This document shows, in pieces, positions 1 through 64,000 of a stretch of DNA of 64,000 nt. The stretch lies in contig NW_003314265.1 of assembly GCF_000143415.4 (NCBI RefSeq), forward strand, positions 2,242,785 through 2,306,784. The letters run 5' to 3'. Every line of letters starts with the position of its first letter. The stretch's first letter is position 1. Under the pieces are notes generated by a model. The model had not been told where the DNA came from. It saw only the letters and a program-made list of their open reading frames with translations, and searched no databases. Both the position numbers and the translations under genes were made by a program. Origin of the DNA: Selaginella moellendorffii. Lineage: Eukaryota; Plantae; Lycopodiophyta.

Positions 1-777
1 CACTTTGGAGGAGCTTTGAGCCTAGATAGAAACTCGCAAATCAAAAAATAAACCAACGAAATAAACTTGAATCACCTATTCCCATTCTTCGATAAGATGG
101 AAGAACTCCCAGCGTCATAATGTAGACCCTGATATAAGGGCCTGTTTCTTCAAGCCTACAGGCAATGTTGCCAACGCAAGCGTCCTTGTAAAAAGCTGGA
201 AGGCACGAAGAAAACGTAAGAAAGGAGCTTGAATCTGAAAGAAAAGAACTGTGTCGCAAAGGAAGAAAAATCATGAAGAAGATAAGAAAAACTAGAAAAA
301 CTAGAGACTGGAAGAGTGATTTCGCTGGAAAGATACACGATCCCACAATATATCAAGTGTCATTGTAAAAAGCTGGAAGGCACGAAGAAAACGAAGAAAG
401 GAGCTTGGATCTCAACGAAAAGAACCGTGTCAAAAGAACACGTCTAGCAAAGGAAGAAAAAGTCTTGCAAGAATGCACGAACCCAGGAAGAAGAAAACAC
501 TAGAAAAACTAGAGACTGGAAAATAGAATTCGCTGGAAAGATACACGATCCGACGATATATCTATGCAAGCAGTGATAGAACACGCAAATGCGATCCATA
601 GACTGATCGATCGACCGAGATCGACTGACCTAGCTTTGTGTAGCTCCCCGCGAGCACGGCATCCCGGTAGTAAGTGTCCTTGTACTTGACCGGAAAGAGG
701 CACGCATTGAGCCGCTGGAGGCTCTGGCGGAGATCACTGGCGCTCTCGCCATCGCAAATGCGTATAGTCTCCTCCAT
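1..777 (-). CDS. NAA50: N-alpha-acetyltransferase 50 (NatE catalytic subunit)-like GNAT; 3' end runs off the window. Exons 777-630, 195-76, 21-<1
   Basis: Spliced translation LQRLNACLFPVKYKDTYY...AFYKDACVGNIACRLE...VYIMTLGVLPSYRRMGIGSKLL matches the NAA50/San motifs; canonical GT-AG junctions keep frame. Confidence 0.85.
177..560. repeat. Imperfect direct duplication (~177-352 and ~354-560) spanning the NAA50 intron-1 acceptor
   Basis: TTGTAAAAAGCTGGAAGGCACGAAGAAAACG...CTAGAGACTGGAA...TTCGCTGGAAAGATACACGATCC occurs twice. Confidence 0.85.
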
Positions 778-855
778 TAAAACCAAAATGTTTAGGGCTG
801 GCTCCATCGTGTTTGAATAACCTTTATCGTCATCGCTTCATCCAGATAGAAATCT

Positions 856-887
856 CCACGTGGCTGGACATTTCGCTGACACGTGGC
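856..887. promoter_or_regulatory. Paired G-box/ABRE elements in the divergent NAA50/MFP1 promoter
   Basis: CCACGTGGC (856-864) and GACACGTGGC (878-887) in a ~360 bp head-to-head spacer. Confidence 0.45.
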
Positions 888-1134
888 ACCTTGCTTACGA
901 AAAACCTGGACCATGAGAAACAAATGCCAACGTGTGGAAAACTGGAGCCGTACGATGGTACTTTGGACGGCCGTGATTCGGTCTTTTACCGTTGTATAAC
1001 TGCAGGGGTAGAAATTTTATTAGGGCTGACCCATTCCGGGCGATCGGGAATAAGTCTCGCTCCAATTTTCTCGTGCGGATGGATCGATCGATCGAGGTAT
1101 GAGCGGCTGCTGAGAAGTGATTGCGGACGACGAG

Positions 1135-4100
1135 ATGATCGCGGCCATGGCTGGCAACGCATTTGCGGCATCGTGCCCGTGCTCCACAGTTCACAGGCTC
1201 CGGATGTCGGAGTTTCGCAAGGATTACGATGCGCAGAGCTTCGCGATGCCGCCGGGGAGCGCCAGATCCAGGAAATCCTTCAGCGTCTCGGCCAAGAGCG
1301 AGAGAAGAGGAGCTGCTTCCACAGCGAAATCGGAGGGCAACAGGAGCTTCTCCAGGCGGTCTGTCATGGGGCTCGTCGCGTTGGTGTCGCCAGTGCTGCT
1401 TATCTCGGGAGGAGCAAAATCCGACGTTCCACACATAGAGGGTCAGTGCTTCTTTTTTCGATTTTCCTTGACTTTGTTTGCTTTGGGTTCCAGAATCCGA
1501 GAAACTGAGGCTCGACATGCTCCAATCCATCGAGAGGAGAATTGCCAGCAGGGCGGAGATATTGGCAAGCATTGAAACTCCTGCCAGTACCACTGCACCA
1601 TCTCTCAAGGAGGAAGCTATAGCTAGCGTTTCAAGTGAAGATTTATCAGTCGGCAAGGAAGTGGAGACCGTTACCCCTGCTCCATCTGTCAACGAGGAAG
1701 CTATAGCTAGCGTTTCGAGCTCTGCCCCTGAAGATTTATCAGTCGGCAAGGAAGTGGAGCGCGTCTCATCCGATATTGCAGCACTTCCGGAGTTGCAAGT
1801 TGCGGCCACTCCTCCGGTTTTATCTTCCTCGGATGAGAAAGTCGTAGAGGCAGTCACAGCTCTCGAAGAGGTAATCGAAGAACTTGCCGATGCTTGACTC
1901 ACTGTGTTTAAATTCCAGAAAAGCTCTCCGGAGAGTGGACCGCTAGGATTTTTAAATCTATTCGGTGTTGTCGGATCGGGAGTTCTTGGTGCGCTATATT
2001 GGTTGGAAGGTCAAGCTAAAAAAGCTACGAAGATGGCGTTAGCAGAGGTACATGCTATTTCTATTTGTGTCACTAGACATGGACACTCATCTGCCGTTGC
2101 GACCAGGCCAACTCGAAATTGGAAGAATCACAAGCTGCTATAATCGACATAAAGAGAAAACATCATACGGAGTTGGCTGATCAAAAGTCGGATCTTATGA
2201 ATAAGCTGACCGGATCAGAAGAAGAACGTGTAGAACTTTGCAACGAAATTACCATCCTCAAGTCGAATGCAAAGGAGATGCAGCTAAAGCTGGACAGCCA
2301 GAAAAACGTCAATCAGAACCTTGACAAGAAGGTGAAGGCCTACAGAGAAACAATCCAGGCCCTGGAGAGCAGTGTGCAAGCCGTCGAAGACAAGCTTGTG
2401 CAGGAAGAGCAGCGAAGGCAAGGTCTAGAGACCGAAGTCCGGAATGGAGGAGTTCAAATACGAGAGAGAGAAGAAAAGCTCGTTGGTCTAGAGGCAACCA
2501 TTAAGGAACAGGAAAACACCGAGCAAGAGCTACGGTCAGACATTTTCACTACGAGAACTGCGTTGGTCGACGCCGAGGACAGGATACAAAACCTCGTGAA
2601 AGAGTTGATCGTATCGCAGTCATGTCTGGAGGAGAGAGGGGACACTGTGCATGATTTGGAGGAACGTCTCGCGCAGGCAACAGCGAGAGCAGAGCAAGCG
2701 CAGCAAAGCTTGGCCAAAGCACAGGAGGAACTGACTGAGCTCCAAGCTGTGAGCAAGGAGCAGCTTCAAGTTGTAAATGCGGCACTAGCTTCCAAGGAAG
2801 GCGAAGTACAGGCAGCAAACTTGGAGCTGGATGCCGCTCGTGCCGAGGCTAAACAATCCGGCCTCGTCATAGAGAACTTCCAGCAGCAAGTGGAAGAACT
2901 GGAGCGAATTGTGGCACGGGAGCACGAGTCAGTGCAAAAGTTGACAGAAGATCTGAACTCCGCAGTCAATAGCCTTCGAGCGAAGACGAACGAGGCGTCG
3001 GCACTGGGCGCCGAGCTGACGTCCTACCAGAAGGAAATAGAGTCCCTGAGGAAGCAAAAGGAGGAGAGCAAGGCGATGACGGAGACAAAGCTGAAATCGC
3101 TGCGAGAGTCACTGCAAGCAGAGCAACTGGTGACGAGCCAGATGAAGCAGGAGCTGGACAACACGCGGACGAGCTTCCAGGCGTCGTCGATGGAGGTGAA
3201 GTCCCTGAGCGAGAAGCTGAAAGAAACGTTCCTGGTGAACAAGAAGGTGCAAGAGGAGCTGGAAGACGTCCGCCAGACGGCCGACGGCACCCTGGCTCTT
3301 CTAAACGACGAGAAGAAGAAGGTGGCACTGGCGGAGCAGCAGTACATGGAGACGCAAAAGGCTCTGGCCAGGGAGGAGCTACTCGTCCAGAGCTTGAGGT
3401 CCGAGTTCTCCAAGGCCATGGACGCCATGAACGACCTCCGCAAGCACCTCAACGCTCTGTCCAAGGACTTGCAAGACGCAAACGTCAAGGTGGCGTCGCT
3501 GGAGACGGAGAAGGCCATCCTCCAGGACGCACTCGCCAAGGAGACGAAGGTGGCCAGGAAGTTCAAGGACAAGGCGAGCTTCGCGGAGGGGGAGCTTACA
3601 AAGGTGGTGCGAGAGCGAGAAGGCTCGGTCTCCAAGGCTCGGAAGCTCGAGGACGAGCTCTCGGCGGCGGAGAGCGAGATGGGGAAGCTCAAGCAGCAGA
3701 TGGTCGTGATGGGGACCGTCATCGACTCGGCCGAGACGAGGATGGGAAGCATCCACCAGGTAAATGCCGAGGTAGCCTCTCTGGCTAGAAAGTTTGAGGG
3801 CGTCGTCTCATCTAATGTGGAACAAAAACAAACACTCAAGCGTCAGGTACTCAAGCCGCTCGTCCGTCGCTAACATAAGTTTTCTTCTCTCCTTCTCGAG
3901 AACCAGATGGATAAATTGAAGGAGCAGTCCAAGGCAGCGTCTGATATCACCAGAGAGCTCAAGAACATGAAGAGGCTGCTCAATCACTTCCAACAGGTAA
4001 GTGGTTCTAAGTTACTCTTCCAAGTTTGTTCTTGAGGTAAGTGGTTCTAAGTTTCTTAATGCTTTTCTTTGAGTTTTTCATTTTTGAGCTAATTGGTTCT

Positions 4101-4351
4101 AAGTTAGCTTCTTAGAGTTTTTTTTTTTTTTGGTTTTTCATACTTGAGCTAAGTGGTCTAAGTTACTCTTCCAAGTTTCTTCTTGAGCCCTTAGCGTTGT
4201 TTTTAATTCTCGAGAGTTTCACTAACAACCTTTGTTTCGATTTGTTCTTTCGCAGAATCTAAATGAAGCGGAGCTCGATCGAGTAGAAGCTGAGGCTGCG
4301 TTGCAAGCGGCCGTGCAGAGAAACATGGTGACAGTGTCGGAAGAAGCTTAA
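1135..4351 (+). CDS. MFP1: MAR-binding filament-like protein 1 (thylakoid-anchored coiled coil). Exons 1135-1441, 1494-1870, 1919-2047, 2107-3846, 3907-3996, 4256-4351
   Basis: Plastid transit peptide with SRR plus a hydrophobic stretch; TM segment FLNLFGVVGSGVLGALYWLE typical of MFP1; ~600 aa heptad coiled coil; junctions in frame. Confidence 0.8.
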
Positions 4352-4514
4352 AACAGGAAGATCTTCCAACGTGTATAGTAAAACTTGCTTACTTTATAGA
4401 ATATTCTGTTACAAGAATCTGCCGTCAGTGCAGGAATATACCGTTGTTTGAATGAGGGCAAAGACCAGTGAGTCATATTGTTTTTTCTTCTTGTGCGCTT
4501 GGCGGGCGAGAGCT

Positions 4515-5708
4515 ATGGAAATCCCCGAGAATCTCAAGGAGCGATTCACTGCGATGGGGAGCAAGCTCAAGATCGGCGGCGCCGAGGTCGGCCGCAAGGT
4601 CTCGGCGCAGATGACCGTGGTGGGAGGTAGGGTCAAGGAGCTGTTCCAGCCGCCATCGCCGAGCGAGCGGATGATCGAGGAGGCGACGGCCGCGAACCTG
4701 CGATCGCCGGACTGGGGGAGGTTCATGGAAATCTGCGACATGCTTGGCGATGGCCGGGTCTCCGGGCAGGACGTGGCGCGCGGGATCAAGAAGAGGATCG
4801 CGAACAAGAATGCGGGCGTTCAGCTGCTGGCGCTGGCGCTGCTGGAGGCGTGCGTCAAGAACCACGAGAAGATGTTCTCAGAGATTGCGTCGGAGAGGAT
4901 TCTGGACGACATGGTGAGGATGGCCGAGGATCCACAGGCGTGGCCGCGCTGCCGGGACAAGGCGCTGGCGATGATCGAGGCCTGGGGTGAGGCTACCGAG
5001 GAGCTTGGCTACTTGCCCGTCTACGAGGAGACTTACAAGGTAAGAGAAGGAAAGAGCTTTTATTTTCTAGAGCTCGGTTGCTTAGTTTTAACTTCTTTTC
5101 CAGAGCATGAGAGCACGGGGAGTGAGATTTCCTGGCCGCGACCCTTCGAGCTTGTCTCCCATCTTTACGCCCAAATCGTCACCTTCGGCTCCTTCTCTGC
5201 CGGATAGCGCGAGTGGTTTCTCCGGGGCTAGCGTGATCAACATGGGACGTCTTTCGGACAGTGCCACTTTGGACGTTGCCAAGAACAGCGTCGAAGTTCT
5301 CTCAAACGTACTAACATCCTCCAATCAGCACCAGGATGTTTCCAAAGTGAGTGTTTCCAAAGCCTTTTCGTTTGGTTTTTATATTATGCCTTCTCCTGGA
5401 TGTTCCAGGACGAGCTTACCATGTCTTTGGTCGAGCAATGCAAGCAAGCGCAGCGTAGAGTGCAGCAAGTAGCTCAAAGAGCTGGCGAGGGCGACCCCAT
5501 ACTCTTCCAGGCACTGGCCGTGAACGACGAGCTAGACCAGGTTCTTGAGAAGTTTAGCGAGTTCTGTGTCTCGTCCTCTTCGTCGCAGCAAAGCAAGCCA
5601 GCGGAACCGGCTCTCGTGACAGCCTTCGTCCAGGAAGATCAGAGCTATGACCCGCTATCAGATCTCGACGAAGAAGAGGAAGTGGCAAAGGCGCACCGAA
5701 AGGTGTGA
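4515..5708 (+). CDS. TOM1-like (TOL) VHS-GAT protein. Exons 4515-5039, 5104-5346, 5409-5708
   Basis: VHS domain (IEEATAANLRSPDWGRFMEICD...VQLLALALLEACVKN) and GAT domain (DELTMSLVEQCKQAQRRV...LFQALAVNDELDQVL). Confidence 0.9.
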
Positions 5709-5809
5709 TGAAAGATTATCATCGTGGTTTCATATTGCTCCCTCTTTTTGTAGGAACCGAACGATCATATATACAATCGCCGCTAAAGAGACTTCGCAGC
5801 CATTCTTTC

Positions 5810-7070
5810 TCACGGATTTTTGGGATGCTCTTCGCTGGTCTTGGCCTGCTCTGGATCGTTCTCCAGGGCTTCGTAGGTGTTAGCGGGATTCTCCTCGACC
5901 TTGTCAGCTTCGTAGTAGAGGAAGTAGTGCTGGAAGACGAAGAGAATGTCGAAGGCGATACTTTCCTACAGAGAACGCGAAAGATTAGAATCACAGTACC
6001 GAGAGCAAACATACCAGCGAGAGTCCCAGTTTGCCAACGTTCCCGGAGAAGTTCTCGGTGGAGTCTGCGATTGGAGAGCCAGATCTTTAAACGAGAACGA
6101 AAACTGGAAAGGCTTACGTTGGTCGATGGATTGCACGGCCATCTGGAGAATGTTGGCGATTCCACCCGACAAGTCCAGGAGAATGTTTCCTATGCTCCAG
6201 CCAACGGTGCTCTTCCTCCTGAAGTTCATCCAGGCCTGAGTTTTAATCGCATGAAAACGGTGTTGTTAACACTCTGTGTGATGTGATTTGCAGGGAAGTT
6301 TACCTGAGGGATGTACTTGATCGCTGTCATCACCAGTTGTATGATGCTGCGCAAGGATTTTTCATGCCAAGAATGTTCACAGAAAGAGAATTGGATCTTA
6401 CTTGAAAACTTGGACGAGCCACAGCCAGCGGCCGCTGGGAAATGCTACGATGAGACAGATCAATCCGGCTAGCCAAGCTCCCAGGGACACCAAAGCTCCG
6501 GCCTTGGACACCCTTTGTCCTCCTCTCTAAAGCGACACAAACGTAAGCTTGTCACCTTCTTCTTCTTTCTTACCTCATACAGGAAAACTTGCAGGATAGT
6601 GAATCCTGTGAGGAGCACGGCATGGATCGAGAAAGCAACGTCGTTTGGAGCAACTGGAATCATCTGGAAGGTGAAAAAACGGAAAAAACGATTCAGTGTT
6701 CTTCGTCTGTTGCTCAATTACGCACCTCATCAGCGCCATACTTGTCGTGGTACTGCCTTTGGACGACAGGGCTGAAGAAGACGGCGGCGTTGTAGATGAG
6801 ATACGAGGAATGCTTGGTGAAGTTGAGCAACAGGAAATCGAAGTTGAGCCCCACGACGCTGCAAGCAATCGAAAACTAGCTCGAGAAAAGGAAGCAAAAA
6901 ACGCAAAGGGGAGGGAGCGAGGAAGTATTCTTCCCGCGATCGAATGCGTACCTCTTTCGCCGGAAATTGAGCAGCACTTGCGGATAGAAGCTGATCGACC
7001 ACACCGTGAATGCAAACCATCCGAGAATTTGATAGATCACGGCCAAGGCGCTGGAATGCCAAGACGCCAT
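5810..7070 (-). CDS. Cystinosin homolog (PQ-loop vacuolar cystine/H+ transporter), copy 1, 8 exons
   Basis: [61 protein letters not shown] and [10 protein letters not shown] are cystinosin hallmarks. Confidence 0.92.
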
Positions 7071-7299
7071 TCTTTCTCCCTCGACAACCCCTAATCAACT
7101 TCACGAATCTTATGTACACCCCCGAGGTTCCTTGTACCTGGCCCAAAACCCAGGGGGACAATCCTAGCCGTTCGATAATCTGAAATGAATTGGCATTAAT
7201 TTGTTTGAAAATTTCACGACACATTTGAATGATGGCTGCTCGTACCAAGAGATCTAGCTACTTTGGGACTTTGTTTTAAAACTTTTCTCAGCTTATATC

Positions 7300-8590
7300 T
7301 ATCTATCTATATTTTGTTTTGGTAGTCTTGTGGTGCCCAACAACAAAGCATGAGACTATGCAAACAAATTTGCAAGTTTGTTGTATGTACCTTGGATCCT
7401 CTTGAAGTTCGTGTCTTCACGTCCATATGCTTAGAACCTAGCCAAAGCCTGTTTGATGCCACTGTAACTACTAGAGTGAGTAAACTCCATACCCTCAATT
7501 TGTGTGAAGCCTCTAGTGACCAGTCTCGCTTTGAAACGCACGACCTCACCACCTGGACCCAGCTTCATGCACAAGATCAGCTTCAAGGATACCACATGAT
7601 GTGGACGAAACCATGTCTGATTGTGGTGATTGTGATGAGCTTGATTAACAGCTGCCAGGCTACTGCCAGCTATTATGCTGCTTGAGGAGACGTCTTAGCT
7701 TCAAGGATTGTGGAAGGAAGCTGTTTCTTAGCAGCAGTAAACATGGCTTGACGAGGATTAAAACTCGTATCTGTGTCTTCTCAACAAGCTCTTGATAATA
7801 CTCTGTTCCCCTAGATATATATAAAACCAGGAACACCTAACACGCTCAGGAGCAGGAGGATCTAGTATCACTGGTGCACCACAGCTAGCTCGTTGTAAAT
7901 CACCATCCACTTTAGTTGGGAGAAGGGTTTAGGGGCACTCTGAGTGAAGAAGTTGTTGATTGTATGCTCTCCCCTGAAGAGTCAGTAGCTGAATACTCTA
8001 CCCTGAAGTTGAAGCACCACGAGAATTCTGCTGAAGAGACACCTGCCAAAACTAGAAACTCTTTGTCTTCATCCTTCCAAGGAGTCAGAGGCATAGATGC
8101 TGGAATGCCTGGAGGTTCTCTAGCTGGAGGTAACACAGCTTTGTCGTGAAGTTGAGAGTACATGTGATTCTCATGAAACACCACATGTATGCTAACCAGC
8201 TCAATCCAGCAATCCAAGTCCAGCAATTGATAAGTTTTATAAATGTCATCATAGCTGATGAAGACACTGGACTTCACATCCAATTTATGCCTCTCGTCTG
8301 GGATATGAGCAACAGCCAAATCTACGAAGTTATTTCCCCATGCCTGTTCAAGTACTATGGTTAACATCTTATTTAGGACATACACTTCTGTAACCACAGT
8401 ACAATCCCAAAAGCTTGGTAGGAGAGATGAGTCATAGCTGTCATAGCAGTTGAAGCCTTCAACCACCCCGTTCATCCAAGGAGTATATGGGACTGTGACT
8501 TATCTCTGGATTCCTACTTTCTCACATAACACTGCAAAAGCTCTAGAAGTGTATTCGCCACCCCATCATCAATAAAAACCTTTTCTTTTG
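7300..8590 (-). mobile_element. Degenerate Ty1/copia pol remnant (integrase then RT)
   Basis: Minus strand reads GEYTSRAF...VPYTPWMNGVVEGFN (integrase), HVVFHE, then VVRFKARLVTRGFTQIEG and HMDVKT (copia RT), with stops and frameshifts; INT-before-RT order is copia. Confidence 0.8.
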
Positions 8591-8649
8591 ACATGAAACA
8601 ATCTACAAACATCATTTAAGCCATCTGAATAAAAGGTGATTAATCTTGT

Positions 8650-10560
8650 GTCAAGCCAAATATCTATTGCTCCCCCTTGGTGTCTTAGCTCCAGCGATCC
8701 AGGCATAAAATCTTGGGGTCAAGATATTGGCTTCTAGTGGCTTAAACCAAAGGAAGACACCAGATACTTAGGGATTCAGGTTGGAACAAGATTCAGCACA
8801 ACACTTCAGGATGACACCCTGCTCCGGAAGATACAAACATCAATACAGAAATGGGCTTCTAAGATACTTGGTTTGCCAACGAGAGTGGCTGTGGCCAGGA
8901 GTGTCATCTTGCCCAATATTTGGTACCACCTCTTGATCTGGCCAGTTCTTGAACACACTCTTAAAAAGGTATGCACAATGGTACATAAATATGTGTTGCA
9001 GGGTGTGCCACAGGGCGAATCATGGCAAAGGTTGTGTGGCAGTCCATAGCACGCCCAAGAGTGTTAGGAGGACTTGGAATTATCAACCCGAGTGACATGG
9101 CAAAGGCATTACAATACAAGATTCTCTTACTGGGCCTCCAACCAGGTAACCAACCGTGGAGACTTATGTTCAAGCAGAGTTTGCTTGCAATCCAACCTAG
9201 GCATAACATTGTGAGATAGTGGGCAGAAGATCCACATTGGTTATTTGCTAAAGGGCCAAAGCAAGTAGTCAAAAGAGGCATATTGGTCCAAAGGATTCTC
9301 AGGCTGTGGTGTGAGTTTCTAGTTAGCTGAGAGCTACTAAAGGACTCTCAAGCAATTGATGGGAATGTTAGACAAGGATGTGAGGAAGACAATAAAGTGC
9401 ATATAAGTCTTCAATCTAGAGTAGTCGAGGAAAGTTCATCTAGACCTTTTTTGCATCATTAGCACAGTGAGTGAAGCAAAGAGGGGGCAGTTTTGGCCCA
9501 GCTAAGGCCTCAAACTTGGAGATTTTGTAGCATTGCAATGCAATGCTGAACTGGACGGGGAGTGAGTTAGATTAGGAGCCTGGATATGGGCATTCACAGC
9601 ACTTACACTAGCATAAGACAATGGAGATGTGGAGGTATGGTTTGTAGTATCTTCTGAACAGAATGTAGGTCATCCCTTTTGTGTTGTGAGAGGCAATATG
9701 CTGTTGCCAGACGGGGACAAATAGGCCATGTTAATGGTGATGGATGATAAAGGGTAGGATTTTAGTAGTACAATAGGCCCCAAAGCAATTGGTAGTGGTT
9801 CAGTCAAAGGCCATAGTCGAGGGGGATGACACCCTTAGTTGGTAGTGACAGCAGTTCATTGAGGATTTGAATTTGGATATTGTAGTATGGAAATGTGGCA
9901 TGAGGAGTTTCTTCTCATTTGAAGTCAAGGAAGTGCAAGATGGCCTCTTGACAAGTAGGGAGGAAGCTCGTGGGGAGATCCCCAATCTTTGGAGGAGGTG
10001 GATCGAGCAAGGAGTTAAGGCAAATTAAGTGGTGGGCAATACACCTGCTTTTTGGAAACTACTCGTACAACAGAAAGTCAAGGCCACCTCTTGGTTGGTA
10101 GCAAACAATGGGTTGCCAATGGGCCAACAATTCCAGGAGGAAGCATGCTAATGATACAAGGAGTGTGGCAAACTAGAGATGATACAACACATTTTGTGGG
10201 ACTACAATATGGCAAGAGAGGTATAACGTCAAATTCTCAAAGTGTCACAAGAATTAGGAGATGTTCTAGAGTTTCAAACTCGGAGTGGGGACGTTCTCCA
10301 TTGGTTTGAAGGAGCTTGAGGTCCGGCCACTAGTTCAGTGTGGAGACATATTCAACATTGAGGTCGACATGGATGGAGCATGCAAGTTTGGTGGGACATG
10401 ATAGGGGTTGAAGTTGGTATATCCGTATGGGAGGCAATGGGCCACAAGTGTTAGTTTATTTGGAGAGCCACAAGGGTGCAAGCACTTTGGGAGGGAGGCA
10501 CAGAACCATTATCACTTCGATAGACAATTGTCGCAAATATGACTTTAGGTATTGAAAGTT
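8650..10560 (+). mobile_element. Degenerate non-LTR (L1-like LINE) ORF2 3' remnant
   Basis: RYLGIQVG, KIQTSIQKWASKIL...VAVARSVILPNIWY and AKVVWQSIARPRVLGGLGI are typical post-RT L1 motifs; many stops; boundaries approximate. Confidence 0.7.
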
Positions 10561-11272
10561 ACTTGTCGGCTAGTCCTTACGGACACTCTTTTCTTACTGC
10601 CACGATGGCAAAAAGTCGGTATTGCTAGTTCCCTTTATCAACCCCTCTTGTTCAAGTGTTAGTAAACAAGGTTTAGCATCTGTACTTAGCCAAATGGACA
10701 TAAGGTAGGAACTCCTATATATTTCTAGCTTAGCATACTTGGCCTGGCTCTTAGTTCTCTTTTGCTTTGTTTTGCACTGGCTTAACAAGAACCCTCGCGT
10801 ATTGAGATTAGTCCCTCAATATCGTTGGATGATAGCTTACTGTGTCTGCTAAACACCCTCGCTATCATGCCCTTTGTGTTAGTCTTATTTCGGTCCCAAA
10901 TGCTATTTATAGAAAGTGTCTAGATTTGCTCATTGGGTATATCTATGGAATGTAGAGATTGTCTTGAACACAATAGTGTTCGTCCCATGTCCAAATTCAC
11001 AATCTAGTGCTATTCCATATTTAGTAAGTTTCGAGCTTGTCTTAGAAACTAACTCCTGATACTAAGAGAGGCTTGGGGTGAAAGCCCAAAGCGTGTGTTC
11101 CTCAAAAGCGAGGGGGGGGTAATGGCAGTTCCAAATGTATAGTAGGGATAGTGGGTAGGTTAGACATGGCCGACCAACCTAAGGCATAGTCTAGCTCCCA
11201 CTTGCGTGTTTGTCTGTAAGCTCCTGAATTTGAACTTCCCGGTAAGTCAGTAATATTCAAACCCAAGGACAC

Positions 11273-12969
11273 TGTAGGCGACTAAATTTTCCATTCTACT
11301 TTAGTCACTTAACCACACCTCCAATCACTTGGAGGAGTCTCACTCACAACCTCCATAAGTCCTATTTCAGACTTGGGCTTGCTAGCCCCGAGAATGGCAT
11401 CCCCACCACTCAACCTTTGCACTTGATCCAAGTGCTCCACGTGTCTGATCCCATGACCGACACCCCAAAGTACCACTGACATATCAGCCCGTTACGCTAA
11501 GGCCATGCCCCTTTACCTTGGTCACACCAGCGGTCTAACACCACCTACATCACAGTCCCATTTCTCAAGGACTGAGCCATCCGTCCATGAATGTTCATTC
11601 CAGATCCACTCCTTAGCATCCTTAAGATGCTCATAGACATGGGGAATAGCCTTCCCCAATACCCCTTTTCCGGTCTTCACCAAGTCCCGTTCTGCCCATA
11701 GCCGTGTTCACCAACACTGCCATTGGATCGAGGCCCACAGGCCTGACCACTAAGTCCCACAGTCCTCTGGGACTTCCTCACCACTCGACTATATCCTTGG
11801 TCACTACACCGGAGGACTACTCCTCTTCCTTTCCACAATCTAGGCCTTTGGGACAACATTTCGGAACACCATGGCCCTACGCGGGCCTCATGGGTACTCT
11901 CCCCGCTTTCCGCCTTTGGGTGCTCTAGCCATGGGCTTAGAGCGAGGTTCCGTTGAGCCACACCTGGTATCCAAGTAGGTAGTGTCACCCACACTTGGAC
12001 TAGGAGCATCGGCCAGTCGATCTCCCGGGGGAACTAGAGCCGGCTCTTGAACACTTCACCAAGCTACCCCGCTTGTCGGTCCGTATTCACTCTAGTCTTG
12101 GACTTCCCAGTGGTCAGTTCATCACCCAACACTGGGTATGGCCTTCCCGAGCCAAACTAGCCTTTCCTGGCCCAAACTGGCCTTTCCTGGCCAAATTGGC
12201 TCCACTGGGCTCCAACCCCCACCCTCTCCCTACTATACTTTTGGAACCCCCCGCAGCCCCCCCCCGGGGGACGATCGCTTTGGGCTTTCACCCAACTGCC
12301 TGTATTAGTATTCGGACTCGGACTCGGGCTCGAACTCGGACTCGGTCTCGGTCCCGATTTCGGACTCGGACTCAGTCTCGGTCTCGGTCCCGATTTCGGA
12401 CTCGGACTCAGTCTCGGTCTCGGTCTTGGCCTCAGTCTCGGTCTCAGTCTCGGTCTCGGTCTCGGTTCCACCTCGGACTCCATCTCGGACTCCATCTCGG
12501 GTCCATCTCAGACTCCATCTCGGACTCCATCTCGGGTCCATCTCGGACTCCATCTCAGATCCATCTCGGACTCCATCTCGGACTCCATCTCAGACTCCAT
12601 CTCGGACTCCATCTCAGACTCCATCTCGGACTCCATCTCGGGTCCATCTTGGACTCCATCTCGGGTCCATCTCAGACTCCATCTCGGACTCCATATTGGA
12701 CTCCAACTCGGGTCCGCCTCAGACTCCATCTCGGACACTTCCACGTGTCATGTGTTGGTCCTTTTTGGGTCCCTTTTTGGAGCCTTGCTTATTGCTCGCT
12801 TCGTGCTCGCTCCTTGAGCTCTTTGTTGGGAGTTCCACTCCCACTCTCGACCTTCCAAGTCAGAGCTTTTAGTCCAAACGTGTTACACTCGTTTGACTTT
12901 CACTTCGGCCACTACCACGTGGCACCCTTTCGGGCTCCACTTTGGGGCCTAGGGATTTTGTGTTTCACA
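11273..12969 (-). repeat. 3' LTR
   Basis: Begins TGTAGGCGACTAAA and ends GTGTTTCACA; aligns with 16583-18320. Confidence 0.9.
12311..12738. repeat. 6/12-bp tandem array (TCGGAC/TCGGTC, then CTCGGACTCCAT) inside the 3' LTR
   Basis: Directly visible; it generates the MESEMESE and SISD pseudo-ORFs. Confidence 0.95.
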
Positions 12970-15900
12970 ACTCCACCACCCATAGACGAAGTTCGATGTC
13001 CTCATCGAACGGTAAACCATTTTATAAAGTAACACCCGCATGTGTTACCATCTCCATCCTTGGCACCTAGCCAATATTAGTCAATGGTTTGACATTGAAG
13101 GCTCACCATGCCTTCTCCATATTCGTCAATGGTTTGACACCAAAGGGTCACCATGCTTTGCCTATCCTCTAAGGAGGGTAGTCTCTCCAACTTAGAGACT
13201 GATTAGACCACACGTAGTGGTTCTCTCATTTTATTGGTTTAGTTCTCGCTAAACCTCTTAGAGACCCTTCTCTAAGTCAATCCCTACTACTCCTTCTCGA
13301 GTAATCTCAATTTCCATCAATTGAATGTTTGCACCTTGGAACTTTTACTCTTTGACTTCTGGAAGTCAATTTCCTAGGTGTCTCCAACACCTTGCGTTGC
13401 ACATATTGTGCAACTCCACTTCCTCATCCTAGGAAGTTCTCTACCAGTTTAGGGTTTAGGCACCATCATCCTCTCTTCTATTTCATGCCACCTTAGGCAC
13501 TAAGTTCCAGTTATCATACTTTGTGCTAGAGCTGTCCATGGCCCTATCATTTGGCTACCTTACCTTGGAGCTTCCCCTTTCGCCAAATCAGAGCAATTCA
13601 GAATCCATCCTTGGAAACACACTTCCTTTCCCGCAATTTGTTAGCGTCCAACACATTAGTGTTCCTCACCTAACTTTGCCACTTGGATTCCTTCCAAGGG
13701 ATTCCATGGCCCTATCTTGGCCACTCATCTTTTGCTCCTATCCATTGATTATTGCACCAAGCAATACTGAATTTCTACCTCCCTCTTTGAGGTATTCTTT
13801 TGATTCCATAGCAAAGGCTCTGCTTTGCCAAGACTAGAGTGTTCACCCCTAGTAAGTTTCTTTAGCATTTTCTGCTGTGGGCTCTATCCACGGCCCAACT
13901 TCATGACCCTCCCATGGGTCTCTTATAGAGACTACTTTCCTCGGGCACACTATGCCATCGCAATGACATAGCTCATTTCCCTAAGGTGTTTTTCCCACTT
14001 GGTCACATTGACCAAGCCACACCATCATTAATAGTTCAAATCAACACTTTGAACTAAGGACCTTATTCCTTAACCCAAACAAGGACCTTGTCCTTTATTA
14101 GTTACAAGATCACCTAGTGATCTCACCTCGGCACCTTAACAGGTTTGCCAATAGGTACTAGGTCTTCCAGACCTTTAACTTGTTAACTACGACCCTGGGG
14201 GCATCCCTCACACTTGGCGGTGCGCCCAAACCAGCCCTTCCGACCAAGGGTCCATAGCAACTGAGACTGGGTGTCCCCATCTCATTCACCACGTCCTTGG
14301 TGCCACTTGCACCAAAGTGTTCAAGTTAGATATGCTGAGCCACACTAAGCAATTTAACCGTGCATCACGACTTCGAGACATCCCTCGCTTGGCGGTGTGC
14401 CCAAACCAGTCTCCACACTGAGAGTCCATGACCACCGAAAAATGAGTGTCCTCATATTCTAAACCATCACCACGCCCTAGTGAGTTGGGACTCGAACCCA
14501 AGCACTAGAGGGTCGGGACTCAAACCCAACCTCCATATATGCATCTACGGACAGCATCACCCAGGATGCCTGGCGTGACTCCCCACACTGGTGCACCAAC
14601 TTATACTCAAAGCGCGCTATAGATCACAGCTTAGGAACTTAGTTCCTCCACGCTGCCAAGTCCTCTCACTTGACAAGTCTGTGATCATGCATGGACTCCT
14701 CCATGCTTGGCCCCATGGCCCATCCTTTTTGAAGTTATCACCTTCAATTAGGATATTTGTTCCCCTGACTTGCCAATCTCGCTTTGGCAAGTCTTCTGAC
14801 CACTGTAACATGGTTCCTGCACAAGCGTGAAGCCCTTGATCATCAACTTTCGTTCAAAGCCTTCTCTTTGAACACTCAGGAATTACTTCCCTAACCTTGA
14901 TAGCCTTGCCTCATGGCAAGCTTCAAGACCACGCTTCTACTGCGCCATTCTGATTTCGCGCATTCTTTAAACCATTTACGCTTGGCCTTTCTAGGCACCA
15001 AGCTACCTAGAATCATCTTTGGGAACCTTGAAGGAACTTTGTCCCTTAACTTGCTAAAGCCTCCTTTTTTGCAAGCTTTCCAATTACCATATAGTCTAAC
15101 ATGGACAATTCCATATTTTAGACTCTCCATGGCATCATGGTTGCTAGCGGCAACACCCTTGAGCCCCCACTTGATTCTCCACTCCCAGCTAGCATAACCA
15201 ACCTTGGTTATGCCCTTCGATTCCTATGGTTCGGTTCTATCCCTTTACTTCTTGCTTTTGGCTTCACACCTTTCCTTCGGTCATTCTCCTCCAGACTAGG
15301 AGGATAGCTTTGCACTTTCTATCATGCCTTAGCAAGTATTCTTAGGGATGAACTTACCCGATAGCCTAGGGAGTGGTTCCTCGATCCAGATATGCTCACC
15401 CTATAATCCCACACATCGGGATTACGCTGTTGCTTACAGGCCTTTACATGCCCATCACTAGCCTTGCCAAAATTCCATTTTTGGCTCTGTCCAATTTGAG
15501 TAGACAGTCTTCTCCTGTCTCCGCTAACTTTGGACATTTGGATAGCACCATTTCTATCCATCATTCGCTAGGGACTTAGTCTCTTGGGCCTTATTTATTA
15601 CCCTCGCGACATCAAACACCACCTCCTGGTGTTCTAGAGTGTTCGGGTGTCCCAATGATGGCTTCCTTGACAATGAGTATTTCCTTTTATGACATTGACT
15701 TACTATATCGCAACATAAGCAACTTATCCCCCGTAAGGGTATGTCCAACTTCCCTATGCCATTAAGAAGGCTTGGGTAGCTACTTTCTACCCGTTTAACC
15801 AATTATTTTTCACCTCTTGCTTAGTTGCCTCATAGTTATCAAGTCCTACAACTCATTGCTGGTGCTTCCACACCTCCATCATTATTTGGGTCACGACACT

Positions 15901-16582
15901 CCAACTGCATGCTTTGCCGCTTAGGCTATGTCATTCCCATTTCCATTGGGATTCCTTTGGCAAGGGGTTCTCATGAACCCACCAACATAGCCTCAAGGTA
16001 TTACCCCTTAGCCCATTTGGTGTCTCCACACCATCGGCTCCACGAGCCTACCTTTATGACACTTCTTCTTTGTGTCTAAGTTTTTGCCAAGACCAATACC
16101 GCTCTTTCTCATGCCAACCATCTGTTAGCACTGCACCATAGAGGTCCTCTTCCGTATTTGAACTCCCACGGTCATTACTTCTGGTCTCACATTCATGAGC
16201 ACTAACCTCAACTATATGAGGATAATCTTGTGACTCCTTTATTGCTTTGGAGTCTTTATCTTTCCTGTGATCCCAACTATAGTTGTTTACCACAACTACA
16301 TTGGCCATTTACTGAGTCAAACGCTCATTTGGATCACATCCTCAACTCTCTAAGGAAAACCATATACTGTTCCCAAGATCCCAAAGTCGTTCCCTTACTG
16401 GCCCCTTTTTTATCCACCACATCGCCCAAGTTCACGCATGAACTTGAGTGGAGAGCCATGTCCTCTCGACATGCTACTCCTCAAGGATAGGCCCACTCCT
16501 AGGACCTTCCGATGCCAACATCAATGGTGATATACTTGAGCACCAATAAAAGTCAGACTAAGGAACAGTTCCGATACCAAAT

Positions 16583-18320
16583 TGTAGGCGACTAAATTTT
16601 CCATTCTACTTTAGTCACTTAACCACACCTCCAATAACTTGGAGGAGTCTCACTCACAACCTCCATAAGTCTTATTTCAGACTTGGGCTTGCTAGCCCCG
16701 AGAATGGCATCCCCGCCACTCAACCTTTACACTTGATCCAAGTGCTCCACGTGTCCGATCCCATGACCAACACCCCAAGGTACCACCGACATATCAGCCC
16801 GTTACGCTAAGGCCATGCCCCTTTACCTTGGTCACACCAGTGGTCTAACACCACCTGCATCACAGTCCCATTTCTCAAGGACTGAGCCATCCGTCCATGA
16901 GTGTTCATTTTAGATCCACTCCTTAGGATTCTTAAGATGCCCACAGACATGGGGAATAGCCTTCCCCAATACCCCTTTTCCGGTCTTCACCAAGTCCTAT
17001 TCTGCCCATGGCCGTGTTCGCCAACACTGCCACTGGATCGAGGCCCACAGGCCCGACCACTAAGTCCCACGGTCCTCTAGGACTTCCTCACCACTCGACT
17101 GTATCCTTGCTCACTACACCGGAGGACTATTCCTCTTCCTTTCCACAGTCTGGGCCTTTGGGACAACATTTCGGAACACCGTGGCCCTATGCGGGCCTCA
17201 TGGGTACTCTCCCCGCCTTCCGCCTTTGAGTGCTCTAGCCATGGGCTTAGAGCGAGGTTCCGTTGAGCCACACCTGGTATCCAAGTAGGTAGTGCCACCC
17301 ACACTTGGACTAGGAGCATCGGCCAGTCGATCTCCCGGGGGAACTAGAGCCGGCTCTTGAACACTTCACCAAGCTACCTCACTTGTCGGTCCGTATTCAC
17401 TCTAGTCTTGGACTTCCTAGTGGTCAGTTCATCACCCAACACTGGGTATGGCCTTCCCGGGCCAAACTAGCCTTTCCTGGCCCAAACTAGCCTTTCCTGG
17501 CCAAACTAGCTCCACTGGGCTTTAACCCCCACCCTCTCCCTACTATACTTTTGGAACCCCCGCAGCCCCCCCCCCCCCCCCCCGGGGGACGATCGCTTTG
17601 GGCTTTCACCCAACTGCCTGTATTAGTATTCGGACTCGGACTTGGTCTCGGTCCCGGTTTCGGACTCGGACTTGGTCTCGGTCTCGGTCTCGGTCTCGGT
17701 TCCATCTCGGACTCCATCTCGGACTCCATCTCGGGTCCATCTCGAACTCCATCTCGGACTCCATCTCGGGTCCATCTCGGACTCCATCTCGGGTCCATCT
17801 CGGGTCTATCTCGGACTCCATCTCGGACTCCATCTCGGACTCTATCTTGGGTCCATCTCAGATCCATCTCGGACTCCATCTCGGACTCCATCTCAGACTC
17901 CATCTCGGACTCCATCTCAGACTCCATCTCGGACTCCATCTCAGACTCCATCTCGGACTCCATCTCAGACTCCATCTCGGACTCCATCTCGGGTCCATCT
18001 TGGACTCCATCTCGGGTCCATCTCAGACTCCATCTCGGACTCCATATTGGACTCCAACTCAGGTCCGCCTCAGACTCCATCTCGGACACTTCCACGTGTC
18101 ATGTGTTGGTCCTTTTTGGGTCCCTTTTTGGAGCCTTGCTTATTGCTCGCTTCGTGCTCGCTCCTTGAGCTCTTTGTTGGGAGTTCCACTCCCACTCTCG
18201 ACCTTCCAAGTCAGAGCTTTTAGTCCAAACGTGTTACACTCGTTTGACTTTCACTTCGGCCACTACCACGTGGCACCCTTTCGGGCTCCACTTTGGGGCC
18301 TAGGGATTTTGTGTCTCACA
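16583..18320 (-). repeat. 5' LTR
   Basis: Begins TGTAGGCGACTAAA and ends GTGTCTCACA; PBS adjacent on the internal side. Confidence 0.9.
17630..18088. repeat. 6/12-bp tandem array inside the 5' LTR
   Basis: Same units as 12311-12738 with a different copy number. Confidence 0.95.
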
Positions 18321-21300
18321 AACACTTAACGCCAAATATCCCAAGACCCTTAACTAATTGGAAAAGGGGGTGCACTCTTGTTCATGGGCCCTTTCCCTTT
18401 ATATTTAAACCCCAGCAGATCATCTCTCAAGTCATTCCCTTTGGTTGCTTACATTGTCCTTATTCTGCATCCAGCTTAAGTTTAATCCTAAGTTCCATTT
18501 CATGTTAGTTGGTGGAGTACTCATGTCCTTGCATTAGGCCACCGATATGCCAAAATAGCGCTAGACTCTGTTTGGCTCCGTTTTGTGTGTTGGTCCTAAC
18601 AATGGGATGCTAGTTGCTCCAAGACTGTTCCAAGTCGCTCCGGGCTCCTGTCCCTTTGCTCCTTAGGCTGTATGCTCGGGAGTTGCTCTATGGTCTAGTT
18701 CTGTCACTCCTTGGCTCCATGCTTGGGAGTTTGGCACCGTTCCTTCTTTCAGTGGCCCAAGGCCCTGAACCTCAAGTTCTGCACCACTGTCCTTTGGACA
18801 CATGGTATATAACATGTGGTATGTATCATGTGGCACATGGAGGGTTTAGGTTCTGCTTCGTGGTGTTATCCTATGGTAAATCACTATAGGATAAAGGGTA
18901 AAAACCACGTGCGCTACAACAAGTGAGGATATTTGCAATGGTGGCATCATGTGGAGACTCACTCTTGCTATAATGCATCTTCACTACATCATCCTAAAAG
19001 AGCGGGCAAAATTGAGTTGACTCTAAGAGTGGATGAGCCGGTGGCTCCCATGTCTTGGCAAAATGTTAGATAGCAAAATCCATTGGCAATGGCACCCCCC
19101 AGACTCTCTTCTACGCTCTACTCAAAGGGGGGACATAGACATCAACACGATCCAAAGGAAACAACCACATCCACTTCTACTCCAAAACTAGGTCCAATTG
19201 AGACACTAGAGGATCATAGAGTAGCTCGTCTAGAGGGTAGTATGCCCAATTTTTTATATTAGTCCCATTAGAACATGGGGAATGTACATATATGGTTTAT
19301 CTTAGATCCAGCAATCCAATCTAAAAGGCTGCCAACCTTTGTTGACTAGTATCCACTACTCAATAATAGTAAAAACTAGTGTTCTACCATCTGGCCAATT
19401 GAAATGAAATGTCTAGCCAGACATCATAAATCATCACATCTTTGCCATTTGGATGCTGAATATGAATTGATCTAGTGCCAAGAAATAATGGATGATGTCA
19501 TCACTAGAGAAGGGCTAGAGTGTCACAAAGAGCTCCTTTACAGCAACCACAAGGTGTGTAGTGTACTCAGGATGTCCATTAAACATGTCATCCATGCCAT
19601 ACTGGTGGCTCCATTAGAGTTGTGATTGTCATCCAGCTGGCATTGCCCCTTTGGGGACTACTAGAGGTCTTGCCCTCTAGCCTCATTTCATTGTTGTTTA
19701 ACCGGGTCCCTTCCTGTTGACAAGTGCTGCACCGCAAGTTAAAGTCATGCCACTCACCTTTCTTGCATTAATATTGTCACCACCACGCTCTTGAGATGAC
19801 AACTACTTCGAACTTAGGCACTAAAGAAAATAATGGCACAACTTTGATCCTTGTGTCACCATAGCAATGCTGGTAATCTACCCTTCACAACAAACTAGTG
19901 ATTTCTCATACTGGACCAGCTCTGTCATAAAATGTTGTTGAGTGTGGGTGTCTTGCTTGCTAAGAAGCCACAAGTAAGAGCATATTGCGTGTAAGACTGT
20001 GTTGAATTTCAATTTAATAAGAAGAACAATGTCTAGAGCCTTCCTTTACATCCAAGTGATGAATTTCTGAACTGGTTCTCCAAGCTCTTGTAAAATTCAT
20101 CATTCCAAATGAAGATATCGACATCTTCTGTCACATGGGATCCCATAACTTCGGTTCACATTCATCCAGGATCGTTCCACAGCAAGACCGCATCATCTCT
20201 CAAAGAGGAATAGACTCCAAGTTCCCAGCCTGTTTCAATAATCATCCCTCATGCATAATGGCAGATTTCGAGACATCAATGTACAACAATCCAGGAACCA
20301 TTAGAGTGAGCAGCCAGGTCTAATAATATGAAGGGCAATCACCCTAATCAAGGTGTCCCATCTATAATCACAATTTTTTTTCAATACCTATATTCCCTTC
20401 CAAAATAAATTTAGTGGCATGTCTACTTTTAAAAAGTGATGAGTTTCCTTTACTAGTCAGACATTAGTCAACGGCCAAAGACCACTAATAACATCAGCTA
20501 GAATTGAGCATGTTCTCACCATGCCAGGAAATTGTCTCCAGGAAATTGTCTCCATCCAACACTTTCTTATGTGGCTAGATTTAATTTTTTTAGGAAAAGT
20601 TAATGTTCTGGCAAGTCCAACAACAGAGATACACGTTATATAATTGAAGCTTATTAGGATAAAACCACATAAGACTAAGAAAATCTAATTATTTTTTACT
20701 ATCCTTTTATGGTGTCAGTCAAAACTGAATTTAAGGGTAAATATTGGTGTGAAAAGGCTCTTAGAATTATATGGCTATTAACCACATGCAGATAATACTT
20801 CAAACTTGATCAAAAGTAAGGGATTGTAACTTGTTGTTCAATTGATCATTTGATATATAACTTAGTCAACAATTTCTCAAAAACAAATTCCAAACTTAGT
20901 AGCAACCACTTCTAAGTTAATACAAGGTTAAAACAATTGCAAACTTTGTCTCCACATCTAATTTGTTTTTGAACCTACTTTTTAAGCTTATATAAAGTTT
21001 TACAATAGAGAAAATTAAATATAGATCTAGACATTAAACATCCTATCATTATAAAAATGTGTTAAAGTGTGATCCATGATTTATAGTATAACCAAATCTC
21101 TAGCAAAACTCTTCTTTTCTTTTTCCATACATCCTCAATAGTTGCCCTCTACCCATAATTTTCCCATCAAGATATTAGTATTATTAATTTGGATGTAAAT
21201 CATATTCAGTAAGAAGAAATTTTTAGCTCTATATATATCCACAATTCAAACGAAAAATAAATTTAAAACGACTATAAGCTCTGTACTTAATTTATTTAGA

Positions 21301-21789
21301 TGGTGAAAGATATTTACACGTGTGTGGATTTATTTCTTTGTTTTGAGTTGCATGAAAACTATTATGCACACAATCACTTTTCAATTGCTGTATGAACAAT
21401 TAAAACACGATTATGTATATAATATTTTTGTCATGGGTTATGCCATGTATACATAGGCATAACACCTTAGACTGCTATGTAAAATTGATGCCACATCATC
21501 CAAGATAACATGACATCACCACAAATTTAATGAAGGTTTTACATAGGTAAATATGTAATGCAAGTTTTATACAAGCAAGTATGCAGTGCTCATTTATATT
21601 ATGTAAGAAAAATCTTCCACAACTCTTCTTTTTCTTTTACAATGTTATATAAAGATGAAATTTATGAATAATATGTGGAGCAATAGGATAAAAAGCACCA
21701 TATTGAATGGGAGTTTTTTGTTTTGTCATAGCATCACACATTATAATGGAGTGCCTAATTAGTGCTTTCTTGGTCAAGCATGTAAATAT

Positions 21790-22560
21790 TAATTTCCATA
21801 TAAATTAGCTATAAACATATATGTAACTTTATTACTTTTATCAATCTCCACCAAAGTGTTGTAACAATCTTCCAACCCTTCACATTTTTCCACCTTTTAT
21901 ATGCACTCAAATGGTAGTCCAAGTTACACAGCTCGGCTCTAGAGGCATAGATTCTAACACCATCATTGCCTCATCTAAATTGTTCCAAGAGATTAATCAC
22001 TCCATGGTAGTGCTCATGCCTAACATAGATCTTATACTTCGTCTCTATTGCATACTTTGCTTGTTTCATAAGCTTTATATGGCTACAAGCATTGATGTAT
22101 TGGGATGAAGGCTAAGATTTTGTATGCTATGAAAGCTTTCAAACAAAGAAGCAATATCTCTTTAATGCTATATCTATTTACAAGTGTTGTCCAAGCTATA
22201 AGAGTTTTTGACAACATCAAGTTGAAAACCTATTGAAGTGGGACTATTCTTCCAACTTTATAAATGACTTGGTTGCTCTTCAGTCTATAGTAGCAAATCT
22301 CTACATGAACTCTTCATCCCAATTGCCAAGTGCTAATGCTGTTGCAAGCTTTAAGTCCTCATTACCGATTTTGTTACTTTGAGCTGTCTAACAATGCAAA
22401 GTCATGCTTTGCTTCAGTGCCACTAATTTCACAAAACCTCTATCCATGTCCCTACTTTCTTCTTTAGTAGAAAGAACTCAAGCACTCCTTGAAAGTAATC
22501 CCATAGTTTCGTGAATTTTGCATATAACATTTAGATTGTATAGCTTGAAATAGTTTTAAC
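21790..22560 (-). pseudogene. Decayed PLS/E-class pentatricopeptide repeat (PPR) gene
   Basis: Minus-strand fragments GLKACNSISTWQLG*RVHVEI, VFNLMLSKTLIAWTTL, NACSH, EHYHGVINLL, LDEAMMVLESMPLEPSCVTWTTI and YMFIANLY match PLS repeats and the E motif; stops and frameshifts present. Confidence 0.75.
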
Positions 22561-23318
22561 ACTGTTTTGTACTGTCTGTTCTTAAATGGATTTTTCACAT
22601 TCTTAATCACATGCTAAATTTTTGGGCATTGTAATAGTTAATTACCTAAGCACACAACAATGGCAAGCTTAGTCCACAATATTTAAAATGTGCTAAAAAA
22701 TCCAGCTTGCTTGTTGAAAAATATTATGTCTACAAGCCTTTAGTCTAAACCTTACTAATGTGTAGAAAAAAAAACTAATGTAAAGTTAAGATTTACATAG
22801 CATAAAAATTGCACTTGGACTTTGCCTTACATACATGACAAACACCAATGCATACTTATCCATAAAAAAATATTGTGTTTAAAATATTATTTTGTGAGTA
22901 ACACATATAATAGTTTAAGCACATATGTGTTTTTTTAAAATATATTTTGGAGGTTACTATAATATTTTGCCAAGCCACCCACCCCAGATATACTTTTCTT
23001 CTTGGGACAAAAGTTGCTATCATAAACTGCTTACCATACCTAAGGCTATGATAAATAAAAGATGTTCTTTTAAGTGCTCTATCTCTATCATCAAGAAGAC
23101 TAAAAATTATGATGGAGAACTTTCACACTCTTAATTAAAAATATTTTCTAGATTCATGTATTATTATTATTATATCTGTACAAACTGAAATCAGGTGAAA
23201 GGTCATTAAAAAGGGACCAGAGTAGTTGAGGCATCCCAACCACCATATGAACCACTGCAACAACTAAAGCACAAAAAGAAACAGAAAAAGAAAAAGAAGG
23301 AATCAAAAGTGTAGAGCT

Positions 23319-23490
23319 CCATACACTTCCAGTCACTGGCCGTGAAAGACAGGTTCCTGAGAAGTTTAGTGATTAATTCTGTGTCTCGTCTTCTTCAGCA
23401 AGGCAAGCCAGCGGAAGCGGCTCCAGGAAGATCAGAGCTACGACCCTCTATCAGATGAGGAAGTGGCAAAGGAGCACCGAAATGTGTGAG
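23319..23490 (+). pseudogene. Duplicated, deleted fragment of the TOM1-like last exon
   Basis: Aligns to 5497-5708 (CCATAC.CTTCCAG.CACTGGCCGTGAA...GAGGAAGTGGCAAAGG.GCACCGAAA.GTGTGA) with several short deletions. Confidence 0.85.
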
Positions 23491-23570
23491 CGACTATCAC
23501 CAATCTCGTGGTTTCGTTGCTCCCTCTTTTTGTAAAAACCGACTGGTCATATATATACAAATGTTCTGTG

Positions 23571-24882
23571 TCACGGTTTTTTTATCTGATCATTGACTTG
23601 GCCGGTCTTGGCCTGCTCTGGATCGTTCTCCAGGACTTCGTAGTAGTAAGCGGCATCAAGCTCATCGACCTTGTCAGCTTTGTAGTAGAGGAAGTAGTGC
23701 TGAAAGATGAAGAGAATGTCGAAAGCGATGCATTCCTACGTAGAATACAGGGAACGTGGAAGAGTATGAACGTGGAAGATTAGAAACGTGTATACAGGGA
23801 ACGTGGAAGACTAGAATTGCAGTGACGTAGAAACATACCAGCGAGATTCCCAGTTTGCCAACGTTCCCGGAGAAGTTCATGGTGGAGCCTGTGCGATTGG
23901 AGAGTCAAGATCTCTAAAGCCACACAACTCGAAAGGCTTACGTTGGTCGATGGATTGCACTGCCATCTGGAGAATGTTGGCGATTCCCCCCGACAAATCG
24001 AGGGGAATGGTTGCTATGCTCCAGCCAACGGTGCTCTTCCTCCTGAAGTTCATCCAAGCCTGTTGATCGCATGAAAACGATCTCGACACTTTGGGTGATG
24101 TGATCACAGCTTTATTACCTGAGGGATGTACTTGATCACTGCCATCACCATTTGTATGATGCTGCGCAAGATTAAGAGTGTTCAAGCAACCAACAGATTA
24201 AGAGAATTGGATCTTACTTGAAAACTTGGACGAGCCATAGCCAGCGGCCGCTGGGAAATGCGACGATGAGACCGGTCAATCCGGCTAGCCAAGCTCCCAG
24301 GGACACCAAAACTCCAGCCTCGGACACCCTTTGTCCTCCTCTCTAAAAGGGACACCAAAGTAAGCTTGTCACCTTTCTCTTCAGCTTGCTTTGTTACCTC
24401 GTACAGGAAAATTTGCACAATTGTGAATCCTGCGAGGAGCACGGCGTGGATCGAGAACGCAACGTCGTTTGCAGCAACTGGAATCAGCTGGAACGTGGAG
24501 AAGGATTCAGGGGTCTTCGTCCATCTCTCAATTACGCACCTCGTCACGACCATACTTGTCGTGGTACTGCCTTTGGACGACAGGGCTGAAGAAGACGGCG
24601 GCGTTGTAGATGAGATACGAGGAATGCTTGGTGAAATTGAGCACCTGGAAATCGAAGTTCAATCCCACGACGCTGCAAGCAATCAAAAACTAGCTTGAGA
24701 AAAGCGCAAAGGGGATGAAGCGAGAATTGGAATAGTTTTCTTCCGGCAGCGATCAATGCGTACCTCTTTCGCCGGTAATTGAGCAGCGCTTGCGGGTAGA
24801 AGCTGATCGACCACACTGCAAACGCAAACCATCCAAGAATTTGATAGATTGCGCTCAAAGAGCTGGAGCTCCAAGACGCCAT
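23571..24882 (-). CDS. Cystinosin homolog, copy 2, 8 exons, ORF intact
   Basis: Same exon structure as copy 1; all junctions checked in frame; ends ...EQAKTGQVNDQIKKP*. Confidence 0.88.
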
Positions 24883-25062
24883 TCCCCCGCTCCCCCCTCC
24901 AATGATCAGCTTAACGAATCTTATATAACGTTTCGTGTATCGTGAGAAACAATCCTAGCCGTTCGATTGGATACCTTATTCGTATAAGAAACGACGCTCT
25001 TTTGTCAAATGAATTGTTCTCGGCACAACACAAAAAAAGAGAAGAGAAGATTTTGGCGCAAG

Positions 25063-26592
25063 CTAAGTTGTGACCAAGTCTGGAATTTCAGACTCCACCG
25101 CTAACAACGTCGAGTGGACCTTTAGCAACCAATTGTCGAGTCGATCACGCAACGCTGCAATCTGCGGGATTCCCAGAACTCTCGGTTGGACCCACGAGAT
25201 TCGGACGGTTCCATCCACCTGATCGATGATGCCTTCGATGAGATGGACCTGCGAGCGAGAAAAGAGAGTGAATGAATCCGCGATCATCGGCCATGATTCT
25301 AATGCTAGAAACTAATGCTAGACAGTACCGATAGGCTCTTGATCAAGAGATGCTCCACCTCTTCCAGCGGTAGAGTCGTTCGCTCGGCGATGAGCGCCAG
25401 AGGGATGGTCCTCTCGTCGGAGGGGCGGCTGCGAGAGAAAGAAAATGTGGTTGTTTTTACTGTGAGAAGCTTTGCTCTTACCTGAAGATGATTTCCATCA
25501 GGCACAGTATGTTGATCTTCTCCCACAGCTTCTTCTTGTTCTCCACGAGGGACGGTTGCGCGGACAGAGCGTCTGCCCATCTCTCGCAGAGTACTTGGTA
25601 CTTTGCCAAATCGCCAGTGTTGAACGCCATCAGAATGTGGTACAGCCACTCCACAGAGGAGCCTTGAAGGCTGTTTACCTGAGATAGAAGAACAAAAACC
25701 TCTCAGTACACGAGGAAAAAAGACGAGAAAGAAACACCAGCTGCTTACTATAGGATGCGCAAGAAGTTCTCCAAAGTTGTAAATGTTATCTCCTAGGAGC
25801 GCTGCCAAGGACAAGTCGAAAGCCAGGTCCTACATACAGACACAACCATAGCGAAAGAGCTTTAGCCCAGAATCAAGCAACAAAAAAAAAAGACAGAAAG
25901 AAAAAGTGGAGGGAATCTTACCAGCTTGAAGGAATCCGACAGGCTCTCCACTGACGTGTAAGCCAAGTAGAGAAGAGCGCTTCGATAGAAGCTAGTAAAC
26001 TCTTGCTTGGACTTGTGGTACTGTGAAGACACCCAATGGACGCTGGCGTGCACCGATGGATCAACATCGGTCATGCTCTCGAGCGTGCTCTTGCCCTCAT
26101 CCAGCAGCACCTTGCATTCCTTTAGCTCCCCCTTCTGGAGCTTCAATGCGGCTATTTGCATCTTCACGTACAGCACGGGCTCCTCCACACGCCTGTCACC
26201 AGTCGCCCGGAGCTTGCCAATCACGCCCTCCAAGTAGGAGATCGCTACCTCCTTCTCCTCGTAGTGCTGCGACACGATCACCGCGAAGTGAGCGAGCTTG
26301 AGGTGATTGATCTTGGACTCGAAGTCCGTGATGAATTCGTGGTAGAGATTGATCATGTCATTGCCATCCTGCAAGCAACCCACCATAATATCACCAGATT
26401 TTCACCAAAATCTCGGGAGAGGGAGCGAGAGGGCGAGAGATTGCCTACCCGGAGGTGCTGGAAGAATTTCTCGAGCTTGAGCGTGAGCTGATGCCAGAGC
26501 TTGTGCCGGTATAGATGCGCCAGATCATTGTACCACTCGGCAAGATCCGGCTCCAATCGGCTCTGCTGCTCCAGGTACGTGACGGCCGCCAT
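25063..26592 (-). CDS. RPN9: 26S proteasome lid subunit RPN9 (PSMD13), multi-exon
   Basis: LYRHKLWHQLT, LYHEFITDFESKINHLKLAH, LAALLGDNIYNFGELLAHPI and VHLIEGIIDQVDGTVRISWVQPRVL. Confidence 0.95.
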
Positions 26593-26617
26593 CGCCACGC
26601 AGCGCCACGAGCGCCAA

Positions 26618-26625
26618 AAACCCTA
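26618..26625. promoter_or_regulatory. Telo-box (AAACCCTA) in the 221-bp divergent RPN9/GCP3 spacer
   Basis: Exact motif near the RPN9 start codon. Confidence 0.4.
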
Positions 26626-26813
26626 GCGCCACGAATGCTCCCTCGCGAAAGAGAAAGAACTAAAATTTTAGGGCAGACGTCGGGGTTTCGAATCCCCAGC
26701 AGCTTAAAACTCCAGAGCATGGTTTCGATTCCCAGCAGGATAACGTAAAGAAGCGGGAATGTAGCACAGCTTGGGTTCTAGGGCTAGGGCGAAGCTCTTT
26801 TCGTCTCTGGGCG

Positions 26814-29446
26814 ATGGAAGCCGGTGATGGTGTCGCGGGTCTCGTCAAGCAGCTCGTCCAGCGGATTTTCCCGGCGGCCAAGCAGCAGCAGCAGCAGCAG
26901 CGCGGCGATGGCGATCTGGACGCTGTGGCGGATCAAGCCTTCAGGTACGCGATGCGCATCGTGGGATCCCGCATTGTGTCGTCGCTGGCCAGCGACGAGG
27001 CAGCCATGGCCGAGTCTATCAAGCGGCAGCTGGTGATGGAGGGGCGCTCCTCGGACGCCCTCACGTTCGCGGATTTGCACCGCCGCCTGGCGGCACTGAG
27101 CGGCCCGGGCAGCATCGAGAACCGCTGGGCGATGCTCTATCTTCTCAGGGCCGTGGCGGAGGACCAGCGGCGGGAAAGAGCCGAGACGAGGGGCACGGCG
27201 GTGCCGTTCACGTCCACAATCTCCGCCCACGCTGCCGCTGGAGGGCTACCAGCATTGCCGGATTCCACGAACGAGAAGCTTGCAGCAGCACCTCAAAATG
27301 GTGGTGGTGGTGGCGGAGTGCTCGTTCTTGCCAGGGACTCGGACACCGTCAAGGCCACCGCTCTCCGAGAGTTTGGTGATCTTACACAGGAATCCTTTGA
27401 GCTCTCCGAGGCGGCGCTTGTCCGGGACGTTTTGTACGCTTGCCAGGGGATAGATGGCCGGTACGTAAGGTTTGACAAGGAGGCCGATGGATACATCGTG
27501 GACGAGAACTTGAGGATCCCAAGAGCGACGAGGGTGCTCGTCCGGCGGCTCTGCGAAGTTGGCTGGCTCTTCAAGCGCGTCCAGGGGCACATCTCCGAGA
27601 CGCTCGAGCAGGGTACTATGGAGGTGATTGGGACGGTCGGGCAAGCATTGAGCTCGGCGCTACAAGAGGAGCTATCCGAGTACTATCGACTGATGGCCGT
27701 GCTCGAGGCGCAACTCCACAACCAGATACCGTTCCTGGCCGTAGGAGAGACCGGGAAGAGCGTCGGGAACTATCTCTCGTTGCGGAGGCTGTGGGTATGG
27801 CTGGCCGAGCCTCTGGCACGAATGAGGTTGATGGCTGTGCTGGTTGACGATTGTAAGTGTTTGAGAGGGGGAGCCATGGCCGGAGCCATACACGCCCACG
27901 CTCAGCACGGTGACCCGCTGGTGAGGAGTTTCATGAGCCGGCTTCTGCGAAGAGTTTGCTCTCCGTTGTTCGAGATGGTGAGACGCTGGGTGCTGGAAGG
28001 CGAAGTGGACGACTTGTATGGAGAGTTTTTCATTCTGGCTCAACCGGTCAAGGCTGAGGCGCTGTGGAGGGAAGGATATAGCTTGCAAAGTGGAATGCTA
28101 CCGTCTTTCATTCCAGAGCCGCTTGCTCAGAGGATACTGAGAACGGGGAAGTCCATCAACTTTCTGCGGGTCTGCTGCGAAGACCAGCAGTGGGCGACGG
28201 AGGCCGCGGAGGCTCTGGCGGCTGCTGGAGCTTCTGCCAATGCGGGGAGCCTGGGATACGGAGAGACGGAAGTTCTCGAGACTCTGGTGGTCGAGGCAGC
28301 CGGAAGGATCGACCGTCACGTCATCAAGATCATATACGAGCGCTACAAGTTTCGAGACCACTGCTTGGCTATCAAGAGGTACCTTCTGCTGGGCCAAGGG
28401 GACTTCATTCAGTATCTGATGGATCTCGTCGGACCCGACCTCTCGCAGCCGGCAAACACCGTGAGCTCATTCAAGCTGGCGGGGCTTTTGGAGAGCGCCA
28501 TCCGAGCCTTGAATGCACAGTATGACGACACCGAAGTTCTCGACCGGCTGAGAGTAAAGATGATGCCTCACGGCGACGGAGACCGAGGCTGGGACGTTTT
28601 CTCTCTCGAGTACAACGCAAGGGACCCCCTGACGACCATCTTCACCGAGCAAGTCATGGGGAGCTACCTTCGCATCTTCAACTTCCTCTGGAGGCTCAAG
28701 CGAGTGGAGCACGCACTGAGCGCGACCTGGCAGACGATGAAACCGAATTGCTCGCTCGGGCGGCCGTGGACGAGCGTCGTGGACGGGGCCGTGAAGTCGC
28801 AGCTGGTTGCGGTGCTGCGGCGGTGCCAGACGCTCCGGACGGAGATGAACCACTTCGTCACGAACCTCCAGTACTACATCATGTTCGAGGTGCTCGAGTA
28901 CTCGTGGGCCAACTTTCTGGAAGAGATGGAGGAGGCCCACGACCTGGACGAGCTGATCGCCGCTCACGAGAAGTACTTGGGATCGATCATGGAGAAGGCG
29001 CTGCTCGGAGAGCGATCCCAGCTGCTGTCCAAGACGCTCTTCACGCTGTTTGATCTCATCCTGCGCTTCCGGGGCCTCGCGGATCGGCTGTACGAGAATG
29101 CTCGAGAGGTCCAGACCAGGTACGTGAAATACTTTTCTTCCTTCGCTGGTGCTCGAAGATGGAAGTTTTCTAAGTTCCTTTCCTGGCTTGTTTACTCAGG
29201 GGTAGAAACGCGACCAAGCAGCACACCACCGAGTTTTTTGCCACCATGGGCGAAGAGATGGTGGCGATTGCTGCCGAGTACTCGTCGCTGCTGGAAGGAT
29301 TTATCGCCCAGCTCCCCGTCCAGCAGCACGTTGATCTCAAGTTCTTGTCCTTCCGGCTGGATTTCTCCGAGTTCTATACACGGCAACACATGCACACGCC
29401 AAATGTCCGGCTCAAGATCAAAAGAACTGCCACTCCAAAGAGCTAA
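26814..29446 (+). CDS. GCP3: Gamma-tubulin complex component 3 (Spc98). Exons 26814-29119, 29200-29446
   Basis: LVRDVLYACQGIDG, AIKRYLLLGQGDF, GWDVFSLEY, MNHFVTNLQYYIMFEVLE and a C-terminal DLKFLSFRLDFSEFY reached after one in-frame intron. Confidence 0.95.
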
Positions 29447-29729
29447 GTTTCACTTCACTGTTTCTCTCTCTCTCCCTCTCTCTCTCCAGAGGACGAAGAA
29501 GAAGGAGAAGAACTTCTCGCTCGTTTGCTCTCTCGGCAAAAAGAAAGGAAAAAATCGGCCCGGCTTTTCTGGTTTTGTTCTTTTTGTAAACTAACAAGGA
29601 AATTGAATTCCCGCCGATTAGGGTTTTTTAAAATTAAACGGACTCGTTTGCCTTTGCCCTAAAAAGTCGAAGGGCGTGACTCCTCTTTGGAGGGGCAGCT
29701 GGAGCTTGATCGATGAGAGCGAATTAACG

Positions 29730-32604
29730 ATGGAGAATCCAACCAAGAGGCCGAGCTCCGCCGACAGCAGCACCAGGAGTAGCAGGATCGGCAGCGTCAG
29801 CGGCGGTGACAAGAAGGGAGAATCCAAGCCGGAGGCCTCGGCATCGGCATCGGGCTCAGCAGCAGTGCCAGCATCGCCAGTAGCAGTAGCATCGCCATTG
29901 GCGGCGTCGGCAACGCCAGCTCGAGGATCGCGATCGTCGTCCGTGAGGAAGTCGAGCATCTCTCTGCGCGGCGACAAGAATGTAAGGTTCTTGAACTGTC
30001 CTTTGTGCTCCAAGGTCTTCAAGCACGCGGTGGAGACCGGGTGTGGGCACGTATTCTGTGCGCGATGCCTCCAAAACAGCTTCACCAGATCCAAAGGGTG
30101 AGAGACTGTTACTTGATTTTTCTTCTACTTTGATCTCGTGAGAGATAGCTAGAATTTAGTTTGATGCTTGTCCCTTGTGAGCAGTATAGCTAGAACTTGT
30201 TTTTTGATAGCTTTTGTTTGCTAGAACTTTTTTTGCTGGTATTTTTGTTCTCCTGCTAGAACTTTGGTTGCTGATAGCTTTTGTTCTCCTGCTAGAACTC
30301 TATTTGCTGATATCTTTTGTTTTTTTCATAGGTCCTGCTAGACCTTGTTTTGCTGATAGCTTTTGTTTGTTCTTCCTTGCTGATTTTGTTCTTTTCTTTT
30401 CTTTCTTTTTTTTGTTTGACATTGCGCGTTTGCTCATTCTTGTGATGGCTGCTTTATCCAGATGCCCGACGTGTGACCGTCCAATCGAGTACGTGCATCC
30501 TTGTTTCTTGCTGAGGGAGCTAATTGTCAAGTATGGTGGGAAACGAGGAGCACGCATGCTTCAAACGGAATTCGCACCGTATCAAGACGACTGCGACATT
30601 CCGGACATCGATGATCCCATCATCATCGCTTCACAGTTTGTTGGAGCTGATCCTGGAGGTGAGTGCCACTTTGTCTGGTGGAAATTTTTATATTTGTTTT
30701 TGTGTTGTTGCTTCCTCCATCCTGCTGCTTATTAAATTACAGGGACGATTCCGGGAATGTGTTTTTGCAGGGACGTGTTCGTGCGTTACCGGCGGCATCT
30801 TTGATCCTTCGGACTTGTATTTTAGTGAGCACCTCCATGATTTTGTGAGCGTGGAGGAGTTTTTGGACACCGTTAAAACGATCAACGAGATTGTGGCACA
30901 GTGAGTCCGTTCTTCCCTTGGTTTTCGATCTCCTAATGACTAAGTCCTCTTGTGTGTCTTGCAGTGCAACGCCTGGGCGTGCACAAACCTGCATGAATCG
31001 TTACGTTTGCTTCTGCTTGTTTTATGCACATGCGTGAGTACTCTTCGGTGTAATGTCATTCCGATTGAAGTTGTGGTTTTTCGTTGCAGGAGGAACCTTA
31101 TCTGCTCAATCCAAAGTGCATTGGCGGACTGCAACGTGAGATATCCAGAGACTGGTTTGTGGTGGACGTTGATGCATCTCGACAGTGATGTTTATTCGGT
31201 AATCCCTTTGAACTTCTTGCTCACGAATACCTCACTTGCGATGAAGTTTTCTGAGCTCAGGCTGGTAATCTAGACAAGAAAATGTATTTGATGCTGCGAA
31301 TTGATCCAGTGAAAGCTCGCAACTATCAACACACGGTGGTAGGTGCGTGCCAGCCTTAGGGGACTTAAAAAATATTGCCTAAGGGGTTTTTGTGCTCCAG
31401 GAGGCTTGAAAGAGGGTGAATTGGCAAGGCTACGAAGAGAGAATGTCCTTTTGAGACATAAAATGCTTGAGATTGGTCAGACGACTTACCTCCGCGGCAT
31501 CACTGCAAGAAGGGAGAAGTTGAAAGCTCGTGGAAAGTGAGTTACTCGGTTTTCGTTCTTTGCCAGTATCTAAGTGACTTTCCTTGCTGGTTTCTCTCAG
31601 GTTCCCCCACAGCTTCTATGCAGAATATCCAGGTACCACGACACTCTATCTGCGCAAAACTAAAGTAAAGGAGCTAAGGAAGAAAGGCGAGAGCGACCAC
31701 TTGACTCTCCTCTAACATACGGCATGCAGATAGTTATGTGATCTCCCCGCGGACATTGAAGCAGCTCGTACAATTCAGACCAGGAAGATCCACCAGAGCG
31801 TATTTTTTGCCACCATGGGCAAGGTGCGTGCGGGAGAATAGCTTTTTCCATCTTTTCGCCTCGCCCACATTGCTTGCGTGTGCAGAGTGAGGTCAATGAG
31901 CAGTGGCTTGCTCCCTTTGAACAGAGAAGAAGACTACGTACTGAGCAAGCTGGGCTCGGGGACACTGTCCAGGTCCATGTCTCCGTATAGGCGGCCTTCT
32001 GACGCTTCAGCCGGAGGGAGAAGGAGCGAATCCGGGCCTTCAAACCGCGACTCTATATCATCAGCGGTAAAGAAGCGTCTTGTTTTTTGGTTTCTTTTTT
32101 CTCTTTTTTCTAGCGAATTGTTGACATCAAAACTTCTTGCAGGCTGGAAGATGACTGATCACCAGAGGCATTTGTTAGAAAAGGCCAGGATTTTTATTAC
32201 ACAGCTCTAGATGGACAAGGCTGCACAGCAGTAGCAGCAGTGACTGGACTGATGTAAGCGTGAGTTCATGCTTTGGTGACGTCGAGTTTTCTTTTCTTCC
32301 TTGCTGCAGGAGGTGGCTCTTAAAACATTCCGTAGAGTGTGTTCCCACTTCACAGTCTTCACTCCAATGGATTGTTTCCTCGTCTGTACAAACACAGCAG
32401 TGCACTGAGCCCCTCGTCGAGGCGCGTCGTCTTCGCTTCCCGCGGCCAGAGTTAAAGTTATTTGTCACTTTTTTTTGCTTTCCGCTGTTGGATCTCCAAG
32501 AGCAGCAGAGCGAGCTTTTGAGCACGCAGCGGCGGCACTTTTGTCTCCTTTCGATCACGAAGGGAGAAGTTATTGGCTCGCTTCATCACAGCCGAGGGAG
32601 ATGA
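29730..32604 (+). CDS. C3HC4 RING-finger protein, multi-exon; 3' structure uncertain
   Basis: CPLCSKVFKHAVETGCGHVFCARCL...CPTCDRP split by an intron at ~30098-30461; further short exons with GT/GC-AG sites. Confidence 0.7.
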
Positions 32605-32636
32605 CGATGACAAGCATGAGCGCGACTGCTCGCACT

Positions 32637-35290
32637 TCAACCAACTGGCGATCTCTTCACGAAACGACCCTGCATAGTAGAAACCGGAAACTTTTAAACT
32701 TGAAACCGGAACGAAAAGGCAGAACACCAGCCTTTAAGCCCAACACGAAAACGAACTCACGATCGGACATGACAACCCAACCATAACAAAAGCGGCCAGC
32801 TAAGATCAAACCAGAAACTAGACCAGCAAAACAAAGACGACAGAAAGGCAAGCAAACGTGATGGGCGGAAACGAACCTTGAGCCGAGGCCGCCTCTCGGC
32901 ATTTAGCTTGCGGACTTCATATCTGATCTTTTTGGAGAAGAGGCGAGTCCGACGCTTTTCGCGGTAGCGGGACACCCGTGCTTCGCGTCCTCCGCTTCCT
33001 GTGCTTGCTGCCATTGCTCCAGTCGCTGCTGCCGCCGCTTCTCCTCCTGGTGTTTCCGCATTTGGCCCGTCGTGGAGCTCCATGCGCGCCACCACAGGCA
33101 CTCGGCCTGCCTGTTCCACCGCGCACGGCCGTCCGCTTCGCCGGCTCCCCGCACTGCTCAAGTCTGGAACAACACCAACATCCGAGCTGCCCTGTTTCAA
33201 ATGCATCAAACAACCACACCATCAAATCCAGAGATCACAGACACGTAAAAGAAGTTCACATGAAAACTATTAAACACAAAGACCCGAACAAGCTGGAAAA
33301 ACGAGATAACCACATCGAACACTAAGATAAGCATAAACAATCACGAGCAAAGCATAGGAAGAAAAGGAGCTTCTAACGACGAGAAACTCAAGATCGAGGG
33401 AAAAAAGCTTTCCAGACGAGGAGAACAGGACAAACTTTCAACGACAGAAAAATCACGCCGTCAAATCGGAGGCTGCTGACAACAAGACACCATATCGCGA
33501 GCAATCCAGTAAAAATGTTTAAACGAGCTGACAAAGAATTGAATATGCAACAGCAAGGGAACGAGCAACTGAGCTACTGGCTACCAAACAAAAGCTCGGA
33601 CACTAAACAAAGGCAAACAAAGAAAAGAGGGAAAGGAAAGATTAAACAAATGAAGAGAGAAAGTTGAGACTTTCAATCAACGATAAAACAATTGTTCATG
33701 CGGGATTCGCTGCTAATGCCGAGGAAGAACAATTACTGGAAATCAAAAAAAAAAAAAAAAAAAAGAGCACCACTAAACCCTAAACCCAAGAAAGCGAGAA
33801 GGAAGAACACTTACTGCAGCGTCGGATGTCGAGTCCTCTGGCATCTGATGATTGATTCGCCCCGCCGCCGCTGCCGCCATCGCCGCGGAGCTGGAATCCG
33901 TGAGGAATGGCCGCCGATCCGACCACGCATTCAGCACGTCCTCGTAATCCAGGCGGAGGCAAATCCGGCGCTGCAAATGCTGGGCGTGCATCTGCTGGAG
34001 ATCGCGCTCATAGCAGCTCTCCCCGAGCTTGAGCCCTAAAATCTCGCCCAGGATGCCCTCCCGACATGGCTTGAGAAATTCCTCCTCCCCAAGCCCTTCA
34101 ATGTAGGGGTCGTGCTCCTCGGCCTTGACCCTCCCGCGGTGGAATCCACCCTCGCCATCGCTGCCGTCCATCCCCAGGTTGCCGAATTCCGGAATGCGCT
34201 GCTGCTTGCGCATCGCCTGGTTCTTCCGGATCGCAAAGTCGAAGCGCTGCTCGTCGTCATCGTCACCATCGTCGTCCACGAGCTCCTCCAGGGAATTGCT
34301 CCCTAGGCCCAGGAGGCCGTTGAGATCCTCGCACGTGGCGGCCGTGGGTGCCACGATCAAGCCTCGCCCTTGCTCGCCATGGTCGTGGCCCTCTCTCTTG
34401 TGTTCTTGGCGTTCTTGCGGATGGGAGTAATCGTCGTCCTCGGACAGGACGTGATCCGCGTTGAGGAAGCGATCGATGTCGCCGGCATCGTCGGATTCCT
34501 CGTCGCAATCTCCCAGATCCGTCGCGATTCCAGACGCTGGCGAGTGCGAATGCTGCTCCTTGTCCTCCTCGCTCGATCGATCCGGCTCCACTGGCTGGAC
34601 GAACACCGGCACCGTGTGCGCCAATTCCTCCTCGTGTTGATCTTCTCGCCGGCGATTCTCCCCTTCCTCGCGGCTGTTGCAGTTCTTGGAGCCCTCTGGC
34701 GATTGCGATGGACTGGACGACTCATTCTCACCGGTAACCTGGCGCTGCGACGTCGTCTCCTCGTCCAAAGGCTTGATCATCCTGTTGTTCTTGCAGATTG
34801 GGGAGGAGAAGGAGATATTTCGGCGCGGCCGCTTGTTCTTGCCGCAAGAATCCCACGAATCCTTCTCCTGCTCCTGGCAGGCATCCTCTTCTTTCTTGGA
34901 GGCGGCCGAGGAGTTCGTCTTCACGGGTTCCACGGCCTCCACTTGAAGGCTGACGCGCTCGTGGCGCAGCGAGAAAGCATTGGCCGAGTGCACGGATTGA
35001 TCGCAGGAGTGGCAGAGGTAGGCATCGTCGGCGGGACAGAACCAGAGCGCGCTCTTGGCCTTGCATGCGTCGCACAGATCGTCGCGCTTCTTCTTCCTGC
35101 GGATCGATCTTCCAGAGCTGGCTAGAGCGGCCATCTGCGGAGCTGGAGTTGCCTGCTGGAGCTGTGCCTGGTGATGGAGATGCAAGGACGAGGAGGAGGA
35201 CACCACCGAGGCGGTGCTGCTGTTGCTCCTCAGATCTTCCTCCTCGTCCGAGACCGCTGGAGGAAGCGACGTCGTCGCGCAGCGATTCAT
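32637..35290 (-). CDS. CONSTANS-like (single B-box + CCT, group III/COL16-like). Exons ~35290-33814, ~33191-32877, 32669-32637
   Basis: B-box [41 protein letters not shown]; [13 protein letters not shown] motif; [40 protein letters not shown]|GRFVKR. Confidence 0.92.
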
Positions 35291-37520
35291 CCTCGGTCGA
35301 TGGCCCCTAAAGGAAATTGTGTACGAAAGTATCAAGGAAGTGTGCTGGAGAGGAGACTACTTTAGCTTCTTCCGGATCATCGCTAGGCGCCAGCGGCTCA
35401 TGGTAAGATCTTCCTTTCTCTTCTCAACACCTCTCGGGACTTGACAAGCCCCTAGAGTTGGATCCCAATTGCTGCCCAGTGCGCTGGAGCAAGCTCGAAA
35501 GTTCCAAGCCTCTAGGAGCAGCAGTAGCATCAGCAGCAGCAGTAGCGTCGACAAATCTTGGAGCAAGTAGCTCCATTTCCAAAGCCAGATCAAAGAGGTA
35601 CCTCTCTATCCTTGGTTCTAGATCAAAATGCCAGGAAAAGGAGAGCTACTCTAGAATGAAGAATAAGAATGCCAGGGGCAAGGACAAGACAATCCCAATA
35701 TCTCTCTCTCTCTCTCGCTCTGTGAACTTCTCGCTTGATCTCGCTGGCTCGCTCTCTTCAGCTCCCCTCTCTCTCTCTGTCCCTCTCTCCCTGCAATGAA
35801 TTAAGTTCTCTCATCCTTCTGCTTTCGTTCTCCTGTCTTCATGCCCCTCCTTTCCTCTCCCTCTCTCTTCTGGGTCCTCTTTTTCCCATAAAGGAATTGC
35901 CAGGGCCATTGAGCTCGGCGCACATTCGTCGCATATGCCGCCATCCGACGGCCGCGATTGCGCTGCAGTCAATTTACAGGAATCGGCCCCAGTATACAAA
36001 TCAACGTTTTTCTTTTTCCAGGAATCGCCTGTAAGATCCATACAAGTGCTAACCTCTCATTCGTTTACAGAAGCGCAGGAAAATGCAGCCCGCTGCCCAA
36101 GGGCACTGAAGCTTGAAGGGAACCAAAATGATAAGATATTTGGTTTTCTTCCCCTTTTGTCTAATGGTTGTGTTGTACAGACTCAGTTCACTGAGATCTC
36201 ACCACCCTCTGCCCAATAAGTTCTTGAAACCTAAGTGTGTTTTCATTGCTCGCCACCTTTCTGGTGTATTATCGAGGCATCTGGTTCTCGTGGGGCCGGC
36301 CGACCACAACCAACAACGTGGCGTGGGACGGGACGGACTATAAGAAATGGGGAAATGGTGGTGGGTGTTTGAATGCAAAGGGCTTGGCTTTCATTTTCTG
36401 CCCGCCACCTTTTCTTCTTCCTACTTTTTCCCTCTCTCTGTGTTCTTTTCAAAGTTGCATTTTTCTGCATTGGAAAAAATTGGCTCGTTAGATGTCGCTG
36501 TTGGATGCCCTCTTCGTTCATCTGCTGTGTGGGCTTTGTGACGAGCAAAACAGTGCCCCCTGCATGCAAACGTCAAAACAAATGGATTTCATCAGTCCTG
36601 CTGCCGCTGCCGCTGCTGCTGCTGCTGCTGCGTTGATTGATGGATTCTTTGCTTTCTTGCTTGTTGCAGGTTGCTCTGTCTCTCGCCCTTACCTGATCAT
36701 CATCAGCTCGCGCCATTCCGCGCAAGTCAGGGTCAGGGGCTTTCAGAGAGACGGGCAAGACGAAATGAGAGAGCATTAAGTGGTGATCTCGACGCGGCCC
36801 ACAGTTTATTTGCAGCAGAGATGGGCTAATTTGCCACGAAACGGCATTTGCGGGATTGGCGTTGAAATTCTAGCGTGATCTCGACCCCACTCTGGTGAGT
36901 TGTTTAGCCCCATTCTTAGTTGTCTCCTCTCTGATGTATCAATCAAAGCTCACTCTCTCTTTCTTTCTCGCTCTCTCTGGGCGGAGACTGAGACGTCCCC
37001 CTCGCTGACAAAATGTCCCATTCCCCACCTAGGAATTCTTCCGTACGCCGCTCAAACCCTAGTTAAAAGTGAATGGAAAAATCTCCAGAACCTCATCCAT
37101 CCAGGGAAGGAAAAGTGGCCACCTTATCGCCCTCGGGCGCGCGCTTTCCTTCCGCCACGTGTGCCAATCGCATTGGAAGCCCGACGAACCCCTCTTATCC
37201 GTCGATCTGGCCAACGAAAAGTTCCTCCTGGAGTCACAGCCGTACGCCTCTAGAAAGTGTCCGTACAACCGGGAGATTAGGTTAAGCAGAAATAGTCGCC
37301 GGGTGCTTTTTTTTGTCGCGGGAATCGATCCGCGGATCTCCGCGCTGGGCAATGAGCTCTAGGGCTTCCTCGTCGCGACAGGAATGCGGGGGAGAACCGC
37401 GGCGGCCCGAGATCCAGGTGCGAGGATTTCGATTCGAGCTGCCGGGAGCGCGGCGGTGATGGCAGCTCTCTTTTCTGAGGTGCCAGGCGACCTCCTCTTC
37501 CGTTTTAGGGTTTTGAGGCC

Positions 37521-40500
37521 ATGATGGAGGAGCACGAGTGTGCATGCGGCGAGTCCGTGGCGGCCGCCTCGCTCGACGAGGCCGGGGACGACGCCGCACC
37601 GGCTCTGGAATCGATCTCCGAGGGCAAAGTGATGGAGCAGCGATTGAGCTCGGCTACCGTGGTTTTCGAGGGTAAGGTGGAAACTAGGATGGACGGGGAC
37701 GTGGTTGTGGCCGCTAGCGACTCTGTTAAGTCGGAAGAAGGCAGTGATGGAAGGCAGCCGGACGAGGTGAAATTGGAGGAGCTCGAGGAGAGCGTCTTGC
37801 CGGTGCTCAAGGCGACGCAGCCTCTGAGGGAGTATAAGAAGCGCAAGAGGGATGTTAGCGGAGAGCTCGACTTCGAGGTTTTGATGGGGAGCGCGGACAA
37901 GATGCCGGCTCAGCAAGAGTGTGAGGCTTTTCCGGCCGTGTCCGTGGGCTTGAAGCCGGATCAGCTCAGCTCCACCGAGAGGGTTCGTTTCAAAGAGGTT
38001 GTGAAGCGCAAGACGAAGGTTGCCGAGTATCTGGAATGCAGGTAACTGTGCTGTTTTCTCGGCTGCTTTACTGCTGAAGGCTTATCGGTCTGCAAGCTTT
38101 GCTGCAGGAACTTTATATTGCAGCTGTGGACGAAAGATGTGAGGCGCCATTTGACTGTCGCGGACTGTGGCGTGAGTGAGGTAGCGCAGCTCAACGAACC
38201 GCCTCGAGCTGGACTTGTCCGAAACATTCATGAGTTTCTAGACTATCACGTAAGCGTCCGAAGCCTTTTCTAGTTTCTTAAAAAGTAGTAACGTTTTTGA
38301 GCTTTTCAGGGATACATTAACACTGGCATCGTGAAAAGAGTCAAGTTCGAAGAACAACAAGGTGAAGAATTCAGGGAAGGGACAGGGGATGAACCCTTGG
38401 GCTTCATCCACAAAGTACAGGAAAACGGACATATTCCTGCTTCAGATGCCACAACACCAATGGATATAGATGGCAGCGCAGATGTTTCAAGTGACAGGGA
38501 GAAGGGCCATGATAGGAAACGAATTATAGTTGTAGGTGGTGGTCCGGCTGGATTAGTTGCCGCGAGGCATATGCAGCGTATGAACTTCGACGTAATGATT
38601 CTTGAGGCTCGGGATAGAGTTGGCGGTCGAGTGTATACTGATCGCTCGACGTTTTCAGTGCCGGTAGATTTGGGAGCTAGCATTATTACAGGTGTAGAAG
38701 CTGATGCGGAAAGAAGAGCGGACCCTTCGGCTTTGATCTGCAGGCAGCTTGGTCTCGGACTAACGTCGGTTCGCGGGGATTGTCCGCTGTATGATAGTGT
38801 AACAGGTCGTAAGGTTCCGGCTGACATAGACGCAGCTCTGGAGGACAAGCTGAATACTCTACTGGATGATACTATTACCATAGTGGCTCAAAACAGCGAC
38901 GCGGCACTACGAATGTCACTTGAGGAGGGTCTTGAGCAAGCGCTTTCAAAGCGGAAGGGATTACATATACCGAAGAGCACAGTCCTCGACCAAAGTCAAG
39001 TTACAGTCGCAGATGTGACGCAGGCGAAGATAACTGAGCTTGCGAGCAGTGCTCCAGATCCTTCGACTGAGAACGGTGTACTGCATCAACAAGACGGTTT
39101 AAGCTGTTCGCTTGAGCTTGAAAGACGAATCATGGATTGGCATTTTGCGAACCTGGAATACGGCTGCGCTGCTCAGCTCGATAAAGTATCCCTCGCCTAC
39201 TGGAACCAGGACGATACTTATGGCGGTTTTGCTGGGCCACACTGCATGATAAAGGGCGGGTATGGCACTTTGGTGGAAGCTTTAGCTCAAGGTTTGGACG
39301 TGAAGCTCGGGAGAGTAGTTACAGAAGTTTCATACACTGCAAAGGACGTCCATATCAAAACCGGGAAAAAGAAGCAAGTGAGAGTGAAGACAGAGGATGG
39401 CGAAGTCCACATGTGCGACGCTGTTCTGGTAACAGTTCCGCTTGGGTGCTTGAAAGCCCAGTCCATCAAGTTCGTCCCGCAACTACCGTCCTGGAAGTCC
39501 GGTTCCATTAGTCGGCTTGGCTTTGGTACGCTGAACAAGGTCGTCCTCGAATTCGAGACCGTGTTCTGGGATGAGAACGTGGATATATTTGGTGCTACTG
39601 GGGAAGACACAGAGTCCCGCGGCAGATGTTTTATGTTCTGGAATCTGGTCAAGACAGTCGGTGCTCCGGTTCTGATAGCGCTCGTAGTCGGGAAAGCTGC
39701 AGTGGACGACGCAAAGTCTGGCTCGTCTTTCCTCGTGTCTCATGCTGTTGAGATCCTTCGGAAGCTTTACGGTCGTACGAAAGTTCCGGAGCCCAAGACT
39801 TTTAAAGTGACAGACTGGGGATCAGATCAGTACAGCAGAGGTGCGTATTCTTACGTAGCCGTTGGTGCATCTGGCGAAGACTACGATATACTGGGACGAC
39901 CTGTGGAAGATTGCGTGTTTTTCGCGGGTGAGGCAACTTGCAAGGAGCACCCTGATACCGTGGGAGGAGCCATTTTGAGTGGTCTGAAAGAGGCTGTGCG
40001 GATACTTGATATTTTGGAAAACAGAGGGGACCTGATTGAAGAGGCTGAGGAAATGACTGCCGCACAGAGGCAACCTGACAGCGAGAGAAACGAAGTTAGA
40101 GACATGCAAATCAGGATTCAGGCTGCCGAGTATGCAAACAATAAGTACAGGGAAGGAAACTCTTTGGATGGCGAGGATGAGCCTTTCACGAGAGCGGACC
40201 TCTTAAAAGACATGTTCCGAAACGCTAAGACTACAGCCGGAAAATTGTTTCTGGCAAAAGAGATGACCGGACTGTCAGCGTCCTCCGTGAAGGGTTTTGT
40301 GGGAACTAAAACTGGACTCTCAATATTGAACTCATGGATACTGGTACGCCATTGTAATTTTCCTTATGCTTTAAACTCATGGTTTGGTGCAGGATTCTAT
40401 GGGAAAGGATGGAACACAACTCTTACGACTCTGTCTTCGTCTTCTTCTTACCGTAGCTACGGATATGCTTGCTGTTCGTCTTTCTGGTACGCTTTTCTTT

Positions 40501-41771
40501 GTCCATATTTATTCTAATAGTCGACGTACAGGTATTGGAAGAACAATTAAAGAAAAAGTATGCCAACACACATCGAGAGATATCCGCGCATTGGCGGGCC
40601 AACTGGTGGCGATGTGGTGCGAGTTTTACCGTCGGGAAAAGGCCATGCTGAAGCAGTTTAGGAAAAACGTCGTGAAAAAGGAGGACGATACTGCTGTTTC
40701 TTCCGCTCCCGCATGCTCATCGTCGCAAAGGGACCACAGCCACGGAAATGCTGAACAGGCGACCAGTAGACACGAGCAGAAAAATGGTGCTTCGAGTTCA
40801 GAAGGTCCAATAGAATTTGAATCCGGAGAAAACGAGCCTCTTATTTCGGACTTGGAGGCTGCTGCTCGTGCCAGGGCAGAAGCGTGTCAAGCTGCCGCTC
40901 TTGCTGCTGCTGAGGTTTTACGTTATCTCTCAAACCTTTTGGATACTTACCTTTTTTTCTGTAGGCGTATGCAAATGCCGAAGCCGAGCGAACAGCTCTT
41001 CCTGAACCCCCGAAGATCTTGTCTTTTCACAAATTTGCAAAGCGGGAAAAGGTCGTGACGAAAGATGTTCCAGTGGACCTGAAGAGAAGGAAATTCCCCG
41101 AGGTTCTGAATCGGAGGCCGAGCGATGGCTCTCGGAGACTTTCGGGCTTGCCTTTAGATCTCAGTGGCAGCTGTAGTAATGCAAGTAGTCCGAACGTTGT
41201 TCTGCAAGGCGAAGGTAATTCACAGGTCATGGGTGAGTATCTCGGACCGCAGCATCAGGAACAAGCTATAGATGCAGAGATGGTTGGGAAAGGGACAGCA
41301 AACTTCGAAACTTTTAGTGTGGGCGATAGGCTGAGGGATGACAGGAAACGACGGGGATTTCCATCCGAATCCTATGAAGTTAAGGACCGTTGCACTCCGG
41401 ATCAGATCAAGAAAGCTTTATCAGAGTACGTTGTCCATTTATTGACACCTTTGTACAAGACCAGAAAGATCCAGAAGGACGCGTTCAAAGCCATCGCAAA
41501 AAAGACAACCATGAAGGTAAAAAAACTCTACTTGCACTTGTTGATTCAGTGATTATTGGTATAGGTGATGGAACGAGATGGGATACGCGATACTGACGTA
41601 AACATTTCAGACTATCTTAACGGCAAGAGGAAGAATAAGGTTTGTGTTTTGTTCTTCCTGTTTGTAGCCTATAATGATGATGAACTGTTGCAGATAAGAG
41701 AACTCGTCGACAAATTTGTGGAAAAGCACCTCGCGGAGACGAAGCAATCGGCAGGTTCCCCCGGCAACTAA
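37521..41771 (+). CDS. LDL3: LSD1-like histone demethylase 3 (SWIRM + FAD amine oxidase + C-terminal TFIIS-N-like and SRI-like regions)
   Basis: FPAVSVGL/YLECRNFIL (SWIRM), IIVVGGGPAGL...LEARDRVGGR, DWHFANLEYGCA, FFAGEATCKEHPDTVGGA and the LDL3-type tail KVCQHTSRDIRALAGQLV...LLTPLYKTRKI. Confidence 0.9.
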
Positions 41772-42064
41772 CGGAGACAATCTCCTCGCAAGGTCGGCTG
41801 GACGTAAGATTTTCTGGCATTCTTTGAGGGGGAGGGCGATTAGTCTGTTTATATTGAGTGGCAGAGTTTCTTTTGTAGACTGACTATGAAGCCTGCCTAT
41901 AGGATATGCTCTCAGCTTTTGGCTTGGAAGAGCTTGGAGAGGAACACTTCAAGAATAGATTTGGTGCTCTCCTCGTATGTTCTAGTCGAGTGGTAATGTT
42001 TACTAGTTTATGATTTAAAAGTTCCTATTTACTCTTCGTGCAGGGATGCAAGCAAGGCCAAAGC

Positions 42065-43716
42065 TTAGCGTGATGCTTTCTTCCTGGAGAGGTATGTTCC
42101 CAGTATACTCTTGCTCTGTTCAAGCTCCGACTCTGGCGACTCTTCTTCGTCCAGTGTTGTTCTTCGGTGGTGTTTGCTGTTAGTGCTCCGGTCACTGAGA
42201 AGCTTGGATGCTTTTCTCCACCTCTTCAGCTCGCTCTCTATGATCAGCTTCTCAGCTTCCGTGGTCTCCGCTTTCCTAGATGCTTTGTTTGCTGCCATCT
42301 TGGCTTCGTCCAGCTCCTCCCTCAGTGCGTCGAGCCTGATCATCATGTGTTGTTCTCGAATCCTGGCGGCGCTGGCCTCGCTAAGCGCTGCTGTTATTTT
42401 TCGGTTTGCTGATGATTCTTTCACGTCCAGCGACTTCTTAAAATCAATGAAGAGCTGCTCTATAGAACTGAGCTTATCTGCGTTGTTCTCCATACTGGAT
42501 TTGAGTTGCTCGGCTTCTACTCTGGCTTTTTCTTTCTCCGCTATCAGAGCGGCCTTCAATTCATCTGCTTGAGTGTTTGCATGCATCAAAGCGTCCTTCA
42601 ACTTTGAGTGTTCTTCCTGGAGCAGCTTCTCTGTGTCTTTGAGGGCGCTGAGCTCGCTCGCTAACTCTGCTGTTTCTTTTGCATGTTCATCGATCAGGCC
42701 GGATTGCTGGAGCCTGACCTCGTTCAGCTCCGTTGTTGTGGGCTTCACAACCTCTTGAGCTTCTGCCAGTTCGCCTCTCGAGGTAAGACTTTTCAGCTTA
42801 AGCCTTGCTACCTCTCCAGATAGAGATTTATAGTCAGTGTTGGCCAGCTCTAACGTCCTCTTTGTAGATCTGATCATTTCCATCTCATCTCCCGTGTCCA
42901 TTAACATGTGCAGTTCCCTCCTCGACTCTTCTAGCTCTCGCGCCAGGCTATCCAACAAATCATTCGCGCCGGCAAGCTCTTGCATCGTATCAAACGCCAG
43001 CTGCTGCAGTTTAGCCAGCCCTTCAGCGATGTTCTCGCTTCCGGTCAGGTCTGTGACAAGCTTCTCAACTGTTGCAACCTCCGCCTGGAGTTCTTCGGTT
43101 TGCTTTCGATGCTCAGTCTTCATCATTTCTGCTTCCTCCTCCAAAGCTGAGCATGCTGTCTGCGCTGCTTGGGTCACCATTTCGCTGTGCTTCTGAGCCT
43201 CGACTCTAGCGCTATCACAAACCTGTACTGCGATCATGGCTGCATCGAGCTTATTTGCCATTTCATTCGCCATCTCACTCGCCATCTTCTTAATCTCGTT
43301 ACCTTCCTTGACTGCTTGTAACCATTTTTCTTCTGACAAAGCTAACTCGGTTTTAAGTTTCGCAATCTCGTTCTTGGCAGTTTTCAGCTCCTGCTCCACA
43401 GCAGCCAGTTTCTAACAAGGTTGAACGAGTCAGAAGTAAAAAGAACAACAAGGTAACTCACCTCCACCACGTTTGGTTTCGGTGCTTTTGCCACCACTTT
43501 CTCGCCATAGTTGCTAACAGCCTCTCGCACAGACGGGAATTGTAGCGCCGAGCGCGTGGATCTCGCGTCCAAGTCCATGTCCGCTCTAGTTCGGCACGCA
43601 CAGCCCATGCAGTAGCTCCGGAACATCGAGTCGGGAGCTCCAACTCTCGCAACTTTAAAAGTGTCGTGTTCTACTGCCGCTCCTCGGTTTTCTGGTCGCG
43701 AGCCAACACGGTACAT
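42065..43716 (-). CDS. WEB family (WEB1/PMI2-related, DUF827) coiled-coil protein, 2 exons; start may be at 43578
   Basis: FPSVREAVSNYGEKV resembles the WEB N-terminal motif; long coiled coil ending AEKLIIESELKRWR. Confidence 0.75.
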
Positions 43717-44155
43717 TGCAATTCTCGTCGATAGCTTTAGCTTGGCTCTTTCTCTTTTGTCTGGGGCTATTCACTCGCTAGTGAATGCTGGATTGCAGGT
43801 GCCATTAGCGATGCGTATATCCATCATCCATATCCACGGGAGATTTTCGTTCGGCCGGTATGTCTCTCTCAACATTTTTTTTTTTTTGCTGTTTTTCGGC
43901 CTCTTTTTTATTTTTGGAGTACGATGATGTGTTGCCTGTTGCTATGGTTGTGACACGTGGGTCAGTGTTTGCTCGACAGACGCGATCGTGCCAGCTGGAA
44001 GCGTGTCCAGTGCCATCGTCTGCCGCGTGTTAGCCGCCGTGTCGCCTTTTATATAACTCGTGGGAAGCACAGGCAAGTGTTGTGCTGTTCTTGTTTCCTA
44101 GCTCATCTCTATCTTTCGCAGCTCTGATTCTGAGTGGGAGTCGCAGGCGATCGAA

Positions 44156-44417
44156 ATGGCTGGCGCCACTTTCATTGATGTTTTGCTGGCCATCATCCTC
44201 CCTCCGCTGGGGGTTTTCCTAAGATTCGGCTGCGCGGTGAGTTGTTGCTCTTTCTCTTGCTCTTCCGCAGTCGTTTCCGCTTGAATGCGTTCCAAAGCTG
44301 GAGCTAATTCGGTGGTTTGTGGTTTTCTCTCAGGTTGAGTTCTGGATATGTCTGCTGCTCACAATTCTCGGCTACATCCCGGGGATCATCTACGCAATCT
44401 ACGTGCTGGTTGGATAA
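44156..44417 (+). CDS. RCI2: RCI2/PMP3/LTI6 small hydrophobic stress protein (54 aa). Exons 44156-44236, 44334-44417
   Basis: MAGATFIDVLLAIILPPLGVFLRFGCA|VEFWICLLLTILGYIPGIIYAIYVLVG*. Confidence 0.95.
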
Positions 44418-44661
44418 GTGACTTCGGTGTGGTGCTCCCTCGTCGCTGTAGATACTTAGCCTGGATTGGAAGCGAACGAAACGGAAAAAATAGGGGGGAG
44501 AAAAAAAAAATTTGGAAGGTAGCTTCGCCTAATAAGCACTTGTTAAATTGGATGCTACCATAATGGTGGAATTTTTTCTCGCGTAGAGTAAAAAATGTTG
44601 TTGTGATTTTACTTGAGGAATCTATCCATTTGGTACACCTGCGTTTTCAACCAGCCAGCCC

Positions 44662-44671
44662 GCCACGTGGC
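44662..44671. promoter_or_regulatory. Perfect palindromic G-box/ABRE upstream of the second RCI2 gene
   Basis: GCCACGTGGC ~180 bp before the ATG; GACACGTGG also lies ~200 bp before the first RCI2. Confidence 0.5.
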
Positions 44672-44850
44672 ATTGCTAGCTAGCTGTTTTTAGTGTGTGT
44701 GTTTGCATTGTGGAGCTTAGGGTTTCTATCTGGGCGAGGCGATCTCGGCGCTACAAGAGGTACATTCTAATTGTGAGCTCGGCGATCGATTTGGATCGTT
44801 CTCGTTGTGTAGCAGAAGAGATTTCTCGAGGCGGCGGCGGCGGCGGCGGC

Positions 44851-45482
44851 ATGGACGATAGCACCACGGCGACATGCCTGGAAATCCTCCTGGCGATTCT
44901 TCTCCCGCCAGTGGGGGTTTTCTTCAAGTATGGATGTGAGGTAGGCTCGCCAAAAACTTTCCCACTCTTTTCTGAGCCCTTTTTTCTTTCTGCGTTTGCT
45001 TTTCTCTGTAGCCACTTAGAGGAAAGTAAAGTAGATTAGAGGGACGTGCTCTACTTTGTTGACTCTCATCGTCATGATCCCGCCTCACTTTTTCTTCCCG
45101 TTTCCGACCAGGTCGAGTTTTGGATCTGCCTGCTCTTCACGGTTCTCGGTTACTTGCCGGGGATCGCCTTCGCAGTCTATGTCATACTTTGCAGGCGTCG
45201 TAGCTTCGGGCGTGAGCCTCTCGTCCGCTGAGAGTCACTCCACTCTTTTTCTTCCACCGCCACTCTTGTTTCAAGAGCTGTGAAATAAACGCTGTAGACT
45301 TTTAGATTGTTTTCGTTTCTGGCCTGATGTTGATGGTGGTTTTGTTTCTTCTGTTTGTTTCGTCTCTGGCCCGCCTGGATTCTCTTCCGTGGCAGATCGA
45401 GTTTTGGATCTGCCTGCTGCTCACGGTCTTCGGCTACATCCCTGGGATCATCTACGCCGTCTATGTCATTGTGGGGCGCTAG
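44851..45482 (+). CDS. RCI2: Second RCI2/PMP3 gene: exon 1 44851-44940 joined to either terminal exon A (45112-45231) or terminal exon B (45396-45482)
   Basis: MDDSTTATCLEILLAILLPPVGVFFKYGCE followed by VEFWICLLFTVLGYLPGIAFAVYVILCRRRSFGREPLVR* or IEFWICLLLTVFGYIPGIIYAVYVIVGR*; both have phase-0 CAG acceptors. Confidence 0.9.
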
Positions 45483-45793
45483 ACGTCTATAAAGCCTTCC
45501 AAGTAAAAGAAAGCGCTGTGGCCGTGCTTGGTTTGTGTGATTCAATTCTTTGATCAGAGGACGCTGCAACATCATCGTTATGTACTAGTCTCTCTCGAGT
45601 TCCTGCTAAACAAACAGTGCCTAACGTACGTCCGTAGCTATCTTCTAGTTCCAAGTCTATGAAGTTTCTATAAGCTTACTTCTCGCAATAGTTTTGTTGC
45701 CATCTCCGAGTAAATAAACACAGTCGTGCTCATACTTTCCTGGCGAATAACACCATTGATATTATACTATTCATTTGCTTACCTACTCGTAAC

Positions 45794-48700
45794 TTATGGT
45801 CGCGCGGCCTCTTGCTCGGCTTCCTGAGAATGAGAGAAGATGACTTAGAACCTTTGCATTCGTACCAAATCGCTTCTTACTTCTTCGTCGTCTTCATCCA
45901 CTTTGTTTGTCTTCCAGCAGAGTAGACTGGCACCTTGCTTTTGCCGAGCACTTGGTTTCCTGGAAGGACAAGAAAAACTAACTGTTAACACTGAGTAGTA
46001 GCAAAAGATAATCACTACTTAACTGGTTCTTGGACTCGACGTGCTGCCCCGCTTCCGAGCAAAGATCCGTGCTAAAGTTTCGCACCGTCTTGAGCTTGAA
46101 CCGTCTGCCTTGAATCTGGAGCATTTGTCTGCCTTGTTGACGCAGTCCCCAACCTTTGGTGCCATCGTTCTCCGAGTGGTTCTCGGAGCTGCCAGACTTT
46201 CTGTGCGAAAAGTCTTCAAAGTCCCACGAGCCTTTCGGGAACTCGTCGCCCTCGCGCTTGACGTTCCCGATGAAGACGGGAAATGACCGAGAGTTGAGAT
46301 ACTCGGCTTGCGGTACGGATGACTTTGCAGGCGAGGCCGGAACTTTAAACTCCGCCGAAACGGGCAAGAGTTTCTGCTCGTGGCTTTTGGACTTGGTATC
46401 TTCGTCTCCAGAGAGGTGGAGGCGAATCTCTACCGGAAAGCCGAGAACTAGTTGAAACGCGTGAGAGATGCTGGTTTTTGACCTCTCGGCGCTTGTTCTG
46501 TGGTCAGCCTGTAGAAATTCCAAATGTGCTACTGCACGACCTGAGTAAACCATTTGTGAAGAGGAGAAAGCATTTCAACAGTCATTTACCTCCTTCAATT
46601 GATATTGACGACAGTCTACTGTGGTTCCAAAGAAGCTGCTTGAGAATGCTAGACTGGCTGACTTCCAGAACCCGTATCCAAGTGTCCAGTAGCTTTTGCT
46701 GACGCTCGAGCGCAACCCTGTCACCTGTGCATGGAAGAACACGTAGGAAACAAAGAAATTCTACCACTCAAAGTTCCAACCTTCTCCAAGTGCCGATGGT
46801 TGTTGTGCTGTGGTGTCCTGACCATTTAAGTTGTTCTCAGCGTCAATCTGAAGGGAATTCAGGTGTCCAGAGAGAACAGCTTGGTGCTTTAAGTTGTTCT
46901 CTGCGTCAATCTGAAGGGAATTCAGGTGTCCAGAGAGAACAGCTTGGTGCTTTAAGTTGTTCTCTGCGTCAATCTGAAGGGAATTCAGGTGTCCAGAGAG
47001 AACAGCTTGGTGCTGATGTTCTACGTCATCCCAGGACTCTTTTGTTAGCGGAGGTTCCCACTCTATTGTCTCCTTCTCGCTCGTGTCATTAGCTGCTAAT
47101 ATGCTGGGTGTATTGCTTGTTCTACCAGAGGACCCAGGAAATCCAGAGTGAGGATCAGGAGCAAACTGTAGTAAAGCGGCCGTCAGCCATGTTGTCTGAT
47201 CTTGAGAAGATCGTATTTGCTTCTCAGATTCCGACAGCGTTTTGAGAGCATGTCGCAGCTTCTCCAGCTGATCTTTAGACACTGACGACATAAAGTTCAA
47301 ATTTGTTTAGAAACTCTTTGAAAAAACTCAAGATAATACTCACATGCGTGCTTATGAAAAAATCCCTTGTCGCTTGCTGGCATGTATCCACCTGCTAGGA
47401 TGTCCGTTATCAGGGTGGCGATCTGGGACATGAGAGCTAGTGGCTCAACACCTGCGTCCATGAACTCTCTAATGCACTTGACAGTGTTCAGTGTGTCCCC
47501 AGTGAGAGCCATGTCCAGCAAATCCGCCAGCTTTGCATTGGACACCAGCCCAACCTGAAAAAAAATTCGTACAATGTTAGTCATGATCTAGAAAAAAATC
47601 TCTAAGAATAAACTAGAAACCACAGCACACTAACCCCTGAAACGTACAAGCTCTTGCACCACTTCTAGAGTGATCTTCTGTCCCACGAGACTAAGTTGAT
47701 CCAGTGTTGTTTCAGCATCCCTGAGCGAACCACCAGACCTTGCCGCGATGAGGTCGAGCGCATCTTTCTCCACCTCCAAGTTTTCCTTTGCAGCGAGAGC
47801 CTGCAACCTGCTCACCACGTCCGAGTCCTTGATCTTGGGAAAATGGAACTTTTGACACCTTGTTGACGCCGGATGTGGCAACTGCTCGGTGTCAGTCGTG
47901 GTGAGAATGAAAACCGCGTGCTCTGGGGGTTCTTCGAGGCATTTCAGAAACACGTTCCACCCCTCTGCTGTGAGTGTGTGGCACTCGTCAATGATGAAAA
48001 CTTTGTAACGACCTGATGACGGCCCAACCACAGCGTCCATTAGCAGCTTCTTCATTAGACTTGTTGAGTCGTGACTTGCAACGTCCACTTCTTTCACGTC
48101 TCCGCTTTTCCCCAGGCAGAGAAGCAAGCACTCTCTGCAGACTCCACAGGGCCGAGTATCTTCCACAGAGACGCAGTTCAATGCCGCCGCCAAGATTTTA
48201 GCAGCCGAAGTCTTTCCAGTTCCACGAGGCCCATGGAACAAATATACCGGTGCTATCCTCCCCCTGGTCACGGCATTGCCAAGAGCTTGCACCAACATGT
48301 TCTGTCCAACTATATCCCTGAAGGTCTTGGGACGGTACTTCTGGCTCAAGCTCCTGTGCCTTTTCCCATTCGAGAGCCTGTCCAAATCCTTCTCCAAACT
48401 ACCAGCTAAAAGTGACAGGTTCGAGATAGCAGCAGCACTGTCTGTGTTTGCAGAAACAGGTATGCTCCCAGGAGCCGGGATCATCTCTTGACCCGTGATC
48501 TTCCTCCTTGGAATGTCCGGATAGCAGGAGAGACTTTTCCCAGCTACTTCGAGGAGGTTCTTTCCTTTGTGCCTTGGCCAGTAAGACCATGGGAGGCCGC
48601 ACCCGTGACTGCTTTCAGTCCCGTCGTAAGCATCGGCTTCATGGCCCTTTCGTGGCAGGAACTTCTTGTATGGATGGGAACCCATAGAAAAGCCAAAGTT

Positions 48701-49516
48701 TGCACATCCCAGGTCTCCCGTCGCTAGCTTTCTGTGGCGTCTCACCCTCCGCTCTTTCTGCATGGCGAGTAACGGAGAGTGCAAGTGAGAAACTAAGCCG
48801 TCTGTTTCGTCGTCGGAAGAACTGTCGGACTCCTCGTAATCGTAGCCTGGATCCGCTTCGTGCCTTGTCACGGCCAATGCTTTCTCCAGTTCATACCCTT
48901 CCTCCTCTTGCTCCCTCCACGCAATTCTTCCGCCTCTTCTGCTGCCACCTTCCTTCTGGTGCCTGTTCCTTCTCAAGTTTTGCGGAGGCCTCTGGTGCTC
49001 CAGGGATCCAATTTTCCGCAGCTTTGTGTTGGCGCTGGAGCTACTATCCGGAGCATCCATCTTTTGATTCAGTATCTCGCTGATGCTCCGAAGAAGCGCC
49101 TGCTTTCGCTCACCTTCCCGAAGACCACCATCTATCCAGTTGACGACTTTGTCCTGCCATTCCGTTCTAAGTTGATCCTGCTCAATCTCCTCTCCGTAGC
49201 CGTCTTGATCCACAGTTTCCCCTTGAAAACTTGCTGGCGCTTTCGCAACTTTGGCTTCTCGTCCACGAAGACGAGCAGGGAGCTCCTTGTCTAGCCTATT
49301 GTTGGTGCTGTTGTGTTGAGGAGGCAAGCCCGACTTCCAAACGGAGCTCGTAGATGGATCCCTCAGCGATGGCGCCCGACTTAGAGCGGACAACTCTCTG
49401 AGTAGAGGATCCGGAGCTCCCACTCTCTGCTGGGGCTGCCTTTGAAACTGTGACTTGGCCTTCGAGGAGTTGTGTACACCGCCTTGCTGATACGATTGAT
49501 GGTACTCGCTTCCCAT
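45794..49516 (-). CDS. STICHEL-like protein (DnaX/pol III gamma-tau AAA+ domain), multi-exon; 5' end uncertain
   Basis: GCGLPWSYW, RSLSQKYRPKTFRDIVGQN, YLFHGPRGTGKTS, PCGVCREC, VFIIDECH, GSLRDAETTLDQL and C-terminal SLLCWK. Confidence 0.9.
46825..47013. repeat. 3 x 63-bp in-frame tandem repeat in a STICHEL-like exon
   Basis: Units start at 46825, 46888 and 46951 and encode (HQAVLSGHLNSLQIDAENNLK) three times. Confidence 0.95.
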
Positions 49517-50887
49517 GCTCCTGAAAACCAAACGGTGAGGAAGAGAAAAGAAGTGACATGATTTGGAAAGCATTCCGATGTGCAAGGCAAAAGCAAAGAC
49601 GAAGAAGGGAGAAAGAGGAGAGCAGGAAAATCGAGAGTGTCCCCGGTACTTGCCTCTGGCTCCGATATCCCAACGAAGATTCACTTCCCCTGGCGCAGAG
49701 CCCTGCCAGGATCCCAGAACTACCGTGCGCGCAGCGCCGATCTACCCCGCCTTCGAGAAGCACGGCATCGATCACTCACATTTCACGAGCGCGATAGCGA
49801 AATCCACAGCTCCGCGGAAATGTGGATTTGCAACGCCGACGGTCCCTGAAAACCTCTGGAAATCCATGGCCTCGCACACCGATTCGAAGAGATCACAAGC
49901 CAATACCTCGTAATATCGCTCGATCAAGGGCAGCGCCATCGGGATGGAGCTGGCGCCTGTGTGCCGGCATTCAAGCCGCTAGCTGAGGTGAGAGGGAGCC
50001 AAGAACACCGTACAAACGTGTCCTCTTTTAGGGCGCTTAAGGCCGTATCGTAGAGGTCCCATGGTATTGTACGTGAATGGCAACTTGATTGATTTATGCC
50101 TTATCCGTATACGTACTGACCCAGCGGGTGACGATACCCCCCTTTTGTTTTCTGTTCCTCCATAGCCATGGACGAAAAACAATTTCCCGCCAAATCTGAC
50201 GGTGCGGATGCGCTGCAGCGCCCACTTGGTCGGTGGATATTCCTCCACATGCATGTGGCGCTGTTGTGTAACGCTCATTTTTCCATCACAGCGCAGCGCT
50301 TTGGATTGTATTGGGGATATTTGCGTTTAAATTTTGCTATACTTTTGGGACGCCACGCCCCAGATCGTGTGACGATGTTTATAAAAACCATTTGGAGAAA
50401 GAATCGCGCGCCCGCCACGCTTATCATAAGAGCCCCCCACATTGGGATTATATTACCATTAACTCGGCCAATGGGTGGAGCGATTGCATTGAACACACGA
50501 GATTGGGAGAGAGTTTGATTTCATCCTGGCCAAAGTTTTGTTCTTTAGCTTGTTTTCTATGGCTGGAGGGGTTGGATCGATCGAATCCATGGATTGAGTG
50601 AGTGGTGGGGAGTTTGACCGAGTTACCGACAAGGGCTGCGAGCAAAGAGCCAGCAAATCATGGGTCGCCTGTCTATAAGGTGACAAAACGAACATGCAAA
50701 CACAGTCTGGGCTTTTCCGAGTTGGGAGAAGGCCCTTTCTTCTCCTTGAATGGGATATTATGGCATTGCTAGGGATTCAGGGATCTTATACACTGACACT
50801 TCACTTTAAAAGTTGTTACTTTATCATAATCATAAGATATTAGTTAAAAATAAAATACTGAATTTTGATAAATAAGATTCATTTTTC

Positions 50888-50961
50888 CGCTAGAAGGAGG
50901 GCTCGAACCTCCGACCTTGTGGTTAACAGCCACACGCTCTGACCAACTGAGCTACTCCAGC
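50888..50961 (-). tRNA. tRNA-Asn (GTT)
   Basis: GCTGGAGTAGCTCAGTTGGTCAGAGCGTGTGGCT-GTT-AACCACAAGGTCGGAGGTTCGAGCCCTCCTTCTAGCG; cloverleaf, A and B boxes, 74 nt. Confidence 0.97.
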
Positions 50962-51086
50962 AAGTTGATTGTACTCACTTGAAATGGGAATTTAATAATG
51001 TTTGTTTGATTAATTCGTTAGCTTTTTAAGCCTGGAATATTCTATAAGGTTTTAACACGGTGGAAGCACACGGTGGAAGAACACGG

Positions 51087-51650
51087 ATGGCGGCTCCAGC
51101 TCCAGCTCCATTTCCAGATTCCCACAACGATGAGTCGCTACTGAGGTCCGGCCACGCCCTGGCTTGCGCGATTTCATGGGGGATCCTCGTCCCAATGCTC
51201 GTCTACAGGGAGAATTTCCTGCCCAGTCCCCTGCCGCGATCTCACATCCTTCTCAAGGCGGCGCTCTACGCCATCGCCGCGGCCGCGACGGCGATCGGGT
51301 TCTGGGCGAGCGCGATCTCTCACGGCGGCATCGCCAACCACAAAGCCCACTTCGGCATCGCGATCGCGCTGCTGGCGATGGCATTTCTCCACCTGGTGGG
51401 AGTCAAACATCGGGTGTGGGGCATCGAAATCTTTGGCCTCATCGTCATGGTTCTCGCCATCACCGATGTGTTTGGTGGATTCGGGATCCTCCGGCCTCAC
51501 CGCGTGTGGCGGATCGCCTACGTTTCGATCATCGCCACGCTCATCGCCATTGTGGGCTGCTCGATGTGCTGCCTCTACTGCTGCTTCCAGGGAGGGGTGC
51601 TCTGTTTCTTTACGTTTAGGAGGCATGTACAGGCCGAGGATGATTTCTAG
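51087..51650 (+). CDS. Intronless cytochrome b561-like membrane protein (CYBDOM-type b561 domain, no DOMON), copy 1
   Basis: HALACAISWGILVP, KAHFGIAIALL and DVFGGFGIL...WRIAY; about 5 TM segments. Confidence 0.7.
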   Translation: MAAPAPAPFPDSHNDESLLRSGHALACAISWGILVPMLVYRENFLPSPLPRSHILLKAALYAIAAAATAIGFWASAISHGGIANHKAHFGIAIALLAMAFLHLVGVKHRVWGIEIFGLIVMVLAITDVFGGFGILRPHRVWRIAYVSIIATLIAIVGCSMCCLYCCFQGGVLCFFTFRRHVQAEDDF

Positions 51651-51905
51651 CTTTGATCTTGCGAGGCAGAGCAATGAATTTCTTCAATTTCTTCAAGAAA
51701 ACAGAGTGGATCTCGCTCTGGCTATATAGGCCGAGGATGATTTCTAGCTTTGATCTTGCGAGACAGAGCAATGGAATTTCTTCAAGAAAACAGAGTGGAT
51801 CTCGCTCTAGGAATTGGCTACATAGGCCGAGGATGAATTCTATCCTTGATCACACTGGGCTTTTGCGAAACAGAGCAATGGAATTTCTTCAATTTCTTCA
51901 AGAAC
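51631..51905. repeat. ~97-bp tandem repeat x3 between the convergent b561-like genes
   Basis: AGGCCGAGGATGA starts at 51631, 51728 and 51824. Confidence 0.9.
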
Positions 51906-51959
51906 AGGGGAATTGGATTGGAATCGCTCAATTCCTCCAAGAACTCGCTAATTCCTTCT

Positions 51960-52526
51960 CTAGACTCCGTAGGATGTGGTGAACGTAGCGCTCTCCTGGC
52001 GGTGAATGTAGCCACTCTGGAGGGGACGCAGCACACACATGAGAATCTCCGCGGCGACCCCAGCAACGCATCCCAGCGATAGCACAACGGTGTACGCAAT
52101 CCTATAGCCGCGGGGAGGATCCAGCATGTCGAATCCCTTGAAAACATTGACGATCCCCATGATCATCACCGCCCACGCCACTCCATCCACCGGGCAGCAG
52201 CAGTAGCACTGGAATCCGGTCGCCCCTATCCCTCCCAGCACCAGCAGCGCGATCGCGATGCTGAAGTGCGCCTTGTTTCCAATCTCTCCCGCGTCGCCGG
52301 CGAGCCACAGGCCGACGATCGTGCCGCCAAAGCCCAGCGTGTAGGCGATGATCCTCACGGCGTAGAAGAGCTTGAGGTGCCTGCCCTGGACCTGGAGGCG
52401 CGTCACGAATCCATACCAGCGGATCACCAGCGGGATCAAGATCCCCCACGAGAGCGCGCACACGATTCCATGGACGTTCCTCACGGTGTGATGGGAGTTA
52501 TTGTCGTAGATGCTTCCGTTGGCCAT
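51960..52526 (-). CDS. Intronless cytochrome b561-like membrane protein, copy 2
   Basis: RNVHGIVCALSWGILIP, KAHFSIAIALL and VNVFKGFDMLDP...YRIAY. Confidence 0.75.
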   Translation of the reverse strand: MANGSIYDNNSHHTVRNVHGIVCALSWGILIPLVIRWYGFVTRLQVQGRHLKLFYAVRIIAYTLGFGGTIVGLWLAGDAGEIGNKAHFSIAIALLVLGGIGATGFQCYCCCPVDGVAWAVMIMGIVNVFKGFDMLDPPRGYRIAYTVVLSLGCVAGVAAEILMCVLRPLQSGYIHRQESATFTTSYGV

Positions 52527-52925
52527 GAAAGAAAGAGTTTCTCTCCTCTCAATTTCGCGGAGAAAACCTTTTACTCTTTCTCGAGCTCATTCTCGGAGAG
52601 CAACTGTTTGGAGATCTCTTGTTTGACGAAGAAAAGCTTCTACGAAACGACAACGAAAAAACGCTGAGAAGCGTTCTTTCACGCGTATTGCGAGCACCAC
52701 GTCTCACAAGTCTATTTACATGTGCTACAAATGAAAAGTCTACGCTGATCTTCCGGGTATGAGCCAAAAAAAAAAAAAAAAAACCAAAGCGGAAATCTCT
52801 GCATGACGTGAAGAAGCTGTTAGTCATCTCGACAAGAAGAAATCGACGAGAAAGAAACTACAATCATCTGGAAGAACAGAAAAAAAGAAAAACTTTTCAA
52901 AGCTTACCGAGTAGCTAGCGCTGTT

Positions 52926-53958
52926 CTAGCCGCGCTTGATGCAAATCTCGGTCCGTATGCGTCCATCAGGAAGATGGCAGTAGTCTGGAACGCACAAATA
53001 CGGCCCTGCTTCCGCCTTGGCCATGCTCTTTGGCACGCACTTCATCCACAGCTCCACCTCCCCGCCCTTGAAAACCGAGATGCTCACCTTGACGTTCTCC
53101 TGGTGGCGAGCAACCTCGGACGGATAGAGGCGGCCGGAGGATCCCTGCTGCTCGAAGTGGATGAGGAACATCGCCTCGGACGATCCAATCCGGACGGGGA
53201 TGATCCTCGCCTCGCTGGCCTTGAGCGCCATGCCGAACTCGACGTTGTAGTCCGGGACTTCGATGATGTTCCAGCGGTGGTGGTCGCTGAAGTGGGCGCT
53301 AAACTGCGACGCCGCGCCGGTGAAGCTGCAGCTCGCGCACCTCCGGGGGGCGAAGGAGCACTTGGTCTCGTGAGCTCGCCGCGCGTAGATTGGGAACGCG
53401 TCCGGGCAGCCAAAGGACGAGTTGGAGCACAGCACGGAGAAGCAGCCAACCAGCCGCTCCAGCGCCTCGTTCCGGAAGCTCTCGACGGTGCCGGGGCATG
53501 AGCACCACCTCCGCTCGGTGTTGCGGCAATGCGCGCAGACGAGGTGATGGTTCCGGCACTGGAAACGAGCAATTCAATCGAAGATAATGCTATGAGTTGC
53601 AAGAATAGAACACAAAACAAAGATCTAGCAAGCCCGAAGCATAGATATGAGTAACAGTAATAGCCAAAGATCTCGCAAGCAGTTAATAGATTCTCGCAAG
53701 CCAAAACGAAAGAGTTATGCAAATAGAACACAGTCATAAGATCTCACAATCTTAAACTAACAAGATCACAAGAAGAGAACGAGATACCTGGTAAATGCAG
53801 CTGACGAGAACCTCCTTGCAGAAGCCACAGGAAATAACGTTGAGGGTGAATGTGAGCGAGATGGGCGAGTAGGGCGATGAGAATGGCGCCGCGCTTGGAG
53901 CGCCTGGCGACTCGTCCAGCCCCGACAGCTTGGGCCTCTTGGCCAGCGTGGTCGCCAT
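52926..53958 (-). CDS. SINA-like E3 ubiquitin ligase. Exons 53958-53788, 53558-52926
   Basis: CGFCKEVLVSCIYQ|CRNHHLVCAHC...RNEALERL...CSNSSFGC...HETKCSFAP...CSFTG...HFSDHH gives RING plus SIAH zinc fingers. Confidence 0.85.
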
Positions 53959-54305
53959 CGCCCTTCTCCACAGGAACCCTAAAATAAGAGGAGTCCCAAG
54001 ATCATTTCTACAAAATGAACGATTGCTCTCTGATCGCATTTGCGTGTCGTATCACTGCATTGCGTCCAGTCCTGCTTCATGCTTTCTTGCAAGAATTTGC
54101 TTCCTAGCTTTTGACACAGTTAAAGATCCCTACGATCCCTTTTTTTCGTGCTTTTACAAAGACGCTTGGGTTGATCTATATTCTGACGCCCGGCGTTCTT
54201 CCATCATCGAAAAATGGGAATCATTGTCCAAGTTCATTATCTTGGAGCTCCTCCAAAGTGTTCTGGGCGTGTGCCAACAAGACCCGCGATGTTTACTTGC
54301 GTACG

Positions 54306-54510
54306 AACTATAAGCCACGAAAACTTTGACTCGAGGAATGGGATTGGTCCAGATTAAGACTCGTAAACGCTTCGTTGTTGGGAAGCTCATTCACGCTTCG
54401 ATCTGATAGACAACAAGACTATAAGCCAAACTATAAGCCATGGAGTCTTACGAAAACTTTGACTCGAGGAATGAGTTTGGTCCAGATTAGATGCCAGACT
54501 CGTAAACGTT
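54306..54510. repeat. Short imperfect direct duplication
   Basis: AACTATAAGCCA...CGAAAACTTTGACTCGAGGAATG...TGGTCCAGATTA...AGACTCGTAAACG occurs twice, ~125 bp apart. Confidence 0.8.
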
Positions 54511-55179
54511 GCGTTGTTAGACATGTTGAGCGTGTTATTCATAACAAAGCAACAATCGAGGTTCTCAATTTTCTTAAAGTGGACTTCTCATTCATCTGAG
54601 AAACAAGTAAAAGAGAATGCACTAATTTACTAAGGGTGTAAAGCTCGTCACCACACTCCAACGCTTTTGGACCTCCAAAAGTGTATTTGGCGGCCTAAAT
54701 AGTGCTGGTGAAGAAATTGTTCCAAGCACCAAGCTTCGAGGTCGAGGGAAGCCTTTTTTTCCAGTCAAATTCTTGATGGATACTATATCCTCCGCCATCC
54801 GATCAACGCTGTCAATGCTAGCGTGGTGAGCGAAAGCTTCCCATTTGTTCTCTTTTACTCCTTTCGGGCCAAAAAAGCTGTTGCTAGAACTCTCCATCAA
54901 CTTCCCCGCGAGATTTTGTTTTGAAACTCCTACTCCAGAGACACATTTCCCTTTCTGGCGATAGATTCAATCCCGGTATTTGCTTGAGGAGCTCCAATCG
55001 ATCAGCCTTGCTCGAGTTTCGTCCGGCAAGCTCTCGTGCTTCCTGGAGCTCCGTTAGAGCACAGGACAGGGATATTACGTATGAAAGTTATGGGTTGCCC
55101 CAAGAGCCCTAAAACAACAGGGTTTTTGGAATCGAGGAAGGTGAGCGTAGAGATGTAATACGCGCGGATCCATCGATCC

Positions 55180-58100
55180 ATGGGGCGGCAATCGGCGCTT
55201 GGCGGCGCTGGAAATGCATCGCAGGATTTCTACAGGGATCGCTGGAAAAAGTCGGATTTCGGGGCCAACGCGATCCAGGAGAACCTGGAATTCGTCCGGG
55301 ACAGGCGATGGGTCGTGAGCGAGTGCTTGCGGAGGCTGTGCTCTACCTCCGAAGCCATGGCGGCGCTGCTAGCTTACGGCCTGGCGGAGACGGAGAAATT
55401 CAGGGATCAGGCTGGAGGAGGCGACGACGAGAGGAGATTCTTTCTTCTCGGGAGATTGCGTTTGCTCCAATTCAAGGATCGCCTCGACACATACCTGGGG
55501 ATTCATATGGGGAGGTTAGTCTTGCTCTTTCGTTTCCTTTTTCTTTCTCGTTTTCTCAATGTAGTGCTATACTTCCCAGGTATGATCCTCAAAAGTACAT
55601 GATCTTTCGATCGACCAGCTTGCACAGACTTGCGTCTACCTTCGCCGAGCACGGGAAGACGGGTGCTCTCGAGCTGCTAATGAAGCGTCACGGCTATGCT
55701 CTAGCTCCTCACGTCTTGAGCATTTTGGACGGGATTCCAGAGACGCTTTCACCTCACACTTACGAGCAGCTTCTTCCGAGGTTGTCACCACCTCAAGTCT
55801 TACTTCCTCGTCGGGGCCAAGACTGGATTGAAAGCGAAGCTGTGGTGAGGCTGGCAGATGCTGGAGTTTCCGGCGAGGTTGATCTTCACGAGTGTACCGA
55901 GTTTATGGTGAACTTGTCCAGAGGTTTAAGGTGGCCTGCGGCGGAAGAGATAACTTCGTGGTATCTGCAGCGAGCGAGAAGAATAGACCAGCTGAGTGGT
56001 CAGCTCGAGAACAGCTTGTTTCTTCTGGATGCTGGGATACAAAAGGGCGTCAGCGGATTGAACGATCTGTGGAAGGACGTTGCGGACCTTTGCAGGGTGT
56101 CCTTCTCGAATGCCGAGTGCAAAGAGGACGACGCGAGCTTGGCACTGGCAGCGTGGGAAGCTCTGGATGCGTTTGACAAGTTTAAGATGATGCTGAGGGG
56201 CGTGACCGAGGACAACGTTGTGGACAGGCTGATGGAGGTTGCAGTTCCTTTCGTACAAGGGCTGGCTGAGCAAGGAGAGACGCAGCAGAGCTTTCTCGTT
56301 CGATATCTCAAGGAGGTTGCGTCAGCGAACTTGCAGCTTTGTGCGGTTGTCTTGGAGGATTCGTGCAAGCCACCATACAAAGGTGTGCTGTTCAAGGACG
56401 AAGCGGAGATAATTGCTGCGGGTCTGGACTGCATCTATAGCTCTTCGCAGACAGATGAGTGGGAGCTCATGGCCTCTATTCTTTCAAGGTTACCGTGGGA
56501 AGATGACAAGCAGCAGCAGAAGGCCAGTGATACTTATGGCGAAAGGGGTTTACGGAGAGGTTTTGTGAATGCACTGCGATATCCTAACAGAACATTAACA
56601 GACACATCGATGGATGCACCTTTCAACGTGAGCCCGACGAAAAGGTATCCTGCAATCAGCGGTGAACTTGAGAGACGGTTGAGGACAGCCGAAGGACACA
56701 TACAGGCTGGAAAGATTTTGTTTCGCTATCAGGTATGTTTCGAGCTCTATTATATGTTCGCTAACTTACTAGTGCTGTTGGCAGCTTCCAACGAAAATAG
56801 GATTCTTGGCTTCATCCAATGAGGATGTGAAAGGAACCAAACAGATGCTTCGTATATTATTGTCAAAGTTTTTGCGGAAGCATCCAGGCCGATCAGACGG
56901 GGAATGGAATGCACTATGGCGGGACTTACAGGTTCTTCAGGAAAAAGCCTTCACATTTCTTGAGAAGGACTATTTACTTTCTGAGTTTTGCCGGGGCCTT
57001 CTAAAAGCTGGAAGATTTCACCTGGCAAAATCATATTTTAAGGATCCTGGAGTTGCTCTTCTCAGCGAGGAAAAGATCGAAAGCCTCGTGCTGCAAACGA
57101 GTCGAGAGTTCTTCTACTCTGCAAACACTCTGGATTCTCCAGACGTAAGTCTTTCGCCTTGAAGCTGTATTTGATGCTGAAGTTCGTGTCTCTTGCAGAT
57201 TGACAGGGCTAAGGACTGTTTAAGCCTCATACCAGATTCCGGGTCTGGGATAGCTGAACGTGATATCATTGTAGCCGTCACCGAAAGGCTACCATATCTG
57301 GGTGTGACGATGCTGCCAGCGCAGTTTCGTCAGATCAAGGATCCGATGGAAGTTCTGAAAATGGCTATTGAGTCTCACAAGGAGTCTCACGTTCCGCTCG
57401 AGGAAGTGTTCGAGGTGGCGAGACTGCTTGGTTACAAAGATACCAGTCAGATGGCCTTTGTCGAGGAAGCACTTGCTCGAGAAGCAGCCGCTCACGGGGA
57501 TGTTGCTGTGGCTCAAGAGCTGTGCCTTAGCCTGGCAAGGAAAGACCATGGCAAAGTCTGGGACCTTTGCGCAGCTATTGGACGGGGTCCCGATGCGGAG
57601 AGACTAGATATTAAGTCCCGGAAGGAGCTCATCAGCTTTTCACTCCGCCATTGCGACGGCGAGTCTATTGGAGAGCTACTGTCTGCGTGGAAGGAGTTCG
57701 ACTTGGTAGATGAGTATTTACCAGTGACACTTCTAGAGGTGTCTGACTCTGCCTCCACAGAGGGATCTGCCTCCACTGAGGGATCAGAAAAGGAGGAAGT
57801 AGGCGCACCAGACGATTTTCTCCAAGACGATGTTACGACGCCAAAGGTCTGTTAGTTGCTTTTGGTTCCTTGGTGTTTTGATATCAAGGTTGTTTTGCAG
57901 GACGATGAGCCTTTAACCGAGCTGGACGAGACGCCTACGAATATAAGCTCGTTGGAGCCTACTGAAAGTAAACTAGCCGTTGCCGCCCGGAGGTCCAGGG
58001 ACATAGTTGCTCAGGAGTTTGCAGACGGTGAAGTTACAGAAGCTGACCTGGCGAGCGTAGAGGATGCATGGCACTGTTTTTCGAGGCTAGCCGAGAATAC

Positions 58101-59019
58101 TTCGACGAAGAAACAAGCCGCGGCTCTAAAGCTACTGCTTGAGGAGTGGGAAACTGTCTTTGAGACCAAGGAAGACAATGAAGACGACTTGCAACGAGCT
58201 GAAGACAAGGGTGGTGAGGATGGCTGGGGCGACGGGTGGCAAGATTTTGACGTTGCTGAGACGGTAGAAGCTCCCAAGCTACAATCACTTTGGAAGATAG
58301 CCTGCCAGAAGCTGATCCAGTACCGAGGCCTTGAAGCAGCTCTGAGCGTGCTGGATAGGTGGTCTACGAGCTCATCCGCTCTACTCAACAAGGACGAAGC
58401 CGAGGAATTTGTCCACTGTGCAGCACAAGAGAATCCACTGTTGGGGCTGAAGTTTGCACTCTTGCTCCCCTATGAATCTCTGAGGAGCACTTATATGGAT
58501 CGTGTTGAGGCTGAGTTACAGAGTCAGGGTGCGGTTCTGGACAAAGCAGCTATGGTTTTACTTCTTTCGGCACGACTTCTTCCAACCATCGCTAGTGCTT
58601 CAAACTTAACCGGTCTTTTCTCGGCTCTCTCGAAAGGTTTTGCGGAGCTCCTTCACAAGTCTCAGGCAGGAATACTGTTACCCGAAGACAGCCTTGGAGC
58701 TCCATCTCTGAACGTCATCGTGCCATACTTCGTCTCGGAGATGACGAGAGGACGTCACTATGGAGCTGCTGCCAGCTTGGTGCTCCAACTCATGCGAGTG
58801 CCACAGTCTTTTGCTACGTGGAACATATCGCACTTTGCACTGAAACGCTACCTGGAAGCACAGCAACAGCAGCAGAGGCAGAAGAGGGAAAGCTTCGACC
58901 CTGAAAGGCTGAGAGAGAGCTCTCTTTTCTACCTCTGCGAGACGATTTCCCGCATGGTAGCCTCTTTCGACGTGGTTGTGACCGAAGCTTTGATGACACT
59001 TGCGAAGGATATGAAGTAG
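55180..59019 (+). CDS. MIP2: MAG2-interacting protein 2 / NBAS / Sec39-like ER tethering protein, 5 exons, apparently lacking the N-terminal propeller
   Basis: VVSECL...ALLAYGL, RLRLLQFKDRLDTYLGIHMGR, GALELLMKRH, WYLQRARRIDQLSGQLEN, EFCRGLLKAGRFHLAKSY and ALLLPY. Confidence 0.82.
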
Positions 59020-60164
59020 CTGCTCGGATCTCTGACCTGGTCAGTACTGGAATTCTTATTCTTTTTCTCTTTGCAACGTGTGCACGCTGAATGATTTTGG
59101 TATTGTTTTCAGACGTCTCGCCTAGCTTCTGACTTCTGCAAGAAGCATGGAAATCTTTAACCGGCAGATATTTCAACGCGCCACTCAGCCTTCAGATGCA
59201 TCCTTCCTGGGAGGGGGAGGATTTTAGAAGCGCCGGAAGAATAATTTGCGAAGGTGGCCCAAGCATACGATAGCAGCGTGGGCCAGGTATTCTTTGTTCT
59301 TATACAAGATCTGATAGCTTAAAATCGCGTACTTATCCAGTTTTCCAGGTGGCCCGCTTAGCAAGTTGCTCAAACAGACAAAAGTCACATTCGGTTGCAT
59401 GTTGTTGAGTGGTGGCAGCTTGGCTGGTTCGAGTTTAGTCCTCTGACATCAAAAGCGAAACACATTGCTCTCATTCATGATACTTCATGAACTTGGGAGC
59501 TCTGTTCCGATTCCAAGGTAAAGGTTTTATCTCGTCTCGTAAACTAATCCCTTGTTACTGCGTTGAATGCAGTGTGTTTTTTGTTGTATGTTTATTCCAC
59601 CTAAGCGCGTTGAAATGCCATAGTTAAGAATCTTCAAGGCTCGTGTTATCTTTTCCCTTCTTATATCTTGCCGATTTTTCTTTTAGCTCGAGATTGATGG
59701 CGAGGTTTGAGGCCGACACAAGCGCTTGGTCGATACCGACAAGTTAGCTCAAGTGGCCCTCTACGACGACAAACAGGTGCTCTCAAAAGCTGGGCCACTC
59801 CTTGTTTTAACGAGTTCGTTTTTCTTCGAGTTTGCAGCTATATGATACTGTTTCCAATGCGGAGTTGAATGATTGAGAGGGATAGCTAGCAACGACGATG
59901 ATGCTAGCGGTAAGCTTTTCCCCTTGCCGCCAAAACAAAGGTGAAGGCCAAGGGTGGTAAAGCCAGCATCACCAAGTTTGGTGGTGTAAACACTGTATTT
60001 GTGGGCCATTTGTGTCTACGAGGAGGCAAGCCCGGTGAGGGCTGAAGAACACACAGGGACACAGAGAAACAAAGAAGGAAATTTGTGAACAGGTTGGGGC
60101 TGGAAGAGGGAGTCTCAACAATCGATTTTTTTTCTTCCCGGAGCCGATCAAGGTGGAGAATTAA

Positions 60165-61167
60165 ATGGCTTATTCTTGCTTCTCGGCACAGAGCAGGCAG
60201 TGGCTAGCTTTCCTGGACGAAAGTTTGTTGGAGGAGCTCACCAAGCCGCAGCCGATTCTTGTTCTCTCTTCGGAGCAGCAAGAACAGGTCCAATTGCAAC
60301 ATGGTTCTTGTTTCAGGTAACTCCAACTTTCATTTTCACCTCGGATTCATCACAATCGCGTCTCTTGCAGAGCCGAGTCTCTAAAGCTTGACAAATCGCC
60401 TCGCAAAAGGTCGACTTTTTCTTTAGTCTTGTAGCTCTGCTTCGCCCGTCGCGACGATCTTATTCTCATTTCTTCCGAGTCCCTGAGTTTGAAGTTTGGT
60501 TGACAAGTTTTGCTTGTTCTTCGTTCGATTTTGCAGGCCGCGGGACGATGCAACGTCCTCCAAGGCTGTCCGAGAGAAGATGAGACGGGATAAGCTCAAT
60601 GATAAGTGAGTTGCCTCACTGTTTCCACGGGACTCCTGTGTTGAAAAGTTGTACTCTTGACAGGTTTCTGGAATTGAGCGGCGCACTGGAACCGGGAAGG
60701 CCTCTCAAGTCCGACAAATCCGCCATCCTCATCGAAGCGGCATGCGTTTTGCTGCAGCTGCGACAAGAGGCCCAGCAGCTCAAGGAATCCAACGACAAGC
60801 TCCGTGAAGCTGTTAAAGACTTAAAGGTTCGTTAGTGCGACACAGCAGAGCAAAGCAAAGCAATTACTCTCGCTCGCTTCCGCAGATTGAGAAGAACGAA
60901 CTCCGGGACGAGAAGCTCAGACTAAAAGCCGAGAAGGAGAGGCTCGAAGAGCAGCTAAAGACGTTCTCGGTCTCCTTCGTCCCTCATCCCGCGTACCAAG
61001 CAGCGGCCGCGGCCGCGGCACTGGCTGCTCAAAACCACTCGCTTCCACCCTCCGAAAAGCTCAAGCTCGAGACGGTGTCGGCCTTCCCGGCAGGCGGGAT
61101 GTGGCAATGGATGCCTTCGTCGTCCACTTCGACGGAGGATTCTCTCTTGAGGCCTCCTGTAGCTTGA
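60165..61167 (+). CDS. bHLH subgroup IVc (ILR3/bHLH105-like) transcription factor, 5 exons
   Basis: N-terminal WLAFLD; KAVREKMRRDKLNDKFLELSGALEPGRP; EKNELRDEKLRLKAEKE zipper; MWQWMP and C-terminal LRPPVA*. Confidence 0.92.
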
Positions 61168-61355
61168 GCGACTTTTTCTTCATCCTGGCGAACTTTTTGT
61201 CTTGTGAATAGGAAGTGGGCGTAAGAACAACTTCTAACTGTATGTAAAACCATAACTATACAATGACAAGAGCCGTATGATCGTGGATCAAAACCACTTG
61301 CATAAGGAAAATCAAACTTTCTGAAAAAACCATGAAAACCACACCTGGTAACCTT

Positions 61356-62108
61356 TCACGCTCCCACAGTCATGAAGGATTCATGAACGTGCCTTAGCAT
61401 GGGCTCGTCTCTCGTCCAGTCCTGCGTGGGAGCTCTCACGTAGTGGGCGTAGAGCTTGTTCTTGGCGCACGTAACGAAGATGAGGCTGTGAGCCACCGGC
61501 CCCTGGATCTCATACTCGTAGTAGAGCTGGCCGGAATCGTTTTGCTTGTCCGAGGCCTTGATGCTATCGGCCTGGGAGATATCGTCTTGCAAGCTCACGT
61601 CCGAGAGGGAGAGATCGTTGAGGACGTTGTCTCGGTTGGCGAGCTTGCGAAATCCTGCCAAGTATGTGAGGTAAGTCTTCTCACCTTTCCTGCGTGGGTT
61701 GTAAAACTCCGAGTCGGTCCCATTCGTGCCCTTCTCGACCTTGGAGATGAGGCGCTCCTTCCATCCCTGGGGCACCTCGAAGATATACTCGGCCGAGTCC
61801 TTCTTGCTCGCATTCCCGCCATAGCCGCCATAGCTGGACGCGCTCGCGGCTGTGCCGTAATACGTCTCAAACGGCGAGGATCCCTCTTCCGCCGCTGCCG
61901 CCACCGGGGAATCGAGAGAGAATGCCGCCTTCGAATTCGATCCAAATGCCGTGGACGACGCAAGCGCTAGCAGCGCTAGTGCCTGCCGCCTACCGCATGT
62001 AGCTGTGGATGCCGAGGCGATCGATCCTCCTCTTCCTGCCGCCGCGAAAACCCTAGCCTTAGAAGACCTGGGGAGAGTGGCGAGGGAAATACAAGCCATT
62101 GCCGCCAT
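61356..62108 (-). CDS. Thylakoid lumenal 19 kDa protein (PsbP/Mog1-like fold), intronless
   Basis: TAT signal GRRQALALL; YYGTAASASSYGGYGGN...EVPQGWKERLISKVEKGTNGTDSEFYNP. Confidence 0.88.
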   Translation of the reverse strand: MAAMACISLATLPRSSKARVFAAAGRGGSIASASTATCGRRQALALLALASSTAFGSNSKAAFSLDSPVAAAAEEGSSPFETYYGTAASASSYGGYGGNASKKDSAEYIFEVPQGWKERLISKVEKGTNGTDSEFYNPRRKGEKTYLTYLAGFRKLANRDNVLNDLSLSDVSLQDDISQADSIKASDKQNDSGQLYYEYEIQGPVAHSLIFVTCAKNKLYAHYVRAPTQDWTRDEPMLRHVHESFMTVGA

Positions 62109-62147
62109 GGCCACTATATCCGCATTGGCAAAGTTTTTAAACTCCGT

Positions 62148-62232
62148 GACGTGTCCCAAGAATATACCAAATGCTGTGCCCTAGATAAATCCACGTATCT
62201 GACACGTGGCTTACGTCCACGTGGCGACGCGT
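62148..62232. promoter_or_regulatory. Cluster of ACGT/G-box elements in the divergent TL19/DnaJ-Fd promoter
   Basis: GACGTGTC, CCACGTA, GACACGTGGC, TACGTC and CCACGTGGC within ~85 bp. Confidence 0.5.
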
Positions 62233-62385
62233 GCGTGGAGATACTTTGAGTGTGCTCTCCACGCACACAAAAATTTCGTTCTCGTTGCGAGAATATTTCT
62301 AGGCTAGGTAAGACGAGGCCATGGCGCCAGGCAAGCTCTAGAGATTCATTTTCTATGCGCTATAGCAGCTAGACCGATCAAAGAA

Positions 62386-63942
62386 ATGGCTGCCGCGGCT
62401 GTCAATCGCTGCGTGTCGGCGCTAGATCCAAGGAGAAAGACAATTCTTGCTGTAGATCATTCGAATAGTGTAATTGGACGAGATTTAGGGAGAGCTGTTA
62501 GAGAATGTTCTTCCTCGGTATTTGAAAGGAAGCTCCGATCTTATAGAAATTATAGTCGTTCGGTGGCAGCAAGAGCAACAGTGGACGATAGCTCTTCCAT
62601 TGGGACCGAGGCGCCTGAAGAGGACTACTACTCGGTTCTAGGATTGGTATGGTTCTTTGTTGTTCCTTTTTATGTTTTCAGTTCCTTGCTTTCATTTGTT
62701 CATTCTTTTCTAGGAGCCCGATGCTACGTCCGAGGACATTAGAAAGGCTTACTACTCCTGTATGAAAGAATGCCATCCCGATTTGATTGGAGATGACTCT
62801 GGAGCTACAAATTTTTGTATGTTTGTGAATGAAGTGTACGAGGTAAAAACGTTCTTTTTTTTTGTGTGTGTTCTTTCTCAGCTCACAATGAAAAGAATTG
62901 GTGTGTGATAGGTGCTGAGTGATCCGGAGCAGAGGATGGTGTATGACGAGATAAATGGCTACGCCCTGACTTCAAAGAACCCTTTCTTGAGTGTTACGTG
63001 TACCAAGGATCGAGTGTTTGTGGACGAGGTTTCATGCATCGGTACGTATCAAGCTTTTGTGTTCTCTCTCTTTCATTTTCTAATGTATAGTCGTGTCTCG
63101 AAGGATAGGATGTAAGAACTGTGTGAATACAGCGCCTTGTACGTTCGCAATTGAGGAAGAACACGNNNNNNNNNNNNNNNNNNNNNNNNNNNNNNNNNNN
63201 NNNNNNNNNNNNNNNNNNNNNNNNNNNNNNNNNNNNNNNNNNNNNNNNNNNNNNNNNNNNNNNNNNNNNNNNNNNNNNNNNNNNNNNNNNNNNNNNNNNN
63301 NNNAAAGCCCCGTGGACTGTATCCACTGGGTTTCTGCTCCTCAGCTCGCTCTTTTAGAGGATGAAATGCGGAGAGTGGAGCGCGTGAGTGTAAGTGGCTG
63401 GCCGGCTATCTATAACTTCGTGATTAACTGAGCTCTCACAGGTTGGCGTCATGCTTTCAGGCATGGGTTATCAATCCGCAGACGTTTTTGCAACGGTAAG
63501 CTCTCTACATTTTGAGGCAAAATCGAGCACACAGAAATGTTTTCTCTTGCCAGGCCAGTACGAGGTGGGAGAAGAAGCAAGCAAAAGCCCGGGTACTCTC
63601 CCTACATTTTGTCCAAATGAGTTAACCATCTTCTCTTCTCACTGCAGATTCGTGCAATGAATAGAGCTGCGAACGCCCGGAATAGCTCCATGCATCCTTG
63701 GTGGCAGGGTATGTGGAACCAAACCATGGGAACAAGACCAGGCAAGTCTCGCATTCTAGCCCTTCCTCTCTCATCGCATCTATCAAACTGAGTGTGGCAT
63801 AACAGAAGAATGGGAAAAACAAGCTGGGGAGAAGCGCAACCGAGCGGCTGCAGCAGCACGAAGATGGAGAGAGTACTCGAGGAGAGGATTTTACGGACGG
63901 CCGACGCAGATTCTTCCGGATAACAAACAAGACAATAATTAG
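62386..63942 (+). CDS. Chloroplast DnaJ-ferredoxin protein (DJC76/CDJ3-like), multi-exon, crosses an assembly gap
   Basis: DYYSVLGL...KECHPD J-domain; VFVDEVSCIGCKNC...CPVDCIHW Fe-S motif; AAAARRWREYSRRG. Confidence 0.88.
63166..63303. other. Assembly gap (N run)
   Basis: Run of N. Confidence 1.
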
Positions 63943-64000
63943 CAGCTCGAATCACAGCAAATTATACTAATAAATACTGTATATAGTTTGAACAGTTTGC

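What the first reader, a model, noticed from the sequence alone, without database searches (positions are those of the whole stretch)
44851..45482. One RCI2/PMP3 first exon, two duplicated terminal exons: a possible splice/polyA switch between tailed and tail-less isoforms
Seen: a single exon 1 (TM1, donor GAG|GTAGG at 44940) is followed by two complete, intact, diverged copies of exon 2 (TM2). Each has a pyrimidine tract and a phase-0 CAG acceptor. No second exon 1 lies in the 164 nt between them, but an AATAAA (45284-45289) follows exon A. Exon A adds a basic tail (CRRRSFGREPLVR); exon B ends like the minimal form (VGR*). Known: plant RCI2 proteins come in tail-less and C-terminally tailed classes, normally encoded by separate genes. 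Inference: here both classes come from one gene by alternative last-exon use. Both proteins are invisible as wholes in an ORF track.
Basis: partly seen in the sequence, partly recalled or inferred. Interest (0 to 1): 0.78.

Follow-up and report, generated by a model that had tools for sequence, protein, structure and literature searches.

The report
One RCI2 gene, two last exons
A small stress-membrane-protein gene (RCI2/PMP3) of the spikemoss Selaginella moellendorffii has one first exon and two diverged copies of its last exon, and public RNA data show both copies spliced to that first exon, so one gene makes mRNAs for a tail-less and a basic-tailed form, only the first of which is annotated.

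Summary
The window is Selaginella moellendorffii scaffold GL377569.1. It holds a tandem pair of PMP3/RCI2 genes.

The second gene has:
- one exon 1 (44851-44940);
- exon 2A (45112-45231), which ends in a 13-residue basic tail;
- exon 2B (45396-45482), which is tail-less.

Every piece matches Pfam Pmp3 above its cut-off. There is no other exon 1 anywhere in the 64 kb.

Spliced contigs from two independent studies carry both joints, 44940>45112 and 44940>45396. Both are GT..AG and phase 0. The public model (SELMODRAFT_136629, 58 aa) uses exon 2B only, and the tailed 69-aa form was not found in a 5.8-billion-protein collection.

Exon 2A evolves faster than 2B (8 replacement against 2 silent changes). 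Even so, all six replacements stay hydrophobic (P about 0.006 under neutral simulation), and it carries no haplotype variant.

Not shown:
- use of the proximal AATAAA (one A-spliced contig runs on into exon 2B);
- any regulation of the choice;
- the protein itself;
- conservation in other species;
- homology of the tail to seed-plant tails.

Verdict: a real variant architecture of a known family, built on a known mechanism (alternative last exons from exon duplication). The same scan noted the same architecture on another piece of this genome (s1-355717).

The parts
44156..44420 (+). Upstream tandem paralogue (RCI2 gene 1): exon 1 44156-44236, intron 44237-44333, exon 2 44334-44420. Tail-less, 54 aa.
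   Evidence: Pfam Pmp3 matches both halves. The spliced joint appears in runs X4 and X6. It is a called gene in L001.
44851..44940 (+). Gene 2 exon 1 coding part (30 codons, TM1). The donor GAG|GTAGGC follows at 44940/44941.
   Evidence: It is the left side of both joints.
44941..45111 (+). Intron removed in the A form (171 nt). It is also the first part of the 455-nt intron of the B form.
   Evidence: Joint 44940>45112, GT..AG, in X4 and X6.
45112..45231 (+). Exon 2A: TM2 plus a 13-residue basic tail (CRRRSFGREPLVR) and the stop codon. It is the proximal alternative last coding exon.
   Evidence: Pfam 33.6 bits. Joined to exon 1 in X4 (contig of 342 nt) and X6 (229 nt). No haplotype variant lies in it. 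All replacements are hydrophobic.
45232..45395 (+). Spacer of 164 nt. It is the 3' UTR of the A form and the last part of the B-form intron. It holds AATAAA at 45284-45289.
   Evidence: The X6 A-contig ends at 45310, while the X4 A-contig continues to 45423. Six haplotype variants fall here.
45396..45482 (+). Exon 2B: TM2 ending VIVGR plus the stop codon. It is the distal alternative last coding exon and the one used by the public model SELMODRAFT_136629.
   Evidence: Pfam 41.0 bits. Joint 44940>45396 in X4 and X6, plus the X4 loose end ATCGAGTT behind 44940. P0001.
45483..45740 (+). 3' UTR of the B form (and of the read-through A form), with a distal AATAAA at 45713-45718. Its end is not mapped. 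It overlaps the 3' end of a convergent minus-strand gene.
   Evidence: Contigs 45411-45817 (X4) and 45394-45822 (X6). Hexamer scan.

Best explanation
What is shown. This is a single RCI2/PMP3 gene of Selaginella moellendorffii whose second (last) coding exon exists in two diverged tandem copies. Both copies are spliced, one or the other, to the same exon 1 in vivo.

The two products follow from the sequence. Use of the proximal acceptor (45112) gives an mRNA for a 69-aa protein with its own version of TM2 and a 13-residue polybasic tail. Skipping that acceptor and using the distal one (45396) gives the annotated 58-aa tail-less protein.

Inferred mechanism. The choice is a competition between two good phase-0 CAG acceptors in one transcription unit. 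Cleavage at the proximal AATAAA probably reinforces it, because cleavage there would remove exon 2B and fix the A outcome. A-spliced RNAs that read through would carry exon 2B as a roughly 500-nt 3' UTR.

Inferred function. The A protein is a working two-helix proteolipid whose juxtamembrane Cys-Arg-Arg-Arg-Ser tail changes trafficking or lipid and partner contacts. This rests on analogy with tail-type RCI2 and yeast SNA2, where tails alter localisation and abolish pmp3 complementation.
For: - Anatomy and family.
- Only one exon 1 serves two exon 2 copies.
- Both joints are present with GT..AG ends in two runs from two studies. The junction contigs carry 201-314 nt of unique exon 2A sequence or 429 nt of exon 2B plus UTR.
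- The longest exact run shared by 2A and 2B is 22 nt, below Logan's assembly word (k=31 as I recall, not stated in any tool output). If so, the joints are not graph cross-overs.
- Independent unspliced contigs of 1.09 and 1.26 kb span both exons, so the tandem arrangement is not an assembly artefact.
- In X4 the first intron part (45015-45095) has no contig while 45232-45395 is covered. The read-on past 45310 therefore belongs to A-spliced RNA, not to unspliced precursor.
- Exon 2A stays open. Its six replacements are all hydrophobic, which happened in 0.6% of 100,000 neutral simulations.
- Pairwise dN/dS of 2A against 2B is 0.34 at dS 0.5.
- Haplotype variants number 0 in exon 1, 0 in exon 2A and 2 (both synonymous) in exon 2B, against about 24 in about 950 nt of non-coding sequence.
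- On tail effects in relatives, the review PMC7835403 reports that tails block yeast pmp3 complementation and steer SNA2 localisation.
Against: - On the exon 2A branch, replacement changes outnumber silent ones 8 to 2. The other two branches together give 5 to 11 (Fisher P 0.04). That is what relaxed constraint would also give.
- Exon 2A scores lower against Pfam than 2B.
- There is no protein evidence.
- Contigs give no reliable ratios, strands or 3' ends.
- Only two of the four runs laid show spliced forms of this gene.
- Read-through A transcripts with a long 3' UTR could be decay targets.
- No relative with both exons could be examined. A Diphasiastrum homologue has a plain two-exon gene.
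- The 69-aa form is in no public annotation searched.
Confidence: 0.72

Rival explanations
1. Exon 2A is a decaying duplicate that still has a good acceptor. Its use is splicing noise or an unproductive side product, and the only functional product is the annotated tail-less protein.
For: There is an excess of replacement over silent changes on the 2A branch (8:2). Its Pfam score is lower. The form is not annotated and was not found in the word-index search; the 1.84-billion-representative search showed no 2A-like tailed relative, though that library would likely hide one. A-spliced RNA reading on into exon 2B would have a long 3' UTR.
Against: Junction contigs for A and B have depths of the same order in two studies. 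The frame is open over 39 codons. All six replacements are hydrophobic (P about 0.006). There is no variant in 120 nt, where the neighbouring spacer has 6 in 164 nt. An AATAAA sits 53 nt after the stop, and a contig ends 21 nt after it.
Confidence: 0.2
2. Both isoforms are real, but the mechanism is pure alternative 3' splice-site choice. The proximal AATAAA is not used, and all transcripts end at the distal site.
For: The X4 contig joins exon 1 to 45110-45423 without a break, while the upstream intron part has no contig.
Against: In X6 the A-junction contig stops at 45310 and nothing covers 45311-45393. That is the expected distance from AATAAA 45284-45289. Contig ends are weak evidence either way.
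Confidence: 0.3
3. There are two separate genes (exon 2B having its own undetected first exon), or the arrangement is an assembly or contig artefact.
For: None found.
Against: The direct joint 44940>45396 appears in two runs. No exon-1-like sequence lies in 44941-45395. Independent contigs span the whole locus. The window is identical to the public scaffold. The 2A/2B shared run of 22 nt is too short to create false joints, assuming an assembly word of about 31 nt, which is my recollection for Logan.
Confidence: 0.02

Closest known systems
Plant RCI2/PMP3/LTI6/Esi3 proteolipids (Pfam PF01679), tail-less and tail-type classes
   Same: Both share two transmembrane helices, about 54-75 aa, and a two-exon gene with the intron between TM1 and TM2. 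The family has forms with and without a hydrophilic C-terminal extension. The annotated product (P0001) is 67-82% identical to land-plant members.
   Different: In the literature read here, the two classes are products of separate genes, and all family members have two exons and one intron (PMC7835403, PMC6288971). Here one exon 1 serves both. The tail is basic (five Arg, one Glu) and lacks the Tyr-x-x-hydrophobic end of seed-plant tails.
KRAS4A/KRAS4B: alternative last coding exons that arose by exon duplication or capture and differ in the C-terminal membrane-targeting part
   Same: Two homologous terminal coding exons sit in tandem, and one or the other is joined to the same upstream exon. 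The products differ in a short C-terminal basic or Cys-containing membrane-proximal segment (PMC9882654).
   Different: The protein family and kingdom are unrelated. Here the alternative exon also replaces a whole transmembrane helix. Conservation and regulation are unknown. Part of the A RNA keeps exon 2B as untranslated sequence.
Ceratopteris richardii tail-type RCI2 KP509_37G019700 (P0123)
   Same: It is the best single-copy match to exon 2A among 1.84 billion representatives (45.9 bits). It shares GYLPG, the ...YVILC end of TM2, and scattered tail residues (C, R, F, P, R).
   Different: Its tail is longer and not basic. Exon 2B matches the same protein almost as well in the core (18/26 against 20/27 identities), so no specific kinship of 2A with tail-type genes is shown.

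Membership tests
PMP3/RCI2 (Pfam PF01679) | Match to the family profile above the curated cut-off, covering both helices | tested here: met
   Exon 1 scores 33.1 bits (profile 2-22), exon 2A 33.6 bits and exon 2B 41.0 bits (profile 25-49), against a cut-off of 22.9.
PMP3/RCI2 (Pfam PF01679) | Two-exon gene with a phase-0 intron between TM1 and TM2 | tested here: met
   Joints 44940>45112 and 44940>45396. The same structure is reported for all Triticeae members (PMC6288971) and was seen in the upstream paralogue and in Diphasiastrum.
Tail-type RCI2 (group II) | Hydrophilic C-terminal extension beyond TM2 | tested here: met
   Exon 2A encodes 13 residues after ...YVIL, six of them charged. Tail-less members end 2-6 residues after the same point.
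Tail-type RCI2 (group II) | Tail homologous to those of seed-plant tail-type members (acidic or mixed, ending Tyr-x-x-hydrophobic) | tested here: inconclusive
   Eighteen long-tailed hits were listed. Most true tail-type ones among them end like YEPLA, YQPVYA or YHPIYN. The tail here has EPLV but no Tyr and is net +4. The weak alignment to a fern tail gives 5 identities in 13. The segment is too short for statistics.
Tail-type RCI2 (group II) | Tail prevents complementation of yeast pmp3 salt sensitivity or changes localisation | not testable with these tools
   This is known for Arabidopsis and Camelina tails and for yeast SNA2 (PMC7835403). It needs an experiment.
Alternative last exons from tandem exon duplication | Two homologous adjacent exons, each with its own acceptor and stop codon | tested here: met
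   79.5% DNA identity over 78 nt and 71% protein identity. A shared CCCGCCT lies 25-31 nt upstream of both acceptors.
Alternative last exons from tandem exon duplication | Each exon joined to the same upstream exon in RNA, with no joint between the two | tested here: met
   Both joints appear in X4 and X6, and no 2A>2B joint appears in any of the four runs.
Alternative last exons from tandem exon duplication | Proximal exon uses its own poly(A) site | tested here: inconclusive
   AATAAA lies at 45284-45289, and the X6 contig ends at 45310. However, the X4 contig reads on to 45423. Contigs cannot show RNA ends.
Alternative last exons from tandem exon duplication | Both exons conserved in related species | not tested
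   No other Selaginella genome or transcriptome was reachable. The only lycophyte locus fetched (Diphasiastrum, L002) has a single exon 2. Another piece of the same genome is noted to have the same architecture (s1-355717, unchecked).

The most novel reading that the evidence does not exclude
Exon 2A is not a young copy but the lycophyte counterpart of the tail-type exon of ferns and seed plants. It shares the GYLPG...YVILC end and has a faint tail resemblance to a Ceratopteris tail-type gene. On this reading, an early vascular-plant RCI2 gene made the tailed and tail-less classes from one promoter by alternative last exons. Other lineages later resolved the two into separate genes, and in Selaginella the choice is still a stress-regulated switch.
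Probability: 0.08. Interest if true: 0.8.

Novelty: new variant of a known kind. Interest (0 to 1): 0.5.

Why it matters
RCI2/PMP3 proteins are among the most studied small stress-induced membrane proteins of plants. What the C-terminal tail does is an open question, and the review read here says the function of tail-type members is not well established.

A natural gene that puts a tailed and a tail-less form under one promoter, with the same TM1, is a ready-made isogenic pair. The two forms can be compared for localisation, yeast pmp3 complementation and partner binding, and the splice choice can be followed under cold, salt, ABA or drying.

It is also a clear plant case of new protein isoforms arising by duplication of a terminal exon. 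It corrects the public gene model, which hides a whole coding exon inside an 'intron'.

The limits are plain. Only one species was examined, there is no protein evidence, and there is no evidence of regulation.

Tried and rejected
1. The idea that the tail was recruited from the former 3' UTR, by homology between the exon 2A tail and the 3' flank of gene 1. It looked plausible in the MAFFT alignment, but local alignments are at chance level: 32 of 500 and 686 of 2000 shuffles reach the score. Dropped.

2. Which two of the three exon 2 copies are sisters. Three sequences give only a star tree. The first 23 nt of 2A and 2B are nearly identical while the rest differs by 27%. That could be partial gene conversion or uneven constraint. 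Unresolved.

3. An RNA stem that loops out exon 2A (45060-45071 with 45226-45237, 11 of 12 paired). By my own estimate about 1.5 such pairs are expected by chance in this region. Not claimed.

4. Word-index search with exon 2A: no candidate. Search with exon 1: only the annotated B form.

5. Full HMMER search with exon 2A. The two top hits contain two exon-2-like stretches, but neither is a parallel case.
   - The Tetracentron protein is a fused model of two complete tandem genes.
   - The Salix dunnii one comes from a 99-100% identical roughly 3-kb repeat, which may be a very recent duplication or an assembly repeat.

6. The Diphasiastrum homologue locus has no second exon 2 within 4 kb.

7. 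Ceratopteris locus DNA could not be fetched.

8. Literature: no paper found describes a tail/tail-less splice switch in RCI2/PMP3, and no paper found links Selaginella to the family. A poplar study only lists LTI6A among genes with alternative 3' splice-site and exon-skipping events.

Full report
**1. What is in the sequence**

- An ATG at 44851 opens a 30-codon exon that ends GAG at 44940, followed by GTAGGC.
- At 45112, behind a tract that is 75% pyrimidine over 40 nt and a CAG, a 39-codon exon begins. It ends with TGA at 45229-45231.
- After 164 nt there is a second CAG, and a 28-codon exon runs from 45396 to the TAG at 45480-45482.
- AATAAA lies at 45284-45289, 53 nt after the first stop. 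A second AATAAA lies at 45713-45718.

Translated piece by piece, each exon alone passes the Pfam Pmp3 cut-off. Exon 1 matches the first helix of the profile, and each exon 2 copy matches the second helix.

tblastn of all exon peptides against the 64 kb finds two exon-1 copies and three exon-2 copies and nothing else. No exon 1 is hidden between 44941 and 45395.

**2. Where it comes from and what is annotated**

A word-index search with exon 1 returns one protein, SELMODRAFT_136629 of Selaginella moellendorffii (P0001, 58 aa). Its sequence is exon 1 plus exon 2B.

The locus fetched for it (GL377569.1) is identical to the window over 1101 aligned bases. The public model therefore treats 44941-45395, including the whole of exon 2A, as intron.

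A search with exon 2A found no candidate at all. An identical annotated 69-aa protein would have shared many words, so the tailed form is not in that collection.

**3. Is exon 2A used?**

Contigs of four public runs were laid on 43800-46200. Two runs from two different studies (X4, X6) hold spliced RNA of this gene, and both hold both joints.
- Joint 44940>45112 appears in contigs of 342 and 229 nt, with 28 nt of exon 1 followed by 314 or 201 nt starting at exon 2A.
- Joint 44940>45396 appears in a contig running through exon 2B and its UTR in X6. In X4 it appears in a junction contig plus an exon 1 contig whose overhang reads ATCGAGTT, which is the start of exon 2B.
- Both skipped segments have GT..AG ends.
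- No joint links 2A to 2B, and no joint links gene 1 to gene 2.

The longest exact run shared by the two exon copies is 22 nt. That is shorter than the assembly word (k=31 is my recollection for Logan; the tool output does not state it), so the joints should not be graph artefacts.

Two other runs (X1, X2) hold unspliced contigs of 1.09 and 1.26 kb that span exon 1, 2A and 2B. This independently confirms the genomic arrangement. The tool warns that contig depths cannot rank isoforms. All that can be said is that A and B junction contigs are of the same order in both runs, with hints that B is the more abundant.

**4. Splice choice or poly(A) choice?**

In X6 the A contig stops at 45310, 21 nt past the AATAAA, and nothing covers 45311-45393. 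That is what use of the proximal site would give.

In X4 the A contig continues unbroken to 45423, into exon 2B, while the first intron part (45015-45095) has no contig. This read-on therefore belongs to RNA already spliced at acceptor A, not to precursor.

So at least part of the A class is an alternative 3' splice-site product that carries exon 2B as untranslated sequence. Use of the proximal poly(A) site is plausible but unproven.

From general knowledge of plant nonsense-mediated decay, the read-through A form, with a 3' UTR of roughly 500 nt, could be less stable than a short A form. This is inference.

**5. Is exon 2A under selection?**

Exons 2A and 2B are 79.5% identical over 78 nt, with dN 0.17, dS 0.50 and a ratio of 0.34. 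With the gene 1 exon as a third sequence, changes can be assigned to three branches.

| Branch | Silent | Replacement |
|---|---|---|
| 2A | 2 | 8 |
| 2B | 4 | 2 |
| gene 1 | 7 | 3 |

The 2A branch is enriched in replacements (Fisher P 0.04 against the other two). It therefore evolves under relaxed or changed constraint.

Against simple decay:
- The six replaced residues (L>F, I>L, I>A, Y>F, V>L, G>C) all stay hydrophobic. Only 0.6% of 100,000 neutral simulations with the same number of changes gave no stop and only hydrophobic replacements.
- The variant haplotypes seen in the runs carry about 24 differences in about 950 nt of non-coding sequence, six of them in the 164-nt spacer. They carry none in exon 1, none in exon 2A, and two, both synonymous, in exon 2B (codon reading).

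I read this as a diverging but maintained exon. The samples are small and the tests are rough.

**6. The tail**

After ...YVIL, exon 2A encodes CRRRSFGREPLVR, with five Arg and one Glu.

Among 120 relatives, the long-tailed members are mostly acidic or mixed and end in Tyr-x-x-hydrophobic motifs such as YEPLA. The Selaginella tail has EPLV but no Tyr.

The full HMMER search with exon 2A gives a Ceratopteris tail-type protein as the best single-copy hit. It shares GYLPG...YVILC and five of thirteen tail positions. However, exon 2B matches the same protein almost as well in the core. Homology of the tail to the tail-type class is therefore open.

From general knowledge, a juxtamembrane Cys, an Arg-Arg-Arg run and an Arg-Arg-x-Ser site suggest S-acylation, binding of anionic lipids or an Arg-based retention signal, and phosphorylation. 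None of this is tested.

The review read here reports that tails of plant RCI2 prevent complementation of yeast pmp3, that truncation restores it, and that the SNA2 tail directs localisation (PMC7835403). That is the basis for expecting different behaviour of the two products.

**7. Comparison with what is known**

Family papers describe two exons and one intron for all members, and separate genes for the tailed and tail-less classes. Searches for a splice-based switch in this family, or for Selaginella RCI2, found nothing. A poplar study only lists an LTI6A gene among genes with alternative splicing events.

The mechanism itself, tandem exon duplication giving alternative homologous exons, is well known. 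The closest analogue is KRAS 4A/4B, where two homologous last coding exons give different C-terminal membrane-targeting segments (PMC9882654).

This finding is therefore a new variant of a known kind, not a new kind.

**8. Limits**

- Reads tools were capped at one call, so runs labelled as other organisms could not be examined.
- No other Selaginella sequence was reachable.
- The earlier scan note s1-355717 reports the same architecture, with the same 632-letter span, on another piece of this genome. That piece is probably the second haplotype. I could not read it, so it is not counted as evidence.

Noticed in passing
window 44334: In runs X4 and X6 the spliced gene 1 contig has A instead of G at the first base of exon 2. 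This changes Val to Ile, the residue that exon 2B has at the same place.
   Followed up: no
window 43954-43960 and 44663-44670: Both RCI2 genes have a G-box/ABRE-like CACGTGG about 190-200 nt upstream of their ATG. The motif occurs 20 times in the window against 4.8 expected, and no shuffle reached 20. This fits ABA or stress control but was not tested.
   Followed up: partly
window 44760-44812: There is a possible 53-nt intron in the 5' UTR of gene 2 (GT at 44760, AG at 44811-44812). X4 contigs break at 44759 with a loose end that partly fits 44813 onward, and no X4 contig covers 44772-44852. However, the GGC repeat at 44830-44850 was masked by the tool.
   Followed up: no
window 45394-46200: A convergent minus-strand gene (DNA polymerase III gamma/tau-like, 1113 aa in L001) has introns 45823-45879 and 45959-46022. 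One X6 contig runs from exon 1/exon 2B through the 3' UTR into these spliced minus-strand exons, so the 3' ends of the two genes overlap or abut.
   Followed up: no
window 44569-45880: Runs X1 and X2 hold this gene only as unspliced contigs that differ from the window by 1.1-1.3%, including a 10-nt insertion after 44737. X2 nevertheless shows spliced joints for the neighbouring gene. These contigs could be DNA carry-over, precursor, or antisense read-through from the convergent gene. Unexplained.
   Followed up: no
L003 (Salix dunnii CM027671.1) 2546-5750: One exon 1 is followed by two 100% identical exon 2 copies 2884 nt apart, inside a 99-100% identical roughly 3-kb repeat. The second copy lacks a detectable exon 1. 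The public model (P0122, 83 aa) strings both exon 2 copies together. This may be a recent duplication or an assembly repeat. A poplar gene with a similar chromosome-13 number is listed with alternative 3' splice-site and exon-skipping events in PMC8529222, but orthology was not checked.
   Followed up: partly
L004 (Tetracentron sinense CM026565.1) 2552-12960: The 119-aa protein P0121 is a fused gene model of two complete tandem tail-type RCI2 genes about 10 kb apart, not an exon duplication.
   Followed up: yes
P0129 (ENA metagenome protein, 65 aa): An unnamed Pmp3-like protein of unknown source ends ...GYLPGMAFAFYFLLSRRRS..., strikingly like exon 2A (GYLPGIAFAVYVILCRRRS). This is probably convergence on a basic juxtamembrane end.
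   Followed up: no
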